Below are positions 1-64,000 of a DNA stretch of 64,000 bases, in pieces. Where the stretch lies: assembly GCA_029856125.1 (NCBI GenBank), contig JAHQWJ010000143.1, positions 17,325-81,324 on the forward strand, written 5' to 3'. Position 1 is the first letter of the stretch. Every line of letters starts with the position of its first letter. The position numbers and the translations under genes are program-made. The notes beneath the pieces were generated by a model. That model made no database searches. It saw only the letters and a list, made by a program, of their open reading frames with translations, and was not told where the DNA came from. Source of the DNA: Promethearchaeia archaeon. Lineage in GTDB: Archaea; Asgardarchaeota; Lokiarchaeia; Sigyniarchaeales; SOKP01.

Positions 1-440
1 TTTTATTCAATCCTCCACTTTTTAATTATTTGAGTTAATTTCCTTAAATGTTACTTTTTTGATCAAATTTAATTAATCAAATAATTATTGTTCTTTTATA
101 TATTTAAAGATTTTGATTAAAGCTTCATTTTCTAAAGAAAAAAAAGAAAAAAATTTTACGACAAAATTCAAATCATATTAATTGAATAATCTCGTGCAAT
201 ATAGGTTTCTTTTACCAGTTTTTCGAATCTATCAATATTTGCTATAAAATGATGTATAAAATAGGAATATTTTAGCTGATATAGAAATGTGGAAATACAT
301 TTAAAAGATTTCAAAAAATAAGTTAAAATGTGAATCGTTGTATAATGAATTTTTCCGTCATAGAAAACTTAAAAAAATCAAATTTATGCTTGTTCTTTTC
401 TGTTGAGAGGAAGAATTTTTTATGAAGCTCGATGAGTTAA

Positions 441-1463
441 TTAATTCCAAACAATTTGTTCATAATTGCATTTATTGCACTCAATTGATTCACCTTTTAG
501 TGGAAAATAGGTCAATGTATTCCCACAATACCGACATTCCAGAGTGTAAATTTGTTCTTTAGACGCTATATGACCACGTACTATCAGTTCTCTTTCAAAC
601 ACGGTGATAAACTTCGTTAAAAGAGATATGAGTAAGTGAGGATTTGACGATGCTGCTAACCACTCTATTTTGCGACCCGATACTTGACATATAATCAAAA
701 CATCGTTCCCTGAGACTAAATCAGTTCCAAAAAACCAACTTATTTTCTTGCTTTGAATATTCATAATTAGTTGGAAGTTATGGGTTTCAAGAATTTCATT
801 TATAAGCTCAAAATAATATTTTTCATCAAGTTGGCTGTCAATTCCAATTCCGATGCTTTTAATTGCTTTTTTTATCCATGGCTTTTCTAGAAATTGTTTA
901 ATTTCTGACGAGGGTATTATTTTTCTTTCAATATTGAAGGGATCAAACTGAATTGGGATGGCATCAGTATCAATTGCCCTTATGAAATCAACATTGTTAA
1001 CAAAAGTAATAAAGGATCTAATTGTACCTTTTTCTTCGAGGAAAAGGGGACATAAATATAGGTTTATCTGTTTATTAGAATTTTTTTCTAGGCTTTCAAA
1101 TTCCATAACGACTTGTTGTTGTTCAATTTCTTTTTGATCGCTGTTACTTTCATCTACCCCTAATTCTAATGACTCTAGAGTTAAAGTTGGGGGGGTGCTC
1201 CTACATAATTTAAAAAATCCCGGAAAATTAATTCTTATTTTAACCTTTGTAATAGGATCGGTGCTTTGATTCGTTATTAGTAAAGAATAAAGGTAATTTC
1301 CCCCGAATGGGACTAGCTTATAGACCATGTTTATCTTGTCTTCTTGATCTATATATTCTAATGGTTCAGGTTCAAACAGTTTTGATTTTGTTTCAGTATC
1401 TTCATTAAATAGTAATAATTCATGGGTTTCTTTTTGACTTTTATCCTTATTTCTCCTTTCCAT
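441..1463 (-). CDS. Hypothetical protein: predicted beta-sandwich plus alpha/beta domain and C-terminal zinc ribbon
   Basis: 340-aa ORF; beta-rich segment (YSLLITNQSTDPITKVKIRINFP); C-terminal CRYC...CNKC. Confidence 0.6.
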   Translation of the reverse strand: MERRNKDKSQKETHELLLFNEDTETKSKLFEPEPLEYIDQEDKINMVYKLVPFGGNYLYSLLITNQSTDPITKVKIRINFPGFFKLCRSTPPTLTLESLELGVDESNSDQKEIEQQQVVMEFESLEKNSNKQINLYLCPLFLEEKGTIRSFITFVNNVDFIRAIDTDAIPIQFDPFNIERKIIPSSEIKQFLEKPWIKKAIKSIGIGIDSQLDEKYYFELINEILETHNFQLIMNIQSKKISWFFGTDLVSGNDVLIICQVSGRKIEWLAASSNPHLLISLLTKFITVFERELIVRGHIASKEQIYTLECRYCGNTLTYFPLKGESIECNKCNYEQIVWN

Positions 1464-1592
1464 GAATCCTTCGCCAGTTTTTCAATTAAAAAATTACAAT
1501 TGATTGTATAAGAAGTATTAAATTATTTTAATTTATATTTTTTTTTGACCTACTGTTTTTTTTACATATGATTCTTATTATATATCAACAGT

Positions 1593-2291
1593 ATGAATGT
1601 ATTGAGCGAATTAGATCCATTATTTGAAAGCCCCACTATTAAACCAACATTCGACTATGTGCATGTAATATTGTCACTATTTCTATTTGGTGAGAACATA
1701 GAAGGGATTGGTAGGTATCGACTTCAAAAAGAATTACAAATCGGGGCTGGAACTGTAAAGTCATTATTTAATAAATTAAAAAATGTTACCAAATTTATAA
1801 TTGTTCCAAGCGAAGGAGAATTGAAAGCTGGTGAATTGCAAAGGAGGGGACATGTTTTAACTCAAATTGGTTTTGAATTTTTAGCAAAAGTAAAAAAGAA
1901 GATTCTTTTATTAAAGAGAGCAGATTTGGAGTATTTAAAGGATATTATTATCAGACAAGAATATGTGAATTCGTATTTCTGTTTAGTTAAAAAAGCCTCT
2001 ACGAAATTAAGTGATGGAGTAGAGCAAAGAGACGCAGCTATAAAAGTTAACGGCTCTGGTGCTACTTGTTTAGTTTACGATGGCATTAATCTGTTTTTTC
2101 CAACAAAAACAAAATCCAAAGATGATAAAGATAGTACGAAAATTAATCCTAAAACATTGAATTATTTTAAGGCGGAAATTGAAGCTGCGAAGGTTAAAAT
2201 TGAAAAAAATGACGTAATTATTATAGGTTCAGGAGATAACGATCAAAAGGCACGGTTAGCCACTTTAAATGCTGCTTTAACTTTATTCTGA
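1593..2291 (+). CDS. Winged-helix / DUF4443-like archaeal protein
   Basis: N-terminal IGRYRLQKELQIGAGTVKSL HTH-like segment; QRDAAIKVNGSGAT motif. Confidence 0.6.
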   Translation: MNVLSELDPLFESPTIKPTFDYVHVILSLFLFGENIEGIGRYRLQKELQIGAGTVKSLFNKLKNVTKFIIVPSEGELKAGELQRRGHVLTQIGFEFLAKVKKKILLLKRADLEYLKDIIIRQEYVNSYFCLVKKASTKLSDGVEQRDAAIKVNGSGATCLVYDGINLFFPTKTKSKDDKDSTKINPKTLNYFKAEIEAAKVKIEKNDVIIIGSGDNDQKARLATLNAALTLF

Positions 2292-2299
2292 TTTTTTTT

Positions 2300-2800
2300 A
2301 TGGAGTTAAATATGAGATATGAGAAAGATATCGTTTTTTATATTAGTAATACCATAATTGAAAAAATCGATACATGTATTAAATTAGCGTCTCCTAACGA
2401 AGCTAGCGGGTTTATCCTAGGGAATATTCAAGAAATTAACAATAATAATGGTGATTTTAGTTATAACTACTATAGCGTTTCTTTTCATTGTATAAAATCT
2501 AGTACAGGAAGCACTGTATCATTTTTATTAGATAACGATCAGAAAATTTTAGAGCTTTCAGACCATTTAATGAAAAATGAAAACCTGAAATTAATAGCAA
2601 TACTTCACTCTCATCCTTCTGGAACAACTCCTAGTAGCACAGATAAACTTAACATGAAATATTACCATAATAGTGGTTTAAAGAAATTCACACACTTAAT
2701 TTGGATAATTGTAGACTCCCGGAACAACGAGATGAATGGGTTTATTTATCTAAGCAATAAACTCACACAAATCAATCTTATTTTGAGCGCCTATGAATAA
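2300..2800 (+). CDS. MPN+/JAMM metalloprotease (single domain)
   Basis: EASGFILG and HSHP-x6-S-x-D type JAMM motif (HSHPSGTTPSSTD). Confidence 0.85.
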   Translation: MELNMRYEKDIVFYISNTIIEKIDTCIKLASPNEASGFILGNIQEINNNNGDFSYNYYSVSFHCIKSSTGSTVSFLLDNDQKILELSDHLMKNENLKLIAILHSHPSGTTPSSTDKLNMKYYHNSGLKKFTHLIWIIVDSRNNEMNGFIYLSNKLTQINLILSAYE

Positions 2801-2959
2801 TTTATTATAATGCTACCCATTTGTAATTTCAAGTTTAAAACTGTTAAAAACTAACTTAATTACGTACTATTGGTATGTTTTGTTTAGATAAAGCTAGATT
2901 TATATTATTGTTCTTTGATAGTCTTTTTAATATTATTTATCAAGAATTGATTTACAAAT

Positions 2960-3694
2960 ATGTCGTTAACACCATTAGAAATTTTTTATGGAAGTTTTAC
3001 ACTCGCTTCATTCATAATTTCTACAATTTTGGGATTACTTATTGCTTTAAAGTATAAAAGGTACGGAAAAGTAGAATATCTCGCTGTTGGAATTACATGG
3101 ATATTATTAGCAAGCCCATACTGGTCTGATGCAATACAATTCATTACTACTATGATTTTTGGAGTTCAAATTCCCACTAATCTATATTATTTCTTAGCAA
3201 ATGCGTTTATTGCTCCAATGTATGTCACTTGGATAATTGCATTGACGAGGATTCTATTTACAAAACAAAAAAAGATCCTTCGAGCCATTTTTTTTCCAAT
3301 TGCTCTGACTTTTGAAATAATCTTTTTAGTCGCATTCTTCATCGATGCGAACTTAATCGGAGATCAAAAAAGCGCTTTTGTGGTCGAATGGGCTTTATGG
3401 ATTCAAATATACCTCCTTATATCCATTGTCGTTCTTTTAATAACCGGATTCATACTTGCTAGAGCGAGTCTTAAAGCAGGTGGAGATGAATTAAGAATGA
3501 AAGGAATATTTTTGTTAACAGCGTTTATAAGCTTCACCATTGCTACTGTAATTGATGTCATTGGAGCTGAAAGTCCATCTGAAATCACAATATTACTCGC
3601 AAGAATATTTTTGATTGTTAGCTCGCTATGTTTCTATATAGGTTTTATATTACCTAAATTTGTAAGAAATCTGTTTATTAAACAACAAGACTAA
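2960..3694 (+). CDS. Multi-pass membrane protein (about 7 TM)
   Basis: 244-aa ORF with repeated hydrophobic helices. Confidence 0.7.
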   Translation: MSLTPLEIFYGSFTLASFIISTILGLLIALKYKRYGKVEYLAVGITWILLASPYWSDAIQFITTMIFGVQIPTNLYYFLANAFIAPMYVTWIIALTRILFTKQKKILRAIFFPIALTFEIIFLVAFFIDANLIGDQKSAFVVEWALWIQIYLLISIVVLLITGFILARASLKAGGDELRMKGIFLLTAFISFTIATVIDVIGAESPSEITILLARIFLIVSSLCFYIGFILPKFVRNLFIKQQD

Positions 3695-3796
3695 ATTTGT
3701 TTATTTTTTTTTTTTGGATTTTTAAAAAAAGAGATGATTTAAGAAAGAAGATATGAGGTTGACATTTTAATAAAGAATAAATTTTAGGATAACATC

Positions 3797-4438
3797 TTAT
3801 TGAACTTGTTTAAAACCAGTTTTATCAATCGTGCATATTTGAAGGTTGAATCCCGAAGCAGAATCTCTTTCTCTAGAGCTTGATATCGCTGTTTCTATTA
3901 ACTTTATCCCGGCTGGTTTAGTCAAATTTGGTTTCCAATCAGCTTCTAAAACGCCTAGTGAAAATGGGGAACCTGACCCAAACGAAATGAATTTTTCTTC
4001 TTCATATAGAGTTCCTAATAAATCAACGCCATAGAGAATTCCGTTATTAGCTTTTTGTGAGAAACCTCCTATGATCATCATACACAAGAAGTATGATCTT
4101 CCGCTAAACAAAACATTCCTTGTCATGCTTGCAATGTACTGTGGATCGGGTACTTTATCGTCCTCTACTTGTTTTAGTCTTGATAGCGCTTGTAGTTGAT
4201 TAACAACATATTGGCAATCTGCAACTCCACCACTAATTGTGGCCGCCGTATAGTCATTTATTTTAAATAATTTTTGAGCTTCTTTGGTGGCTACAGTGTA
4301 TCCTGCAGTAGCTTGAGATTCAGTACCGATTACAACGCCATCCTTTACAATTATACCTACTGTGGTTGTACCCGATTTAATTATATTTTTTATAGAATCT
4401 TCATCTAAGTTTGGATAATTAGATTTGTTCTCCATCAT
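3797..4438 (-). CDS. psmB: Proteasome beta subunit
   Basis: Short propeptide then G|TTTVG; GSGS motif; RDSASG. Confidence 0.95.
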   Translation of the reverse strand: MMENKSNYPNLDEDSIKNIIKSGTTTVGIIVKDGVVIGTESQATAGYTVATKEAQKLFKINDYTAATISGGVADCQYVVNQLQALSRLKQVEDDKVPDPQYIASMTRNVLFSGRSYFLCMMIIGGFSQKANNGILYGVDLLGTLYEEEKFISFGSGSPFSLGVLEADWKPNLTKPAGIKLIETAISSSRERDSASGFNLQICTIDKTGFKQVQ

Positions 4439-4624
4439 TTTTAACCAATCTACAAATGTTTTAAAATTAATATACGATTTTTATTATTATATTAAATAAA
4501 TTAATTTTACCTATTTCTATTTTACTTTTAAAAATTATAAACTCCTAAACCTAAACACAAAAATTTTAAAGATATAGATAATTATCGATTATATCATATT
4601 CGATTCTATGAGTGTCCTTTAATC

Positions 4625-5008
4625 ATGGCAAGAAGTCAAGCAAGAAGCAAAAGAAAGTATACCGGAAAAAAATACAAGAAATTTCATAAAAAACGAAAAA
4701 GAGAATTAGAACGACCGCCCATAAATACTCAGATTGGGATAGAAAAGAAAAAGAAACAGCGTACTATTGGGGGAAATTACAAACTTAAGTTATTCTCATC
4801 GAATTTTATAAATCTTACCGATCCTGCGACTAATAAAACCACAAAAGTTAAGATTCTAAAATTCGAAAGTAATGCGGCTTCTAAAGATATAAATCGGCGC
4901 CATATTCTTACTAAGGGTGCAATAGTGGAAACGGAAAAGGGTTTAGCAAGAATATCAAGTCGTCCAGGTCAACACGGAATTTTAAATGGTATCTTAATTA
5001 GTGAATAA
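4625..5008 (+). CDS. rps8e: 30S ribosomal protein S8e
   Basis: KKRKRELER, ILTKGAIVET, SSRPGQHG motifs. Confidence 0.97.
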   Translation: MARSQARSKRKYTGKKYKKFHKKRKRELERPPINTQIGIEKKKKQRTIGGNYKLKLFSSNFINLTDPATNKTTKVKILKFESNAASKDINRRHILTKGAIVETEKGLARISSRPGQHGILNGILISE

Positions 5009-5031
5009 TCTTTTTTTATTACTATATACCA

Positions 5032-5065
5032 ATCTGAAGAATCAGTATTAACTACGATTTCAGAT
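5032..5065. terminator. Hairpin between convergent rps8e and hypA; possible terminator
   Basis: ATCTGAA...TTCAGAT outer stem with inner AATC/GATT and AGT/ACT pairs. Confidence 0.3.
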
Positions 5066-5088
5066 GTTTTTAATTGCTATCAAGCAAC

Positions 5089-5460
5089 TTATTCTTGTAT
5101 TTTGATATTCTTTATGTTGGCTTTCTTACCGTCTATTATTTCAGTATTCTTACTTTGACAGTGTTTGCACTGAAATAATTGTAAACCGGTTAAGTGTGCT
5201 TCTTCGCTTAAGGTGACAGATGAGCTTTTTCCACAATCTCGGCATTTTATTGTACCAGGAAGCTGTTCGATGATTAATTCTGCACCTTCTGCGATAGAAC
5301 CACTGGTAGCCATTTCAAACGAACGTTTGAGAAGTTCTGGCACTATTAGTGTCAATTCACCAATCTCGAGGTGGACTTCTGTTATCTTCTTAGCGTTATG
5401 TTTTATGGCTGTAGCTTCTGCAACTTTAAATATATTGTAAGCAAACGAGAACTCATGCAA
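5089..5460 (-). CDS. hypA: Hydrogenase maturation nickel metallochaperone HypA
   Basis: MHE N-terminus, IGELT, two CxxC motifs. Confidence 0.95.
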   Translation of the reverse strand: MHEFSFAYNIFKVAEATAIKHNAKKITEVHLEIGELTLIVPELLKRSFEMATSGSIAEGAELIIEQLPGTIKCRDCGKSSSVTLSEEAHLTGLQLFQCKHCQSKNTEIIDGKKANIKNIKIQE

Positions 5461-5481
5461 GTTTTTCTCTCACTCTCTCTC

Positions 5482-5775
5482 TTACTTCGGTTGATTTCTT
5501 TTTATTTCTTTAGCAACTTCTATTAAGACTTTAGATTTCTTCTTCCCCTTCGTGTCTATCGATACTCTACCAGGATCGTCCCACCAGGTTCTAGGATAGT
5601 GATAACCTTTCTCGAAATGAGCGTCATAGCCTAAGCGTTTTGCAGCTTTTAAAATATGAGTTGTTGTTATTTTTTCTATTGCAAACTTCTTCGGTATGCG
5701 CCTTCCCTTTGATCTACTCCTTTTTGCATCGAAATATTGAGGCCAAAAAATGATAAAAGGTTTTCTGGAGCGCAT
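5482..5775 (-). CDS. srp19: Signal recognition particle protein SRP19
   Basis: WPQYFD, SRSKGRRIP, YPRTWW, GRV motifs. Confidence 0.95.
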   Translation of the reverse strand: MRSRKPFIIFWPQYFDAKRSRSKGRRIPKKFAIEKITTTHILKAAKRLGYDAHFEKGYHYPRTWWDDPGRVSIDTKGKKKSKVLIEVAKEIKRNQPK

Positions 5776-5937
5776 AATTTAGCAATAGAATGTTTTAATT
5801 TAATAAAATTATAAGAATAAAAAACCTCTAAAGAATTTAAAAATTATTGCTTTAGAAAAAAGGGATAATTAAACATAAATACAATTTGAAATTTTTAATA
5901 ATACTAAATTCATACAGACCTATTCATCAATAGATGT

Positions 5938-7494
5938 ATGATTTTTATAACGAAAGAGGATACCAAAATGAATCTAAGAGAATTAGTCAATAATCAAGCA
6001 AAAAAATATAAAGACAAAACCTTTATGTATTGGGAAGATATTACTGTTTCCTACTCCCAAATAGATGAATTAACTAATAAAGTAGCGAATTTTCTTTACG
6101 ATCTCGGAATAAGAAAGGGAGATAAAGTTAGCGTTTACCTACCAAACATGCCCGAGTATGTCTATCTCTACTTAGGAATTCCTAAAATAGGTGCGGTTAC
6201 TGGGCCTGTAAATGCATTGTTTAAGGCTCGGGAAGTCAAATTTGTAGTGGATCATTCTGAAGCAAGGATAATAGTTACAATTCCGAAATTTATGGAAGTA
6301 ATTAAAGAAATTAGGGAAGAACTCCCAAAAGTGGAACATGTAATTGTCATTGGAGAATCTATTGAAGGATCTTTAAATTATTGGGAATTAATGGAAAAAG
6401 CATCTAAGAGTGCGCCCCCATTAGTTGCAATTGATGAAAAAAAGGATCCTGCTGCTATTCTTTATACGTCAGGGACAACAGGTTTTCCTAAAGGTGTTTT
6501 ACAAACTCATTACAACATAAGAAGAAATGCTGAAATGTTAAAAGATTTTCTGAGAGCTGAAGAAAACTACAAATTTATGTTAATTTTGCCATTATTCCAT
6601 GTCAACGCTCAAATAGTTACCGTAATGGCACCTTTTACAATTGGAGCGAGTTGCATTTTGACTCCAGGATTTTCGGCCCAAACACACTGGGAAACAGTAG
6701 CGAAATATAAAGCTTCCACATTCAGTGCGGTTCCAACTATACTCTCAATCCTTCTTAAAATGCCTCACGAAAATTTGGATCTTTCTTCCTTAGAATTTGT
6801 AATTTGTGGAGCGGCACCGTTACCAGTCGAAGTATTCAGAGAATTTGAAGAAACATTCAAATGTAAGGTTGTTGAGGGGTATGGCCTTACAGAAGGCACA
6901 TGCGCATCTTCAGTTAATCCAATACCTACAGATACAGAAGATAGACGAAAAATTGGAAGTATAGGTATACCATTACCAGGTAATGAAATGAAAATTGTAG
7001 ATAGTGACGGCAATGATCTTCCCCCAAACTCAAAAGGTGAAATTCTTGTTAAAGGTGATAATGTAATGAAAGAGTACTTCAAAAATCCAGAAGCGAACGC
7101 ACAAACTCTTAAAGACGGCTGGTTGTATACAGGCGATATCGGGCATATAGACGAAGATGGATTTTTCTACATAACAGATCGTAAAAAAGATATGATTATT
7201 CGAGGTGGAGAAAACATCTATCCGAGAGAAATCGAAGAAGTACTTTATTCACACCCAGCAGTCTCGTTGGCGACAGTTATAGGGGTACGAGACAAAATTT
7301 ATGGAGAACTTCCCAAAGCTTTCATCGTCTTAAAAGAAGGAAAATCTGTGACTACCGAAGAAATATTAAAGTTTTGTAAAGAAAATCTAGCAGATTTTAA
7401 AGTCCCAAAATATGTCGAATTTCGAGATAATTTACTTATGACCCCTACTGGTAAAATAATGAAGCAAGTACTTCGCGATGAAGAAAATACTTAA
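5938..7494 (+). CDS. Long-chain fatty acid-CoA ligase (AMP-binding family)
   Basis: YTSGTTGFPKG, EGYGLTE, TGDIG, RKKDMIIRGGENIYP; true start may be the Met at 5968. Confidence 0.92.
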   Translation: MIFITKEDTKMNLRELVNNQAKKYKDKTFMYWEDITVSYSQIDELTNKVANFLYDLGIRKGDKVSVYLPNMPEYVYLYLGIPKIGAVTGPVNALFKAREVKFVVDHSEARIIVTIPKFMEVIKEIREELPKVEHVIVIGESIEGSLNYWELMEKASKSAPPLVAIDEKKDPAAILYTSGTTGFPKGVLQTHYNIRRNAEMLKDFLRAEENYKFMLILPLFHVNAQIVTVMAPFTIGASCILTPGFSAQTHWETVAKYKASTFSAVPTILSILLKMPHENLDLSSLEFVICGAAPLPVEVFREFEETFKCKVVEGYGLTEGTCASSVNPIPTDTEDRRKIGSIGIPLPGNEMKIVDSDGNDLPPNSKGEILVKGDNVMKEYFKNPEANAQTLKDGWLYTGDIGHIDEDGFFYITDRKKDMIIRGGENIYPREIEEVLYSHPAVSLATVIGVRDKIYGELPKAFIVLKEGKSVTTEEILKFCKENLADFKVPKYVEFRDNLLMTPTGKIMKQVLRDEENT

Positions 7495-7673
7495 TGATAT
7501 TATAAATATTATTTTTTTCTATTTTTATATTTAAAATAACTCTAATAATATGGTTACCTTTATGAACTTCGGAGATCATTAAAAATAAATAGAATTTATG
7601 ATTTTAATTTATACAAATCTAAGTTGGACTAGTTTTTCTGTGTAAATTATAAGAAGAACATACTTTTTTAGAA

Positions 7674-7777
7674 GGGAGGGTGGTCTAGCTTGGTATGATA
7701 CCTTAGTTTGGACATCTCAAACTTTATCTAATCGGCTGGGGGCCGAGTGGCCGGGGGTTCGAATCCCCCCTCTCCCA
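7674..7777 (+). tRNA. tRNA-Pro(GGG) with 30-nt intron (7702-7731) at position 27/28
   Basis: Acceptor GGGAGGG/CTCTCCC-A; T arm GGGGG-TTCGAAT-CCCCC; anticodon arm CTCGG-CTGGGGG-CCGAG restored by removing 7702-7731; CCA not encoded. Confidence 0.92.
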
Positions 7778-7952
7778 TTTTAGTTTTAAGCGAAGGTTTA
7801 CAGATATTAAGACCTCCGCTGTTGTTTTTTTACTACATTTAAATTCAATATATCTAAAAAATATTAAATGTTTAAGAGGAATAGGCTATAAATATTTAAG
7901 GAGAAGTAGTCTATTTTTTATTTAATTAGCATTTAAATTATGGTGTTATAAC

Positions 7953-8252
7953 ATGAGTGAAGTTCAAGAAACCGATGTAGTAATGCGTATAGCGGCAATC
8001 GCGAGTGGAATTATAGTTTTAATAGAAGCGGTTTTAAAAATAGCAGGTGTTTCATTAGCAATATGGGGGTGGGGAGCAATTGGAGGTGCAGTTGCTCTTC
8101 TCTTAGCCATCCTTGTGATATTGCTAGGTATTAGACCAATCCATTACACTCCCGTTTTTTTGGGAATTCTTGGTATAGGCGTCATCTTCTTTGGAGTACT
8201 GATTGGCGGTATCATAGTTATTGTAGCTACTCTACTTGGAACAATAACCTAA
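7953..8252 (+). CDS. Small hydrophobic membrane protein
   Basis: 99-aa Gly/Ile-rich ORF with GGTG upstream. Confidence 0.7.
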   Translation: MSEVQETDVVMRIAAIASGIIVLIEAVLKIAGVSLAIWGWGAIGGAVALLLAILVILLGIRPIHYTPVFLGILGIGVIFFGVLIGGIIVIVATLLGTIT

Positions 8253-8363
8253 ATTTTTTTTTTTTTATATTTACTAGAGAAATACTTACTTAGTTCACTA
8301 TTTCACACACTAATCGTACAGGTAATTCAATATTTAAATTGCCAATTTCTTAGTGGAATTAGA

Positions 8364-9230
8364 TTAATAACGAGAACTTAGACTATGAGCTAAAACAAGG
8401 GCTCCTTTGATTTCAGAGATATCTCCTACCCGGGAAGTATCGACAATTGCACGATCAATATCCATGTAAATCGCGCCATATGCTTTACCTCCTCCCAAGT
8501 GAACCAAAGTTCGATATATTAAGTTTCCTGTAATCCCATCAGGAGCGATGATTAAATTAGTTTTTTTAGCGATGGCATTTTCAATTAAAATCTCTGAATG
8601 TTCAATCATTAGGGACGAAAATTTATCTCTAAAATAATTTACAACTTTTTGAGCTTCTTCGATACTACTATCTACCTTAGGGTTTCTTCCCATATCACCG
8701 ATTCTTCCACCGCTTAATATACTTACTTTTGGTTCTAAATTTAACGCTTTTATTTCCTTGATTGCTTTATTAAGGAATACTATTTTGCTATCAAAATTAT
8801 TACATTCGTCTATACCTACTGGTCCGAAAAAAAACTGATACCCCGTGAAAGTTTCTAACAGCGCTAACCGATTTATTTCTAATATTTTTAGAATGGATTG
8901 AAGTCCTTGTAAGAATTTGGTTGAACCTAAATTTCCTCTCACAACACTTGAAATTTTATTAGTTTTAAGATAATTGAGAATTTCAGATGTGGGGTCATCT
9001 GATTCAACCAAAGTAATAATTTTTTTATTTTTGCTAAAGAGTTTATTATTAGCGATATAATCTATTGATTTTCTGCTTCCAAAGAAAAAAAATGAACTAT
9101 ACCTTGGTTCTAAAGCGGATATTGCCGCTTTTAAGATTTTATCATTATGAACTCCTGAATCTCCTAGTCCAATACCAATTTTAGCTTCGGTACCTTTGGT
9201 TCTTTGATAAAATTTTTCTAATATACTCAT
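8364..9230 (-). CDS. MtxX / methanogenesis marker 4 family protein (phosphotransacetylase-like fold)
   Basis: VRGNL, GPVGIDE, LSGGR-x-GD-x-GR, APDGITGNLIYRTL, VDTSR motifs. Confidence 0.8.
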   Translation of the reverse strand: MSILEKFYQRTKGTEAKIGIGLGDSGVHNDKILKAAISALEPRYSSFFFFGSRKSIDYIANNKLFSKNKKIITLVESDDPTSEILNYLKTNKISSVVRGNLGSTKFLQGLQSILKILEINRLALLETFTGYQFFFGPVGIDECNNFDSKIVFLNKAIKEIKALNLEPKVSILSGGRIGDMGRNPKVDSSIEEAQKVVNYFRDKFSSLMIEHSEILIENAIAKKTNLIIAPDGITGNLIYRTLVHLGGGKAYGAIYMDIDRAIVDTSRVGDISEIKGALVLAHSLSSRY

Positions 9231-9248
9231 CGAATTTCTTGTTTTTTG

Positions 9249-10352
9249 TTAAAAAGAAGTAAATACTAAAAATGCAATGATGATAGTTAACGCATTATAA
9301 ACGCCGTGCGTTATCATAACTGCAATTAAATTTTCTTTCCTCCAGTTATATAGCAATCCAAGCAATAAAGAAATCGCGAAAAATGGAAAGAAGGTGAGGA
9401 GCAATGAGACTAAGAAGGTAGTCAATGATTCTGGAAATACGAATATTCCTATTAAGTGAATTGAAGAAAATATTAATGCTGTAATTAATATTCCCCAATT
9501 TTTACCTAGACTGCGTATTAGTCCCTTTTGTAAAAAACCTCTGAAAAGCACCTCTTCGGATGGTCCTATTATTAATATCATTATAATAACTAACCAAAAG
9601 ATAGTGAGTACATCAGAAGATGTAATGAGAACATCAACTTCACCAGAAGTCCCAAGAATATCATGTACTATTTCGTACCCAAAAATAACTGTTAGTATAA
9701 CCTCCATTAGAAAAGACACGCAAAACACTAAAAATACTCCAAGAATCGCAAAACCGATTCCTATAAGAATTTCTTTCAAAATTCTTTTATTGTTAAAACC
9801 CTTAACAGTAAACCCTAAGAGGATCAATCGATTATTTAAATTTGGTTTTTTTAGGTACTTACCAATATATAACATTGGAACAATAAACAAGATTAACTCG
9901 ATAAAGGAACTAAAAATAATAAGATACGGATTGGCTAAGATGTCATATATAGTATCTAAGTTAAATGAAAAAAAAACAAATACGACAACTGCAAAAATTG
10001 CTGCAGAGTTCATTAAGATAAAAGCTGCCGCAGTCATGCCAATAGAAGCGAAACTACCCCATAATTTCTCTTCTTTCAGATTCGAGAGATCCTCTTGTGA
10101 GAGTCTCTTTCTTGGAGGTCGATGCGGTCTGAAACTGTAAGGTTGGTAGGTAGTCGAAGTCCGAGGACCTAAAGATATTGTATTTTTACGAGGAGGCATC
10201 CTCATATGGGTATTGATGTAGATTAAATCCACACCACATTTGGTGCAAAATTTAATATTCTTCACTTCCGGGATTTTAGTTCCACATATAGGACAATACG
10301 ACCATCTTAGCTTAATTTCGTTCGAATTGTCTATTTTATCGTTCTCATTCAT
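9249..10352 (-). CDS. CPBP/Abi (CAAX protease type II) intramembrane protease with N-terminal zinc ribbon
   Basis: CPICG...CTKCG; EEVLFRG, FSSIH, HGVYN motifs. Confidence 0.88.
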   Translation of the reverse strand: MNENDKIDNSNEIKLRWSYCPICGTKIPEVKNIKFCTKCGVDLIYINTHMRMPPRKNTISLGPRTSTTYQPYSFRPHRPPRKRLSQEDLSNLKEEKLWGSFASIGMTAAAFILMNSAAIFAVVVFVFFSFNLDTIYDILANPYLIIFSSFIELILFIVPMLYIGKYLKKPNLNNRLILLGFTVKGFNNKRILKEILIGIGFAILGVFLVFCVSFLMEVILTVIFGYEIVHDILGTSGEVDVLITSSDVLTIFWLVIIMILIIGPSEEVLFRGFLQKGLIRSLGKNWGILITALIFSSIHLIGIFVFPESLTTFLVSLLLTFFPFFAISLLLGLLYNWRKENLIAVMITHGVYNALTIIIAFLVFTSF

Positions 10353-10446
10353 TCTTACAACAAATTAAGGTTTCAAGATATACTTGTTATAGTTTATTAT
10401 TATTTCTGGTTTAAAAGGATAATGCGTAAAAAATAATTTTGTCAAT

Positions 10447-12225
10447 TTAATGTGTAAAGTAGCAAATCAGTATCTGATTTTCCCACTTAATGGGATTTAC
10501 AAATCCATATCTTTCGAACTGGATGGGCTTATTCAACGGTATATTTTGAAGACTTTTTTCTCCGTTTCCCATAGACACTGTTCCATCGGGTTTTATGATC
10601 GAAACTTTTACATTTTCTTTTTTGGGTACCCAATGTATTATACTATAATCCCGATTTAAATCGGAGCTGTGGAAACGAGCTTGAATTTTACCATCGTTTA
10701 CCCTTATAGAAGTTATTTGAATGTTTATAAGATCTTTTAGGCGTATTATTTGATCGACATTGAGTTTAACCATATCTGCTCGAGATATTAGAATCAACAA
10801 TTTATTGTTTATAGCATCAACTTTAATTTTTCTCCTTCCTTTTTGTGGGTTGGTAGGTTGTAACAAAGGCTCAGCTATGAAGTCTGAAAATGGAACATCG
10901 CTAATTTCAATTATTGTTGGTTCTTCTACGAAGAAATATCTATTTGAAAGTTCATCAATAATATCTTTATTCTTTGAATACAACCAGTTTACCGAAAAAT
11001 TAATAGCATTAATTGATAATCCTAAGTCTAATAGAGAATCTCTTAAAGCTTTTGGTTCAATACCTCTCATTTTTAACGATTGAAGGCTCCACGTACGAGG
11101 GTCGTCCCAGCCGCTATAGGTGCCATTAGCTATATTATTTCGAGCTTTTGTTTTACTTAATAGATTTTCTTCACTTTTACTCAAACCCGAAAAGTTTAAG
11201 CGCCCATAGTGGATGAACTCTGCCTTTTTCCATCCGAAATGGGCCCATATAAAATCTTCTATTACATCCTCTTTAACTAAATCGGACCCTCTAAGTATGT
11301 GAGAAACACCAATAAGATAATCATCAATTGCCCAAGAAAACTCCAACATCGGCCAAACCAAATATTTAGTGCCTACTCGTGGGTGTTCAGCTTCGGATAT
11401 TCTCATAATAATTTGATCTCTTATTGCGGGATCTTTATACTTCATCCCAGTTTTCAACCTTACAACAACTTCAGTTTCATGATATTTCCCATTTAACATA
11501 TTCTCCCATTCTTTTAAGTTAAAAGATAAGGTGTGATTTCTATGTGGACAATCTAATTTTCGATCTTTGTACTTATTTTTAAATTCTGCCGCGGTACAAA
11601 AACAGACATATGCAAGATTATCTTTAATAAGTTTTTCGCAGTACTCATAATAAATTTCAAGTCGTTTACTTTTGTAATAAACTTTTGAATAAGTAATACC
11701 TAACCACTTTAGGCCATCCTCTATTAACTTATAAGCTTCTGGGAGCACATATTTAGCTTTAGAAGTATTTCTCAATGATTTTGGACTTCCGATCGTGTCA
11801 TCAAAGAAAAGTATTAAGTCTCCGTTGTATTTTTTGATATATTCGCTGTTCAAGACTACCATCCTTGCGTTTCCAATGTGTAAAGCTCCACTTGGGTATG
11901 GTGCTAAGCGCATCACTATTTTATCGTAATTCTGAGCATTAGGCAACTCTGGTAGTGTTTTCTTTTCTTTCTTTGATACTTTTTTCTCTAAAGCATCGGG
12001 CTTTAACTCTAGTAACTTTGCTTCTTGTTCTTGAAGAGTTAATTTGGAGATTTCTAAGACAATCTCATCTTGAATAAGTTTTATTTCTTTTATTTGAGAT
12101 TTGAGCTCTGGGTTTTGCCCTATAAGTTTTCCTAGAATGGCTTTTACATTTGGTTTACCTCCAAATTTTACTGAATTTTCAAGGCTATAAATCCATAATA
12201 ATCGCTTTATTTCTGAATTTTCCAC
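10447..12225 (-). CDS. gltX: Glutamate-tRNA ligase (archaeal type)
   Basis: RLAPYPSGALHIGN (HIGH), LSKT (KMSKS-like), GWDDPR, QFERYGF. Confidence 0.97.
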   Translation of the reverse strand: MENSEIKRLLWIYSLENSVKFGGKPNVKAILGKLIGQNPELKSQIKEIKLIQDEIVLEISKLTLQEQEAKLLELKPDALEKKVSKKEKKTLPELPNAQNYDKIVMRLAPYPSGALHIGNARMVVLNSEYIKKYNGDLILFFDDTIGSPKSLRNTSKAKYVLPEAYKLIEDGLKWLGITYSKVYYKSKRLEIYYEYCEKLIKDNLAYVCFCTAAEFKNKYKDRKLDCPHRNHTLSFNLKEWENMLNGKYHETEVVVRLKTGMKYKDPAIRDQIIMRISEAEHPRVGTKYLVWPMLEFSWAIDDYLIGVSHILRGSDLVKEDVIEDFIWAHFGWKKAEFIHYGRLNFSGLSKSEENLLSKTKARNNIANGTYSGWDDPRTWSLQSLKMRGIEPKALRDSLLDLGLSINAINFSVNWLYSKNKDIIDELSNRYFFVEEPTIIEISDVPFSDFIAEPLLQPTNPQKGRRKIKVDAINNKLLILISRADMVKLNVDQIIRLKDLINIQITSIRVNDGKIQARFHSSDLNRDYSIIHWVPKKENVKVSIIKPDGTVSMGNGEKSLQNIPLNKPIQFERYGFVNPIKWENQILICYFTH

Positions 12226-12386
12226 TATTTAAACCTCTCTAAAGATCATCAATATGATTGTATAAAATTTTATTTTATAGCTATTTGAGTATTAATAATA
12301 AACCTTATCAGAAAAAATATATCATTATTAAGGTGAATATCAGCATTAATACATTGTAGCGTTTGTAATTAATTAAAAAGGAAAAT

Positions 12387-12683
12387 TTGGTGGTTAAGAT
12401 CTATTATCGTGGTTACATACTTATTAGACTAAAAGTAATTGGAACTGAATGGGAAGTTGTAAAAAGATTAACAAATTTAAGATCGAATAATCCAGAGGAA
12501 GATTGGGCAGTGACTTACACAACTCCTGTTTACGGCGGATGGGACTTAGTAGCAGAATGCAAATTTACTAAACTTCAAGAACTGGATAAAATCGTAGCTT
12601 ATATTCGCGTTGACGATGATTTATCTAACTGGGTCGAGGAAACCACTACATTAGTATCTAGTAAGCCTGATTATCCTAAGTAA
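12387..12683 (+). CDS. Stand-alone Lrp/AsnC ligand-binding (RAM)-like domain protein
   Basis: GYILI...VYGGWDLVAE...VEETTTLV pattern; no HTH. Confidence 0.7.
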   Translation: MVVKIYYRGYILIRLKVIGTEWEVVKRLTNLRSNNPEEDWAVTYTTPVYGGWDLVAECKFTKLQELDKIVAYIRVDDDLSNWVEETTTLVSSKPDYPK

Positions 12684-12833
12684 ATAAGATAATTAGATCT
12701 ATTCTTCTATTACAAAATTCAATGAATTATTAGAAATATAATCTTGGATAATTCTAACTCATCTTTCTAATACTTAATAGAGAAATAAAGTATTTTAGCT
12801 TTAAAGTATTTAAACAATTATTAATAAAATATT

Positions 12834-12936
12834 AGCCCAGTAGTCGAGTGGATAAGACGCTTGCCTGCGAAGCAAGTGATCAGGGGTTCAATCTTCTTAA
12901 AACTTCTTATAGAAGGAATAATTCCCCTCTGGGCTA
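12834..12936 (+). tRNA. tRNA-Arg(GCG) with 30-nt intron (12892-12921) in the T loop, position 58/59
   Basis: Acceptor AGCCCAG/CTGGGCT-A; anticodon arm CTTGC-CTGCGAA-GCAAG; T stem AGGGG/CCCCT; clear bulge-helix-bulge; CCA not encoded. Confidence 0.93.
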
Positions 12937-12944
12937 CTATATCT

Positions 12945-13742
12945 CTAATCTATGTATTGTAAAACTTCTTCTATTGATTTAATTCTTGTTAAATTAGGAA
13001 TATTAATTTCTTTTTCATAAGGGAACTCATAATCTCTCTCTTTTAAGATAATTTGCATACCTACTCTATTGGCACCGACTATATCAGCAGCCTCATCACC
13101 TACCATTATACAATATTCTGCATCGTTTTTCGTTAATCCCATTCTCTTTAGAGTATGAAAAAAAATGTCAGAATTTGGCTTTCTTTTGCCAAACTTAGCA
13201 GAAGTCACACTAACATCAAAATAATCATTCATTTCATTATCTCTAAGTAAATTTTTAATAGTTTTATGATTTGGATGATTGGATATAAGCCCAATTTTTA
13301 AGTTTGATATTTTAGATAAAGTTTCTAAAGTAAATTTTGTTTTTTCATCGGGTTTCCATTCTTCTTCTTCACAGGAATGATACAACTCCGCAAGTTTTTC
13401 CAAAAAATTGTTTTTTATTTTCTCTTCTTGAATTTCATAGCCTTTTTCTTTTAACAGGTCCAATGTCGTCTTAAACAATAAAGTAGTGGGGAATTCATCT
13501 TTTGTTTTCATTGCTTGTTTAAAATAGGTAGCTCTCTTTTTGTTGAAAATTTTCATGAAATCTTCCGTCATTTGGCCCTTGTCTTCTATTATTTTCTCTT
13601 GCTTGAGAACATTAATAGATTTTGACATTCCCCTCCTAAAACAATCAAAGTATTTTTTCATTGAGACGTTTTTAAAATGAAATAGTGTAAAACCAAAGTC
13701 AAATATGATTGCCCTTACTTTCATTCTAGATATATAAATCAC
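12945..13742 (-). CDS. HAD-superfamily hydrolase
   Basis: IFDFGFTL, ISNH, RKP, MVGD...DIVGA. Confidence 0.88.
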   Translation of the reverse strand: MIYISRMKVRAIIFDFGFTLFHFKNVSMKKYFDCFRRGMSKSINVLKQEKIIEDKGQMTEDFMKIFNKKRATYFKQAMKTKDEFPTTLLFKTTLDLLKEKGYEIQEEKIKNNFLEKLAELYHSCEEEEWKPDEKTKFTLETLSKISNLKIGLISNHPNHKTIKNLLRDNEMNDYFDVSVTSAKFGKRKPNSDIFFHTLKRMGLTKNDAEYCIMVGDEAADIVGANRVGMQIILKERDYEFPYEKEINIPNLTRIKSIEEVLQYID

Positions 13743-13854
13743 TTGAAGGAATATTAAGCTATCTCTCTAAGATTTTTAATGAGAATTTTACCTTATATTA
13801 ATAATTTAATAGATATATAAAAGATTGAACTAAATAATTATTTTTATTAAGATT

Positions 13855-14385
13855 ATGTCAATGGATAAGTGGCTGGATGACGAAGAAACCAAAGAAAAGA
13901 AAAAAAAAAGAAATGAAATTTATAGCAGCTTATCAAATGAAGAAAAAAATGATCTAAGTAAACAAAAAATCCGCGAATTAGTAAAAAAAGACGAAATTAC
14001 TAGTAGTTTTGACGAGAGTAGAAAGGGCTTTTTAACCAAAGTTTTAGAGTTTAAAGATTGGTTGGATAATCGAGCATATATAAAAGGAGACATTGAAAGA
14101 ATTCAAACTTGGGTAGAGAATCTATACTCTATGGTTGATATAAGCATAAATTTCCAGAACAAAGCAAGTGTTAATAATGGAAAAGTGCCCTTGATTAATA
14201 GCTATAAATCTATCCCTGTCAAATTTTTAGATGAAAAGACGCGGATTGCATTGAATAAAAAGCTGAGAGGTATGAAGCGAACTAACTCAGATAATTATTA
14301 TTTACGAAAGCTAAAAATTATCGTTAAAGAAAAATTAAAAGACGCAGAATATTACAATATCTTAAGAGACATATTAGAGAGTTGA
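13855..14385 (+). CDS. Hypothetical protein
   Basis: 176-aa ORF, 7 nt upstream of the next gene on the same strand. Confidence 0.65.
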   Translation: MSMDKWLDDEETKEKKKKRNEIYSSLSNEEKNDLSKQKIRELVKKDEITSSFDESRKGFLTKVLEFKDWLDNRAYIKGDIERIQTWVENLYSMVDISINFQNKASVNNGKVPLINSYKSIPVKFLDEKTRIALNKKLRGMKRTNSDNYYLRKLKIIVKEKLKDAEYYNILRDILES

Positions 14386-14392
14386 TTTTAAT

Positions 14393-15481
14393 TTGAAATT
14401 AGTTTGTCCAATCGCAGGCGTAGGAAAAAGACTTCAACCATTTACCTATTCAAAACCTAAAGCTTTCCTTAAAATTGCAGGAAACAGGCTCATCGACCAC
14501 ATATTGATTAAGCTAAAAAGAACGTTCCCAAAAAATACGGAAATTGCCTTCATTGTGGGCTATAAAAAACGACAAATAACTGAATATATTACTGAACATT
14601 TTTCTGATTACTTTAATCTTGAATTTATCGAACAGAAACCACTTGGCTATTTAGCAGATACTCCATTTTTTAGCGGCCTTGGAGATGCTATTTTACTAGC
14701 CAAGAATTTTGTTAATAATGATGACTGTTTCATTTTTCTAAGCGATAGGCTTCCAATGGAAGATTATTCTTCAATTGTATTAACCTATCACCAAGGCGAA
14801 TGTGACGGAGTGATAAATATTAAAAAAGTTGATAATCCTAAGTTTTATGGAGTTACGGTAATAGATGATAATGCTAAAATAAAAAGAATAGTGGAAAAAC
14901 CAGAAGAGTTTATTTCTGATTATGCTGTTTCTGGAGCTTATCTTTTTGGAAAAAAAATAGTGAATAGATTATTTGAGCTTTTAGATGAACAAAGCAAGGT
15001 TGAACTCGAAAACGGGAAAGAGCATCTTTTTACTCCTATAATAGAACAGCTTATTAATGAAGGGATCATGATTAAAGGGAATATAATGCAGAATGAAATA
15101 TTGGACTTCGGAAGACCAGAAACATTACTTGAAGGAAATCGATATTTATTATCGGAAACCAAAATAAAGGACCCATTATTTGAATCAAAATTCCAAACGG
15201 GAAACATTTTAGACTCTAAAATTGTTCCTCCGGTTTTTATAGGAAAAAATGTGAGCATTAAGAATTCAGTAATAGGTCCAAATGTTTCTATAGGAGATGA
15301 TTTATCTATCGAAAAATGCATCCTCTCCGAATCTGTAATCGGAGATGGGGTATTCTTAAGAAAAATCATATCGTCTAACAGTATTATTGGAGACTACTCC
15401 ATTTTAGAAGACCTAATTAAGAAAAATATCACTATTGGCGACTCTTCTTATATTACAACTTCAAAAATAAAATCTTTTTAA
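14393..15481 (+). CDS. Sugar-1-phosphate nucleotidyltransferase with C-terminal left-handed beta-helix
   Basis: AGVGKRLQPFTYSKPK, VEKP, hexapeptide repeats. Confidence 0.9.
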   Translation: MKLVCPIAGVGKRLQPFTYSKPKAFLKIAGNRLIDHILIKLKRTFPKNTEIAFIVGYKKRQITEYITEHFSDYFNLEFIEQKPLGYLADTPFFSGLGDAILLAKNFVNNDDCFIFLSDRLPMEDYSSIVLTYHQGECDGVINIKKVDNPKFYGVTVIDDNAKIKRIVEKPEEFISDYAVSGAYLFGKKIVNRLFELLDEQSKVELENGKEHLFTPIIEQLINEGIMIKGNIMQNEILDFGRPETLLEGNRYLLSETKIKDPLFESKFQTGNILDSKIVPPVFIGKNVSIKNSVIGPNVSIGDDLSIEKCILSESVIGDGVFLRKIISSNSIIGDYSILEDLIKKNITIGDSSYITTSKIKSF

Positions 15482-15498
15482 TAAATAAAAAAAAAGAA

Positions 15499-16929
15499 TT
15501 AGTTTAATTTTGGACGCTTTTCTTGCCATGGGGAAACTTCTTCAAATGCTTTTGAGACTTGAAGAACTGTTCTTTCATCATAACGCTTTCCAACAATTTG
15601 CATTCCAATTGGTAACCCAGAATTAGACCAACCAGACGGAATTGACGCAGCAGGGAGACCTGTCATGTTAAAAGGATACGTATATGTCATCCAACTCATA
15701 ATACTCAATGTTTTTTTCCCTATTGATGGAAACGTAGTCCCCGTTTCTAACCAACCTGGTTTAATAGCAGGACAAGGTAATGTTGGTGTTATCAATATGT
15801 CATAATCCTTAAAATACTGGTACATAACTTCGTAAACATGTTTTCTTTGTTCTCTAGCTTTTCCAATATTCATAGCACTATTATCTAAACCTAATCTTAT
15901 GGAGCCTTTTAAATCTGGACTAAGGTCTTCAGGTCTATTATTAAAATCTTTTTGCAAATCATAGGCATAACCAATGGAGACCTCTGTTTTATATGCTGAT
16001 TCTGGTTTTCTTATTTTTAAATTTGCTTCTTCTATATCCCAATCAAATCGCTCAAACTTTTGAATACCATCAAGAACATTTTCTTTAACCTCATCATCTA
16101 GAATTTTTCCATAACCTAAAGTCATAGAATACCCTATTTTTAATTTTTTAGGTTTTTCATCGAGTACCTTAGCATAATCAATGTCATCGTCGGGAAAAGA
16201 ATTATGATCCCCCGGATGGTGACCTTTCATAGCATTTAACATAAGAGCGGCGTCCTTTACATGGCGTACAATTGGACCGTAATGATCCATTGAGTAAAAC
16301 GCTATTCCAATACGGGGATAACTAGGAATACGCCCAAAAGTAGGTTTTAATCCATAGACTCCGCAACAGCTACAAGGTACTCTAATTGAGCCCCCTCCAT
16401 CTGATCCTAAAGCTAATGGCCCTATCCCCCCTGCAACGGCTGAAGCAGCTCCTCCGCTAGAACCTCCTGAATTCCGTTCAATATCCCATGGATTTTTTGT
16501 TTCTCCAAAGATTTTGTTGTTTGTAAGAGCGATAGCACCAAATTCTGGCGTATTTGTTTTGCCTAGTATGACGCAACCAGACGCAATTAATCTTTGAACC
16601 GCAACATCATCTTGTTCGGGAATAAAATCTTCATACAATTTAGAACCAAAAGTAGTTCTTATTCCTTTAGTCTGCATTAAATCCTTAATTGATGTTGGAA
16701 TTCCATGTAATAATCCTAATGTTTCACTTCTTTTAACTGCTTCATCTGCTTTTTTGGCAGTTTCTCTTGCTAATTCAAAAGTAGGAGTACAATAAGCATT
16801 TATTATAGGATTGATTTTTTCTATTCGTTCAATTATGGTTTCAGTAATTTCAATTGATGATAATTCTTGAGATTTGATTTTTTCTCGCATCTCGAAAGCC
16901 GACATAAAACAGATATCCTCTTTATTCAT
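15499..16929 (-). CDS. Amidase signature family protein
   Basis: IKDL, GKTNTPEF, SGGSSGG, GSDGGGSIR. Confidence 0.95.
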   Translation of the reverse strand: MNKEDICFMSAFEMREKIKSQELSSIEITETIIERIEKINPIINAYCTPTFELARETAKKADEAVKRSETLGLLHGIPTSIKDLMQTKGIRTTFGSKLYEDFIPEQDDVAVQRLIASGCVILGKTNTPEFGAIALTNNKIFGETKNPWDIERNSGGSSGGAASAVAGGIGPLALGSDGGGSIRVPCSCCGVYGLKPTFGRIPSYPRIGIAFYSMDHYGPIVRHVKDAALMLNAMKGHHPGDHNSFPDDDIDYAKVLDEKPKKLKIGYSMTLGYGKILDDEVKENVLDGIQKFERFDWDIEEANLKIRKPESAYKTEVSIGYAYDLQKDFNNRPEDLSPDLKGSIRLGLDNSAMNIGKAREQRKHVYEVMYQYFKDYDILITPTLPCPAIKPGWLETGTTFPSIGKKTLSIMSWMTYTYPFNMTGLPAASIPSGWSNSGLPIGMQIVGKRYDERTVLQVSKAFEEVSPWQEKRPKLN

Positions 16930-17139
16930 AGTATTTTACCTCAGTAGAATTAATTTTGATATATTAATGATTATTTGAAGTATCTAATATAAATTACTTT
17001 CTTTAATTAAGGTAAAATAATTGTCGATTTCCAAAATCAAATTTTTAAGTTTAAAAAAATTATTATGCTGTAATTTACTAAAGAAAATATTCTATTAAAG
17101 AAACTTTCGCAGAACCTAAAAACGAATATTGATGTAAAA

Positions 17140-17820
17140 GTGAATCAAAAATTAAAAATAATTTTTATAGTAGGAATTTTAAATTTCGTTATATTCAGTT
17201 CCTGTTTTAATGTAATTGGTAAAGCAGAGATAGAGCATGAAATTGGTTTTACTGAAGGAACCGAATTAATTTGGGAGATTACAGTACTAGACCTAGAAAG
17301 TTTTAGAGAGATTTTCGGATCTGATCCCAATTTTGAATTAGGAGATCAAATTAGAATGATTATAAGAGAAATCAATGAACTTACATTTTATTGGAATATA
17401 TATATAGAATTTTGGGATTATAAGACTGATTGGGGATTGAGTGGTGAAACTATCGAAATCCTTATCGCAAAATCTCCAGATGCTTATGACGATTACCTAT
17501 TCAGTCTTACACCTGTAGAAGATTATTTAGAACAAGCGATAGCGGCTCTACCTTCTGAGTATTCTAGAAGTGGTTTAACAATATTTAAACAAGGTAAAAG
17601 CGACTCTGGAATGGATTATTTATGGGAAAAGCAATTTGATTCAAGAGGGATTCTTGTAATAGAAACTTATTACGATGAGTCTGATGAGATAATAATAAAA
17701 AGTGAAGGGAAATTTCAGATTATTCCTTTTGGTATAACTTTTATTGGTTTTACAATATTTGCTATTATTGCCATAATAGTTGTTTCTATAAAAAAGAAAA
17801 ATCTCAGAATTAAAATTTAA
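17140..17820 (+). CDS. Secreted, C-terminally membrane-anchored hypothetical protein
   Basis: Signal-peptide-like N-terminus, acidic body, C-terminal IPFG-TM-KKK. Confidence 0.65.
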   Translation: MNQKLKIIFIVGILNFVIFSSCFNVIGKAEIEHEIGFTEGTELIWEITVLDLESFREIFGSDPNFELGDQIRMIIREINELTFYWNIYIEFWDYKTDWGLSGETIEILIAKSPDAYDDYLFSLTPVEDYLEQAIAALPSEYSRSGLTIFKQGKSDSGMDYLWEKQFDSRGILVIETYYDESDEIIIKSEGKFQIIPFGITFIGFTIFAIIAIIVVSIKKKNLRIKI

Positions 17821-18217
17821 AATCTTTTTGCCAGTGCTTATACCCAATTTGCCAAAGTTTTAATCTAGGTTTATTTACTTTACTATCCAGTTCAATTCCA
17901 GGTAGAGGATGGTCCATAATATTATGATAACGCTCATAATATTCTTCAGCATTAGAAGTCCCTTCAATCATATTTAAAATAGCTTTTTCTGTAAAATACA
18001 GGATTAAATCTGGTTTAATATTAGGCTTAGTTTTTGTCATCTCTAGCAATTTTTCATTCTTTTTGAATAAAAAGAAGTTAAGTTTGATATTTGTATCATC
18101 GGTGGATTGCTCAGTGATACTATATTCCCAACATGCTTTTACATGTAAATGCCTCATTAAATCTAATTGATTTGGAAAAAATTCTTTTAATTTTGTATAT
18201 AATTTATCAGGATCCAT
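17810..18217 (-). CDS. Hypothetical protein, possibly SCP2 (sterol carrier)-like
   Basis: PDLILYFTEKAILNMIEG resembles the SCP2 core; similar to the 19781-20260 product. Confidence 0.55.
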   Translation of the reverse strand: MDPDKLYTKLKEFFPNQLDLMRHLHVKACWEYSITEQSTDDTNIKLNFFLFKKNEKLLEMTKTKPNIKPDLILYFTEKAILNMIEGTSNAEEYYERYHNIMDHPLPGIELDSKVNKPRLKLWQIGYKHWQKDFKF

Positions 18218-18229
18218 TGTGTATGAAAA

Positions 18230-19723
18230 TTATTTAATTTTTTCTAAATTCAGCGAAGTCCCATCATATATAAATTTTCCATAAACTAACTCTTGAGGAT
18301 AATATTTACAACCTGCTGGATAAGCAGAATCTTTAATTCCTCCTAATGAAACCGTAATATCTACAAGCATAGGTCTAGCATTAATATAAATATTTGCAGC
18401 TTCTAATTGGTTCTTAAAAACCTCAATATTATTCAAATTAGAAGTGTAAACTACCGCTCTCATACCATAATTACTCGCATTTGCTAATCTAATTGCATCT
18501 TTCATATCTTTGGCTTTAGTAATAGAACGGACAGGTCCAAAAGCCTCTTCTCTCCATAAAAACGGAGCCCTAGATAAATCTTCACACAATTCTGGTTTGA
18601 TTTCCACCAGAGTCGGCGTATAAAATAATCCATAGTCTTCTCCTGTATCAATTTTTTCACCACCAGTATATATTTTTACCCCATATTCTTTAGCATCAGC
18701 CACCATGACATCCATCATCGTTAGTATACGTCGACTCCCTAATGGTCCAATATCAACAGCGGGATCTGTGGGGTCTCCATATTTTAATTTCTCAATTTCT
18801 TTTATCAGACATTCTGTATATTCATCATATATATCTTGGTGGACTATAATTCGCTTCATAGAGAAACATTGTTGACCTGAATTGGTGTAACTTGCCATAG
18901 CATTCCATTTTGCTACATTTTCTAAATTAATATCATCCATTACGATTCCCGCATCATTTCCTGCGCACTCAAAGAAGAATTGTTTAAAAGGTTGAGTATA
19001 CATTGTGACTCCCATTGATTTATCTGCAGTTTTTTTAAGCATCCTTCCATATCTCACAAGAATATCTTTTGCAGTATGCGAAGAAGTAACCGTCATAATA
19101 ATCTTGATTAATTGAGATTTAAGAAATTCATCTACAGCCCATTCTCCGGGAGCTATAACCAAATCTAATGCATCTAACCCAGGAAAATCCATATCCTCCA
19201 TGGTGGAATAGGCTTCTAACATAGTTAAGGGGCATGCAGTAGATGGTTTAACAACCGCACCATTTCCTACTAAATAATTAGCGCCCATCTGATAAAGGGG
19301 AAGGCTAATTGGTGTGTTACGAGGCGAAATACAAGCAGATAATCCATGTGGAATATATTTTATAATTACATTTTTCTCTCCTTCAATACCAGTTAATGGT
19401 TTGTCTTCTATAAATTGATAATACCAATCGCAAAATCGGAAGCCCGTAAGCACAATGTTCAGTTCCCAATCCGAATATTTGATCGGTAAACCTCCTTCTG
19501 CTACAACTAAATCTTTTAGTTTTTTCTTTTTAAATCGCATTTTACTTGCATATTTAGAGAGAATTTGAGCGCGTTCAAAGAAGTCCATTTCTTTTAATAA
19601 ATGTTGATTTTTATGTACTTTTTTTATTTTATCTCTTAGAGACTCAGGTGTATCTGCTTGTATGGTATCAATAACTTCTCCAGTATATTTATTTTTTATT
19701 TCTAATTCTTGAACTGTTGTCAT
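18230..19723 (-). CDS. Aldehyde dehydrogenase family protein (divergent)
   Basis: VVKPS, ECAGND, NSGQQC (catalytic Cys), EEAFGPV, NASNYGM. Confidence 0.92.
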   Translation of the reverse strand: MTTVQELEIKNKYTGEVIDTIQADTPESLRDKIKKVHKNQHLLKEMDFFERAQILSKYASKMRFKKKKLKDLVVAEGGLPIKYSDWELNIVLTGFRFCDWYYQFIEDKPLTGIEGEKNVIIKYIPHGLSACISPRNTPISLPLYQMGANYLVGNGAVVKPSTACPLTMLEAYSTMEDMDFPGLDALDLVIAPGEWAVDEFLKSQLIKIIMTVTSSHTAKDILVRYGRMLKKTADKSMGVTMYTQPFKQFFFECAGNDAGIVMDDINLENVAKWNAMASYTNSGQQCFSMKRIIVHQDIYDEYTECLIKEIEKLKYGDPTDPAVDIGPLGSRRILTMMDVMVADAKEYGVKIYTGGEKIDTGEDYGLFYTPTLVEIKPELCEDLSRAPFLWREEAFGPVRSITKAKDMKDAIRLANASNYGMRAVVYTSNLNNIEVFKNQLEAANIYINARPMLVDITVSLGGIKDSAYPAGCKYYPQELVYGKFIYDGTSLNLEKIK

Positions 19724-19780
19724 ATTTTTAATTACCTTTCTAATTTTACTGATGTTTCTAATATTTATTTAAGAAGATTT

Positions 19781-20260
19781 TTAAATACTATTAATATCGT
19801 CATAATCATTGAGAATCCCAGAAGTCTGGGCAAATTTTCCATAGCCCATATCGATTATAGTTTGTGTTCTTTTATGTAATACAAAATCAACCCATCCTTT
19901 CTCATCATCTGGATCATTATAAAATGATCCGCAAAGTTCAGCATATTCTACTTTTGATTTCGTTTGAATTAATTTTTTAACAGCACTTACCGAGAGCGCT
20001 AATTCTAAATCAGAATCAACTGCTCCTCCGGATTTTATTTCAATTCCGTTTCCATTTCTCAGCACATTAAAGATATCTACAGGAGATTCTTTATAATATG
20101 TTTCAGCTGAATCATAAAGGGCGAAGTCAAAGATCGAGCCTGATATTAGATCAGAAAAAATTTCGGGATATTGTGCAAGAAATGTGGTGTATTTTTTAGC
20201 TATTTCTGTTTTATAAGCTTCTTTATCAATAATTTGACTTGTTAATTCATCTTCTAACAT
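19781..20260 (-). CDS. Hypothetical protein, possibly SCP2-like
   Basis: SDLELALSVSAVKKLI; similar to the 17810-18217 product. Confidence 0.55.
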   Translation of the reverse strand: MLEDELTSQIIDKEAYKTEIAKKYTTFLAQYPEIFSDLISGSIFDFALYDSAETYYKESPVDIFNVLRNGNGIEIKSGGAVDSDLELALSVSAVKKLIQTKSKVEYAELCGSFYNDPDDEKGWVDFVLHKRTQTIIDMGYGKFAQTSGILNDYDDINSI

Positions 20261-20278
20261 GATTTTGTAAAATTTTTA

Positions 20279-21304
20279 TTATTTTTTTCCTTCTTCAATA
20301 TACTCCTTATACCAATTGATTGTCTCTTCTAAACCTTCTTTTAATGGAGTAATTTTATAACCCAATTTATTAATGGCTTTTTTTGAGGAATACGATCTAT
20401 GATATTTTATTGCTCTTAGTGTAGGTCGAGTTAAATAAGGGCTTTTCTTATTAAACTTAGCTTTAACTTCCAATAACCAAGCATATGCCATCGCAAATAT
20501 GAAAGGAAGCTTTATTGCTTTTTTATCTCTTCCTATTTTGGCGATTAAATCAAGATATTCTTTAAATCTAACATTTTCTCCCCCAAGAATAAAATCTTCC
20601 CCAAAAAGATCTTCTCTATTTATTACGTCCGCTAAAACATTTGATGCATCATATACATAAGATAGACAAGTCATAGCTTCTCCCTTTCCGGGACAAATGC
20701 CCAAGGGAAACATTTTTCCCCTCATAACATCAAATAGCATTCTACCGAATATATTAAAATCTCCTGGACCGTATACGATTCCGGGATAAAACATCATCAC
20801 TTTCAAACCTTTTGGTATATAACTCTTCACGAGTTTTTTCGCCTGGAATTTAGATTTCTCATATTCCATAAAAAAATCCTCTTTTTCATGAGTCTCATCA
20901 ACCGGTTCTTGAGGTGTAGGACCTAAAGCAGTAAAGGAACTAACATAAAATAATTTTAGATTGTTTTCAAGAGCAACATTAACGACGTTTTCTGTACCCT
21001 TTACATTAACATCATAATAAATCGATTTATCCTTCGCCCATATGCCTGTATAAGCGGCAAGATGATATATAGCATCTACTTTATTCACAGCTTTTTCCAA
21101 ACTGCTAATATCTTGGACGTCGCCAATAACATAATCAATATCATTAAGTTCCTTAAATGGTGTTGTATTACTACTCTCTCTTATCAGTAATTTTAATTTA
21201 TGTCCTAATTCGTGTAATTTTTTGACTAAAGGAATCCCAATAAATCCCGTTCCTCCAGTTATAAGTATATTGGCCATTATAAAAATAAGTAATTGTATTT
21301 TCAA
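20279..21304 (-). CDS. NAD-dependent epimerase/dehydratase (extended SDR)
   Basis: TGGTGFIG, HLAA, YEKSK, VYGPG; true start is probably the Met at 21277. Confidence 0.92.
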   Translation of the reverse strand: MKIQLLIFIMANILITGGTGFIGIPLVKKLHELGHKLKLLIRESSNTTPFKELNDIDYVIGDVQDISSLEKAVNKVDAIYHLAAYTGIWAKDKSIYYDVNVKGTENVVNVALENNLKLFYVSSFTALGPTPQEPVDETHEKEDFFMEYEKSKFQAKKLVKSYIPKGLKVMMFYPGIVYGPGDFNIFGRMLFDVMRGKMFPLGICPGKGEAMTCLSYVYDASNVLADVINREDLFGEDFILGGENVRFKEYLDLIAKIGRDKKAIKLPFIFAMAYAWLLEVKAKFNKKSPYLTRPTLRAIKYHRSYSSKKAINKLGYKITPLKEGLEETINWYKEYIEEGKK

Positions 21305-21423
21305 GTCTTAAATAAAAGAGAATCATTAAATCTTGTTTTTAAAACTTTTAAAACAATTAATATTATTAAAATAAGAGAAGTTTAGGAAGTTTGACAAACA
21401 TGTAATCAATTTAAAAAGAAGTC

Positions 21424-22290
21424 TTATTGACCAATCCAAGATATGATATATTTTAATTCCTTGGGTTGTTCGAGTTTTGGCTCTAAAAACTCCCATCTTC
21501 CGTCCACTCCAACTTCTTTAGCAGTTAGATCAAAGTGACAAATCGCAATCCCTATATCGATATTAACGAATGTATTGTAACCTTTCATTTTTGAGTCTTT
21601 TGAGAATTTAACATAGAAATGAAAATTATCACAATCTTCTTCTTTTAATACTCTCCATGGTTGTTTGTTGCCGGCAGATGGAGCAAGTCTAATCATTTCC
21701 AGCAAAGTTTCAAATCTACCTGTTGTCTCTCGAGGAAGGGCTGTAGAGAAGGTTTTTTCAAAAAATACCTTACTCCAAGGAAATCGAGAATCAGCTTTAA
21801 CGATCGTCCGCATAACTTTCTCTTTTCTGCGTCTAATTTCAGGAGTGTATCCAATAGGCGTAATTGCTGGAACTAACTCGTTTTTTTGGCAATTTATTTT
21901 AGTAGAAAAAAGACTTCTGTTAAATGTTCCTCCGAGCCAACATGTACCTAAATTCAAATCAGTAGCTGCTAAAATTATAGCTTCCAAGATGTATCCATAA
22001 TTTTCTTTATAATAATCGGATTTTTCAATCGCTCCCACTATAAACTCTTGAGCACCCTTGATTAGCCCATAAGTTCCTAATTTTTTTCTTTCATCGGGAG
22101 CAAATTCAGGGACTCCAATTAATTCAAATCGAGTTTTTCCCGCGAGCTCACTAAAAGGACTTTTAAAATCTTCAAATGTTAAAATTTGATTAATCTTCTT
22201 CTTCGTATCATCTTCAAGTAATTGATTAGAAAAAGTTCTCCAAGATGTCCGTTCCGTTATAATGTCAATTATAGATTTAGAAAATACCAT
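21424..22290 (-). CDS. Nitroreductase family protein (two-domain)
   Basis: RTSWRTF, LGTCWLGG, LAPSAGNKQPW. Confidence 0.9.
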   Translation of the reverse strand: MVFSKSIIDIITERTSWRTFSNQLLEDDTKKKINQILTFEDFKSPFSELAGKTRFELIGVPEFAPDERKKLGTYGLIKGAQEFIVGAIEKSDYYKENYGYILEAIILAATDLNLGTCWLGGTFNRSLFSTKINCQKNELVPAITPIGYTPEIRRRKEKVMRTIVKADSRFPWSKVFFEKTFSTALPRETTGRFETLLEMIRLAPSAGNKQPWRVLKEEDCDNFHFYVKFSKDSKMKGYNTFVNIDIGIAICHFDLTAKEVGVDGRWEFLEPKLEQPKELKYIISWIGQ

Positions 22291-22361
22291 AACATTTCAT
22301 AATTAACGGCACTATATATATAATTTTGCGCCTAATAAGACATTAATCTGGGGTTTAACAA

Positions 22362-22697
22362 TTAATCGGGCAAAATTCTACTTATTTTTATCATAGTATG
22401 CTTTAGATATTGTTTCATGTAATGTCTTTCGCTATTACAATAATTTAACTTTTCAAAGTTAGATAATTCTTCGCGATTGCTTAAGATAGCATGGATATCT
22501 TCCACCATGGTTAAATATTCTTTTTTAGCAACATCGCATTCCTGAATGAGTAAATCAATAGGATTGCTTATGTTATAAGAAGTTTTTCCGGCATTAATCT
22601 CTTCCTTACTTAGATTAAGATTAGGCTCATTTATGTTAATTGTTTCGAATGTATTTTCAACATCTTTGTTGTTAATGAAACCCTTAGAAATAAGTAT
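22362..22697 (-). pseudogene. 111-codon open frame with no canonical start (gene remnant or ATA/ATT-initiated gene)
   Basis: Stop-free frame ILISKGFINNKDVEN...KISRILPD*; nearest upstream ATG is one base out of frame. Confidence 0.4.
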
Positions 22698-22825
22698 TCA
22701 TCCCGGAGAATTTTCGATTTAAAAAAAATAATCCAAGACAGCTATTTAAAATAAAAGCCTCAGTTAATTTATCATGAAATTAAGAAGTGCATTATTTAAA
22801 AAAAAAAAGATTTAATTATAGATAC

Positions 22826-23392
22826 CTAGATTTTTGAACCGCAATTTTCACAAAAATTGCCTTCTGAAGGTAATTCATGACCGCAATACACACAATATCC
22901 TTTTCCTTTCGTTTCTAATGGCTCTGCTAACTGTTTTGGAGGAACTACAAATTCCTCTGATTTAACATAAGCAACTTTTTCACCAAGGATTATCTCTCCC
23001 GTTTCCGAGTTAAAGCGGTAGCTAATAGCTCCTTTTTGACGCAAGTCGATAAGCACTTTAAGCACATCCCTAGGTTTAATTCCGACTTCGAGAGCTATGT
23101 CTTCTAATTTATGAGTTCCTTGATTACTGCGATCCAAAATTGCAACTCTCACAGATTTTTGGAATTTTTCATTAGTATAATACTGCTGGACGCCCCCAAG
23201 AATTATAAAGAATGCAGGAATGAAAAGCCAGTATCCCCAAGAGTTAAGGCCAATAAAGTTAACATTGAAAGCTATAAAAAACAAGGATAAAATTGCTACA
23301 AATAAGAATACAAATCCACATCCAAGCGTTTCAATTGCGGCTTCGTATTTTTTTTTGGAATAGTATCGATTTCTATAATTGTCACTTGACAT
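22826..23392 (-). CDS. Two-TM membrane protein with winged-helix-like and zinc-ribbon domains
   Basis: Two TM helices; LEDIALEVGIKPRDVLKVLIDL; CVYCG...CENCG. Confidence 0.75.
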   Translation of the reverse strand: MSSDNYRNRYYSKKKYEAAIETLGCGFVFLFVAILSLFFIAFNVNFIGLNSWGYWLFIPAFFIILGGVQQYYTNEKFQKSVRVAILDRSNQGTHKLEDIALEVGIKPRDVLKVLIDLRQKGAISYRFNSETGEIILGEKVAYVKSEEFVVPPKQLAEPLETKGKGYCVYCGHELPSEGNFCENCGSKI

Positions 23393-23496
23393 GATTTCTA
23401 ACCTTTTTTCAATAGTAGAAATTCTAAATAACGAGATGATTTAATAATTAAAAAAGATTTGGAGTCCAATTTATAAAAATATTTTAAAAATAATTT

Positions 23497-25137
23497 TTAG
23501 AATATGTTAAAAGCCTTTCCCATCCAGTATACGACCAAATAACTATTAGGTATTACCTGTTTTAATCCAATATTATCAGATTCATTATTACCGCCAGTTC
23601 CAAAAAATTTACTATGTTCCCAGAGAAAGTGGTGAACGCCCATTTCGGATACTGTTAAAGGAAGTTTGTATTGAGTATCTCTTGGATCGTCGAGATCGAT
23701 TGTTTCTCCAACCCACGAGAAGAGAGTTCCATATATGTTATTTTCGAAGAATTCAGACCATTTTGCTCTACTAGGATCAATATCCATCTTAGCTATGTCT
23801 GGATTTAAACTAGTGGCTCTCGTAGAATTAGGTCTTAATGTTAAATTATAATCTCTTATCCCATTTCCCCAACCAGAAGTGTTAAAGCGCCACAATTGAT
23901 CCAAAACATCCCATTTTAAGGTTTCATCGTTATAATTAGGGTCTTCAAATAAAGCCGAATCTTTAATCATTTTCATAAAAACCAAATGTATAATATTAAA
24001 AAAAGCATTACGGTGGTATCTCAAGAAACTATAAAATCCTTCCTCGAATCTTTTTATATAATGGTGTTGAAGTAGAGGGTTATCTTCTAAAATTATTAGC
24101 GCAAACTCTACATCCATGCTAAAAGCTAGAGCATAGGTGTCGTAAGCAGTATTGCTAGCTGATCCCATGTGACCATGGTGCATAGACATGATTTTTGTTG
24201 CAGCATAATGATAAAGCGAATCATATCTATCTGGATAGGCTGTAGCTCCTATGCGAAGCAAAGCTAATTGCCACATGCTTTCACCTAATATCGGATTTAA
24301 ATCTGATCCAACAGGTTCTCCTTCTCCACCCAATACAAGCCAATTTGTTTTGCGAAAGCCTTCTATCATTTGAGCTGTTAATAATTTGATCCTTTCAACG
24401 CACCATCTGCTTTCTTCATTGGCTTCAGGATCGATGAATTTTAACACGCTAGCGAATCCCAGATAGTATCCCGCTAGCTCGTCACGAGATGTGTGCAACC
24501 TTACTCTCCAATTTTTGTAAATTCCTGTTCCATTAAAATGACGGGGGTGAGGATTAGGTGAATCTTGATCAAATAACCACTCGTGATATTTCCGATTTTC
24601 TGGAGCAGATACAAATCTTGCAGGCATTCCAGGGTAATCGGGGCCTATGCCTCCGTTAGGAGCAGCAAGCATATTGCTGAATCCTGTAACACATTTTTTA
24701 ACCATACGCGTTGCATTATTTAGCTCGTCCAAATCGTCGTTTTCCAATGCATATTTATAGCGTAAGCTTTGAGATGCAAGTGTATAACCTAAATGCAAAT
24801 TTCCATTATCGGTACTATGATAGCTCTGAACTTCGTTATACGAGTAATTTGTGAATGTAATATCTATACTAATGTTAGTAGGAATGTGCCATTTTTCTAA
24901 CTGATAATCGTATTTTTCAGCCATTTGGTCTAGATAAGTTTGATTTCCTACTATTTGATCTAAGGGGGTAAAAAAATTGGTGTTTGGAGGTTCAAGGTGT
25001 AGAGTGAGTGATGCGAGATCGTCGAGAATGCCTAGACCAAAACCAATAAAACTAAAAAAACTTATTACAGGGATCAAAAGCAGAAATGTTACCACGATAT
25101 TTTTCTTTAAAAGATTTTTTCTCGTTCTTATTCGCAT
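23497..25137 (-). CDS. Membrane-anchored/secreted hypothetical protein, possibly alpha/alpha-barrel glycosidase-like
   Basis: N-terminal TM; aromatic-rich helical body; TSRDE motif; function not established. Confidence 0.55.
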   Translation of the reverse strand: MRIRTRKNLLKKNIVVTFLLLIPVISFFSFIGFGLGILDDLASLTLHLEPPNTNFFTPLDQIVGNQTYLDQMAEKYDYQLEKWHIPTNISIDITFTNYSYNEVQSYHSTDNGNLHLGYTLASQSLRYKYALENDDLDELNNATRMVKKCVTGFSNMLAAPNGGIGPDYPGMPARFVSAPENRKYHEWLFDQDSPNPHPRHFNGTGIYKNWRVRLHTSRDELAGYYLGFASVLKFIDPEANEESRWCVERIKLLTAQMIEGFRKTNWLVLGGEGEPVGSDLNPILGESMWQLALLRIGATAYPDRYDSLYHYAATKIMSMHHGHMGSASNTAYDTYALAFSMDVEFALIILEDNPLLQHHYIKRFEEGFYSFLRYHRNAFFNIIHLVFMKMIKDSALFEDPNYNDETLKWDVLDQLWRFNTSGWGNGIRDYNLTLRPNSTRATSLNPDIAKMDIDPSRAKWSEFFENNIYGTLFSWVGETIDLDDPRDTQYKLPLTVSEMGVHHFLWEHSKFFGTGGNNESDNIGLKQVIPNSYLVVYWMGKAFNIF

Positions 25138-25215
25138 TTAGACCACTACTCTTTCACAATTGATATAAAATATCTCAAGTGTTTTATTATGTATTTATGT
25201 TCACTCTTTTATTAT

Positions 25216-25959
25216 TTAAATCTTTAAAAATTGAAGCCATGATGGATCGTCTCTTAAGTGTTCATATATTTGCTTAACGCCTAAGTCAACTCTGAATTGA
25301 TTTTTTCCCATTTCTACAACTCTTACCTCCCAATTTTGTTCTTTTATCCCTTTTAGAAGAGCTTTAGGAACTTCTATTTCACCACTTTTGGAAGGTGAGA
25401 GATTTCTCAAAACATTAAAAATGGTTTTAGAAAAAACGAATACGCCACAATTATTCAAGTTAGTCTTCGAGGTTCCGAGTTGAGGTTTTTCGATTATATT
25501 GATACAAATCTCGCCATCGCTATAAATTGCAGCGCCTAAGTAAGGATCTTCTGTGTAATTAGCAACTAAAATATAATCATACTTTTCTTTTTGATGTATC
25601 TTAACCACATCTTTATAAATCTTATAAGGCACTAAAATATCTCCCCATGTTAAAAAAAAGTGGTTATTAATAATAGAATTCTCACAAAGCAATAAGGCTC
25701 CTCCAGTCCCATTTAACTTATCTTGCTTAATATATTCAATATTTACATTCCAATTCTTACCACTTTGGAAATAGCTAATAATTTGTTCTTTTCTATAACC
25801 AACCACAAAAATGAATTCTCGAAAGCCTGCGGATATCAATCCTTCTAAAATATATTCTAAAAAAGGTTTATCATGAAGTTTCAGCATCGTTTTTTGATAT
25901 TTGTTAGTATAAGGTTGTAACCTCGTTCCTTGACCCGCGCAGAGTATTATTGCTTTCAA
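25216..25959 (-). CDS. Sugar-phosphate nucleotidyltransferase
   Basis: ILCAGQGTRLQP, GTGGA, WGD, IEKP. Confidence 0.9.
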   Translation of the reverse strand: MKAIILCAGQGTRLQPYTNKYQKTMLKLHDKPFLEYILEGLISAGFREFIFVVGYRKEQIISYFQSGKNWNVNIEYIKQDKLNGTGGALLLCENSIINNHFFLTWGDILVPYKIYKDVVKIHQKEKYDYILVANYTEDPYLGAAIYSDGEICINIIEKPQLGTSKTNLNNCGVFVFSKTIFNVLRNLSPSKSGEIEVPKALLKGIKEQNWEVRVVEMGKNQFRVDLGVKQIYEHLRDDPSWLQFLKI

Positions 25960-27059
25960 TAAGTCTCAACTCCATAACTTGTTTTTATATCGTACGCCTT
26001 TCCTCCCGCTTTTCGAATAGTTTCCTTAAGAATCTGTTCATTATTAGGAAATAGCGCGAATATCGTCCCACCAAAGCCCGAACCGTTAATCTTACTACCA
26101 AAAGCTCCGGTTTCTAGACAATCTTCAATAATTTTATTAATTTTACTTGTTGATACCCCAATATTGTCCCTCAATTGCTCTTGATGCTGATTTAAGAGAG
26201 TTCCAAGCTTTTGATAGAAATCAAGATCAACACTTGGGCTAATTCCTTGTTTAACTGAAATAATATAATTTTCAATTAAATTTTTAGCTTTATTGGTGAT
26301 GTCCCGATTTATTATGTTTCCAATTATCTTCCTTTTATATTCTTCCTTTATACTGGACAAATAAGGCTCAATATCTTCTAATTTTGTGTAGAAGCGATCG
26401 AATTTTGGAAAAATCGAATTTAATATCTCGAATGCTTTTAAAGATGAAAATTTGGTTCTAATTAAGTCGTCAACGGTTGCTTTTTTCTCCATAGAATTTC
26501 CTAAAACAAATCCTTTAAGAGTTAGATCATATGTTTTTAATTGAGGTTTAGATCCATCTGGTTTTAAAAAGATTAAATTACCAAATACCGATGTGAAGTG
26601 GTCCATCATACCACCTCCTTCTTGAAATTCTTTTACTTCCGTATTGTATCCTTCTAATGCCATTTGAAAAGGTTCCATTTTTCTTTCAGTTATGAAATTT
26701 AAAAAATATAACCAGCATATAACTAATGCAGAAGAACTCGCAACACCTGCATTAATTGGGATGTCCCCAGTGATTTTTATTTTATATCCTTCAGTAAACC
26801 TGAATTTTTTCCGAATGAACTGATTATAACCACTTATTAAATAATCCCTCTTTGATGTATAATCCAGTTCCTTGTTATTAAGCGGAATTTCCATGAATTG
26901 ATTTAAGTTTGGTAAACTTATTTCGAATTTCTTCTCAGGAATTCTCTTTGCTTCTAAATAAATGTATTTAGATATAGCCATTGAAATAATGGGGTAATGT
27001 AAATAATCTTGATGTTCACCAAAAAGACATATTCTTCCTGGAGATTTTATCCTTATCAT
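25956..27059 (-). CDS. GHMP-family sugar kinase (galactokinase-like)
   Basis: SPGRICLFGEHQDY, PINAGVASSSA, GSGFGG. Confidence 0.9.
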   Translation of the reverse strand: MIRIKSPGRICLFGEHQDYLHYPIISMAISKYIYLEAKRIPEKKFEISLPNLNQFMEIPLNNKELDYTSKRDYLISGYNQFIRKKFRFTEGYKIKITGDIPINAGVASSSALVICWLYFLNFITERKMEPFQMALEGYNTEVKEFQEGGGMMDHFTSVFGNLIFLKPDGSKPQLKTYDLTLKGFVLGNSMEKKATVDDLIRTKFSSLKAFEILNSIFPKFDRFYTKLEDIEPYLSSIKEEYKRKIIGNIINRDITNKAKNLIENYIISVKQGISPSVDLDFYQKLGTLLNQHQEQLRDNIGVSTSKINKIIEDCLETGAFGSKINGSGFGGTIFALFPNNEQILKETIRKAGGKAYDIKTSYGVETY

Positions 27060-27274
27060 ATTACTTTTTCAATGAAAGTTAAGAAATTGAAAATAATATT
27101 CAAATTCCAAATAATTATATTTCCTTATCGTTTAAAGATTTCAATATTTTTTTTATATTACTAGGATATTACTTTTTTTTTTCTTCTTTGGATATTAGAT
27201 TTTATTGATACTTAGGTTGATGATTTTATTTGAGTTTTTATTAATAACTGAATAAAGTAAGACGAGTTTAATTC

Positions 27275-28021
27275 ATGATACATGATTTCTTAATTATTAA
27301 AGATGGCTTACCGCTATTGTTTAAGAATTTTTCTATTCTTAAAAATATTTTCTCAGAAACAGATTCATTACTTATGGTATCTGGGTTTTTTTCAGCACTG
27401 AACTCGTTTTCTGACTCTTTTGAGGATTTAGGAACAATTAGCGAATTGAAATTATCTAATAATGACTTAAAATTATCGTTTTTAAAGGACTCAAGCATTC
27501 CAAATTTAATTTACATTGCCACATACGATGAAAAATCTAAACCCGTAAATGTTTTAAGAATTTTAAGGAAGCTATCTCGAACATTTTTACAAAAATTCAG
27601 TATCGATGCAATATTAAATTGGAGAGGTAATACTAATGCATTCAAATCTTTTGAGAATATCTTAGAGGGTTTTGTAGACGAAGAGTTGAATGAAAGCGAT
27701 ACTGGCTTTAAGGAAAGAGTTGTTGAGCTATTTAGAAACGTTGAAGAGAGATTAAATGAAGAATCCAACTTACAAGCTTTAAGAAATAAATTAGATCCTC
27801 CACCTAACTTACCTTCTTATTGTAATCAAATCCCCCGATTCACGACAACAAAAAAGATTAATCCTAAATATTACTTGTCAGGAGTAACTTCGCAAAAAAT
27901 ATATTATCAAATCGATGGGAAAAAATCTATAAGACAGATAACGGAAGGCTTGAATTTAAAGCACGCGCAAGTCTACAATATATGTAAAAACCTAATAAAA
28001 ATGGGCTTCATAAAATTCTGA
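27275..28021 (+). CDS. Longin-like domain protein with C-terminal winged helix
   Basis: FLIIKDGLPLL...MVSGFFSALNSF pattern; C-terminal IDGKKSIRQI...LIKMGFI. Confidence 0.7.
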   Translation: MIHDFLIIKDGLPLLFKNFSILKNIFSETDSLLMVSGFFSALNSFSDSFEDLGTISELKLSNNDLKLSFLKDSSIPNLIYIATYDEKSKPVNVLRILRKLSRTFLQKFSIDAILNWRGNTNAFKSFENILEGFVDEELNESDTGFKERVVELFRNVEERLNEESNLQALRNKLDPPPNLPSYCNQIPRFTTTKKINPKYYLSGVTSQKIYYQIDGKKSIRQITEGLNLKHAQVYNICKNLIKMGFIKF

Positions 28022-28093
28022 TTATGAGGGATTGATCAAAGATTTATAAAATGAGAAATTAAATATTATCTTAAATTTTTTATTCAATAGAAA

Positions 28094-28390
28094 TTAGCCT
28101 TGAACTCTTTTTTGGTGCTGTTTTTTCCTTTTTTTCTCTCGATCTTTAATTTCAGCTTCCAATTCAGCATCGCTTTTTCCTTCAAATTTGAAGGTTCCAA
28201 CAATTTTGCTTTCTTCTTTATCTCCTTTTTTACTTATTTTTTCGAAAGATATTGAAACCGGTTTATCTTGATCTAAAGCTAAATTAATGAAGTTTATAAA
28301 ACCTAAATGTTTGCTTGGAGCTATGCTAAATTTAAGGTATACATCTTTGTCTTTTTTGGTTGTAGTTCTCAGTACTAGTCTTAATTTCAA
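28094..28390 (-). CDS. Hypothetical basic protein
   Basis: 98-aa ORF with TTG start. Confidence 0.6.
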   Translation of the reverse strand: MKLRLVLRTTTKKDKDVYLKFSIAPSKHLGFINFINLALDQDKPVSISFEKISKKGDKEESKIVGTFKFEGKSDAELEAEIKDREKKRKKQHQKRVQG

Positions 28391-28525
28391 AGTGTATCAC
28401 ATAAAATTTTTCTTTAATCTTTTTATTAAGCTAATTAAAATTATTATTTTAAAAAAATTTTATTATTATTTTATTATTATTAAATTTATTAAAAAGAGTC
28501 ATAAAACAAAGTGAATACATAGGAT

Positions 28526-29149
28526 ATGGCATCAAAATTTAGACTTCGCAGAATTTTCAAACCATTAGTGAAAAGAGTTGCACATCTCCTAAGTAGAGTG
28601 GGTTTAAGTCCAAATTTAGCTACGATTTCTATGCTTAGTTTTTCTATTATAAGTTTCATTCTTCTCGTTTTCTTATCGAATTTGCTTTTATTTTCAATAT
28701 TTGTCTTCGCAACTGGCTTTTTTGATGGGGTTGATGGAGCTATCGCACGGGAACAGGAAAGGGTAACGAAATTTGGAGGATTTTTTGATTCTTTAATGGA
28801 TAGAGTAAGTGAATTCGTAATATTTTTAGCGCTTTTGATTTACAGCTGGAATAGCATTTTATGGGGTATTTTTGAAATGAAAATTATTATCCTAATATCA
28901 TTTTTTAGCTCCGTTATGATAAGTTATTTAAGAGCGAGGGCAGAGGTGTTTTTTAAAGGTGATTTTGATTTTGGTCTGATGGCAAGATCCGAGAGGTTAT
29001 TTTATTTAGTTGTTACGATGTTGATTGCGAATTTTATCGGTTATGTAAACGAATTTTTATTCGTTTTCATGCTTTTAGTATTAGCCACTGCTTTTTTCAG
29101 ATATTTTAAAATTAAGATTCTTATAAAAGAATACGAGAATAAGATGTAA
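28526..29149 (+). CDS. CDP-alcohol phosphatidyltransferase (archaetidylinositol-phosphate synthase-like)
   Basis: DGVDGAIAR...GGFFDSLMDR signature; SYLRARAE; RSER. Confidence 0.92.
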   Translation: MASKFRLRRIFKPLVKRVAHLLSRVGLSPNLATISMLSFSIISFILLVFLSNLLLFSIFVFATGFFDGVDGAIAREQERVTKFGGFFDSLMDRVSEFVIFLALLIYSWNSILWGIFEMKIIILISFFSSVMISYLRARAEVFFKGDFDFGLMARSERLFYLVVTMLIANFIGYVNEFLFVFMLLVLATAFFRYFKIKILIKEYENKM

Positions 29150-29192
29150 AGTTAATTAACTCTCATCACTCTTTCCCAAGCTAAACCTGTTC

Positions 29193-29942
29193 TTAGTTAC
29201 TAAAATTTAGTTCAATTATTAATTTATCACCATCTTTGAGGTTAAAAAAATCTCTCAAATAAGGTTTAGCCAAGATTTCAATTGTATTTTCTTCGTGATG
29301 AGTTCTTTGGATATCAAGTATTGCAGCTTTAATTTTATTCTCATGATTATCTAAGCGTGAGATAAAACAATCATAACAATGGACGCTCCCATAAGTCCGC
29401 TCTGAGTTATCGTCTTCAAATCCTGAGATAATCACTGGCTTAATATATTTTATCTTTTCTCTTAATAAATCGATATTCGTATCATTTAGTTCTAAATTCA
29501 ATGTGCCTTTATATGGTAAAAACCCTAATTTATCTTGAAATTGATCAAAGTATCCTTTAATTGCAACATAGTAAGCACCTTCCTTTATTCCACTCTGAAC
29601 AGAACCTAGGATAACAATGCTTGCAAGAATTTCCTTTAAATTTTTATACATCAAGAGCATTATATTATTTCCTTCTCTCGTAACGACAATTTTTTGGGTT
29701 TTTTTCTCAGTTTTTCTTTTAATCCACCCGAGGTTCTCCAAATCGCTAATTCTTCTCGAAGCAGTTTGTTGACTCAAGTTCAGAAGTTTCCCAAACTCTA
29801 CACTGCTAATATTAATTGTTTGTCGATATTCTATATGCTTACAAAGTTGATAGAGAGCAAACCAATTAGCATAGTTTTCAGGTGATATCTCTCCTCTATC
29901 TGACATAACATCACTCAAAATATTAATTCTTATATTGTTCAA
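29193..29942 (-). CDS. ribK: CTP-dependent riboflavin kinase with N-terminal HTH
   Basis: SQQTASRR HTH; GFLPYKGTLN; RTHH...IEILA...LR. Confidence 0.92.
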   Translation of the reverse strand: MNNIRINILSDVMSDRGEISPENYANWFALYQLCKHIEYRQTINISSVEFGKLLNLSQQTASRRISDLENLGWIKRKTEKKTQKIVVTREGNNIMLLMYKNLKEILASIVILGSVQSGIKEGAYYVAIKGYFDQFQDKLGFLPYKGTLNLELNDTNIDLLREKIKYIKPVIISGFEDDNSERTYGSVHCYDCFISRLDNHENKIKAAILDIQRTHHEENTIEILAKPYLRDFFNLKDGDKLIIELNFSN

Positions 29943-30360
29943 ATATTTTTTTTTTAATTAAGCTAGAAGAGTGAAGAGCGTATTTCTCAAAGTATGTATC
30001 CAACCTTTTTACTAAAATATTTCTTAACCCTCTTTTTCTTAATTTTCGTTTCAACATTTCAAGGTTATATTTTTGGTCTGGACCTAAAAGGATAATATCA
30101 GGGTTAATCTCTTCAACAGTTTTGAGGGTATCGTTGTCAGATCGTCCCAATCTTGCTTCTTTTACGTTTTTTATGCTCTGGATAACTTCTAATCTTTGTT
30201 CTTCTGTAATTATAGGTGTTTCTCCGGAATAAATTTTTCTATTCATATCAGTAGCAACAATTACATATACATCACCCATTTTTGCAGCTTCATTGATTAG
30301 ATATAAGTGTCCAGGGTGAATTATATCAAATGTACCAGCAACTAAGACTTTCTTCGCTAT
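29923..30360 (-). CDS. ribL: FAD synthase (cytidylyltransferase family), N-terminus extended to a probable ATA start
   Basis: AGTFDIIHPGH (HxGH) is encoded in frame upstream of the tracked ATG at 30279; PDIILLGPDQ; adjacent to ribK. Confidence 0.88.
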   Translation of the reverse strand: MAKKVLVAGTFDIIHPGHLYLINEAAKMGDVYVIVATDMNRKIYSGETPIITEEQRLEVIQSIKNVKEARLGRSDNDTLKTVEEINPDIILLGPDQKYNLEMLKRKLRKRGLRNILVKRLDTYFEKYALHSSSLIKKKIFEQYKN

Positions 30361-30450
30361 TTTTTTTCAGCTCATTTACATTTTATAATATACCAAAAAA
30401 TAATTACCAAATATATGGAAAATTGATTTTTATTATGGAATTGAAGAATT

Positions 30451-31071
30451 TTAGAGATTTTTTTCACTGTTTTCTAGACACTGTTTTAGTTCATTCATTT
30501 GAAGCGAAATCGATACATCTCCTCTAGTTTTTTCAATGATATTTCTCGCTTGATCTATTTTGTGTCTTAAATCTTTTGTCAAACCGGCAGGAAAGTCGAT
30601 CGAAAATAATTGAGTGTATATATCATCCATGCATTCTAATATGTAGTTCAGATCATCTACGATTGAATTCCTTATATTGTCCAATGCATATCTTCTTAAT
30701 TCCCCAATTACATCAGCAAGACCTAAAGCATAATTTATCGGATCGATATTCAAATCACTTGGTAATGGAAGAGGTTCTTTTGATATGACGGCATAAAACG
30801 CTAGAGCTTCCGTATACTCTTGTTCCGGAGTTTTTAAATACTTTAAGAATACACCAGGATTATTGCTTACCAAAAGTAGCATATCTTTGTGGATTTTCTG
30901 AATATTTAAGATTTTCTGGTGATATTGACTAAATTCCTTTCTATGAATATTTTTTATTGCAATACTACAATTACGGATTATAATACGAGATAATTTTAGT
31001 AAACTTTCTCTATCTTTGTCTAGCTTCTCTAAACTTTCATTTAATTCCGTAAAAATCTTATTAAGCTTCAT
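30451..31071 (-). CDS. Translin/TRAX (C3PO) family protein
   Basis: DRESLLKLSR, QEYTEA, GLADVIGELRR, LRHKID. Confidence 0.9.
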   Translation of the reverse strand: MKLNKIFTELNESLEKLDKDRESLLKLSRIIIRNCSIAIKNIHRKEFSQYHQKILNIQKIHKDMLLLVSNNPGVFLKYLKTPEQEYTEALAFYAVISKEPLPLPSDLNIDPINYALGLADVIGELRRYALDNIRNSIVDDLNYILECMDDIYTQLFSIDFPAGLTKDLRHKIDQARNIIEKTRGDVSISLQMNELKQCLENSEKNL

Positions 31072-31165
31072 ACTTATGATTAAATATTTTAGTAATAATT
31101 AATTTCAATTTTAAATATATTAATTATCAAAAGGAAGAAAAATATTTAGGATTTTTGATATAATC

Positions 31166-33226
31166 ATGAAAATTTTATTAATCCACTCTGATGGGGTAGA
31201 AGTTACTAAAAAAAAAGTAGCCACAAGCAATCCACAAGACTTTCCCGAAGATATAATTAAAATGGAGGGCTTAATTTTAGTAGCTTATGTATCTGTAGAA
31301 GATCAAGATACATACGATACGGATTTGATTTCAAAACAAGGTGCTCAAGTAATAGAAGACGCAATAATCCAAATAACGAATTTTCCCGAAACTATTAAAC
31401 GGAAAAACGAAGAAATAAGAGAATATAATAAAAAGATTGAAAGTAGCCAAATCAAAGGAAAACCAAGAAAAATTCTTGAGTTAATAAAGGAAAGGGGTAC
31501 TTATAGGGTTGATCAAGTATTAGTTTACCCTTGGGCGCATTTAAGCAAATTTCTTAGTAATGAAGCAAACGCTATGGATGTTTGTCCAAAAATAGCTCAA
31601 TTACTAAAAGATAAAGGCATAGAAGCAAAATTTTCTCCATTTGGTTGGTACAAATCTTTTAAAATAAACTGTATTGGTCACGAAGTAGCTGAAATGTATC
31701 GAGATGTAAAGCTATACATTCAACCAGAAGAACATATAGAAAACGCAGTATTTAAAGTAATTACTCCTAAAGGAATTGAATTAGATTTAAAATTTGATGA
31801 TGATAAGAATGTATTGCCTTTAGAAGAGATTAAAGACGAAGATTTCCAACTTTTCTTAGAATCTGAATTAGGAACAAAAAGAATAGATGAAGGTATCGAA
31901 CCAGCTCATATCAAAGTAATGAAAGAATTTGAGCTTGTAGACTTCGATCCAAATACAGATGCGGGAAATCTCCGTTGGTATAGTAAAGGAGTGATCATGA
32001 AAAACCTGATTAAAAGTTTTGTGGAAGATAGGATAATTGATTATGGTGCTATTCTTATTGACACACCTCTTATGTATACCACCAAAAACAAAAAATTAAC
32101 AGCACAAACTGCACGTTTTCCAGCAAGGAGTTACTGGGTTGAATCGGGAAATGATAGATATATATTAAGATATGCTTCTGATTTCTTACTTTTTGATTTA
32201 TTAAGCTCTATGAATTTAAAACTTCAATATTTCCCATTAAGAATATATGAATGGGAACAGTATTCCTTTAGACGAGAAATGAAAGGGGAACTTACAGGTT
32301 TGAGAAGGTTAAGAAGTTTTGTAATGCCTGATATGCACACATTATGCAAAGATGTAAAGTCTTCAGTAGAAGAATTTAAAAGTCAATATTTCTTAATAAA
32401 AAACCTTTTAGACGACCTGGGAATAAAGTCTTACATCATTTTCAGAGCAACTCAAGATTTTTATAAAGAAAACAAGGAATGGATTAAAGATTTAGTAAAG
32501 AAAGAAGAACAACCAGCTTTATTAGAATTATGGGAAGAAAGATACTTTTACTTCGTATTAAAGTTCGAAAGACCCGTTCTCTCAGCTCAAAATAGAAGCG
32601 CTACACTCTCAACTAACCAAATTGACATAGAAAGTTCGCTTGAATATATGGTAGATAACGAAGGAAAAAAGAGACAGAAATACGACATTCATTTTACAGA
32701 TATTGATGGTATACAGAAATATCCCGTAATTCTTCACAATTCTCCAACAGGAGGATTAGAGAGAATCTTGTGGGGATTGATCGAGACGGCAATTAGAGAT
32801 AAAGATAAAATTGTTCCTGGATTTAGAACGTGGTTATCTCCTATCCAAGTAAGAATTTTAACTATAAGTAATGAACAACACGATTATGCGGAGAAAATAC
32901 TTGAAATTCTCAGTAAAGAATCCTACAGAGTAGATTTTGACGATAGAAATGAAAAATTAGGTAAAAAAATTAGACAATCCGAAATTGATTGGATTCCCTA
33001 TACAATAATACTCGGTAAAAAAGAGCAGGAAGATCAAACTATATCAGTAAGAAAAAGGCTAATTGGTCTTCCAATAGGCCCGAAAAAGGAAACATCAAAA
33101 AATGTTAACAATATAAAACTAAGCGAGCTTATTGAAATGCTAAATGAAGACACAAAAGGATTTCCAAAACATAAATTACCTAAACCATTTAGAAAATTCT
33201 CAACTAAGATTTCTTTCAGAAAGTAA
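31166..33226 (+). CDS. thrS: Threonine-tRNA ligase (archaeal type with N-terminal editing domain)
   Basis: MKILLIHSD, YPWAHLS, PFGWYKSF, SFRRE...GLRRLRSF-x-MPDMH. Confidence 0.97.
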   Translation: MKILLIHSDGVEVTKKKVATSNPQDFPEDIIKMEGLILVAYVSVEDQDTYDTDLISKQGAQVIEDAIIQITNFPETIKRKNEEIREYNKKIESSQIKGKPRKILELIKERGTYRVDQVLVYPWAHLSKFLSNEANAMDVCPKIAQLLKDKGIEAKFSPFGWYKSFKINCIGHEVAEMYRDVKLYIQPEEHIENAVFKVITPKGIELDLKFDDDKNVLPLEEIKDEDFQLFLESELGTKRIDEGIEPAHIKVMKEFELVDFDPNTDAGNLRWYSKGVIMKNLIKSFVEDRIIDYGAILIDTPLMYTTKNKKLTAQTARFPARSYWVESGNDRYILRYASDFLLFDLLSSMNLKLQYFPLRIYEWEQYSFRREMKGELTGLRRLRSFVMPDMHTLCKDVKSSVEEFKSQYFLIKNLLDDLGIKSYIIFRATQDFYKENKEWIKDLVKKEEQPALLELWEERYFYFVLKFERPVLSAQNRSATLSTNQIDIESSLEYMVDNEGKKRQKYDIHFTDIDGIQKYPVILHNSPTGGLERILWGLIETAIRDKDKIVPGFRTWLSPIQVRILTISNEQHDYAEKILEILSKESYRVDFDDRNEKLGKKIRQSEIDWIPYTIILGKKEQEDQTISVRKRLIGLPIGPKKETSKNVNNIKLSELIEMLNEDTKGFPKHKLPKPFRKFSTKISFRK

Positions 33227-33260
33227 AGTTTTATACAGAACAAAATTGTGGATGATAAGA

Positions 33261-33884
33261 ATGACGATTAAATGTATAATAATTGATTTAGGAGATGTTG
33301 TAATTGATTTGGATTTTAGTAGATTTTTCAATGATGTTATTACACCATCTCCGTTGAATAAACCTCAAACTCCAATAATGCTAGAATTTTTTCGCCAATC
33401 AGACATATATCATCAAGGTAAAATAACCGATGAAGAATTTTATAAACAATCTTGCGAAATACTAGGAGCTTGTGCTCTTAACCAAGATCAATTTTTCGAT
33501 TCTTTTAACAGTATTATTGATAAGCTTAATCTAGAAATGGTAGATTTGATAAAAAAGATTAAGACTTTAAACAGCTTCAAACTTATCTGTATGTCAAATA
33601 TCAATTCAAGTCATTGGAACTACTTAAAGAAACAAAAGTGGGATATCTGGGAACTTTTTGATGAATTTATACTTTCTCATGAAATTCATCTCACAAAACC
33701 AGATCCGAAAGTTTATGAACTAGCCATAAAAATAGCCGGATGCAAACCAAAAGAAATTTTATTTATCGACGACGGCTTAAACAACGTTAGATCAGCTAGT
33801 GAGATGGGTATAAATTCGATAAGATATATGGGATTAGATATACTGATCGAGGAACTTATAAAATACGGAATAAAAATAATGTAA
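33261..33884 (+). CDS. HAD-superfamily phosphatase
   Basis: IIDLGDV, MSNI, KPDP, FIDD; start moved to the Met at 33261 to avoid overlap with thrS. Confidence 0.85.
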   Translation: MTIKCIIIDLGDVVIDLDFSRFFNDVITPSPLNKPQTPIMLEFFRQSDIYHQGKITDEEFYKQSCEILGACALNQDQFFDSFNSIIDKLNLEMVDLIKKIKTLNSFKLICMSNINSSHWNYLKKQKWDIWELFDEFILSHEIHLTKPDPKVYELAIKIAGCKPKEILFIDDGLNNVRSASEMGINSIRYMGLDILIEELIKYGIKIM

Positions 33885-33917
33885 TTATTTATCAAAGGGG
33901 ATATTTCATATAAAAAA

Positions 33918-34436
33918 TTATTCTCCAATTGAGTTCATGCAAGCTCGAGCAATACTTTCAAATGCAAACTCAACTTTTTCTCCAGTTTTAGCAGAAGTTT
34001 CTAAATATTCACAATTTAATCTTTTTGCTAGATCTTCTGCCTCTTGTCTTCCAACTTGGCGCTCTAGATCGATCTTATTCCCAACAATAATCATAGGTAT
34101 AGATTTTTTCACGGTCTTTTTTATACTACTGACCCAACCTGGAAGTTTTAAAAGAGATTGCGGATCAGATACGTCAAATACGCCAAAGGCTGCATTACTT
34201 CCCTTAAAATAAATCGTCCGCAGTTTTGCAAACTGCTCTTGCCCACCTATATCCCATAACAAGAGTCTGACATCTACTTCGTCTATCACTACATCTTTAA
34301 TCAAGAAACTCGAGCCGATAGTTTTTTTCAAATCAGAGTTGAAGAAATCTTTAATATATCTAATAAGTAATGAGGTTTTACCCACATTTCCAGGACCAAA
34401 CAAGCATACTTTAAATTTATAAGATGATTTATCCAA
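33918..34436 (-). CDS. Rab-like small GTPase
   Basis: G1 GPGNVGKT, G2 TIG, G3 WDIGGQE, G4 NKID, G5 ETSAK. Confidence 0.95.
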   Translation of the reverse strand: MDKSSYKFKVCLFGPGNVGKTSLLIRYIKDFFNSDLKKTIGSSFLIKDVVIDEVDVRLLLWDIGGQEQFAKLRTIYFKGSNAAFGVFDVSDPQSLLKLPGWVSSIKKTVKKSIPMIIVGNKIDLERQVGRQEAEDLAKRLNCEYLETSAKTGEKVEFAFESIARACMNSIGE

Positions 34437-34461
34437 AATAGTTCACCAATGTGCTGGATGT

Positions 34462-34510
34462 TTCTCTCTTTGGTTACAGAACGATTTAGAACGCTTCTAA
34501 CCAAGGAGAA
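34462..34510 (-). promoter_or_regulatory. Stem-loop in the leader of the Rab-like GTPase gene
   Basis: Minus strand UUCUC/GAGAA, UUGGUUA/UAACCAA, GAA(G)CG/CGUUC nested stems between a TATA-like box and the GGTGA SD. Confidence 0.5.
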
Positions 34511-34671
34511 TATATACAATTAATATTTTAATACTTATACTTTCTTTACTATTTATATTATTATCTTATTATTATTTATATAATTACCTTAAAGGTAAAT
34601 TAAATAGTTATAACCACATTTAAAGAGCAGAATAAAATCTGTCTAGTTAAATTTTACTTAATAAAGGTTTT

Positions 34672-35940
34672 CTATTTTCGCTTTTTTTTCCCCAGTTTTC
34701 CAATTGCCGCCATGAACCATTCGGGGCTTCCAACTCCATTAGCAAATTCCATCCAAATGTACATTAAAAATCCACATAAGCCAATATATGTAATATCCAT
34801 GATAAGAAAGAGTACAATGCCAAATTGTCTACTGTATAAACCGAGGAATAGTTGATGAAATAAAAATAAACTTAAAGATACTTTGCCGTAGTATACTAGC
34901 GTTTTAATAAAATTACCATATTTTTTCTTGATATCAATGAAGTAAAAGCTAATGGAAATTATTAATAAAGCAACGCCTAAATTATATATCAAATTTTGGC
35001 CTCTTCCTCTGATTAAAAATTCTGGTATCCCCGGTATTTCAAATAAAGCTTGACTATTAATGGTGATTAATAATCCAAGACTAGGATATTCTTGGACACC
35101 CCCTAAGATTGTATAGCGAGTAAACAATTTACATCCGAGACCAATACCAACCAAGATGAAGATTATGCTCCAAACCATTAATATACGAAACAATCCCACA
35201 TAAGCGTCGTGTGTTCCTTTATTCATCGCTTCGTGCAGATATTCTCCAAAAATAGTAGAGATAAAACAGATAGCGAGTCCTGGAAGAAGAGGTATCATAG
35301 GAATTGGTCCAACTACGATGTAATTAATTGTAATTATTACCAAATTACCAGCTTCCACTCCAGGAAAAAAAATTAAATCTCTAATTGGGTTAGAAATAAG
35401 AACGATTAAAATGCCAATAATTCCTCGATATAATTTTGGAATTTTTAACGCGTAATAAGAAAATATCTGGGAGAAGCCAATGAACATTAAAATATTCCAA
35501 CCCCATAAATTGAAAGGAAAACGAATCTCGGGGGCTTCTATGCTTACAGATGCTAAGTTATAAAACGTAGCTATCAGAATAATAATGATTCCTCTCGAGA
35601 AAATTCTCATACGAATTACTTTAGCGGGGAGGATATTTTGCTTATTTCTTATACTGAATATCACGCTTAAAGAGGACAAAAAAACAAATAGGGAGGGACC
35701 TAGAAAATCTAAAACTGTAAATAACAATCCGTAAAGATAGCGGTTTTCGCTATCTAGCCAAATACCGGAAGAATGGGCTAAAATTATAAAGACTATGGCA
35801 AAGCCTTTTACAAAATCGATGCTTCCAATTCGTTTTGAAGATGCAAAATCCCGGACATCCTCTAATGGGATTAATTCTTGCATATAGTTTATGAGAGGAG
35901 GGGATTCGGTTGCTGTTCCATCTTCTTTTTCAACTGACAT
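34672..35940 (-). CDS. Membrane acyltransferase-like protein (HGSNAT/DUF1624-like), paralog 1
   Basis: RIGSIDFVKGFAI...H; multi-TM; GKVSLSLFLFH. Confidence 0.75.
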   Translation of the reverse strand: MSVEKEDGTATESPPLINYMQELIPLEDVRDFASSKRIGSIDFVKGFAIVFIILAHSSGIWLDSENRYLYGLLFTVLDFLGPSLFVFLSSLSVIFSIRNKQNILPAKVIRMRIFSRGIIIILIATFYNLASVSIEAPEIRFPFNLWGWNILMFIGFSQIFSYYALKIPKLYRGIIGILIVLISNPIRDLIFFPGVEAGNLVIITINYIVVGPIPMIPLLPGLAICFISTIFGEYLHEAMNKGTHDAYVGLFRILMVWSIIFILVGIGLGCKLFTRYTILGGVQEYPSLGLLITINSQALFEIPGIPEFLIRGRGQNLIYNLGVALLIISISFYFIDIKKKYGNFIKTLVYYGKVSLSLFLFHQLFLGLYSRQFGIVLFLIMDITYIGLCGFLMYIWMEFANGVGSPEWFMAAIGKLGKKKRK

Positions 35941-36052
35941 TTTTCACCAAATAAAATTTTAAAATTATAGAATATTCTAATCTTGTGAAAATTTAAACTT
36001 TATCACAAAAGGGAAAAATTGAGATAAGAAATTAGAAATTATTTGTATCGAC

Positions 36053-37456
36053 TTATCTTTCTGAACCTTTAGTACGATCGCGTTTTATTTTGTGAACTGT
36101 TTCTTTTATTTCTTCTTCGATGACGAGAATTTCTTTTTTTACCGTTTTGCTCGTCTTTTGCCCAATTCGCCCAACTTGAACCATAAGCCATTCCGGCGAC
36201 CCCACACCGTTATAAAATTCGTTCCAAATATACATTAAAAATCCCCAGAAGCCAACATAACTGAATAATAAGACGAAATAAAGAACAATATCTAGGGCGT
36301 TCAAAAATAGCGTTACAAAAACAAAATGTAACAAAAACAAGCTTAACGATACTTTTCCATAATAATTTATCATTGAAATAAAATTATTCATTTTCCTTTT
36401 AATATCTAGGATGTAGAAACATACTGCAATAAGAATAAGGGCCGCTCCTAAATTATATACCATGTTAGGAGCTCTTCCCCTTATTAGAAACTCCCACATA
36501 CCGGGATAAGTCATCCCAGGTATAAACGTTTGTGTCCTCATATGAAGTAAAAGAATGATATGGGGGTATTCATTTGAAGGTAGGGTTCCTATCGTAATAT
36601 CCGTAGCTAAAATAAACTCATCTCCAGGTATATAAGAATTTCTTCCTAGAAAAATACCTATGAGGACGAAAAATATACCATAATATAAGAAGGTTCGAAA
36701 GAGCTTTCGATAGTCTTTTTTAGTTCCACCAATCATTGCCTCGTATAAATATTCTCCAAAAATCGAAGAAATAAAGCAAATTGAAATCCACGGCAATAAA
36801 GGTGTCATAGGAGAGGGGGATGTTATTATGTAATGCAGAACAGTACTTATTAAATCTCCCGCTTCCCTTCCTTGAAAAAGGAATTGCCGAATTGGGTCAG
36901 ATGCAAAGATAATAAAAAAACCAATGATAGCCCGAGCAAGTTTACTAAGTTTCAATGCGTAATAAGAAAATACCTGCGATAAACCAATAAACATCAATAT
37001 GTTCCAACCCCAAAGAGTTGCGGGAAAAGAATAACCTTCGATAGTAAATTCAATAGATATTAAATTAAAAATAACCGCTATTACTATAATCATAATACCC
37101 CGAGAAAAAATTCTATTCCTTATAACTTTCTCTTTCATGTCTACCTTTCTGCGGCTGATACTGAAAACAACGCTTAAGGCGGATAGAAAGACAAATAAAG
37201 AGGGGCCAAATATATCCAGAAAGGCAAATAAAATCCCGTAAAAGAACATCCAGGAAGGAACAAGCCACGCACCAGCTGTATGCGCCCCCATTATAAAAAC
37301 TATTGCTATTCCCTTGACGAAATCTATGCTTCCAATTCTTCTCGAGGAGGAAAAATCTCTAAGTTCCTCGACGGGTATTGCTTGTTTCAAATAGTCAAAA
37401 AGGGGAATTGAATCTAAGTCTACCTCGTTATTTTCTTCGGATGACATGTTAATCAA
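36053..37456 (-). CDS. Membrane acyltransferase-like protein (HGSNAT/DUF1624-like), paralog 2
   Basis: RIGSIDFVKGIAI...H; PLLPW; GKVSLSLFLLH. Confidence 0.75.
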   Translation of the reverse strand: MINMSSEENNEVDLDSIPLFDYLKQAIPVEELRDFSSSRRIGSIDFVKGIAIVFIMGAHTAGAWLVPSWMFFYGILFAFLDIFGPSLFVFLSALSVVFSISRRKVDMKEKVIRNRIFSRGIMIIVIAVIFNLISIEFTIEGYSFPATLWGWNILMFIGLSQVFSYYALKLSKLARAIIGFFIIFASDPIRQFLFQGREAGDLISTVLHYIITSPSPMTPLLPWISICFISSIFGEYLYEAMIGGTKKDYRKLFRTFLYYGIFFVLIGIFLGRNSYIPGDEFILATDITIGTLPSNEYPHIILLLHMRTQTFIPGMTYPGMWEFLIRGRAPNMVYNLGAALILIAVCFYILDIKRKMNNFISMINYYGKVSLSLFLLHFVFVTLFLNALDIVLYFVLLFSYVGFWGFLMYIWNEFYNGVGSPEWLMVQVGRIGQKTSKTVKKEILVIEEEIKETVHKIKRDRTKGSER

Positions 37457-37566
37457 TAAATTATTATTTTTAATGAGATGTATTTTAAGACTTAAATTAA
37501 TATTAGTATTTTAGTTTATAGTATTTGAACATTTATTTAATAAATAATTCAAAAATATGATATACT

Positions 37567-37974
37567 ATGAATATCAAAAGATATTTAGATTTTCGGTTAT
37601 TAGGATTAACTGGTTCGATATTATTGATACTGTCTCAATTTTTACCTTGGTTCTCTAACCAATCTTTATTATATATATATATGATTTCAACGAGTGTAGC
37701 TATTGAAGATTCTTTTTTATATTTATTTCCCCTAATTTGCGGGATAATATGTTTGGTTGGAACTATAGTAATTATTTATAATTTGGATTACAAGATTAAT
37801 TCTGTAATCATTAATTTTATAGGACTTGGGTTTTTTTTGATGTTTATTATTGAGATCATTCCGAAAGAACTCCTTTATATTCCCTATGCAGAAATTGGAT
37901 TTTACTTTTCAGTTATTGGATCAATTCTAATATTTTTCGATATTTTAAACATACTCTTAATCAAACATGAATAA
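37567..37974 (+). CDS. Small membrane protein (about 4 TM)
   Basis: Hydrophobic ORF with FLPWF motif. Confidence 0.7.
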   Translation: MNIKRYLDFRLLGLTGSILLILSQFLPWFSNQSLLYIYMISTSVAIEDSFLYLFPLICGIICLVGTIVIIYNLDYKINSVIINFIGLGFFLMFIIEIIPKELLYIPYAEIGFYFSVIGSILIFFDILNILLIKHE

Positions 37975-37992
37975 TTAGGAAGGGATCTAGAA

Positions 37993-38886
37993 ATTACGGA
38001 AAAAGAAGAAATAGATAAAAAAAAAGCTTCTACTGACGCCGAGGCTAATTATTACTATGCTTTAAGTCACAAATTAAGAAGAAAGATAATCAAAATTATA
38101 GGAGAAAATAAATTTTCTTCATTTACTTACCTTAAAAAAGAGTTAAATGTGAGTACAGGCACTATTTACCATCATTTAGATACCCTTTCTAGTTTGATTG
38201 AACAGCAAGATGACAAAAAGTATTATTTGTCGGAATTAGGACTCCATGCTTATAATTCGCTGATTGATAATAAAGATAACATTATCACACCTGAGTTCAG
38301 CAAAAAAGAATTTAATTCCCCTATATTAAAAGGATTAATGTTTCTTACTCCAAAAACCTATATAAACTACGAGAACAAGAGAACATATAGGGTAATAATA
38401 TTTTCAATTCTGATTGCTTTAATTGGCTCCCTTTTTTGCGGTTTGAACGGTTTATTCCCCTTTTTCCTATTTTTCAGTGAATCCTTGATGGTATTTCCTA
38501 CCACTGAAACAATTTTTCAATTTCTACTCGCTCTTTTTTTTATAGGAAACATCTTTCTTTATTTTCTAATAAATGAAGGATTATCTCGAATCATTTATAA
38601 GAAAAGAGAGAATACTTTGAAGTTTTTAGCGACATTTGTGATAATTTTTTTTCCTTTAGATATTTACTTAGCGTTGCGGTTTATTTTAACCTCAACTGGT
38701 TCGCTAGATTTTTCATATATTAGAGTGTTAGACAATGTACTTATGATTTTGTTTCAAGTGTGGTCTCTGTGGTTATTAACCTATAATTTAAGCATTAATA
38801 AAAAATTGAAAATTGAAAATTCGTTAATAGTTTCTTTTCTAGTACATTATGGTGGATTCTCAATAATCCTCTTAATTTCTATTTAA
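37993..38886 (+). CDS. ArsR-type HTH fused to multi-pass membrane domain; probable ATT start
   Basis: In-frame YYALSHKLRRKIIKII...FTYLKKELNVSTGTIYHHL extends 52 codons upstream of the tracked GTG at 38149. Confidence 0.75.
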   Translation: MTEKEEIDKKKASTDAEANYYYALSHKLRRKIIKIIGENKFSSFTYLKKELNVSTGTIYHHLDTLSSLIEQQDDKKYYLSELGLHAYNSLIDNKDNIITPEFSKKEFNSPILKGLMFLTPKTYINYENKRTYRVIIFSILIALIGSLFCGLNGLFPFFLFFSESLMVFPTTETIFQFLLALFFIGNIFLYFLINEGLSRIIYKKRENTLKFLATFVIIFFPLDIYLALRFILTSTGSLDFSYIRVLDNVLMILFQVWSLWLLTYNLSINKKLKIENSLIVSFLVHYGGFSIILLISI

Positions 38887-40195
38887 TTATTCGAAAGTCG
38901 AATTTGCCAAAAATCTGAGTAATCTGAGACATACGATGCCTCGAGGATTGGATGTCATTTGATTTTGTCGCGATAAAACAAGAATAAGAAGTTTCTTGGT
39001 TCTTATCTACTCCTTTCATAATAATTGGTGGGGTTATTATTTCAGGAATCAGATTTATCAATTGAGGCAATATTAACTTATTTATCTCCCCTGATGTATA
39101 CTCCCCGTCATATTTCAATTTTATTTGAGTAAATTCTGAAAACTTATGAGGGATCATTTTGAAATTTTGTAACTTCTTTTTTTGAGTGAGAAGTAAATCC
39201 ATAGGATTGAATTCTAATACATTCCTAATTCCTACATAGGACGTAGTTAATCTTGGATTAATTTCGATAAAAGAGAGAGAATTGTCAACTTTCTTCACAA
39301 AATCTATTCCAAAATAACCTTTGAATGTTGATAAATCTACACCCTTTAATATATTTTCTATTTGAGCTTTTAACTGTTCAAACTGATCTACGGGAGTAAA
39401 TCCCCCAAGGTACGCAGAATCCATAGTAGGGTCCGTTATTTGTAAATTCTGAGCGTTGATGCTTAATATTTTAGGACCATTTTCGACCAGTTTTCCAAGA
39501 GGTTGATCATTGATGATTGAAACACTCATAGGATCGCCTTCAATATATTCTTGAAGGATATATTTTCTATTTGTATTTGTTATTTTGTTAGAACTTTCAA
39601 AAAAATGCAATATCTCGTCTTTTTTCTCGAAATAAAAAATTAATTCTGATCCTACTCCATCATCAGGTTTGATGACGATTGAACTATTTATTTGATCAAA
39701 TTTTTGAAGGATAAAATCTAAATCCAAAATATTTCCATTAAAGGGGATACTATATGATTTTGGAGTATTTATTTCATTCTCAATAAAGAACCTATAAGTT
39801 TCTAGCTTAGACGCTCCGAGCTTTATACCGTTTAAATCTATACTTAATAATTTCTTATTATTCTTTTTTACAATTTTTGTAAGATTATAGAGAACATTTG
39901 AAAATTCGGGTGCAATTACAAAACAATAATCAGAATTCCTTACGCAGGTGGTATATTTTTGCAAATAATCTTCTTCCAACTCAACAGATTTTATTATGTC
40001 TGCTTTCATATAAAGGGATAAAAATTTAATCCTAGAATCCAATAGAGTAGTAATATGAAAACCTAAATTCTTAAAATCTTCTATAATTGTCCGCAACATG
40101 GCATACCCTTCGCAGAATAAAGACGAAGGGATTTCAACTTGATTAAAGCCTCCTCCTGAGACGAATTCAAAGATAAAGATTTTTTGACTGAACAT
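38879..40195 (-). CDS. ATP-grasp ligase (MfnD/tyramine-glutamate ligase-like)
   Basis: FEFVSGGG, EGYAML, IAPE, IKPDDGVGS, GYFGIDF, IEINPRLTTSYVG. Confidence 0.85.
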   Translation of the reverse strand: MFSQKIFIFEFVSGGGFNQVEIPSSLFCEGYAMLRTIIEDFKNLGFHITTLLDSRIKFLSLYMKADIIKSVELEEDYLQKYTTCVRNSDYCFVIAPEFSNVLYNLTKIVKKNNKKLLSIDLNGIKLGASKLETYRFFIENEINTPKSYSIPFNGNILDLDFILQKFDQINSSIVIKPDDGVGSELIFYFEKKDEILHFFESSNKITNTNRKYILQEYIEGDPMSVSIINDQPLGKLVENGPKILSINAQNLQITDPTMDSAYLGGFTPVDQFEQLKAQIENILKGVDLSTFKGYFGIDFVKKVDNSLSFIEINPRLTTSYVGIRNVLEFNPMDLLLTQKKKLQNFKMIPHKFSEFTQIKLKYDGEYTSGEINKLILPQLINLIPEIITPPIIMKGVDKNQETSYSCFIATKSNDIQSSRHRMSQITQIFGKFDFRIIK

Positions 40196-40292
40196 TTTTA
40201 ATATGAAGTACTAATTTTCATAATTTTAAAATGGTTTTAAAATAAGAATAAATTATTACTCTTAACTGAATTTAAATAAAAAACTGTGAATT

Positions 40293-41537
40293 ATGACTTT
40301 TTTTACAGAAGAAGTAATGCAAAGAATTCGATATCTGCATTATAAAATTAAAAAAATTGAAGAAGCGTTAGATAAAGAGGAAGAAGGTTTTTCTTTAGAC
40401 GACCTAAATCTTGTCTTAGAATATACTAAAATTTTAAACATTAACTATCAGAATGAAGATCAAATTAAACTCTTAAAAGCTTTAGACATTACTCCAATTT
40501 TCTTAGAACCACAAGAGAACAATAGAGAAATCCATATTAACGACTTAATGTTTGAGTGTGCGCGAACTTTATGGGTTATGGCACGAGCTTATTCTCATCT
40601 CTCAGAAAAGTTTGAAAGCAATGAAGAATGGGAAGATGCTATAATAGCTATGGTTGAAAGTAGTAAAATATTTAAAACAGGTGCGTATTTTAGTGCAGCA
40701 TCTATTAAACAACATGATTTAGGGGTAACTCTTTCATCTGAGAACCTAGAATTAAATTCTGAAGAAGCGAGAATACTTGCGCAGGGTGTGGCGGCTTTGA
40801 AGGAAGAAAATTCTAATAACACATACTTTGCCTCTAAACTCTACTCGGGGTTAAGTTCACTGTCAAAAAGATTATTCTATTTAAAGAAACATGAGGAGAA
40901 AAAAAAACAACAATTAAGAGCTCAATTTCATTTCGATATGGGTAAAGCATGTCAATTAAAAGCTCAAGCTTCGTTAGAATCTTCTATTACTAATATCAAT
41001 ACAGATAAAGTTACGAAACTCCAACAGAAGGCAAATTTTTACTTTTTAAAATCGGAAGAAATATGGAGTGAGATGATCAGTAGTCTGTCTGAATTATCTA
41101 GCGAGGAAAAAAGTAGTATTGAGCAAAACATATCCATCGTTAAAGATGTGTTAAAAGAAAAGAACTTAGATCTATTGGATTACGAAGAGATCAAAAGAAT
41201 TCAAGACCCGGAGCCAATTATTATTATTCCAGAAAATTTAGCCCCATTTGTTCCAAAAAGCACGATATACTTAACTAAGTTCGTGCCAAAGGATTTGAAT
41301 ATTAAGAGATTTAAATCGTTCCAAAAGAAAAAATTGGAACAAAAAATCCCATATAGCAAACGAGAAAGACTAATGGATAAGAAAGCTGGAATCGTGAGAA
41401 CTATTAATGAATTGAAATTACTAAAAGAGAATAAAGAAATTGATATTGATAAATTCGCTGAACTACTAGAGAAATATGCCGTAAAATTGAATATGATAGA
41501 TACTGCTATAGAAAAATTAGCTCATGCAACCAAGTAA
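40293..41537 (+). CDS. Hypothetical alpha-helical (repeat-like) protein
   Basis: 414-aa helical, charged ORF; no catalytic motif recognised. Confidence 0.6.
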   Translation: MTFFTEEVMQRIRYLHYKIKKIEEALDKEEEGFSLDDLNLVLEYTKILNINYQNEDQIKLLKALDITPIFLEPQENNREIHINDLMFECARTLWVMARAYSHLSEKFESNEEWEDAIIAMVESSKIFKTGAYFSAASIKQHDLGVTLSSENLELNSEEARILAQGVAALKEENSNNTYFASKLYSGLSSLSKRLFYLKKHEEKKKQQLRAQFHFDMGKACQLKAQASLESSITNINTDKVTKLQQKANFYFLKSEEIWSEMISSLSELSSEEKSSIEQNISIVKDVLKEKNLDLLDYEEIKRIQDPEPIIIIPENLAPFVPKSTIYLTKFVPKDLNIKRFKSFQKKKLEQKIPYSKRERLMDKKAGIVRTINELKLLKENKEIDIDKFAELLEKYAVKLNMIDTAIEKLAHATK

Positions 41538-41570
41538 TAATTAAAACTTTCAAAAATGCTTTATTTTAAT

Positions 41571-42047
41571 TTACTTCTTTTCAAAATATAATTTTCTATT
41601 TTGTTCCAATTCAAATTTTCTTTCAGCCTCCTCTTTAAAGAGAATATCGTAAATTTCTTTAAAAACAATTCCGAGTAAAAGTGTTTCTATAATTAGGTTT
41701 AACGTTACCATCATCAGTTGAAGATCATGCAAATCAATAAACAATAACGATATAAAAACAAATAGATGAGGCGTATATATTAACGATACCACTCCAATTC
41801 TCTTTCCAAATTTGGAAATATGCTCTTCTTCTAGGCAAAATACACGGTCCAACTTTAGAGCTTCTATTAAATAGTAAAAGCTAAAAACAAGATTTACTAA
41901 GGCTAAGATAATTATAAAATCTCTTTCGTCTGGCTCCAAGGCAATATAAGGCTTTAAAATTATAGATCCAAGTAATAAAGTTGATGAGAAAACAAATTGA
42001 ACAACTGATAATGATAGCAAACCATCATGAAAGTATTTATAATCCAT
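41571..42047 (-). CDS. Membrane protein (about 4 TM)
   Basis: Hydrophobic helices. Confidence 0.65.
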   Translation of the reverse strand: MDYKYFHDGLLSLSVVQFVFSSTLLLGSIILKPYIALEPDERDFIIILALVNLVFSFYYLIEALKLDRVFCLEEEHISKFGKRIGVVSLIYTPHLFVFISLLFIDLHDLQLMMVTLNLIIETLLLGIVFKEIYDILFKEEAERKFELEQNRKLYFEKK

Positions 42048-42154
42048 TTTTCGTCTAATTCTTTTTTTCTGTAAATAGGATTCTGGTCTAATTTTAAAAT
42101 TGAACTTTTATTAAAGATAAAAACAAAAATGTATTATTAATTAATAAAAATTGC

Positions 42155-43858
42155 GTGCTTTCAATGACATATTTAACCGACGAAGAAATAGAGAGTTTAA
42201 AATTAATACATCCCAAAAAACGATATCTGCGTTATTTTTTTCTAGCAATTGGTATACTAATTATTTTTTTAGGGTGTCTGTTTACATTTATAGGTTTTGA
42301 TTATGGAATAACTCTTAACGGATTTAATCTCTCTCTCATCGTAAGTATCTTAATTATTATATTTGGTGGTATTATTACTTCAAAATATTATATAACGCCC
42401 TACTACATACGGGAAAATTCTCTAACCTTTAAAAAAATGCGAGATTTAAGAGAACCGGTTGAAGATTATGTGAAATTTAATTCGTTTGCTCTTACAAGAC
42501 TCATAGCCTCTATTCTCTTAATAATTAATGGGCTTATTTCGTATACTATATTTGGAGGTGATGTTGGTCACGAGGTAGAATTTGGGAGTGCGATAGTTCT
42601 TGGGGGACCCTCTTGGTTTTATGTTACTGGTTTTCCAATGTTAATGACAGGTCTTGGTTTATTAATTTATTTTATTCTGAGTCCTTTTCGAGGTATATTT
42701 TCCAAATCGAAGAACTTTCTTTTCTTTTCCGAAATTAGACCTGGGTTTGCATGGTTAACCGAAATTCCGAAAAAAGATATCGAATTTGTACGATTCCAAA
42801 ATAATCACACCGGACCCAAATTGGCTTGGATTATTCTAATGATCCCTTTCATCGTCTTACAACTCATGACGGCTATCCCCTTACTTGCGGTCGAAAATGC
42901 AGGGCCAGACTTCGTATTGTCATGGACATTTATCATATTATCTTTTATTGACATCGTAGTTTTAGTTGTTTTGGTGATATTTCAACAAAAATATTTCGAA
43001 ATTGCTACACAAGAAAAATTATATGAAATGTGGTTTTCACCGATAAAATTGAAGAACCAATCACATTTTAAAGAAAAATTTGCCAATTTTTTAGAGTGTA
43101 ATCCAAATCTACGAGATGCTGAAACAAACAGCGATGATAAGGTATTCTCAAGTATTAATTCGACTAATTTTCAATTATTCAAGCTCATCTTTGGATTATT
43201 TTTAATAACAATTGCTCTTATAATGCTCACGCAAATGGTATTATTTGGTCCTCAAGTATGGTGGTTCGCTTTAATGTATGGTTTAATGTTGTTGGTAAAA
43301 GCTGTTTTTTACGATTTCAGTAAAAAGAATGGAGATTCATTTAAATTTAACGAAGAATCAAGAGAATTTAGGTTCAAGCGAGAATTCCTACATAAGTTCC
43401 ACTATATTGGCGCTAATAAGGTAGAATCAATAAGCGTAAAAAAATGGTACAGAAAAATAGATTTTTTTGATGTTTTTGGAATATGTGGACTTTTAGTATT
43501 TCTCACTCTTCAACAATTGGAAGGATGGATAGTAGCGGATACTTTAACGCTAAGAATAGATAATTTAATTAGTACCTTGCTATGGATATTGATAATCGCA
43601 TTTATTACGTTTTATTTATGCTTTCCGATAGATTTCATTGAAGTTAAATCGCCATCTATAACTTATAGAGTTCAAATCACTTTAAAATTAAAAGAAACTA
43701 ACAGTATTAAGCAATGCATAAAAAATTTGAAAAATTTTCCGAAGGAAATTATGCAACCTGAAATGAAAAAGACTTTTCTAATAAGAATGGTGATAATTTT
43801 TGCTCTTATTTTCGGGAGCTTATTCTATATGATGTTTTATTTTTTAATGTTATTTTAA
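42155..43858 (+). CDS. Large multi-pass membrane protein, possibly internally duplicated
   Basis: Alternating TM pairs and short soluble domains. Confidence 0.65.
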   Translation: MLSMTYLTDEEIESLKLIHPKKRYLRYFFLAIGILIIFLGCLFTFIGFDYGITLNGFNLSLIVSILIIIFGGIITSKYYITPYYIRENSLTFKKMRDLREPVEDYVKFNSFALTRLIASILLIINGLISYTIFGGDVGHEVEFGSAIVLGGPSWFYVTGFPMLMTGLGLLIYFILSPFRGIFSKSKNFLFFSEIRPGFAWLTEIPKKDIEFVRFQNNHTGPKLAWIILMIPFIVLQLMTAIPLLAVENAGPDFVLSWTFIILSFIDIVVLVVLVIFQQKYFEIATQEKLYEMWFSPIKLKNQSHFKEKFANFLECNPNLRDAETNSDDKVFSSINSTNFQLFKLIFGLFLITIALIMLTQMVLFGPQVWWFALMYGLMLLVKAVFYDFSKKNGDSFKFNEESREFRFKREFLHKFHYIGANKVESISVKKWYRKIDFFDVFGICGLLVFLTLQQLEGWIVADTLTLRIDNLISTLLWILIIAFITFYLCFPIDFIEVKSPSITYRVQITLKLKETNSIKQCIKNLKNFPKEIMQPEMKKTFLIRMVIIFALIFGSLFYMMFYFLMLF

Positions 43859-43911
43859 ATATTCGCCTTTGACTCTTAAATAATAATGAATTAATTTCTA
43901 GAAATCTTTTA

Positions 43912-44205
43912 TTGCATATGTCAGCTGACCAAACAAAATTAGTATTATACATGAAAAATATGTTTTCTGATCTGATTTATATAAATAGCGTAATTGCAAC
44001 TGAATTAGTTAAAATTACGGAAAATTTAACCGCTTTAAGGCACGGAGAAGATTTTTTAAAGAAGAGCGGTTGTCTACAAGAACATAACAATTTGAATAAA
44101 GATATAATTGATATTTTAAATAAATACGGCAAGCTTAATGACGAAATTGACAGAAAAATTCGATTAGAAAAACATGTGCTCAGTCATCTAGAGGATTCTA
44201 AATAA
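43912..44205 (+). CDS. Hypothetical helical protein
   Basis: 97-aa ORF directly upstream of the IscU-like gene; start may be the ATG at 43918. Confidence 0.65.
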   Translation: MHMSADQTKLVLYMKNMFSDLIYINSVIATELVKITENLTALRHGEDFLKKSGCLQEHNNLNKDIIDILNKYGKLNDEIDRKIRLEKHVLSHLEDSK

Positions 44206-44206
44206 G

Positions 44207-44647
44207 ATGTCTCAAAATAAGGAAAATTTTGACAGATTTGTTGACAAACTTCAAAAGGAAATCATTGATAAAGAAATACACGATTTTAACGAACATATTG
44301 TGAAGTTGTTTCACAACCCTAAAAATTGGGGAAAACCGGCTAATTTCACAATTTCTCATTCATGCAAAGGAGAAAAAAAAGATACGATGGAATTTTATTT
44401 AACGATTCAGGACGATGTGATTAAAAATGCTAATTTCTTCACTGATGGATGTGGAGCAACTGTCGCAACTGGAAGTCAAACAACTATATTAATTGAAGGG
44501 AAATCTTTAGAGTATGCTGAAAGCCTAAAAACCGAAGATATAGACCTTGCGTTAAATGAATTACCAGACGATCATAAGCATAGTTTAGAACTGGCAGTAA
44601 ATACTTTAAGGAATCTTATTGCGAAATATAGAAGCAAAATAAATTAA
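44207..44647 (+). CDS. IscU/NifU-N-like scaffold protein (degenerate Cys set)
   Basis: FHNPKNWG, F-x-TDGC, IEGKSL, LP-x-x-HKH. Confidence 0.85.
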   Translation: MSQNKENFDRFVDKLQKEIIDKEIHDFNEHIVKLFHNPKNWGKPANFTISHSCKGEKKDTMEFYLTIQDDVIKNANFFTDGCGATVATGSQTTILIEGKSLEYAESLKTEDIDLALNELPDDHKHSLELAVNTLRNLIAKYRSKIN

Positions 44648-44658
44648 TTCGTTGTAAA

Positions 44659-45378
44659 ATGAATAGCGTAGAATTTGAAAATATAGATATTCCAATCAAG
44701 GGTGAAGATTTATTTCTAAAGGGAACTATTTATTATAGCACTAACACACCCAATAAAGCTCCTTTTGTAATTAATCTAGCAGGATTATTGGATTATCGCG
44801 AGAGTTATTTTGTTAAGTATTTTACAGAAAAATTCGTTGACGCTGGATTTTACGTGTTGTCTTACGATTACCGTGCGCATGGAGAAACCAAAAAACAAAC
44901 GGGATCTAGGTGGGATAGAATGGTTGTTCAAATATTTTCCGACATCCAAATTGTAATTGATTGGGTGCAAACCCATCAGTCTTACAGACTCTTGGAAGAA
45001 AAAATAATTCTATTTGGAAGGAGTATGGGAGGTGCAATTATATTAACACAAGGTTTCCTTAATAAAAAAGTAAAGGCTTTAATTGCTCTATGTGCAAGAT
45101 ATGATTACCATACGACTACTATAAAATTTCAAGAGGAAATTATTCAAAAAATTAGCCCTAAATATTTTCTAAAAAACGACCCATCAAACAATAAAAGAAT
45201 TCTGATAGCCCATTGTAAAGATGACAATAGAATCCCATTCTCTAATCTCTCACAGATAAAAAAACAACTCGGTTTAAATGCGGAGAATGTGATTCAATTT
45301 GAAGGTGGATCTCATTCTTTTAAAAATCATAGAGAGGAAATTTTTGATATTACTCTTAAATTTTTAAAAAAAATATAA
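44659..45378 (+). CDS. Alpha/beta hydrolase
   Basis: YDYRAHGET, GRSMGG, D...H triad. Confidence 0.9.
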   Translation: MNSVEFENIDIPIKGEDLFLKGTIYYSTNTPNKAPFVINLAGLLDYRESYFVKYFTEKFVDAGFYVLSYDYRAHGETKKQTGSRWDRMVVQIFSDIQIVIDWVQTHQSYRLLEEKIILFGRSMGGAIILTQGFLNKKVKALIALCARYDYHTTTIKFQEEIIQKISPKYFLKNDPSNNKRILIAHCKDDNRIPFSNLSQIKKQLGLNAENVIQFEGGSHSFKNHREEIFDITLKFLKKI

Positions 45379-45432
45379 GAAATGGAATCATATGTTAAAA
45401 TGTAAAAAGTTAATATAAAAAAGTGAAACCGT

Positions 45433-46335
45433 ATGAAAAAGATATTAATTGTGGGCCCAGCAAGTCAAATACTTGGGATAAGAATTGCTAAGGGTTTAGA
45501 CATTAATTACTATAACACCGAAACAAAAACCTTTCCTGACGGAGAAAACTACCTTAGAATAAACGTAGATAATGATTCTTTAATAGATGGAACTGAAGTT
45601 ATAATTGTTCAATCAACAGGGCCGAGTTCAAGCGAAAACCAAAATGGAAGGTTAATCGAGCTTTTAATGATGATCGAAGCTGTTAAAAGAATGGGTGCCG
45701 CTAAAATTGTTGTTGTTGTTCCATATTTAGCTTATGCTCGACAAGATAGTGTTTTTAGACCAGGAGAATGTAAATTTGCTCAATTAGTTCTAAGACTTAT
45801 AGATTCGATGAGAATTGACGAGCTCTATGTTGTTGATATTCACTCCCAAAAAACTTTAGAAGAAATCCAATGTAAGTGTGTGAATATAGATTCGATGAAA
45901 CTTTTGGCGGATTATATTAAATCGTTAAAGATTAACAACATTGTAGTGGTCGCTCCTGATAAAGGTGCTGTAGAAAGATCTAGAGCCTTTGCAAAACATT
46001 TCGGAGATAACGTACCAGTGGATTATTTTGAAAAAGTACGAGATGTTAAATCGGGAGAGATAACAATGTCAGGAAAACTAAGCTTAAAAAATAGAGATGT
46101 CATCATTTCAGACGATATCATTGCCACGGGCGGAACGATGGCTAAAGCCATAAAAATTTTAAAGGGGGAAGGGGCTAATAGAGTATTTGCTGTAGCAACC
46201 CACGCTCTTTTATTACAAAATGCAAGATATAGGATATTTAATGCAGGAGCAGATGATATAATCGGTACTGATTCTATTGATAATGAAGTAAGTAAAGTTT
46301 CATTGTCAAAAGCTATTGTAGATTATTTGAGATGA
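45433..46335 (+). CDS. prs: Ribose-phosphate pyrophosphokinase
   Basis: FPDGE, PYLAYARQD, APDKGA, DDIIATGGT. Confidence 0.97.
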   Translation: MKKILIVGPASQILGIRIAKGLDINYYNTETKTFPDGENYLRINVDNDSLIDGTEVIIVQSTGPSSSENQNGRLIELLMMIEAVKRMGAAKIVVVVPYLAYARQDSVFRPGECKFAQLVLRLIDSMRIDELYVVDIHSQKTLEEIQCKCVNIDSMKLLADYIKSLKINNIVVVAPDKGAVERSRAFAKHFGDNVPVDYFEKVRDVKSGEITMSGKLSLKNRDVIISDDIIATGGTMAKAIKILKGEGANRVFAVATHALLLQNARYRIFNAGADDIIGTDSIDNEVSKVSLSKAIVDYLR

Positions 46336-46339
46336 ATTT

Positions 46340-46882
46340 TTAATAATTTTCTATAATTTTAAAAATCAAAGAGCGCGTTTCTTGCTGAACATCTACTTCT
46401 GATAAATTATTATTTATTTTATAGTTCGCGTTTTCTAAAACTTCGTTTAAGCCGAATCTAATTTCTCGTTCATCTCTATCTCGTATTTCGCTTAAAGAAT
46501 TTGGATCATCAGGTCTTTTTCTGTTAGAAAGTCTTTCATACCTAATTTTTTCATCTACAACAGTGGCAATTAATGGAAATTTCCAGTATTTTCTAAAAAC
46601 CGCAACTTCGGCCATAGATCTCAACCCATCTATGAAACACACTTCACATTCTAACTTTTTAATTAAATTTACGCATTTCTCAGCAATTATCTCTGGTCCG
46701 TAATTTTTTCGTAATTCTAGGGCTATATTCCCCAAATTCTCATCACTTGGGGCAATGTTTCTATGGTTCGCTTCGTTTCTTATAACATCTCCCATCGTAA
46801 TAATAAGCCCTAAATCCTCTATTGCTTTCAAGACTGTTGATTTACCAGAACCGGGTAATCCACAAAATCCTATAACTTTCAT
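46340..46882 (-). CDS. UPF0200-family nucleotide kinase (dephospho-CoA kinase-like)
   Basis: GLPGSGKS, MGDVIR, DGLRS, RDERE. Confidence 0.85.
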   Translation of the reverse strand: MKVIGFCGLPGSGKSTVLKAIEDLGLIITMGDVIRNEANHRNIAPSDENLGNIALELRKNYGPEIIAEKCVNLIKKLECEVCFIDGLRSMAEVAVFRKYWKFPLIATVVDEKIRYERLSNRKRPDDPNSLSEIRDRDEREIRFGLNEVLENANYKINNNLSEVDVQQETRSLIFKIIENY

Positions 46883-47075
46883 GAAGGTTTCTTAATCGAT
46901 CTAATTAATTAAACATGTGAACGTTCTAATTTGTTAAAAAGATTGATAAATTTAAAAGTTTTAAATTTATCCAATAATAGTTAAAACTATTAAGAGATTA
47001 GAAAATTATACGGATTTATTACAAGCTCACTAAGCAGAGTTAGTCGATTTAAAACTATAAATTAGGTTTAAAGCA

Positions 47076-48275
47076 GTGAAACTTCAAAAAGAGAAGGAAG
47101 ATAATTTATTATCCGATACTAATGAAATGATCGAGATATCAAAAAGAGAGTCTTACATTCAGGAGTACGGGATTGATCCGACATTTACGCCCGTATACAT
47201 GTCATACAATGCTTATAAGCGCATTGTTGGTTATGCCATGAGATACGGAAGTAACGATCTTCCTCAAAAAGCTTGGCGTGAAGTTTATGGTATACTAATT
47301 GGGTCGATTAAGGAAAATAAAGAAGTAATCGTTAAGGATGCAATCCCCGTTATGGTAGGCGATAGAGCATATGTTGAATATAAGAGCAAGCATTATGTCG
47401 ATACAGCTCAGTTTAATACGGCGATATATGAAAGAGCAATTCAAGACAATAAAGAAGATTTCTTTGTAGGCTGGTGGCACACTCATCCTGGAATTGGGTT
47501 TATTTTTTCACCAAGAGATATTGAAACGCAACTCTTTTACCAAGGTGTTAACCCATTTGCTATTGCTCTTGTTTTTGATCATTGCCAAAAAGAATCTAAA
47601 TCATATTATTTAGGGGTAGCTGGAATAAGGTTGAAAAATCCTGATCGTGGTATGTTCGCTACGTATTCAAACTCAATAGAATTAAAGTTTGAACATACTA
47701 AGGAGAAAATGGTTAAAAATGTTGATAAAGTAGTAAAAGAAATCAATAAAAATATGAAGGATGTTCTGAGTGAAATTAAATACATAGACGATATTTTGCG
47801 AAAAAGATATCTTGCTCAACTTCAAAGGAATTTTGGTCTTATTATGGTTTTAAAAAAAGACATTAAAATCACTGACGACGAAATAGAAGCTGAAAGTGAG
47901 GATTCCTTTTTATATGAATGGGATCCTGATATCGACAAAAAAATCTACAGAATCCCGAAGTTTAGAGATAAAATTGAAAAAGAATTAAAAAAATATGAAG
48001 CAAATCTTTCTGAGCTCAACGGTGAGAAGAATGACCATGAGTTTAAGAAAAAGAAGGAGAAATATAAAAAAAAGCTAAACGAAATGCTGGCTAAGCCGAA
48101 CGAGTGGTATACAAAAATTATGAATGATTTTACAAAAAGGATCGAAAAAATTTCACCATTTTTTGATTATCTGGATACAGATGAACGAAAGATGATTGAG
48201 CATTTCGAGGAAAGAATTTCTGAATATAGTAAAGTATTAGATGATTTAAGGAGTCGTTCTGAGTTCAATTTATAA
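47076..48275 (+). CDS. Rpn11/CSN5-like JAMM protein with long helical C-terminal extension
   Basis: EVYGILIG, VGWWHTHPGIGFIFSPRD, IALVFD. Confidence 0.85.
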   Translation: MKLQKEKEDNLLSDTNEMIEISKRESYIQEYGIDPTFTPVYMSYNAYKRIVGYAMRYGSNDLPQKAWREVYGILIGSIKENKEVIVKDAIPVMVGDRAYVEYKSKHYVDTAQFNTAIYERAIQDNKEDFFVGWWHTHPGIGFIFSPRDIETQLFYQGVNPFAIALVFDHCQKESKSYYLGVAGIRLKNPDRGMFATYSNSIELKFEHTKEKMVKNVDKVVKEINKNMKDVLSEIKYIDDILRKRYLAQLQRNFGLIMVLKKDIKITDDEIEAESEDSFLYEWDPDIDKKIYRIPKFRDKIEKELKKYEANLSELNGEKNDHEFKKKKEKYKKKLNEMLAKPNEWYTKIMNDFTKRIEKISPFFDYLDTDERKMIEHFEERISEYSKVLDDLRSRSEFNL

Positions 48276-48488
48276 ATATCACACTTATTTAATCATAATA
48301 TGACCTTATTTTTACAACAAAGTGCAAGGTAAATTTATTGTTTTATTTACGAGGTTATTCACATAATTGCTTTTTAAGTGTTGTTTTCAGTAAACATTTT
48401 GAATAACTTTTATATTACGTGATGTATAACTAATATATAGACTGCTTTTAAATCAAACTTAACAAATAGTTGGTAATGAGGTTTTTTC

Positions 48489-48821
48489 ATGCCTAATGGT
48501 ACAACCCTTATAATAAGAAATCGAACAGATCGGGAGAAAACTATAAAGGACGCAATTTTTGCATTTTCAGGTGGAACAAAATCGCTACTAATAAAAGGAG
48601 AAGGAGAAGAAATTTCAACTGTGGTTGAAGTTGCTGAAATTTTAAAAAAGCGCATGTATCCCGGTGTGGAAATAGCCAATATCTCGTTAGGAAGCCGTCC
48701 CTTCTTTGAAAATAGGCAAAGGAATAACTATCGAAAAAACAACAGAAACAATTATAATAACAAAAATAAAAAGGATTTAATTTCTAAAATCGAAATAACC
48801 CTTTCAAAATCACTCTATTAG
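48489..48821 (+). CDS. Alba-family DNA/RNA-binding protein (divergent)
   Basis: IKGEGEEISTVVEVAEILK...ISLGS...ISKIEITL follows the Alba pattern. Confidence 0.8.
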   Translation: MPNGTTLIIRNRTDREKTIKDAIFAFSGGTKSLLIKGEGEEISTVVEVAEILKKRMYPGVEIANISLGSRPFFENRQRNNYRKNNRNNYNNKNKKDLISKIEITLSKSLY

Positions 48822-48830
48822 AATCGATTT

Positions 48831-48998
48831 ATGACTTTTGAAAACTTAGGGCCCTTATTAGAAGAGGCTCGAACAACCGTAACATGTAATATTTGTTCAA
48901 ATTACATATATAAAAGAGTTTACTACGACGAGAACTCGAAAAACAAGCAAAAGGTCGTGTTTGTTTGTAAAAATTGCCTAAAGAATAATGAAAAGTAA
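48831..48998 (+). CDS. 55-aa zinc-finger protein (not in ORF track)
   Basis: MTFENLGPLLEEARTTVTCNICSNYIYKRVYYDENSKNKQKVVFVCKNCLKNNEK; two CxxC; 9 nt after the Alba-like stop. Confidence 0.75.
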   Translation: MTFENLGPLLEEARTTVTCNICSNYIYKRVYYDENSKNKQKVVFVCKNCLKNNEK

Positions 48999-49015
48999 CA
49001 ATTAGATTGGTTTCT

Positions 49016-49840
49016 TTATTTCGAGTTGGTTAATCTTTTTTCGCTTCTTTTTGTTAAGTATTTCTCCCAATTAAATGACAGTATAAATTGCATTATCGCA
49101 AGCGTGGTTAGTAACATAATAGATTCTGTTATGACACTTGAAATATCACTTACTTCTATTCCTGTTGCCGTAAAACCTAGTAAAATCAAAATTGGAAATG
49201 TGACGTAAAAAATCGTAGTTACATTTTTACCTGCCCAAGCCCATAATATGCAGCGTGGGAAATTTATTTTCTTTCCAGACATTCCTAAAGCTATCCAAAG
49301 TGGATCGTCAGGAATAGGAAGAGCTGCTGCAATAAATATATATAAATGCATAGACTTTGGATGATCTAGCACCAATTTACCAAATCCTTGTACGTTTTCA
49401 AGAGTCTTAGAGTGGGTTCGTTTAACAACTTTCTTTGCACCAATCCCAATCAAGAATCCAACAAGTTCACCAATTGCACTCCCAATGCCTCCTATTACTG
49501 CAATTATAAGTATTTCTAACCAAAAAGGTCCGTTCAAAAGAATTTCACCTAGCGCTAATCCAAGATTTGAATATTTGATGTAAATTGAATTAGAAAGCGA
49601 AAATAATATAAACGGGTAAGGTATTGGAAATCCAATGCTCGCATTTCCTATAAGACAGATGAAAAATGAGATAAGAAGCGCTAATAAATAATTAGATCCC
49701 TCTGTAAGTCCTGTTATCTCATTTCGGGATTTTATTATGGCGTTTTGAATATCTGGAACTGTTAGAAATAAGATTAAATATAATATAACTCCTAGGTAAA
49801 AAAAAGTAAATACTACAATTAATTTGTTAGAAATTGCCAT
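49016..49840 (-). CDS. DedA/VTT-like membrane protein
   Basis: GSAIGELVGFLIG, FIAAALPIPDD. Confidence 0.75.
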   Translation of the reverse strand: MAISNKLIVVFTFFYLGVILYLILFLTVPDIQNAIIKSRNEITGLTEGSNYLLALLISFFICLIGNASIGFPIPYPFILFSLSNSIYIKYSNLGLALGEILLNGPFWLEILIIAVIGGIGSAIGELVGFLIGIGAKKVVKRTHSKTLENVQGFGKLVLDHPKSMHLYIFIAAALPIPDDPLWIALGMSGKKINFPRCILWAWAGKNVTTIFYVTFPILILLGFTATGIEVSDISSVITESIMLLTTLAIMQFILSFNWEKYLTKRSEKRLTNSK

Positions 49841-49864
49841 CCTATACTCCTGAAATGTCTGATC

Positions 49865-50251
49865 TTACGATTTCATTTTAGATATTTTGGTATTCAAACC
49901 ATTATTCGCTTGCAGAAATAATTCGAGATTTTCAGTAACCTTTCCGATTTTATTTACTTTAGACTGTAATTCAGTACTTTCTAAAATAAATATTAATTCA
50001 TCAGATTTAGGGTTATAAATAATATCTCCTTTCTCTACATTTTTCTTAGATTTTGGATTAGGTCCCTTATAAATTTCAAGCCCTGGAAGAATCCAATAGA
50101 GTTTTGATCCAAAACTAAACCTTCCTCTTAGTACTATTGGTAACTTATTAATTATTGCATCAGCTGATAAGGGTGCGTTATATCTTATCATTTCACCAGT
50201 GATTGTGCCTATTCCAAAAAGATCTACTTTTATTTTCATAGACATTTTCAT
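49865..50251 (-). CDS. Cyclophilin-like fold protein (DUF369/DUF3830-like)
   Basis: APLSADAIINKLP, VEKGDIIYNP, VNKIGKV. Confidence 0.7.
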   Translation of the reverse strand: MKMSMKIKVDLFGIGTITGEMIRYNAPLSADAIINKLPIVLRGRFSFGSKLYWILPGLEIYKGPNPKSKKNVEKGDIIYNPKSDELIFILESTELQSKVNKIGKVTENLELFLQANNGLNTKISKMKS

Positions 50252-50324
50252 ATAGAACTTTTTTGTCTGTATCTTATTTCTGAGAGATAATATTGGATTA
50301 AATTAATATTTCTGGATCGCAATA

Positions 50325-50332
50325 TTTAAATA
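50325..50332 (+). promoter_or_regulatory. TATA-like box upstream of the candidate ncRNA
   Basis: TTTAAATA ending about 23 nt before the 5' terminal stem; could instead serve the divergent gene. Confidence 0.4.
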
Positions 50333-50354
50333 TTCTTTTTCCCATCTTACTATT

Positions 50355-50812
50355 TGGACAATAGTTTAAATCATTGGTTTTTGAAACGTAAGTGCAATTA
50401 AACAACGGAGTAGTTGTTGCCTTATTTTCTGGAATTTTTTTCACCCAGAGTTAATGTTAATACGTTGATTTCCAATCGGATTTATTTATTAATTTTTACA
50501 TGTTGCTTAATAATCATTTGTTATTGATTTTGGACGCTTTCAATTATTCTCACGTTGGAGCAATTATTTAGTAGAGAAAAGCAATTAAGTTGTAGTTAAT
50601 ATTTACCTATGGTAATTTGAAGCTGTTTTGCCTGATCTCTTGTAGAACGAATAAAATTTCTATCTGCTACACGTGACATTAAAACATGAAGGCCCTTGTT
50701 TAAAAATAGATTTATTGTCAATAGGGCTTTGATCCCAGATGCGATTCATTGGAACAAATAAGATGATCCATTGAAACAAGTTTTCTGTGATAATCGGAGC
50801 TGCTATTGTCCA
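50355..50812 (+). ncRNA. Candidate large structured non-coding RNA of unknown family (~458 nt)
   Basis: No ORF of 60 aa or more; ends TGGACAATAG / CTATTGTCCA are exact reverse complements; many nested hairpins with + strand G-U pairs. Confidence 0.65.
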
Positions 50813-51675
50813 CTTCTTTTATAGTACTTATTAACAAGTGTTAAATCGAGGGCAGTATCAATATCGTAGAAATTCAGATTTGATTTAACTCCGCATGCCA
50901 AAAATTCCATTTCATTTTTGATTGATGAGTTTACAGCATCAACCATTTTATTTAATTTTATCTTACTAGCAAGACTTTCAAAATTTTTCACATAATCATA
51001 AGTAATAATAAACATCGGGATAATCTGATTGAATTCTTCCTCATCTGAATATGAATTTATATTTCTCTGATATATTTCTGTGACGTACTGTTTTGAACCT
51101 TTTTCCTTCGTTCTTACGCAAGATAACATTTTATTATGTATTGGTCCAAATTTTTCGATCTCTTTATTTAATGCTAATTTGCTAGTTCTTCTGTAAAAAA
51201 TAATGGAATTCTGGTTTACTTTAGTGTAATTTTCTTTAACTAAATTTAAAATTTCTTCAATTAGTTTGTAGTCAAAAATTGTGTCTCCTGGAATAACTAG
51301 AAAAAGTTCATTGGTTTTAAAAACTCGTTTATTGCTGGTAATACTCAGAAAAGAATGCAAAGGACCTAACTTATATCGATTTCCAGCGCTGTTGATTATT
51401 ATCGTTTCGCTTTTGTATAGGTTTTTTGTTTGAGGTGAAATAATTTCTTCCTCAATTTGCTTACCTAAATATCCAGTTACTATTACAATTGATTTAATAC
51501 CAAATCGATATAACTGTGAAATTAGAATTGTAAGAATAGATTGATTCTTTAATGATTCGACTTTTATTAACGGCTTTGGGATATCATCCGCAATTCCTTT
51601 AGCGCGTTTCCCTTCACCTGCACATAGAATAACAATTGTGAGATTTTCCATAAAATTTGTATTAAGTGGTGACAA
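50803..51675 (-). CDS. NTP-transferase domain protein
   Basis: ILCAGEGKR...IPKPLI, PGD, YDIDT-x-x-D. Confidence 0.85.
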   Translation of the reverse strand: MSPLNTNFMENLTIVILCAGEGKRAKGIADDIPKPLIKVESLKNQSILTILISQLYRFGIKSIVIVTGYLGKQIEEEIISPQTKNLYKSETIIINSAGNRYKLGPLHSFLSITSNKRVFKTNELFLVIPGDTIFDYKLIEEILNLVKENYTKVNQNSIIFYRRTSKLALNKEIEKFGPIHNKMLSCVRTKEKGSKQYVTEIYQRNINSYSDEEEFNQIIPMFIITYDYVKNFESLASKIKLNKMVDAVNSSIKNEMEFLACGVKSNLNFYDIDTALDLTLVNKYYKRSGQ

Positions 51676-52606
51676 TTGAATTTCCGTCTAAATCTATTAG
51701 TATAGTATGCTCCTGTTGAGCAACTGGAGCGCCAGTCTTTTCTATTAAAAGAGGATAATGGTCTAATATTCTTTTTCTTATAAAAACTTCAATTATTTTT
51801 TGGATTTTGTTTTTTGGGATGATATTATGTTTTTCGATTAAACGTGGCGAAAACGGCAAGGAATGAGTAAGTTTTTCTATTTTATTCATGTAGTTTAATT
51901 CGTCATATGGGAGGTTTTTTTTGACTCTCTTCGCAAAACGATAAATATAAGATGTCTTACCGTTGACTACCAATCCTACACCAGAAGTTGCGAAAGGTTC
52001 ACAAGCGTAAACTTCACCAGGTTGTATAACTTTTTTGTGATTTAAATCTTTAAAGTTAGGAACAAATGGACCTGCATGCAGATTATACCGTTTCAACTCG
52101 TGACCGCCAAGATTAGTGATAGGCCTCAACCCTCGGTTTAGTATTTTTTCAGCAATCGCTTCTCCAATTTCGTATAATTTTGTTCCAGGCTTAAAAAGTT
52201 TAATTGCAGCATCAAGTGCTTCTGTAGCCGCATCAATATAGTTTTGCAGTTCTGGATCATTGTTTATATTAATAGTGATTGCAGAATCAGCAATATATCC
52301 ATCACTATGAGATCCTAAATCTATTTTTAACAATCCTCTATCAGGTAAAACTGTTGGATCGTCAATTGTTGGGCTATAATGGGCAGCATGATTATCAAGT
52401 GACATATTTATTGGAAATGATAATTCGCAGCCTTGATTGGTAATTTCGTCTTCACATTTATTCGCAACTTCTAAAAAAGTCACTCCGGGTTTAATTAAGG
52501 TTCTGACTAATTCTTTAGCAGCTTTTACTGCTTTACCCGCTTTTATATAAGATTCGATACAATTATCATCCATGATCTTGTAAAATGATTTATTATAAAT
52601 ATTCAA
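51662..52606 (-). CDS. map: Methionine aminopeptidase type II
   Basis: AAHYSP, KIDLG-x-H-x-DGYIADSA, GGH...LHAG, EPFAT, QQEHT. Confidence 0.96.
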   Translation of the reverse strand: MNIYNKSFYKIMDDNCIESYIKAGKAVKAAKELVRTLIKPGVTFLEVANKCEDEITNQGCELSFPINMSLDNHAAHYSPTIDDPTVLPDRGLLKIDLGSHSDGYIADSAITININNDPELQNYIDAATEALDAAIKLFKPGTKLYEIGEAIAEKILNRGLRPITNLGGHELKRYNLHAGPFVPNFKDLNHKKVIQPGEVYACEPFATSGVGLVVNGKTSYIYRFAKRVKKNLPYDELNYMNKIEKLTHSLPFSPRLIEKHNIIPKNKIQKIIEVFIRKRILDHYPLLIEKTGAPVAQQEHTILIDLDGNSIVTT

Positions 52607-52611
52607 TTAAA

Positions 52612-53934
52612 TTAAGGGGTCAATCTTTCAGGAGTTCTAGGGTACATTACCGCTTCTCTAATATCATCCAGTCCACATAAAACTGTTAGCCATCTAGCTA
52701 TTCCTAAGCCGAAGCCAGCATGAGGAGGCATTCCAAAATCAAAAGTTCTAAGATGGGATTCAAAAGCAAGTGGATTAAGCCCCTTATCTTCGAGTGCCTG
52801 TACTAATTGTACTTTATTATGGACTCTTGTACCACCAGAAGTCAATTCTAACCAACCTTTTTGTAAATCAAATGATTCGCTAAATTTTGGATTTTTTGAT
52901 GGCATAATGTAAAATGGTTTTATTGCCATCGGCCAGTGTGTTATATAGTAATAACCGGGTATTTCCTGACCGAGTTTTCTATTAGCTTCCGTTGATAAAT
53001 CTTCACCCCATTCTATCTTTAAATTAAGTTTAGTATTCAATAGATCAAGTAATTCCTCATAGGTATATCTTGGAAACGGGATTTCTGGGACGACTGTCTT
53101 ATCTTCCATACCTAATAGCTTTAAAGCAGGCATCTGTTTGTCTCGAATGCCGATAATAACATTTTGAACTAATTCTTCTAATACTTCTAAAACATCGTTC
53201 ATATCAGCGAAAGCAATTTCCATATCCAACTGCACTATTTCACATAAATGGCGTTTTGTATGGCTTTTCTCAGCTCTAAAGCTTGGACCTATCTCAAATA
53301 CTCTCTCATATACACCGCTCAATTGTTCTTTATATAATTGGGCAGATTGAGTAAGAAAAGCTTCTCTATCAAAATACATAATTGGAAATAGTTCTGTTCC
53401 TCCTTCAGTAGCTGAACCAATAATTTTAGGTGTGTAAATTTCTTTAAAATCGTGATCATGTAAAAAACTTCTCGCAGAATTTAGAATTTCCCCTCTAATA
53501 GCAAAAACCGCTTGATTTCTTACTGATCTAAGGTCTAGCGCTCTATTATTTAGCCTTAAATCTAATTCAGTAGTGGTTTCTCCCGTCATATCGATTGGTA
53601 ATTTTTCAGGAGTTTTGTTTAAAATCTTTATTTCGATAGGGATAATTTCGATGCCACCAGGAGCTTTTTCAAAACGTTTAACTGTTCCTTTTACCATAAT
53701 GCAATATTGGTATCCTACTTTAGCTTTTTCGAAAATCTCATCAGATACTATACCTTTTTTCAAGGTAATTTGACGTTCTCCGTAAACATCTTGAAGCGTT
53801 ATAAACCTCAAACCACCTAAATCACGATAATTTCTAACCCAACCACCTAAAATTACCTCTTCCTCAACTAAATCCAAAGTAACGTCTTTGGTATAATGAG
53901 TTTTTCTCCATCCATCCATCTCTTCAGTTGACAT
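52612..53934 (-). CDS. aspS: Aspartate-tRNA ligase (archaeal, probably non-discriminating)
   Basis: RDLGG, ATEGGTELF, FRAE, GMPPHAGFGLG; Pro in KAPGG suggests the non-discriminating type. Confidence 0.96.
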   Translation of the reverse strand: MSTEEMDGWRKTHYTKDVTLDLVEEEVILGGWVRNYRDLGGLRFITLQDVYGERQITLKKGIVSDEIFEKAKVGYQYCIMVKGTVKRFEKAPGGIEIIPIEIKILNKTPEKLPIDMTGETTTELDLRLNNRALDLRSVRNQAVFAIRGEILNSARSFLHDHDFKEIYTPKIIGSATEGGTELFPIMYFDREAFLTQSAQLYKEQLSGVYERVFEIGPSFRAEKSHTKRHLCEIVQLDMEIAFADMNDVLEVLEELVQNVIIGIRDKQMPALKLLGMEDKTVVPEIPFPRYTYEELLDLLNTKLNLKIEWGEDLSTEANRKLGQEIPGYYYITHWPMAIKPFYIMPSKNPKFSESFDLQKGWLELTSGGTRVHNKVQLVQALEDKGLNPLAFESHLRTFDFGMPPHAGFGLGIARWLTVLCGLDDIREAVMYPRTPERLTP

Positions 53935-54022
53935 GGTTTCGTGTTTTATTATTAATTACTTAAAATTATATTTGAAAAGGAAAATAAGAATAAATTTTTT
54001 GCCTTCTTAATTACGATTAATA

Positions 54023-55564
54023 ATGCCAAAACTATATTGGGAAAAAAAAGATGAAAATCACACTCAAAAATCAAATTATTCTCAGGATGAATTCCAGGTC
54101 TGCGAGTTAATAAAAAACCCTATCATAAGCAGCCTTGCTTCTGATAATGTTATATCAAAAAACAAGCGATCAAGGAACCAGAAACAAGAAAAAGGTTCTA
54201 CCACTTGGAAAAACTTATTAATTTGGGGCGAAAATAAAAGTATCATGGGATCGCTGATTCCAAAGTTTTCAAACAAGATTAATCTAATATATATAGATCC
54301 ACCATATGCAACAGGGAGTAATTTTGAGTCAAAAATGTTTATCGGGGAGAGTAACACATTCGAGAAGAAAAAAGCGTACTCTGATATATGGGAGAGGGGA
54401 ATTGACGAGTATATTGATTATCTTTACGATAGATTAGTGCTAATGAAGAATCTTCTTTCTGAAAATGGAAGTATTTATGTTCATTTAGATTGGCATGTTT
54501 CGCATTACATTAAAGTAATATTGGACGAGGTTTTTGGAAAAGAAAATTTTAGAAACGAGATCGTCTGGGCTTATCCCGCCGCATCAGCGAAAACAAGAAA
54601 ATTTTTTATTCGATCGTTTGACTCTATATTATTTTATACTAAATCAAGGGAATATACTTTCAACGACGATCCTGGAATCTACATGGAATATTCTGATCGA
54701 GTTAAGTTTGCATTGAAAGAAGACGATAAAGGAATGTTCTACTATAGGGGTGGAAGTCACAATGGTAAAAAACTTTCGCAAAAAGTTTATGTCACAAATA
54801 AAGGTATCTTTCCTCGTGATGTTTGGACAGATATTCCTTATATTAGAGCAAATACATTGGAATATCAGGCATTTTCTACTCAAAAACCAGAACGGCTTTT
54901 GAAGAGAATTATACTCGCGTCTTCAAATAGAAACGATATTGTAGCTGATTTTTTCTGTGGCACTGGAACATCTTTAAGCGTTGCGGAAAAACTTGGTAGA
55001 CGATGGATTGGTTCAGACATCGCAAACCAGGCCATAAATATTAGCCGCAAGAGAATACTTGATGTGTGGAATAGCAACGATTTGATAGATTGGAAAAAAA
55101 AATATGAAAGAAGATCTCAGCCCTTCAAAATCATGAGAACTAATGATTATACACAAGCAGTAAATATATACAAAGATTTCCTCGTTGAAAATATACAAAA
55201 GAAGGATAAGATTTCTTTAATCCAAGAAACCAAATTCGTTGTTAATATATCAGAAAAAGACTCTATGATAACGGTTGATCTAGTAGATTATATCGTTCCA
55301 AATTTAATGTTAATTAAAGATAGTATTAAAAATAGAATAAAGATGTTCTCAGATTGGATAGATAGCTGGTCTATTGATTTTAACTATCAAGAACATAGTT
55401 TTACCACGGCTTGGATTTCATATCGAACTCTGAAAAATCGTAAATTGGACTTAACATCAATTCCATATAACTACGAGGAGAAAGGGAAACACAAAATTTC
55501 TATAAAAGTAAACGATATTCTTGGTATTGAAACCGTTCAAGATTACGAAGTAGTTATTTCCTAA
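54023..55564 (+). CDS. Amino-DNA methyltransferase (beta class, type III Mod-like), orphan
   Basis: IYIDPPY, TQKPERLL-x-RII, DFFCGTGT. Confidence 0.92.
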   Translation: MPKLYWEKKDENHTQKSNYSQDEFQVCELIKNPIISSLASDNVISKNKRSRNQKQEKGSTTWKNLLIWGENKSIMGSLIPKFSNKINLIYIDPPYATGSNFESKMFIGESNTFEKKKAYSDIWERGIDEYIDYLYDRLVLMKNLLSENGSIYVHLDWHVSHYIKVILDEVFGKENFRNEIVWAYPAASAKTRKFFIRSFDSILFYTKSREYTFNDDPGIYMEYSDRVKFALKEDDKGMFYYRGGSHNGKKLSQKVYVTNKGIFPRDVWTDIPYIRANTLEYQAFSTQKPERLLKRIILASSNRNDIVADFFCGTGTSLSVAEKLGRRWIGSDIANQAINISRKRILDVWNSNDLIDWKKKYERRSQPFKIMRTNDYTQAVNIYKDFLVENIQKKDKISLIQETKFVVNISEKDSMITVDLVDYIVPNLMLIKDSIKNRIKMFSDWIDSWSIDFNYQEHSFTTAWISYRTLKNRKLDLTSIPYNYEEKGKHKISIKVNDILGIETVQDYEVVIS

Positions 55565-55568
55565 TATC

Positions 55569-56954
55569 TTATTTTACTATTTCGCGTAGAAGTAATGTAG
55601 CATAAGAGCCTTTCTGAAGAGAAAATTCTATTTTCATCTTGTATCTATCTGGGAAAAGATCGTCGCTAGAATATTCGAGGTTTTTTAAACCTATAGGTTT
55701 TACCATTATTGGTCTAAAAGAACCCTTAAATTCATACATTTCTAACAGTCTATTTTTAAATAAATTTAAAGAGATGCGATCGTTCTTAATAACCTCTAAA
55801 AATAAGGATTTCATGTAAGGAAAATCGCCAAGATCTGTATTATATCCTACTAGAGGGGCTATGATTTTTGCGCGATTAAGTTTTCTCGCCTCCTGTAGAT
55901 ACTCATCGTAGCGTCCACCGTATGTGTGTTTTATTTGTGTAATATTACCATTTTCTTCGTCTAGTATACAAATGACATCACCTTTTACAGGATGATATAA
56001 AGAATTCCCTTGCTGAACGCGTAAAGACACCATTTTATTGAATAAGTAAGATTGGAACGAACTAATAAGTAATTTGAAGAGATACTTTGGTAGTTGGTTA
56101 ATAGCGCCCTCATAATCCCCGGGATTATCTAACAAGTATTTGATCATAGTTCTCTCATACCCAAGACTTGTAGGAAAAGAGTTGAGCGCTTTTTCTAGAT
56201 CGCCCGTCTTTGCTAAATCTGCCCTAACTTTTTGAGATTGAGGTAATTCTGTGGAGTAATCTTTTATCACAAACTCCTCATAAGCCTTTTTAAACTGGCT
56301 TTCTAAAATGAATCTTCCAATTATATGAGAATTCGGTCTAAAAGTACCAAATCGCTGAAGCCCGTAATAGTTTGCAAAACCGTGATCACCCAGATATCTA
56401 AATAACTCTTCAATTTTATTCATTTGATCAGGCTTGTGTTTGATATTTCTTAAAGTTATAACAAATTGATTCCCCCAATTATATCCTAATTTAACAGGAT
56501 TCTTTGAAGGATATATGTTTCTAATATAAATATCGTTCAACTTTAAGTTCTTCAATTTTTCAACATAATTACCTCGAATGGAAGCCATTTGAACACTAAT
56601 AGATCGTTTATCTTTTAATCCGGCATATCCAATCGATTTTGGTAGAATACCTAAGGCTTTACTAATTAATCTTACTGCTTCAAATGTATCCTTATTAATT
56701 TTTATTAAATTGAAAAGTGTATAATTATCTTTGTTATCTTCAGAAAAATAAGTTGGGCCAAAATCCTCTTTTATTTCAAGAACTCTTCCAGAATAGGTTA
56801 TCTCCCTGACAATAAAATCTTTATAACGTTTTTTAATTCTAGCTTGAATACCTTCATATCCAGAAGAAGAAAAAACTTCGATTCCTACAATTTTTTCTAT
56901 CTTTCTCTTACTAGTGTTTTCAGATCCTATTGAGGCAATATTTTCTTCGTCCAA
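55569..56954 (-). CDS. truD: tRNA pseudouridine(13) synthase TruD/Pus7
   Basis: DFIVRE, YAGLKDKR, GNQF-x-I, NYYGLQRFG, KGSYAT. Confidence 0.96.
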   Translation of the reverse strand: MDEENIASIGSENTSKRKIEKIVGIEVFSSSGYEGIQARIKKRYKDFIVREITYSGRVLEIKEDFGPTYFSEDNKDNYTLFNLIKINKDTFEAVRLISKALGILPKSIGYAGLKDKRSISVQMASIRGNYVEKLKNLKLNDIYIRNIYPSKNPVKLGYNWGNQFVITLRNIKHKPDQMNKIEELFRYLGDHGFANYYGLQRFGTFRPNSHIIGRFILESQFKKAYEEFVIKDYSTELPQSQKVRADLAKTGDLEKALNSFPTSLGYERTMIKYLLDNPGDYEGAINQLPKYLFKLLISSFQSYLFNKMVSLRVQQGNSLYHPVKGDVICILDEENGNITQIKHTYGGRYDEYLQEARKLNRAKIIAPLVGYNTDLGDFPYMKSLFLEVIKNDRISLNLFKNRLLEMYEFKGSFRPIMVKPIGLKNLEYSSDDLFPDRYKMKIEFSLQKGSYATLLLREIVK

Positions 56955-56978
56955 TTCATCCAGCCTATAAATGTTAAA

Positions 56979-57335
56979 TTAAAGTAGCTTCAATTCCCCA
57001 GTGATTTTATCTAAAGTAGTTGTTAATGCAGGTCCAATTCCTAACGCTGTCGTTGTCCCAGGGGATAACTGCGTCAATCCAGCGTCTTTAACTAAAAAGT
57101 AGGGTATTTTGGCTTTGCCTAATTTTTGAATAATTTCGCTTAAATCCTCTGTGCTAGAAACTTTCAGCACCACTTTCTTCTGTCCAGCGTTTTTCCATTT
57201 CTTCCATGCATCTTTATTTTTTACTCTGACGATGTCTGCTGAGGAAACTGAAGCGTGACACGATTGCGCACATTTCTTACCGGTGCCCATCTTCAAATCA
57301 GTCCTTATTAAAATAACTTGTTTATATTCATTCAC
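56979..57335 (-). CDS. pth2: Peptidyl-tRNA hydrolase Pth2
   Basis: [16 protein letters not shown]-x-x-AQ-x-x-HA, KKVVLKV, DAGLTQ, LGIGP. Confidence 0.96.
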
Positions 57336-57385
57336 AATTCATTAAACCTGTTTAAATAAGAAATTAAGATAGAATGCTCTAAAAA

Positions 57386-57895
57386 CTATTGAAATTCAAT
57401 GCGAATTGTATTACCGGTGAGTTCGTAGATTAATTCTTCAAGCTCCTCTTTAGTAAATAAGATCGCGTTTTGGTCACTCTTATTCAAAACTCCTTTAAAT
57501 TCAATATCTCCTGTCGCTAAAAATATCTCGTTTAAAGAATTTAATTTATTCGGTGCTATCAAATTTTCTAACACAGCTCTAGGATTTTTAGTCTGCTCGA
57601 TTAATATTAATTCGTCCATTTTGTACGTTTCTTTTAACCAGTCAATAAGTTTCTGAGTTATTTTGAGCTTATCTTTTTTACCGATTACAAAAATTACTAC
57701 ATCTTCGAAATCAATTGCTTTATAAAAAGATATATTTTTTAAAAAACTAAACTGGTCTTCCTCCTCCAAAACAAGCAAATCCTTAGCTAAATCTAACTCA
57801 AATTGAGTAAGAACATCTGTATCTAGTTTTTCTTGGCAACTAGAACATAAAAATCCGGAATTTACACATGTTTTACACGCAGGAAGATCTTTCAT
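57386..57895 (-). CDS. Archaeal NusA-like KH/zinc-finger protein
   Basis: N-terminal C-x2-C-x2-SG-x-LC-x2-C, typical of this archaeal family. Confidence 0.7.
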   Translation of the reverse strand: MKDLPACKTCVNSGFLCSSCQEKLDTDVLTQFELDLAKDLLVLEEEDQFSFLKNISFYKAIDFEDVVIFVIGKKDKLKITQKLIDWLKETYKMDELILIEQTKNPRAVLENLIAPNKLNSLNEIFLATGDIEFKGVLNKSDQNAILFTKEELEELIYELTGNTIRIEFQ

Positions 57896-57928
57896 TTATT
57901 TAATACCATTAAATCAATTAATAGCCAT

Positions 57929-58123
57929 TTATAACTCGATTAAATCACAACTTAACCCTCTAACTAACCTATCAGCAGTTGTAGGGTCAGTTTTATACGT
58001 GTAAAGATGCTTCTTTGTCCTTAGTTTCAACTTTACAACGTCTTTAACTCTCTTAACGCGACAATGGATCGCAAGCTCTGCTAATTCTAAGAACTTCTCT
58101 TCGTCAAATATCTCTTTCGGCAT
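57929..58123 (-). CDS. rpl38e: 50S ribosomal protein L38e
   Basis: MPKEI...F...VKLKLRT-x-x-HLYT matches the eL38 pattern. Confidence 0.88.
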   Translation of the reverse strand: MPKEIFDEEKFLELAELAIHCRVKRVKDVVKLKLRTKKHLYTYKTDPTTADRLVRGLSCDLIEL

Positions 58124-58369
58124 ATTCTTTCAATTAACTATGAATTTTTACTTACTTTAAGTTTAATCATAAAATTATTTATAAAATTTTAATTTTTACT
58201 TTATTTCTCTATATTTCTATCCTCTATCAAAAAATTTTTTAGCTTTCAATTGTTTTTCAATTTATTCTTTAGTTGAAACTTGTATTACTACTAAAATAAG
58301 TTCAAAAAGAAAAACACTTAAAGAATTAAAAAACACGCAATAACGATTGGAAGCAAAGGAGATTATGTT

Positions 58370-58531
58370 ATGCCCATTGATGACCCCTACAAAAGAAAAA
58401 TAGCTAGACACCACCTTCTGATGAAGACGGTTTGCAGAAAATGTGGAGCATTGAACCCCCTCAAAGCTAAAAAATGTCGTAGATGCAGATCTAAAGATTT
58501 GAGACTCAAGAAAAGAGACCTTCAAAAATAA
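58370..58531 (+). CDS. rpl40e: 50S ribosomal protein L40e (53 aa, not in ORF track)
   Basis: [28 protein letters not shown]; GGAG SD upstream. Confidence 0.95.
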
Positions 58532-58705
58532 AGAAAAAAATGCATCTAGTTCTTATAAAAATCAATTCCTACCCCTAATATTTTATAGGCTTACCCCTTC
58601 GCGATTCAAAAAGTATAATTTCCGTAAACTTTTTTAATTTTATGACTTAGAGATCATTATATAATTAATAATAATTTTAAAAAAACAAAATAGTGTGAAT
58701 TTAAT

Positions 58706-60397
58706 ATGGCACAATTAGGCGGTCAACCTATCTTGATTATGAGGGAAGGGACCGAAAGAACTCGTGGAAAAGACGCAATGGAAAATAATATCGCTGCGGC
58801 AAAAGTTATCGCTGAAGCGGTGCGAACATCACTTGGACCTCGTGGAATGGATAAAATGCTCGTCGATCAATTCGGCGACGTTGTTATTACAAACGATGGG
58901 GCAACAATCCTAAAAGAAATCGATGTTCAACACCCAGCAGCTAAAATGATGGTCGAAGTTGCTAAAACTCAAGACTCAGAAGTAGGCGATGGAACAACAT
59001 CCTCCGTAATACTTGCTGGCGAACTATTAAAACGCGCAGAAAAGCTTTTACAACAAAAGATTCACCCAACAGTTATCACCGAGGGATTCCGAAAAGCTTC
59101 TGAGAAAGCAGTTGAAATCTTAGAAGAAATGTCAATAAAAAGCGGAATTGATGATAACGAAGGGCTAAGGAACTGCGCAAGGACCTGTATGTCTTCTAAA
59201 ATTGTTTCTGAATCAAAAGAGATGCTAGCAGACATTTGTATCGATGCAATAAAAGCAGTAGCCGAAAAAGACGAAAACGGTAAATGGGTAGCTGATATCG
59301 AAAAAGTTCAAATCCAAAAAAAGGAGGGAGAGTCAATTGACGAAACTTCCCTTATCAAAGGTATTATTTTGGATAAAGAAGTTGTTAGCCCCGGAATGCC
59401 TAAGATCGCTAAAGACGCTAAGGTACTCTTATTACAGAGCGCTATAGAAATCGAAAAAACTGAATTTGACGCTAAACTTCAAATTACAAGCCCAGATCAA
59501 ATTCAACAATTCCTAGACGAAGAAGAACGCATGCTTAGAACCATGGTCGATAAGATTGTGAATTCAGGAGCAAATGTCGTAGTTTGTCAGAAAGGAATCG
59601 ATGATATGGCTCAGCATTTCTTAACAAAAGCGGGAGTAATGGCTATTAGACGCGTCAAAAAATCGGATATAGAAAAGCTTGCTAAAGCTACTGGCGGAAT
59701 GATCTTCACCAATCTCGACGATATAACAGAAGAAAGGCTTGGTTTTGCTGGTTTAGTTGAAGAACGCAAAATTATGAACGATAGCTGGATCTTTGTCGAA
59801 GAGTGTAAAGATCCTAAATCAGTCGTAATTTTAATTAGAGGCGGAACCGAACTTATCATAGACGAAGTCGATAGAGCTATTCACGACGCTTTATGCGTAG
59901 TAAGAAATGTGGTCGAAGACCAGAAAATTGTCGGTGGCGGAGGAGCTCCAGAAGTCGAAACTGCAATTCAATTAAGAAAATACGCTCAAACTCTCGGAGG
60001 GCGAGAGCAACTCGCAGTAGAAGTTTTTGCCGATTCCCTTGATATTATCCCTAAAACGCTCGCAGAAAATGCTGGATTAGATCAGATTGACGTGTTAATG
60101 AAATTAAGAGCGGCACATCAAGCAGGACACAAGTTTGCAGGACACAACCTAGAAACTGGCGAAGTTATTCTCGACATGATGGCAGTTGGCGTAGTCGAAC
60201 CAACAGTAGTGAAAATTCAGGCAATTAAAAGCTCTACCGAAGCGGCTTCTATGATTTTACGCATCGACGATGTTATCGCAGGTGCGAAAAGCGCAATGCC
60301 CCCTGGTGGCCCAGGTGGTATGGGTGGCATGCCTCCGGGAATGGGAGGTATGGGCGGTATGGGCGGTATGGGTGGCATGCCTCCGGGAATGATGTAA
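58706..60397 (+). CDS. Thermosome (group II chaperonin) subunit
   Basis: [40 protein letters not shown]; Gly/Met/Pro tail. Confidence 0.98.
60317..60391 (+). repeat. Exact 27-bp direct repeat (60317-60343, 60365-60391) around GGM codon repeats in the thermosome tail
   Basis: GGTATGGGTGGCATGCCTCCGGGAATG occurs twice. Confidence 0.9.
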
Positions 60398-60403
60398 CCA
60401 ATC

Positions 60404-60526
60404 AATCAATTAAATTTATTTTTTCTTTCTATTTTTCTTTTAATTTTCTACTAATACTTTGGGAGAGTCCACATCCGACTAGATCAATTCGGTTTATCGC
60501 CCATTTAAGTTCTTCTTTAATATATT
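60404..60526. repeat. Dispersed direct repeat, copy 1 (core GAGAGTCCACATCCGACTA)
   Basis: Aligns with 61814-61891 and 62882-62974. Confidence 0.9.
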
Positions 60527-60653
60527 CATTATTAACGGATTTGCATAACATCGTTAAATCCACTCTCACTTCTATAAGCAATGCTATGAAATCGTTGAGG
60601 GTTTCATATTTTGGTGCTTTTTCTTCTCCATTTTGTATTTCATTTTCTGCTAT
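60429..60653 (-). CDS. 74-aa hypothetical protein with probable ATA start (not in ORF track)
   Basis: (M)AENEIQNGEEKAPKYETLNDFIALLIEVRVDLTMLCKSVNNEYIKEELKWAINRIDLVGCGLSQSISRKLKEK*; GGAG SD upstream; its repeat copies differ largely at synonymous or conservative sites. Confidence 0.65.
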   Translation of the reverse strand: MAENEIQNGEEKAPKYETLNDFIALLIEVRVDLTMLCKSVNNEYIKEELKWAINRIDLVGCGLSQSISRKLKEK

Positions 60654-60811
60654 TTTACATCAACTCCTTTTTTTTTGTTTCTATCATATCTGTGAGCATA
60701 TATATTTAAACAAAAATTTTTACTGTAAATAGGTTTCAATGTATTTTTTGAAACGATTGAGGTTTAAATAGTTCTCTTGAGACACATTTTAAACGAGACA
60801 TAAGTTCAAAA

Positions 60812-61651
60812 ATGCTTGAGAGAGAAAAAACGCCGTATGGATATATCTATAAAGTTTCAAATACCATCAATGGAAAGGTTTATATTGGAAAAACTGAAAA
60901 AACAATAATAGGAATGATCGGTTTAGCTTTTACCGGCCCAGAAATTAATAGAAGAGCATCCGAAAGTCAGTCTATTATCCAACAATCTAGAAATAGAATC
61001 GATTTATGTGAATTATTAAATTGGGACTCATTTTATGTAGAGCATGATTTCTTCGCTTTAGATTGGTATGTAGCTGCTATGATTAATGATAGTTTGATTA
61101 CAGAATCTGAAGCAAATAACACCATATTTAAATATCTAATTGAGAATTCTAAAAAAGTATCTGAAACTAGGGGAAGAAGTGATGTAGACGAATACATTCT
61201 TTTCAAGGATAGATCTGAAATATTTATTGAATGGTATGTAGTAGATTTATTTCTGGAGGAGAGTTTTTTGTATAATCATACATATGAGTTAGTAGTGTCT
61301 CAATATGGAGAGAATACTGAACCCTTTATATTACAGTTTGATATTCTGTTAATGGCAAATTTAGTTGATGATTACGAAACTAATATTTTGATACCTTTAG
61401 AGAGATGTGAAGAACGGTTCATTTGGGCAGAAGCGTTATTGATTGGATCAATTTCTTTGATAGCATTATGGGAAAATAAAGAAGAAAAATCTTTTCTGCT
61501 AACTTACAAAGAGGAAGAAATAGAAGTAAAACGAAAATCTAGAGCAGGAAAAAGAGAACTTCCATTAGATCCTCACCTTATTGGTCCACTCGTTCTAATC
61601 CCAATTAGTTATGGTCTCATACTATTTGGGTTGTTTCAAATCCTCCTATAA
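60812..61651 (+). CDS. Chimeric ORF: GIY-YIG nuclease N-terminal fragment fused to an unrelated membrane protein
   Basis: YGYIYKVSNTINGKVYIGKT, then an abrupt switch to acidic/TM sequence. Confidence 0.6.
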   Translation: MLEREKTPYGYIYKVSNTINGKVYIGKTEKTIIGMIGLAFTGPEINRRASESQSIIQQSRNRIDLCELLNWDSFYVEHDFFALDWYVAAMINDSLITESEANNTIFKYLIENSKKVSETRGRSDVDEYILFKDRSEIFIEWYVVDLFLEESFLYNHTYELVVSQYGENTEPFILQFDILLMANLVDDYETNILIPLERCEERFIWAEALLIGSISLIALWENKEEKSFLLTYKEEEIEVKRKSRAGKRELPLDPHLIGPLVLIPISYGLILFGLFQILL

Positions 61652-61813
61652 TAATTAATTCTTACTCTTCTATTTTTTCTTGTTATGTGCTATGAGCAGA
61701 AATGGTCAGATTTTTGTGTGTGGTTGTTTCTTGTTATACGGATCAAAAATCTCAAAAAATAAATAGTAGAATAGGAAGATATCAAGATTATTTTTGAAAA
61801 TTATCTATTAGAT

Positions 61814-61891
61814 AATCTATTAAATTTATTTTTTCTTTCTATTTTTCTTTTAATTTTTTACTTATGTTTTGAGAGAGTCCACATCCGACTA
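61814..61891. repeat. Dispersed direct repeat, copy 2 (3' remnant of the 74-aa gene plus its downstream region)
   Basis: 78-bp ungapped match to 60404-60481; minus strand encodes VGCGLSQNISKKLKEK*. Confidence 0.9.
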
Positions 61892-61949
61892 TACAATATT
61901 AATAATTCCTATCTAATTTAGGTTTTTGAATTTTTATCACACATTTTCT

Positions 61950-62795
61950 CTATGGAAGCCCAGCTCCAGGGATTTCAACTCTGGTTATTTCAATTCGTCC
62001 TTTTATTCTGTCTGTTTGGTCAAGGGCTGTAGATGTGGCTATAAAGAGAGAACATCGGTCAATACCGCCTAACATGCATGCATAAGCCTGACTTGAAACC
62101 TTAATTTCATGAGTCACTTTCCCACCTTCAAGAACTCGAAAAACTTTACCGCTACCGGGCGATGCAATCCAAATTCCTCCTTCTGCATCAAGACAGATTC
62201 CATCAGGATTCATGGAGTTTAAATTTGCCCAGATTCGTCGTTCCTCCAGTAATCCATCCTTCAAAATATCAAAAGCCGTCAATTTACTTCCAAAAGTTTC
62301 GGCGACTATAAGAGTTTTATCGTCTGGAGTAATAATGGTGCCATTTGGAAATGCTAAGTTGTCAGCAACAATTTGAGCTTTTCCCTCTGGTGTTACTAGG
62401 ATAATTTCCGCTGGTTTGAGCTGCTCAGTTTGAAAGTCGAAACCACAGTTTCCAACATACGCTCTTCCTTTCTTGTCTACAACCATGTCGTTGCATCTAT
62501 AAGTAGCTAATGAGCTTAAATCTGCAACCTCTTTTAAACCATCAGGACCGAGTCGCATTAATCGTTCATCAACCATTGAGACTATTAACAATGTATCATC
62601 GGGGAGCCACCCTAAACCAGAAGGTGAATCATCCGTTTTGATGATAGTCTCGACATTCCTTTGTAGATCTACTGTCATTACTTTTCTCGCAAGCATATCG
62701 GAAAACCACAATTTTTCGTCATGCCAGCGGAGACCTTCGGGAAATTTTAAACCTTCTAGAAAGATTTCTGTCCCTAAAAATTCGGGATTGCTCAT
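61950..62795 (-). CDS. SMP-30/gluconolactonase/LRE family protein
   Basis: FPEGLRW, CNDMVVD, FPNG, PDGICLDAEGGIW. Confidence 0.93.
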   Translation of the reverse strand: MSNPEFLGTEIFLEGLKFPEGLRWHDEKLWFSDMLARKVMTVDLQRNVETIIKTDDSPSGLGWLPDDTLLIVSMVDERLMRLGPDGLKEVADLSSLATYRCNDMVVDKKGRAYVGNCGFDFQTEQLKPAEIILVTPEGKAQIVADNLAFPNGTIITPDDKTLIVAETFGSKLTAFDILKDGLLEERRIWANLNSMNPDGICLDAEGGIWIASPGSGKVFRVLEGGKVTHEIKVSSQAYACMLGGIDRCSLFIATSTALDQTDRIKGRIEITRVEIPGAGLP

Positions 62796-62881
62796 ATCTA
62801 ATAAAAATGATCTACCAATTGATAAAAGTTCTCATTAAAAAATCCACCATTGACTCCTAATAATAATTAGGAAATCGAGTG

Positions 62882-62974
62882 TTTTCTTTTAATTTTTTAC
62901 TAATATTTTGAGAGAGTCCACAGCCGACTAAATCGATCCCGATTATCGCTAATTTAAGGCGTTCTTTATATATT
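62882..62974. repeat. Dispersed direct repeat, copy 3 (3' remnant of a paralog of the 74-aa gene)
   Basis: Matches about 60433-60526; minus strand encodes KERLKLAIIGIDLVGCGLSQNISKKLKEN. Confidence 0.88.
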
Positions 62975-63080
62975 AGAGATATATAAATTCGAAAAATATT
63001 TTTAAATAAGATAAAAGCAATAATGATCTATTAAGAATAATTCGATAGAAACAAAACTAAAAACAAATAAGGTAATTTTA

Positions 63081-63968
63081 ATGCCTAAAGCAAAAGCTAA
63101 CAATATTGAAATAGAGTATGACACATTTGGAGATCCTTCGTCAAAACCTTTACTTTTAGTAATGGGGTTAGGAGCTCAGATGATTGCCTGGCTGGAGGAC
63201 TTTTGTATGATGTTAGTAGATAAAGGATTTTACGTAATTCGATTTGATAATCGAGATATAGGTTTATCTACTAAATTTGAAGAAGCTGGTGTACCAGATA
63301 TTATGAAGGAAGTTATGGCAGCCCAGCGAGGAGAAACGATATTACCTCCTTACACTGTAGAAGATATGGCTGATGATGCAGTTGGTCTTTTAGATGCCCT
63401 TAACATAGAAAAGGCTCATATTTGTGGTGCATCGATGGGAGGAATGATTGTTCAGATAATCGCATTCCGCCATCCAACGCGCGTTCTGAGTCTTACTTCA
63501 ATAATGAGTACAACAGGTAATCCTAATCTCCCTCAAGCTAAGCCAGAAGCTTTGCAAGTACTACTTAAACCTGCGCCTACAGAACGCGAAGCTTATATTG
63601 AGGAATCAGTGAAACGTCGGCGTATTCTTTATGGATCTGGCTTTCCGTATCATGAAGATCAAGCACGTGAATTCGCAGCAATCTCATATGACCGTTCATT
63701 TTATCCACAAGGAATGGCGCGACAATTGTTTGCAATATTAGCTACTGAAAACCGAGTACCAAAACTTGGCTCAATAAAAGTTCCTACGGTTGTAATTCAT
63801 GGAGGCGATGATCCACTAGTTCCAGTTGAGGGTGGCAAAGAAACTGCAGCATCTATACCTGGATCAGAATTGCTAATAATTGAGGGCATGGGACATAGTT
63901 TACCACCTGAAACCTGGCCTCAAATTGTAGCCGCAATTGCTAAAAACGCTGATAAGGTAAGTAATTAG
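63081..63968 (+). CDS. Alpha/beta hydrolase (esterase-like)
   Basis: RFDNRDIGLS, GASMGG, HGGDDPLV, GMGH. Confidence 0.93.
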   Translation: MPKAKANNIEIEYDTFGDPSSKPLLLVMGLGAQMIAWLEDFCMMLVDKGFYVIRFDNRDIGLSTKFEEAGVPDIMKEVMAAQRGETILPPYTVEDMADDAVGLLDALNIEKAHICGASMGGMIVQIIAFRHPTRVLSLTSIMSTTGNPNLPQAKPEALQVLLKPAPTEREAYIEESVKRRRILYGSGFPYHEDQAREFAAISYDRSFYPQGMARQLFAILATENRVPKLGSIKVPTVVIHGGDDPLVPVEGGKETAASIPGSELLIIEGMGHSLPPETWPQIVAAIAKNADKVSN

Positions 63969-64000
63969 GAAATTAAGTGAATTTTTTTTTTTTATTTTAA

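Follow-up and report, generated by a model that had tools for sequence, protein, structure and literature searches.

An expressed, single-copy non-coding RNA gene of about 459 nt with its own promoter and terminator in a family of Loki-type Asgard archaea

Large structured RNAs without an assigned function are rare, and RNase P RNA, OLE, ROOL and GOLLD opened new biochemistry. The RNA described here, encoded within a window of 64,000 nt (the whole stretch of DNA that was analysed) from a Promethearchaeia archaeon, is closest in kind to OLE, ROOL, GOLLD and raiA, which are longer than 400 nt, conserved with covariation, restricted in lineage and abundant, and whose function is not evident from their context. 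Those RNAs are, however, of bacterial or phage origin, whereas the gene here lies in a fixed genomic slot behind an archaeal TATA promoter. Archaeal RNase P RNA (RF00373) is a second point of comparison, being a stable single-copy RNA of several hundred nucleotides with its own promoter, ends paired in a helix P1, several domains and invariant blocks; it is GC-rich, whereas the RNA here is AU-rich, with a G+C content not above that of its coding flanks, and is confined to one family. Archaeal SRP (7S) RNA, which is abundant, shares a terminal helix formed by the paired ends and an elongated hairpin domain, but its model does not match. In Y RNAs of the Ro60 particle, a terminal stem with conserved sequence is formed from both ends and is accompanied by a 3′ oligo-U, features that recur here in an RNA four to five times larger. 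Sm-class RNAs, which include the snRNAs and yeast telomerase RNA, have conserved single-stranded U-tracts flanked by helices, and archaea carry Sm-like proteins. The conserved U-tracts of the present RNA resemble Sm sites, for which there are no binding data, although they do not consistently read RAU4-6GR, their flanking purines are inconsistent, and the tract of the window copy lies in a hairpin loop.

The RNA matches no described RNA family, and a literature search found no description of it. Comparison of the region of the gene with Rfam 15 gave nothing at gathering score and, at E ≤ 10, only snoRNA and miRNA scores at chance level, which leaves the novelty claimed in the original prediction intact; 18 diverse members gave nothing at E ≤ 5. 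RNase P RNA (RF00373 and its clan) was rejected for want of a covariance-model match in the region (E ≤ 10) or in the 18 members (E ≤ 5), and OLE, ROOL, GOLLD and raiA for want of any such match and of any similarity in sequence. Archaeal SRP RNA (RF01857) was rejected in the same way, there being no model match in the region and the best SRP-like match lying on contig C126. The original prediction had sought the RNase P and SRP signatures in the gap without success, and RNase P and SRP RNAs are found elsewhere in the genome. The canonical RNase P RNA is on another contig (G000:C137:11165-11488, 124.7 bits). The sole SRP-RNA-like match of the genome (G000:C126:190148-190383) remains below the gathering score with 59.9 bits against 96.5 and aligns with no more of the model than positions 67-307. 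It represents an SRP RNA that is either divergent or shortened at its 5′ end. A C/D box sRNA was discounted because the snoRNA matches are at chance level only (E 3-9, far below gathering), and inspection revealed no conserved C/D boxes or K-turn near the termini, the 3′-side CUGA varying to CUGU, CUAG and CGGA. A Y RNA was likewise rejected: no TROVE (Ro60) gene was found in the organism's own 99%-complete genome, and control genomes gave matches. A La motif search yielded no match in this genome or in any control genome and therefore carries no weight.

The gene occupies an interval without annotated genes, 50252-50802, between two minus-strand genes (Table 1). The first encodes a cyclophilin-like protein. 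The product of the second looks like a divergent sugar-1-phosphate nucleotidylyltransferase, a sugar-activating enzyme, and on account of this resemblance the idea that it is an RNA enzyme was dropped. The original prediction had placed in this gap an independently transcribed, multi-domain plus-strand RNA of no known family, a proposal that promoter, terminator, G-U pairs, covariation and RNA libraries now support. All the sequence features that it had listed are present where it had put them, among them the TATA box, the T-rich tract, the gene overlap and the terminal arms, TGGACAATAG (50355-50364) and CTATTGTCCA (50803-50812), which are exact reverse complements. Elsewhere in the window are a gene for an Alba-family nucleic-acid-binding protein (48489-48821), 1.5 kb upstream of the RNA gene and without evidence of a link to it, and two tRNA genes (7674-7777 and 12834-12905), the first of which probably contains an intron because the match is 104 nt long.

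Table 1. Positions in the window of the RNA gene, its signals and structural elements, and the adjoining genes
Feature	Position	Strand	Remarks
Cyclophilin-like protein gene	49865-50251	-	Pfam PF04126
Archaeal promoter, purine-rich BRE-like stretch and TATA box	50318-50332	+	TATA box TTTAAATA at 50325-50332
RNA gene, about 459 nt	50355-50813	+	Start (about 50355) predicted from TATA spacing; end 50813
P1, 5′ strand (UGGACAAUAGU)	50355-50365	+	Pairs with 50802-50812
P2, 5′ strand, near-invariant (G)CAUUGG motif (CATTGG 50372-50377)	50367-50377	+	Pairs with 50472-50484 in the minimum-energy fold of the window copy
Hairpin AACAAC/GUUGUU, 5′ domain	50401-50418	+	79% paired across the genus, chiefly one-sided G-U changes
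Hairpin UCUGG/CCAGA	50428-50449	+	U7 tract (50435-50441) in loop; 73-77% paired
P2, 3′ strand (CCAAUCGGAUUUA)	50472-50484	+	UCCA conserved
GGAGCA block, central domain	50557-50562	+	Conserved in g1 and g12
Conserved block UGAUCUCUUGU	50633-50643	+	Near-invariant across five genera; pairing partner not settled
Conserved block GCUACACGUGACAUU (consensus GAUACNCGAGACAUU)	50666-50680	+	Near-invariant across five genera; pairing partner not settled
Second, internal CAAUAG	50719-50724	+	Conserved in g1, g12 and g16; directly ahead of 3′ hairpin
3′ hairpin, about 80 nt	50725-50801	+	Stacked on P1; outer, middle and inner helices
3′ hairpin, outer helix GGCUUUGAU/AUCGGAGCU	50725-50733/50793-50801	+	Pairing across relatives
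3′ hairpin, inner helix UUCAUUGGA/UCCAUUGAA	50745-50753/50767-50775	+	Pairing across relatives
P1, 3′ strand (GCUAUUGUCCA)	50802-50812	+	Contains nucleotidyltransferase stop codon
Divergent sugar-phosphate nucleotidyltransferase gene	50803-51675	-	Convergent with RNA gene
T-rich terminator tract	50814-50820	+	TTCTTTT in window; T7-T12 in relatives

The signals at the two ends of the gene are held at fixed distances. From the first base of the TATA box to G50356 there are 31 nt; in all 24 loci of the same genus the box begins 30-31 nt ahead of GGACAATAG, and the distance is identical in other genera. At the opposite end, a T-run follows CTATTGTCC in each of the 24. Both arms, the TATA box at its constant distance and the T-run occur together in all of these loci and also in 74 distinct full-length relatives of 343-571 nt, a co-occurrence that exceeds chance. 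Strong conservation is also seen in a block at 50273-50314, between the RNA promoter and the divergent cyclophilin-like gene, which is probably the promoter and 5′ leader of the latter.

Among 24 genomes of the same genus, a DNA search of relatives found 23 in which the cyclophilin-like gene is followed by the gap and then by the nucleotidyltransferase gene. The gap measures 440-905 bp in the same-genus loci (530-650 bp in all but two), and parts of it still match when identity in the nucleotidyltransferase protein has dropped to 30%. A covariance model built from the 3′ 190 nt of the RNA had matches in 92 of 131 genomes from a single Promethearchaeota family (37/41 in genus g1, 48/53 in g12, 5/8 in g16, 1/1 in g19 and 1/1 in g23) and in none of 19 genomes from three sister families. 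Ninety of the matched genomes have a single match, and two, G013 and G134, have two each. In G013 the whole locus is found twice, on contigs C57 and C117, and, as the contamination estimate of this genome is 9%, two strains in one bin are the likely cause. Inspection added five genera missed by the model. In g13, g14, g15 and g18 the same slot holds a TATA box, GGACAATAG followed by GCATTGG, and CTATTGTCC with its T-run, and in g17 an RNA of 363 nt adjoins the end of the nucleotidyltransferase gene, with the cyclophilin-like gene 8 kb away. The g17 loci, L199 (G089:C32:40213-44031) and L101, have this shorter RNA with a 3′ half that is more GC-rich. The RNA is thus present in every genus examined of this Loki-type Asgard family. 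When 185,579 species genomes were scanned with a pattern, the only matches were Promethearchaeota-type MAGs and bacterial chance matches; the archaeal matches, somewhat more than 60, all carry the cyclophilin-like gene, the nucleotidyltransferase gene or both, and the bacterial ones carry neither. Three MAG records in the scan that are labelled Odin-, Hermod- or Hodarchaeota sit on contigs of the same genus as the window. In a sister family that includes two complete genomes, a PRPP-synthetase-like ORF follows the cyclophilin-like gene, and no unit of promoter, arms and T-run was found near nucleotidyltransferase-like genes. The stretch is present once in its own 3.69-Mb genome, so that it is not a MITE; a transposon with terminal inverted repeats was rejected on this count and because the element is always in the same slot, with a single match in 90 of the 92 matched genomes. 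Syntenic conservation, on which the original prediction had staked its case together with covariation, is found, as is the covariation itself.

The gap does not encode a protein. No ORF of more than 52 codons crosses it, none is common to the gaps, and the frame in which the conserved nucleotide blocks lie differs from one species to another. Between pairs of sequences 80-99.5% identical, 205 of 249 indels (82%) are not multiples of three, and the substitutions between relatives lack a three-base codon periodicity. A hidden or decayed protein gene was rejected on these grounds.

Terminal helix P1 comprises 11 bp and is 96.9% paired over 74 sequences, with two-sided changes in 5 of its 11 pairs (U-A/A-U, G-C/A-U, C-G/U-A and U-A/G-C/A-U). 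U-A and A-U both occur at pair 1; G-C at pairs 2 and 3 gives way to A-U in single genera; pair 5 is C-G, U-G or U-A; and pair 11 is U-A, G-C or A-U. When the adjoining helix is included, pairing in the 74 distinct full-length sequences is 93.7%, and two-sided changes occur in 10 of 20 pairs, compared with 4.8 ± 1.2 in shuffles and 2-7 in slid controls. The 3′ hairpin is paired in 81.5% of cells and has two-sided changes in 19 of 26 pairs (76 sequences), against 10.9 ± 1.5 in shuffles and 6-9 in slid controls. The alignment of these 76 sequences was fitted to the model, which is a bias in the model's favour; in an unfitted alignment of 22 sequences the same helices are 85-95% paired. Compensatory changes thus support the terminal helix, the helix adjoining it and the 80-nt 3′ hairpin. 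The G-U pairs also carry information on strand: two near-fixed U-G pairs (71/76 and 65/76 sequences) and the U-G variants in P1 would be A-C mismatches if the minus strand were transcribed. Together with the promoter and the terminator they point to an RNA on the plus strand, an assignment made from sequence, since the RNA contigs described below carry no strand information. P1 is a continuous helix without two 3-nt bulges, and a circular RNA flanked by a BHB motif was accordingly rejected; no back-spliced joints were seen among the RNA contigs, which are a weak test.

Six central pairs of P1 and the GCAUUGG motif vary hardly or not at all across the 74 sequences, and the neighbouring pairs covary. 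This juxtaposition suggests, on circumstantial grounds, that the sequence itself may be recognised, although the invariance of the 3′ arm is due in part to the overlapping stop codon. GCATTGG lies 3-12 nt past P1 in nearly all relatives and can pair with a CCAA-type partner 60-100 nt downstream to form P2, which would enclose two or three hairpins. Between lineages the bases after UUGG co-vary with the partner (UUGGAA/UUCCAA, UUGGUU/AACCAA, GGUUU/AAACC). P2 is nevertheless an inferred helix with only moderate support, and no formal test of it was made.

The series of inner helices put forward in the original prediction is present in full in the window sequence, but only part of it is conserved across the genus. 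AACAAC/GTTGTT and TCTGG/CCAGA are kept in most of the genus (79% and 73% paired) and TTAATGT/ACGTTGA partly so (62%), whereas the remaining inner helices are 54-68% paired. The proposed GATC/GATC pairing with CCA-ATG/CAT-TGG is better replaced by the long 3′ hairpin with its 85-95% pairing. The helix AAGGCCCT/AGGGCTTT is 83% paired in the genus, but it competes for bases with the more widely conserved helix adjoining P1, for which g19 shows compensatory changes and g15 a counterpart; possibly the two helices form alternatively. The GGAGCA block pairs, in g12 and in some sequences of g1, with an upstream GUUCC beside AGUGC/GCACU, and in g12 the resulting long-range helix of the central domain, GUUCC..AGUGC with GCACU..GGAGC, is 81-91% paired. 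No central-domain fold shared by all genera could be derived, g1 and g12 gave differing solutions for the 5′ domain, and the single consensus fold that RNAalifold returned on global MAFFT alignments was limited to P1 and the beginning of the 3′ hairpin. The folding z-score of the window copy, for which a value near zero would have told against a structured RNA, is not near zero, yet it is modest (-2.2 on the plus strand and -2.5 on the minus strand).

Natural variants bear on the organisation of the fold. Two deletion variants of 412 nt (L012:2015-2426) and 345 nt (L027:900-1244) lack the 5′-most hairpins or a large part of the centre, and the AACAAC/GUUGUU hairpin is missing from the natural deletion variant L012/L057; the absent modules seem dispensable. 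Conversely, a 792-nt RNA of the same genus (L024:971-1762, G002:C5) has an insertion of about 300 nt in the region of the 3′ hairpin, and its genome was missed by the 3′-domain model. With whole hairpins lost or 300 nt inserted, the fold appears modular.

The stretch is present in 20 public runs, including six metatranscriptomes from three studies, and contigs from four RNA runs were compared with 49800-51400. Assembled contigs of this kind report presence and the joining of parts only, and not strand, level or true ends. In RNA libraries from the three studies they together cover 50367-50813. One contig of 428 nt corresponds to 50386-50813, and another to 50367-50695 with adapter remnants on either side. 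A contig end at 50813 directly abuts adapter sequence in two samples of one study, a weak hint that the RNA ends there. In three of the four runs there was no contig on the flanking genes and nothing upstream of 50367, but missing contig cover is not evidence. An 88-nt contig (run X19, record 12; 50389-50450) folds back on itself around the UCUGG/CCAGA hairpin and is probably an assembly artefact of that hairpin. The expression anticipated for the locus is thus borne out, without its strand. Overall, we conclude that 50355-50813 of the plus strand is an expressed, single-copy, independently transcribed non-coding RNA gene of about 459 nt with its own promoter and terminator.

What the RNA does can only be inferred. 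The reading that we consider the best, and to which we would assign a probability of roughly 0.45, is of a structural RNA, stable and trans-acting, that most likely scaffolds a family-specific ribonucleoprotein; the function has not been demonstrated, and no partner protein or target is known. The architecture consists of P1, the 80-nt hairpin stacked on it, a 5′ domain of several hairpins and a central domain with several near-invariant blocks. P1 would shield both ends of the RNA. Protein-binding platforms, for which there are no binding data, might then be formed by the P1 core, by GCAUUGG, by the blocks GGAGC and GAUAC and by the internal U-tracts with their resemblance to Sm sites. The second CAAUAG, which with the following AGC is complementary to the 3′ end of the RNA, could displace the 5′ end in pairing with the 3′ CUAUUG, and this competition would create two conformations. 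It is the combination of clamped ends, an invariant helix core and motif, a modular body, a single copy and retention throughout the family that the scaffold reading fits best. A U-tract in 65 of 74 relatives and the modular variants count for it only as circumstantial evidence. The more specific proposal that the RNA is the core of an unknown ribonucleoprotein machine of Loki-type Asgard archaea, for example an snRNP-like Sm particle or a new ribozyme, with the terminal helix and GCAUUGG as the assembly site, we regard as speculative and rather unlikely.

A regulatory RNA acting in trans, either as a protein sponge through repeated motifs or by pairing with other RNAs through its conserved single-stranded blocks, is possible but doubtful. 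Short words do recur at positions conserved across genera (CAAUAG twice, CAUUGG twice, GGAGC three times and GAUAC twice), and the RNA is present in the RNA libraries of three studies. However, two copies of GGAGC are engaged with one another in a conserved helix, and no target was found. The one complementarity noted is that of AGGAG..UGAUCCAG in the genus consensus to the textbook 3′ tail of 16S rRNA, but pairing with the 16S rRNA 3′ end was rejected since these positions vary and covary with an internal partner.

We consider it improbable that the RNA is a ribozyme or the RNA subunit of a catalytic ribonucleoprotein. Its size is comparable to that of RNase P RNA, and a multi-domain fold of 343-571 nt closed by a terminal helix, with near-invariant blocks that are apparently unpaired, would be in keeping with catalysis. 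Against this, none of 18 members shows similarity to a ribozyme family of Rfam at E ≤ 5, whole domains have been lost or replaced between genera, and the RNA is restricted to one family.

There is a comparably small chance that the locus yields several shorter RNAs, whether because the U-tracts act as attenuators or terminators or because a precursor is processed, with the 3′ hairpin and a closing helix CAAUAG...CUAUUG as one product. An internal U-tract of at least 6 nt is found at nt 50-175, mostly around 80-105, in 65 of 74 relatives; these tracts are 6-12 nt long, and many sequences have another at about nt 300-350. Such conserved tracts could instead be attenuators that give rise to shorter RNAs, and the internal CAAUAG could close the 3′ domain on its own. 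Nevertheless, contigs from three runs bridge the first U-tract, the U7 of the window copy, the 428-nt contig spans 50386-50813, and the covarying pairs of P1 speak for a single functional unit that includes both ends.

It is also improbable that the element serves the convergent nucleotidyltransferase gene in cis, whether as a terminator or insulator based on its structure or, where the 3′ ends overlap, by antisense regulation. The stop codon of that gene (50803-50805, minus strand) falls within the 3′ arm of the RNA, and this overlap is kept in every genome, even in the genus in which the other neighbour is 8 kb away. The encoded protein ends in KRSGQ (50803-50830, minus strand), its lysine codons corresponding to the T-run of the RNA and GGA CAA TAG to the 3′ arm; in relatives a K-rich tail likewise precedes GQ and the stop codon. 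A full-length relative of the nucleotidyltransferase was found in g17, the sole genus of the family tested, and not in three sister-family genomes. Moreover, one RNA contig, of 953 nt and from a strain 96.5% identical, runs from 50421 to 51348 and continues for 530 nt into the nucleotidyltransferase gene. The overlap, however, is merely about 10 nt and by itself explains the fixed linkage: because the T-run and the 3′ arm encode the last codons of the nucleotidyltransferase, the RNA gene dictates the C-terminus of the protein and locks the two genes together. A conserved 450-nt RNA with its own promoter also far exceeds what a terminator needs.

That the locus is not an RNA gene but a DNA-level element (an origin or recombination site flanked by inverted repeats that bind protein) or what remains of a decayed gene is scarcely tenable. 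An invariant inverted repeat does surround an AT-rich spacer of about 450 bp, and covariation between the arms of P1 might in principle stem from a DNA-binding site present in two copies, but promoter and T-run stand at fixed distances, covariation extends to the 3′ hairpin in the interior, G-U pairs are confined to one strand, contigs are present in RNA libraries, no reading frame is shared, and an archaeal replication origin (ORB) was rejected since the three Cdc6_C-bearing (Orc1/Cdc6) genes are on contigs C63, C84 and C132 and not on C143, which carries the window.

The ends of the RNA (the 5′ end as a prediction), a fold validated in part and over 70 natural variants are available and make the RNA directly testable. 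Its addition to the RNA family databases is warranted, as the gap would otherwise be read as empty or be mis-annotated. The RNA holds a fixed slot in all genera examined of one large family and is found in sediment RNA libraries, and it comes from the Asgard archaea, a group whose RNA biology has hardly been explored and to which, among prokaryotes, the eukaryotes are closest.
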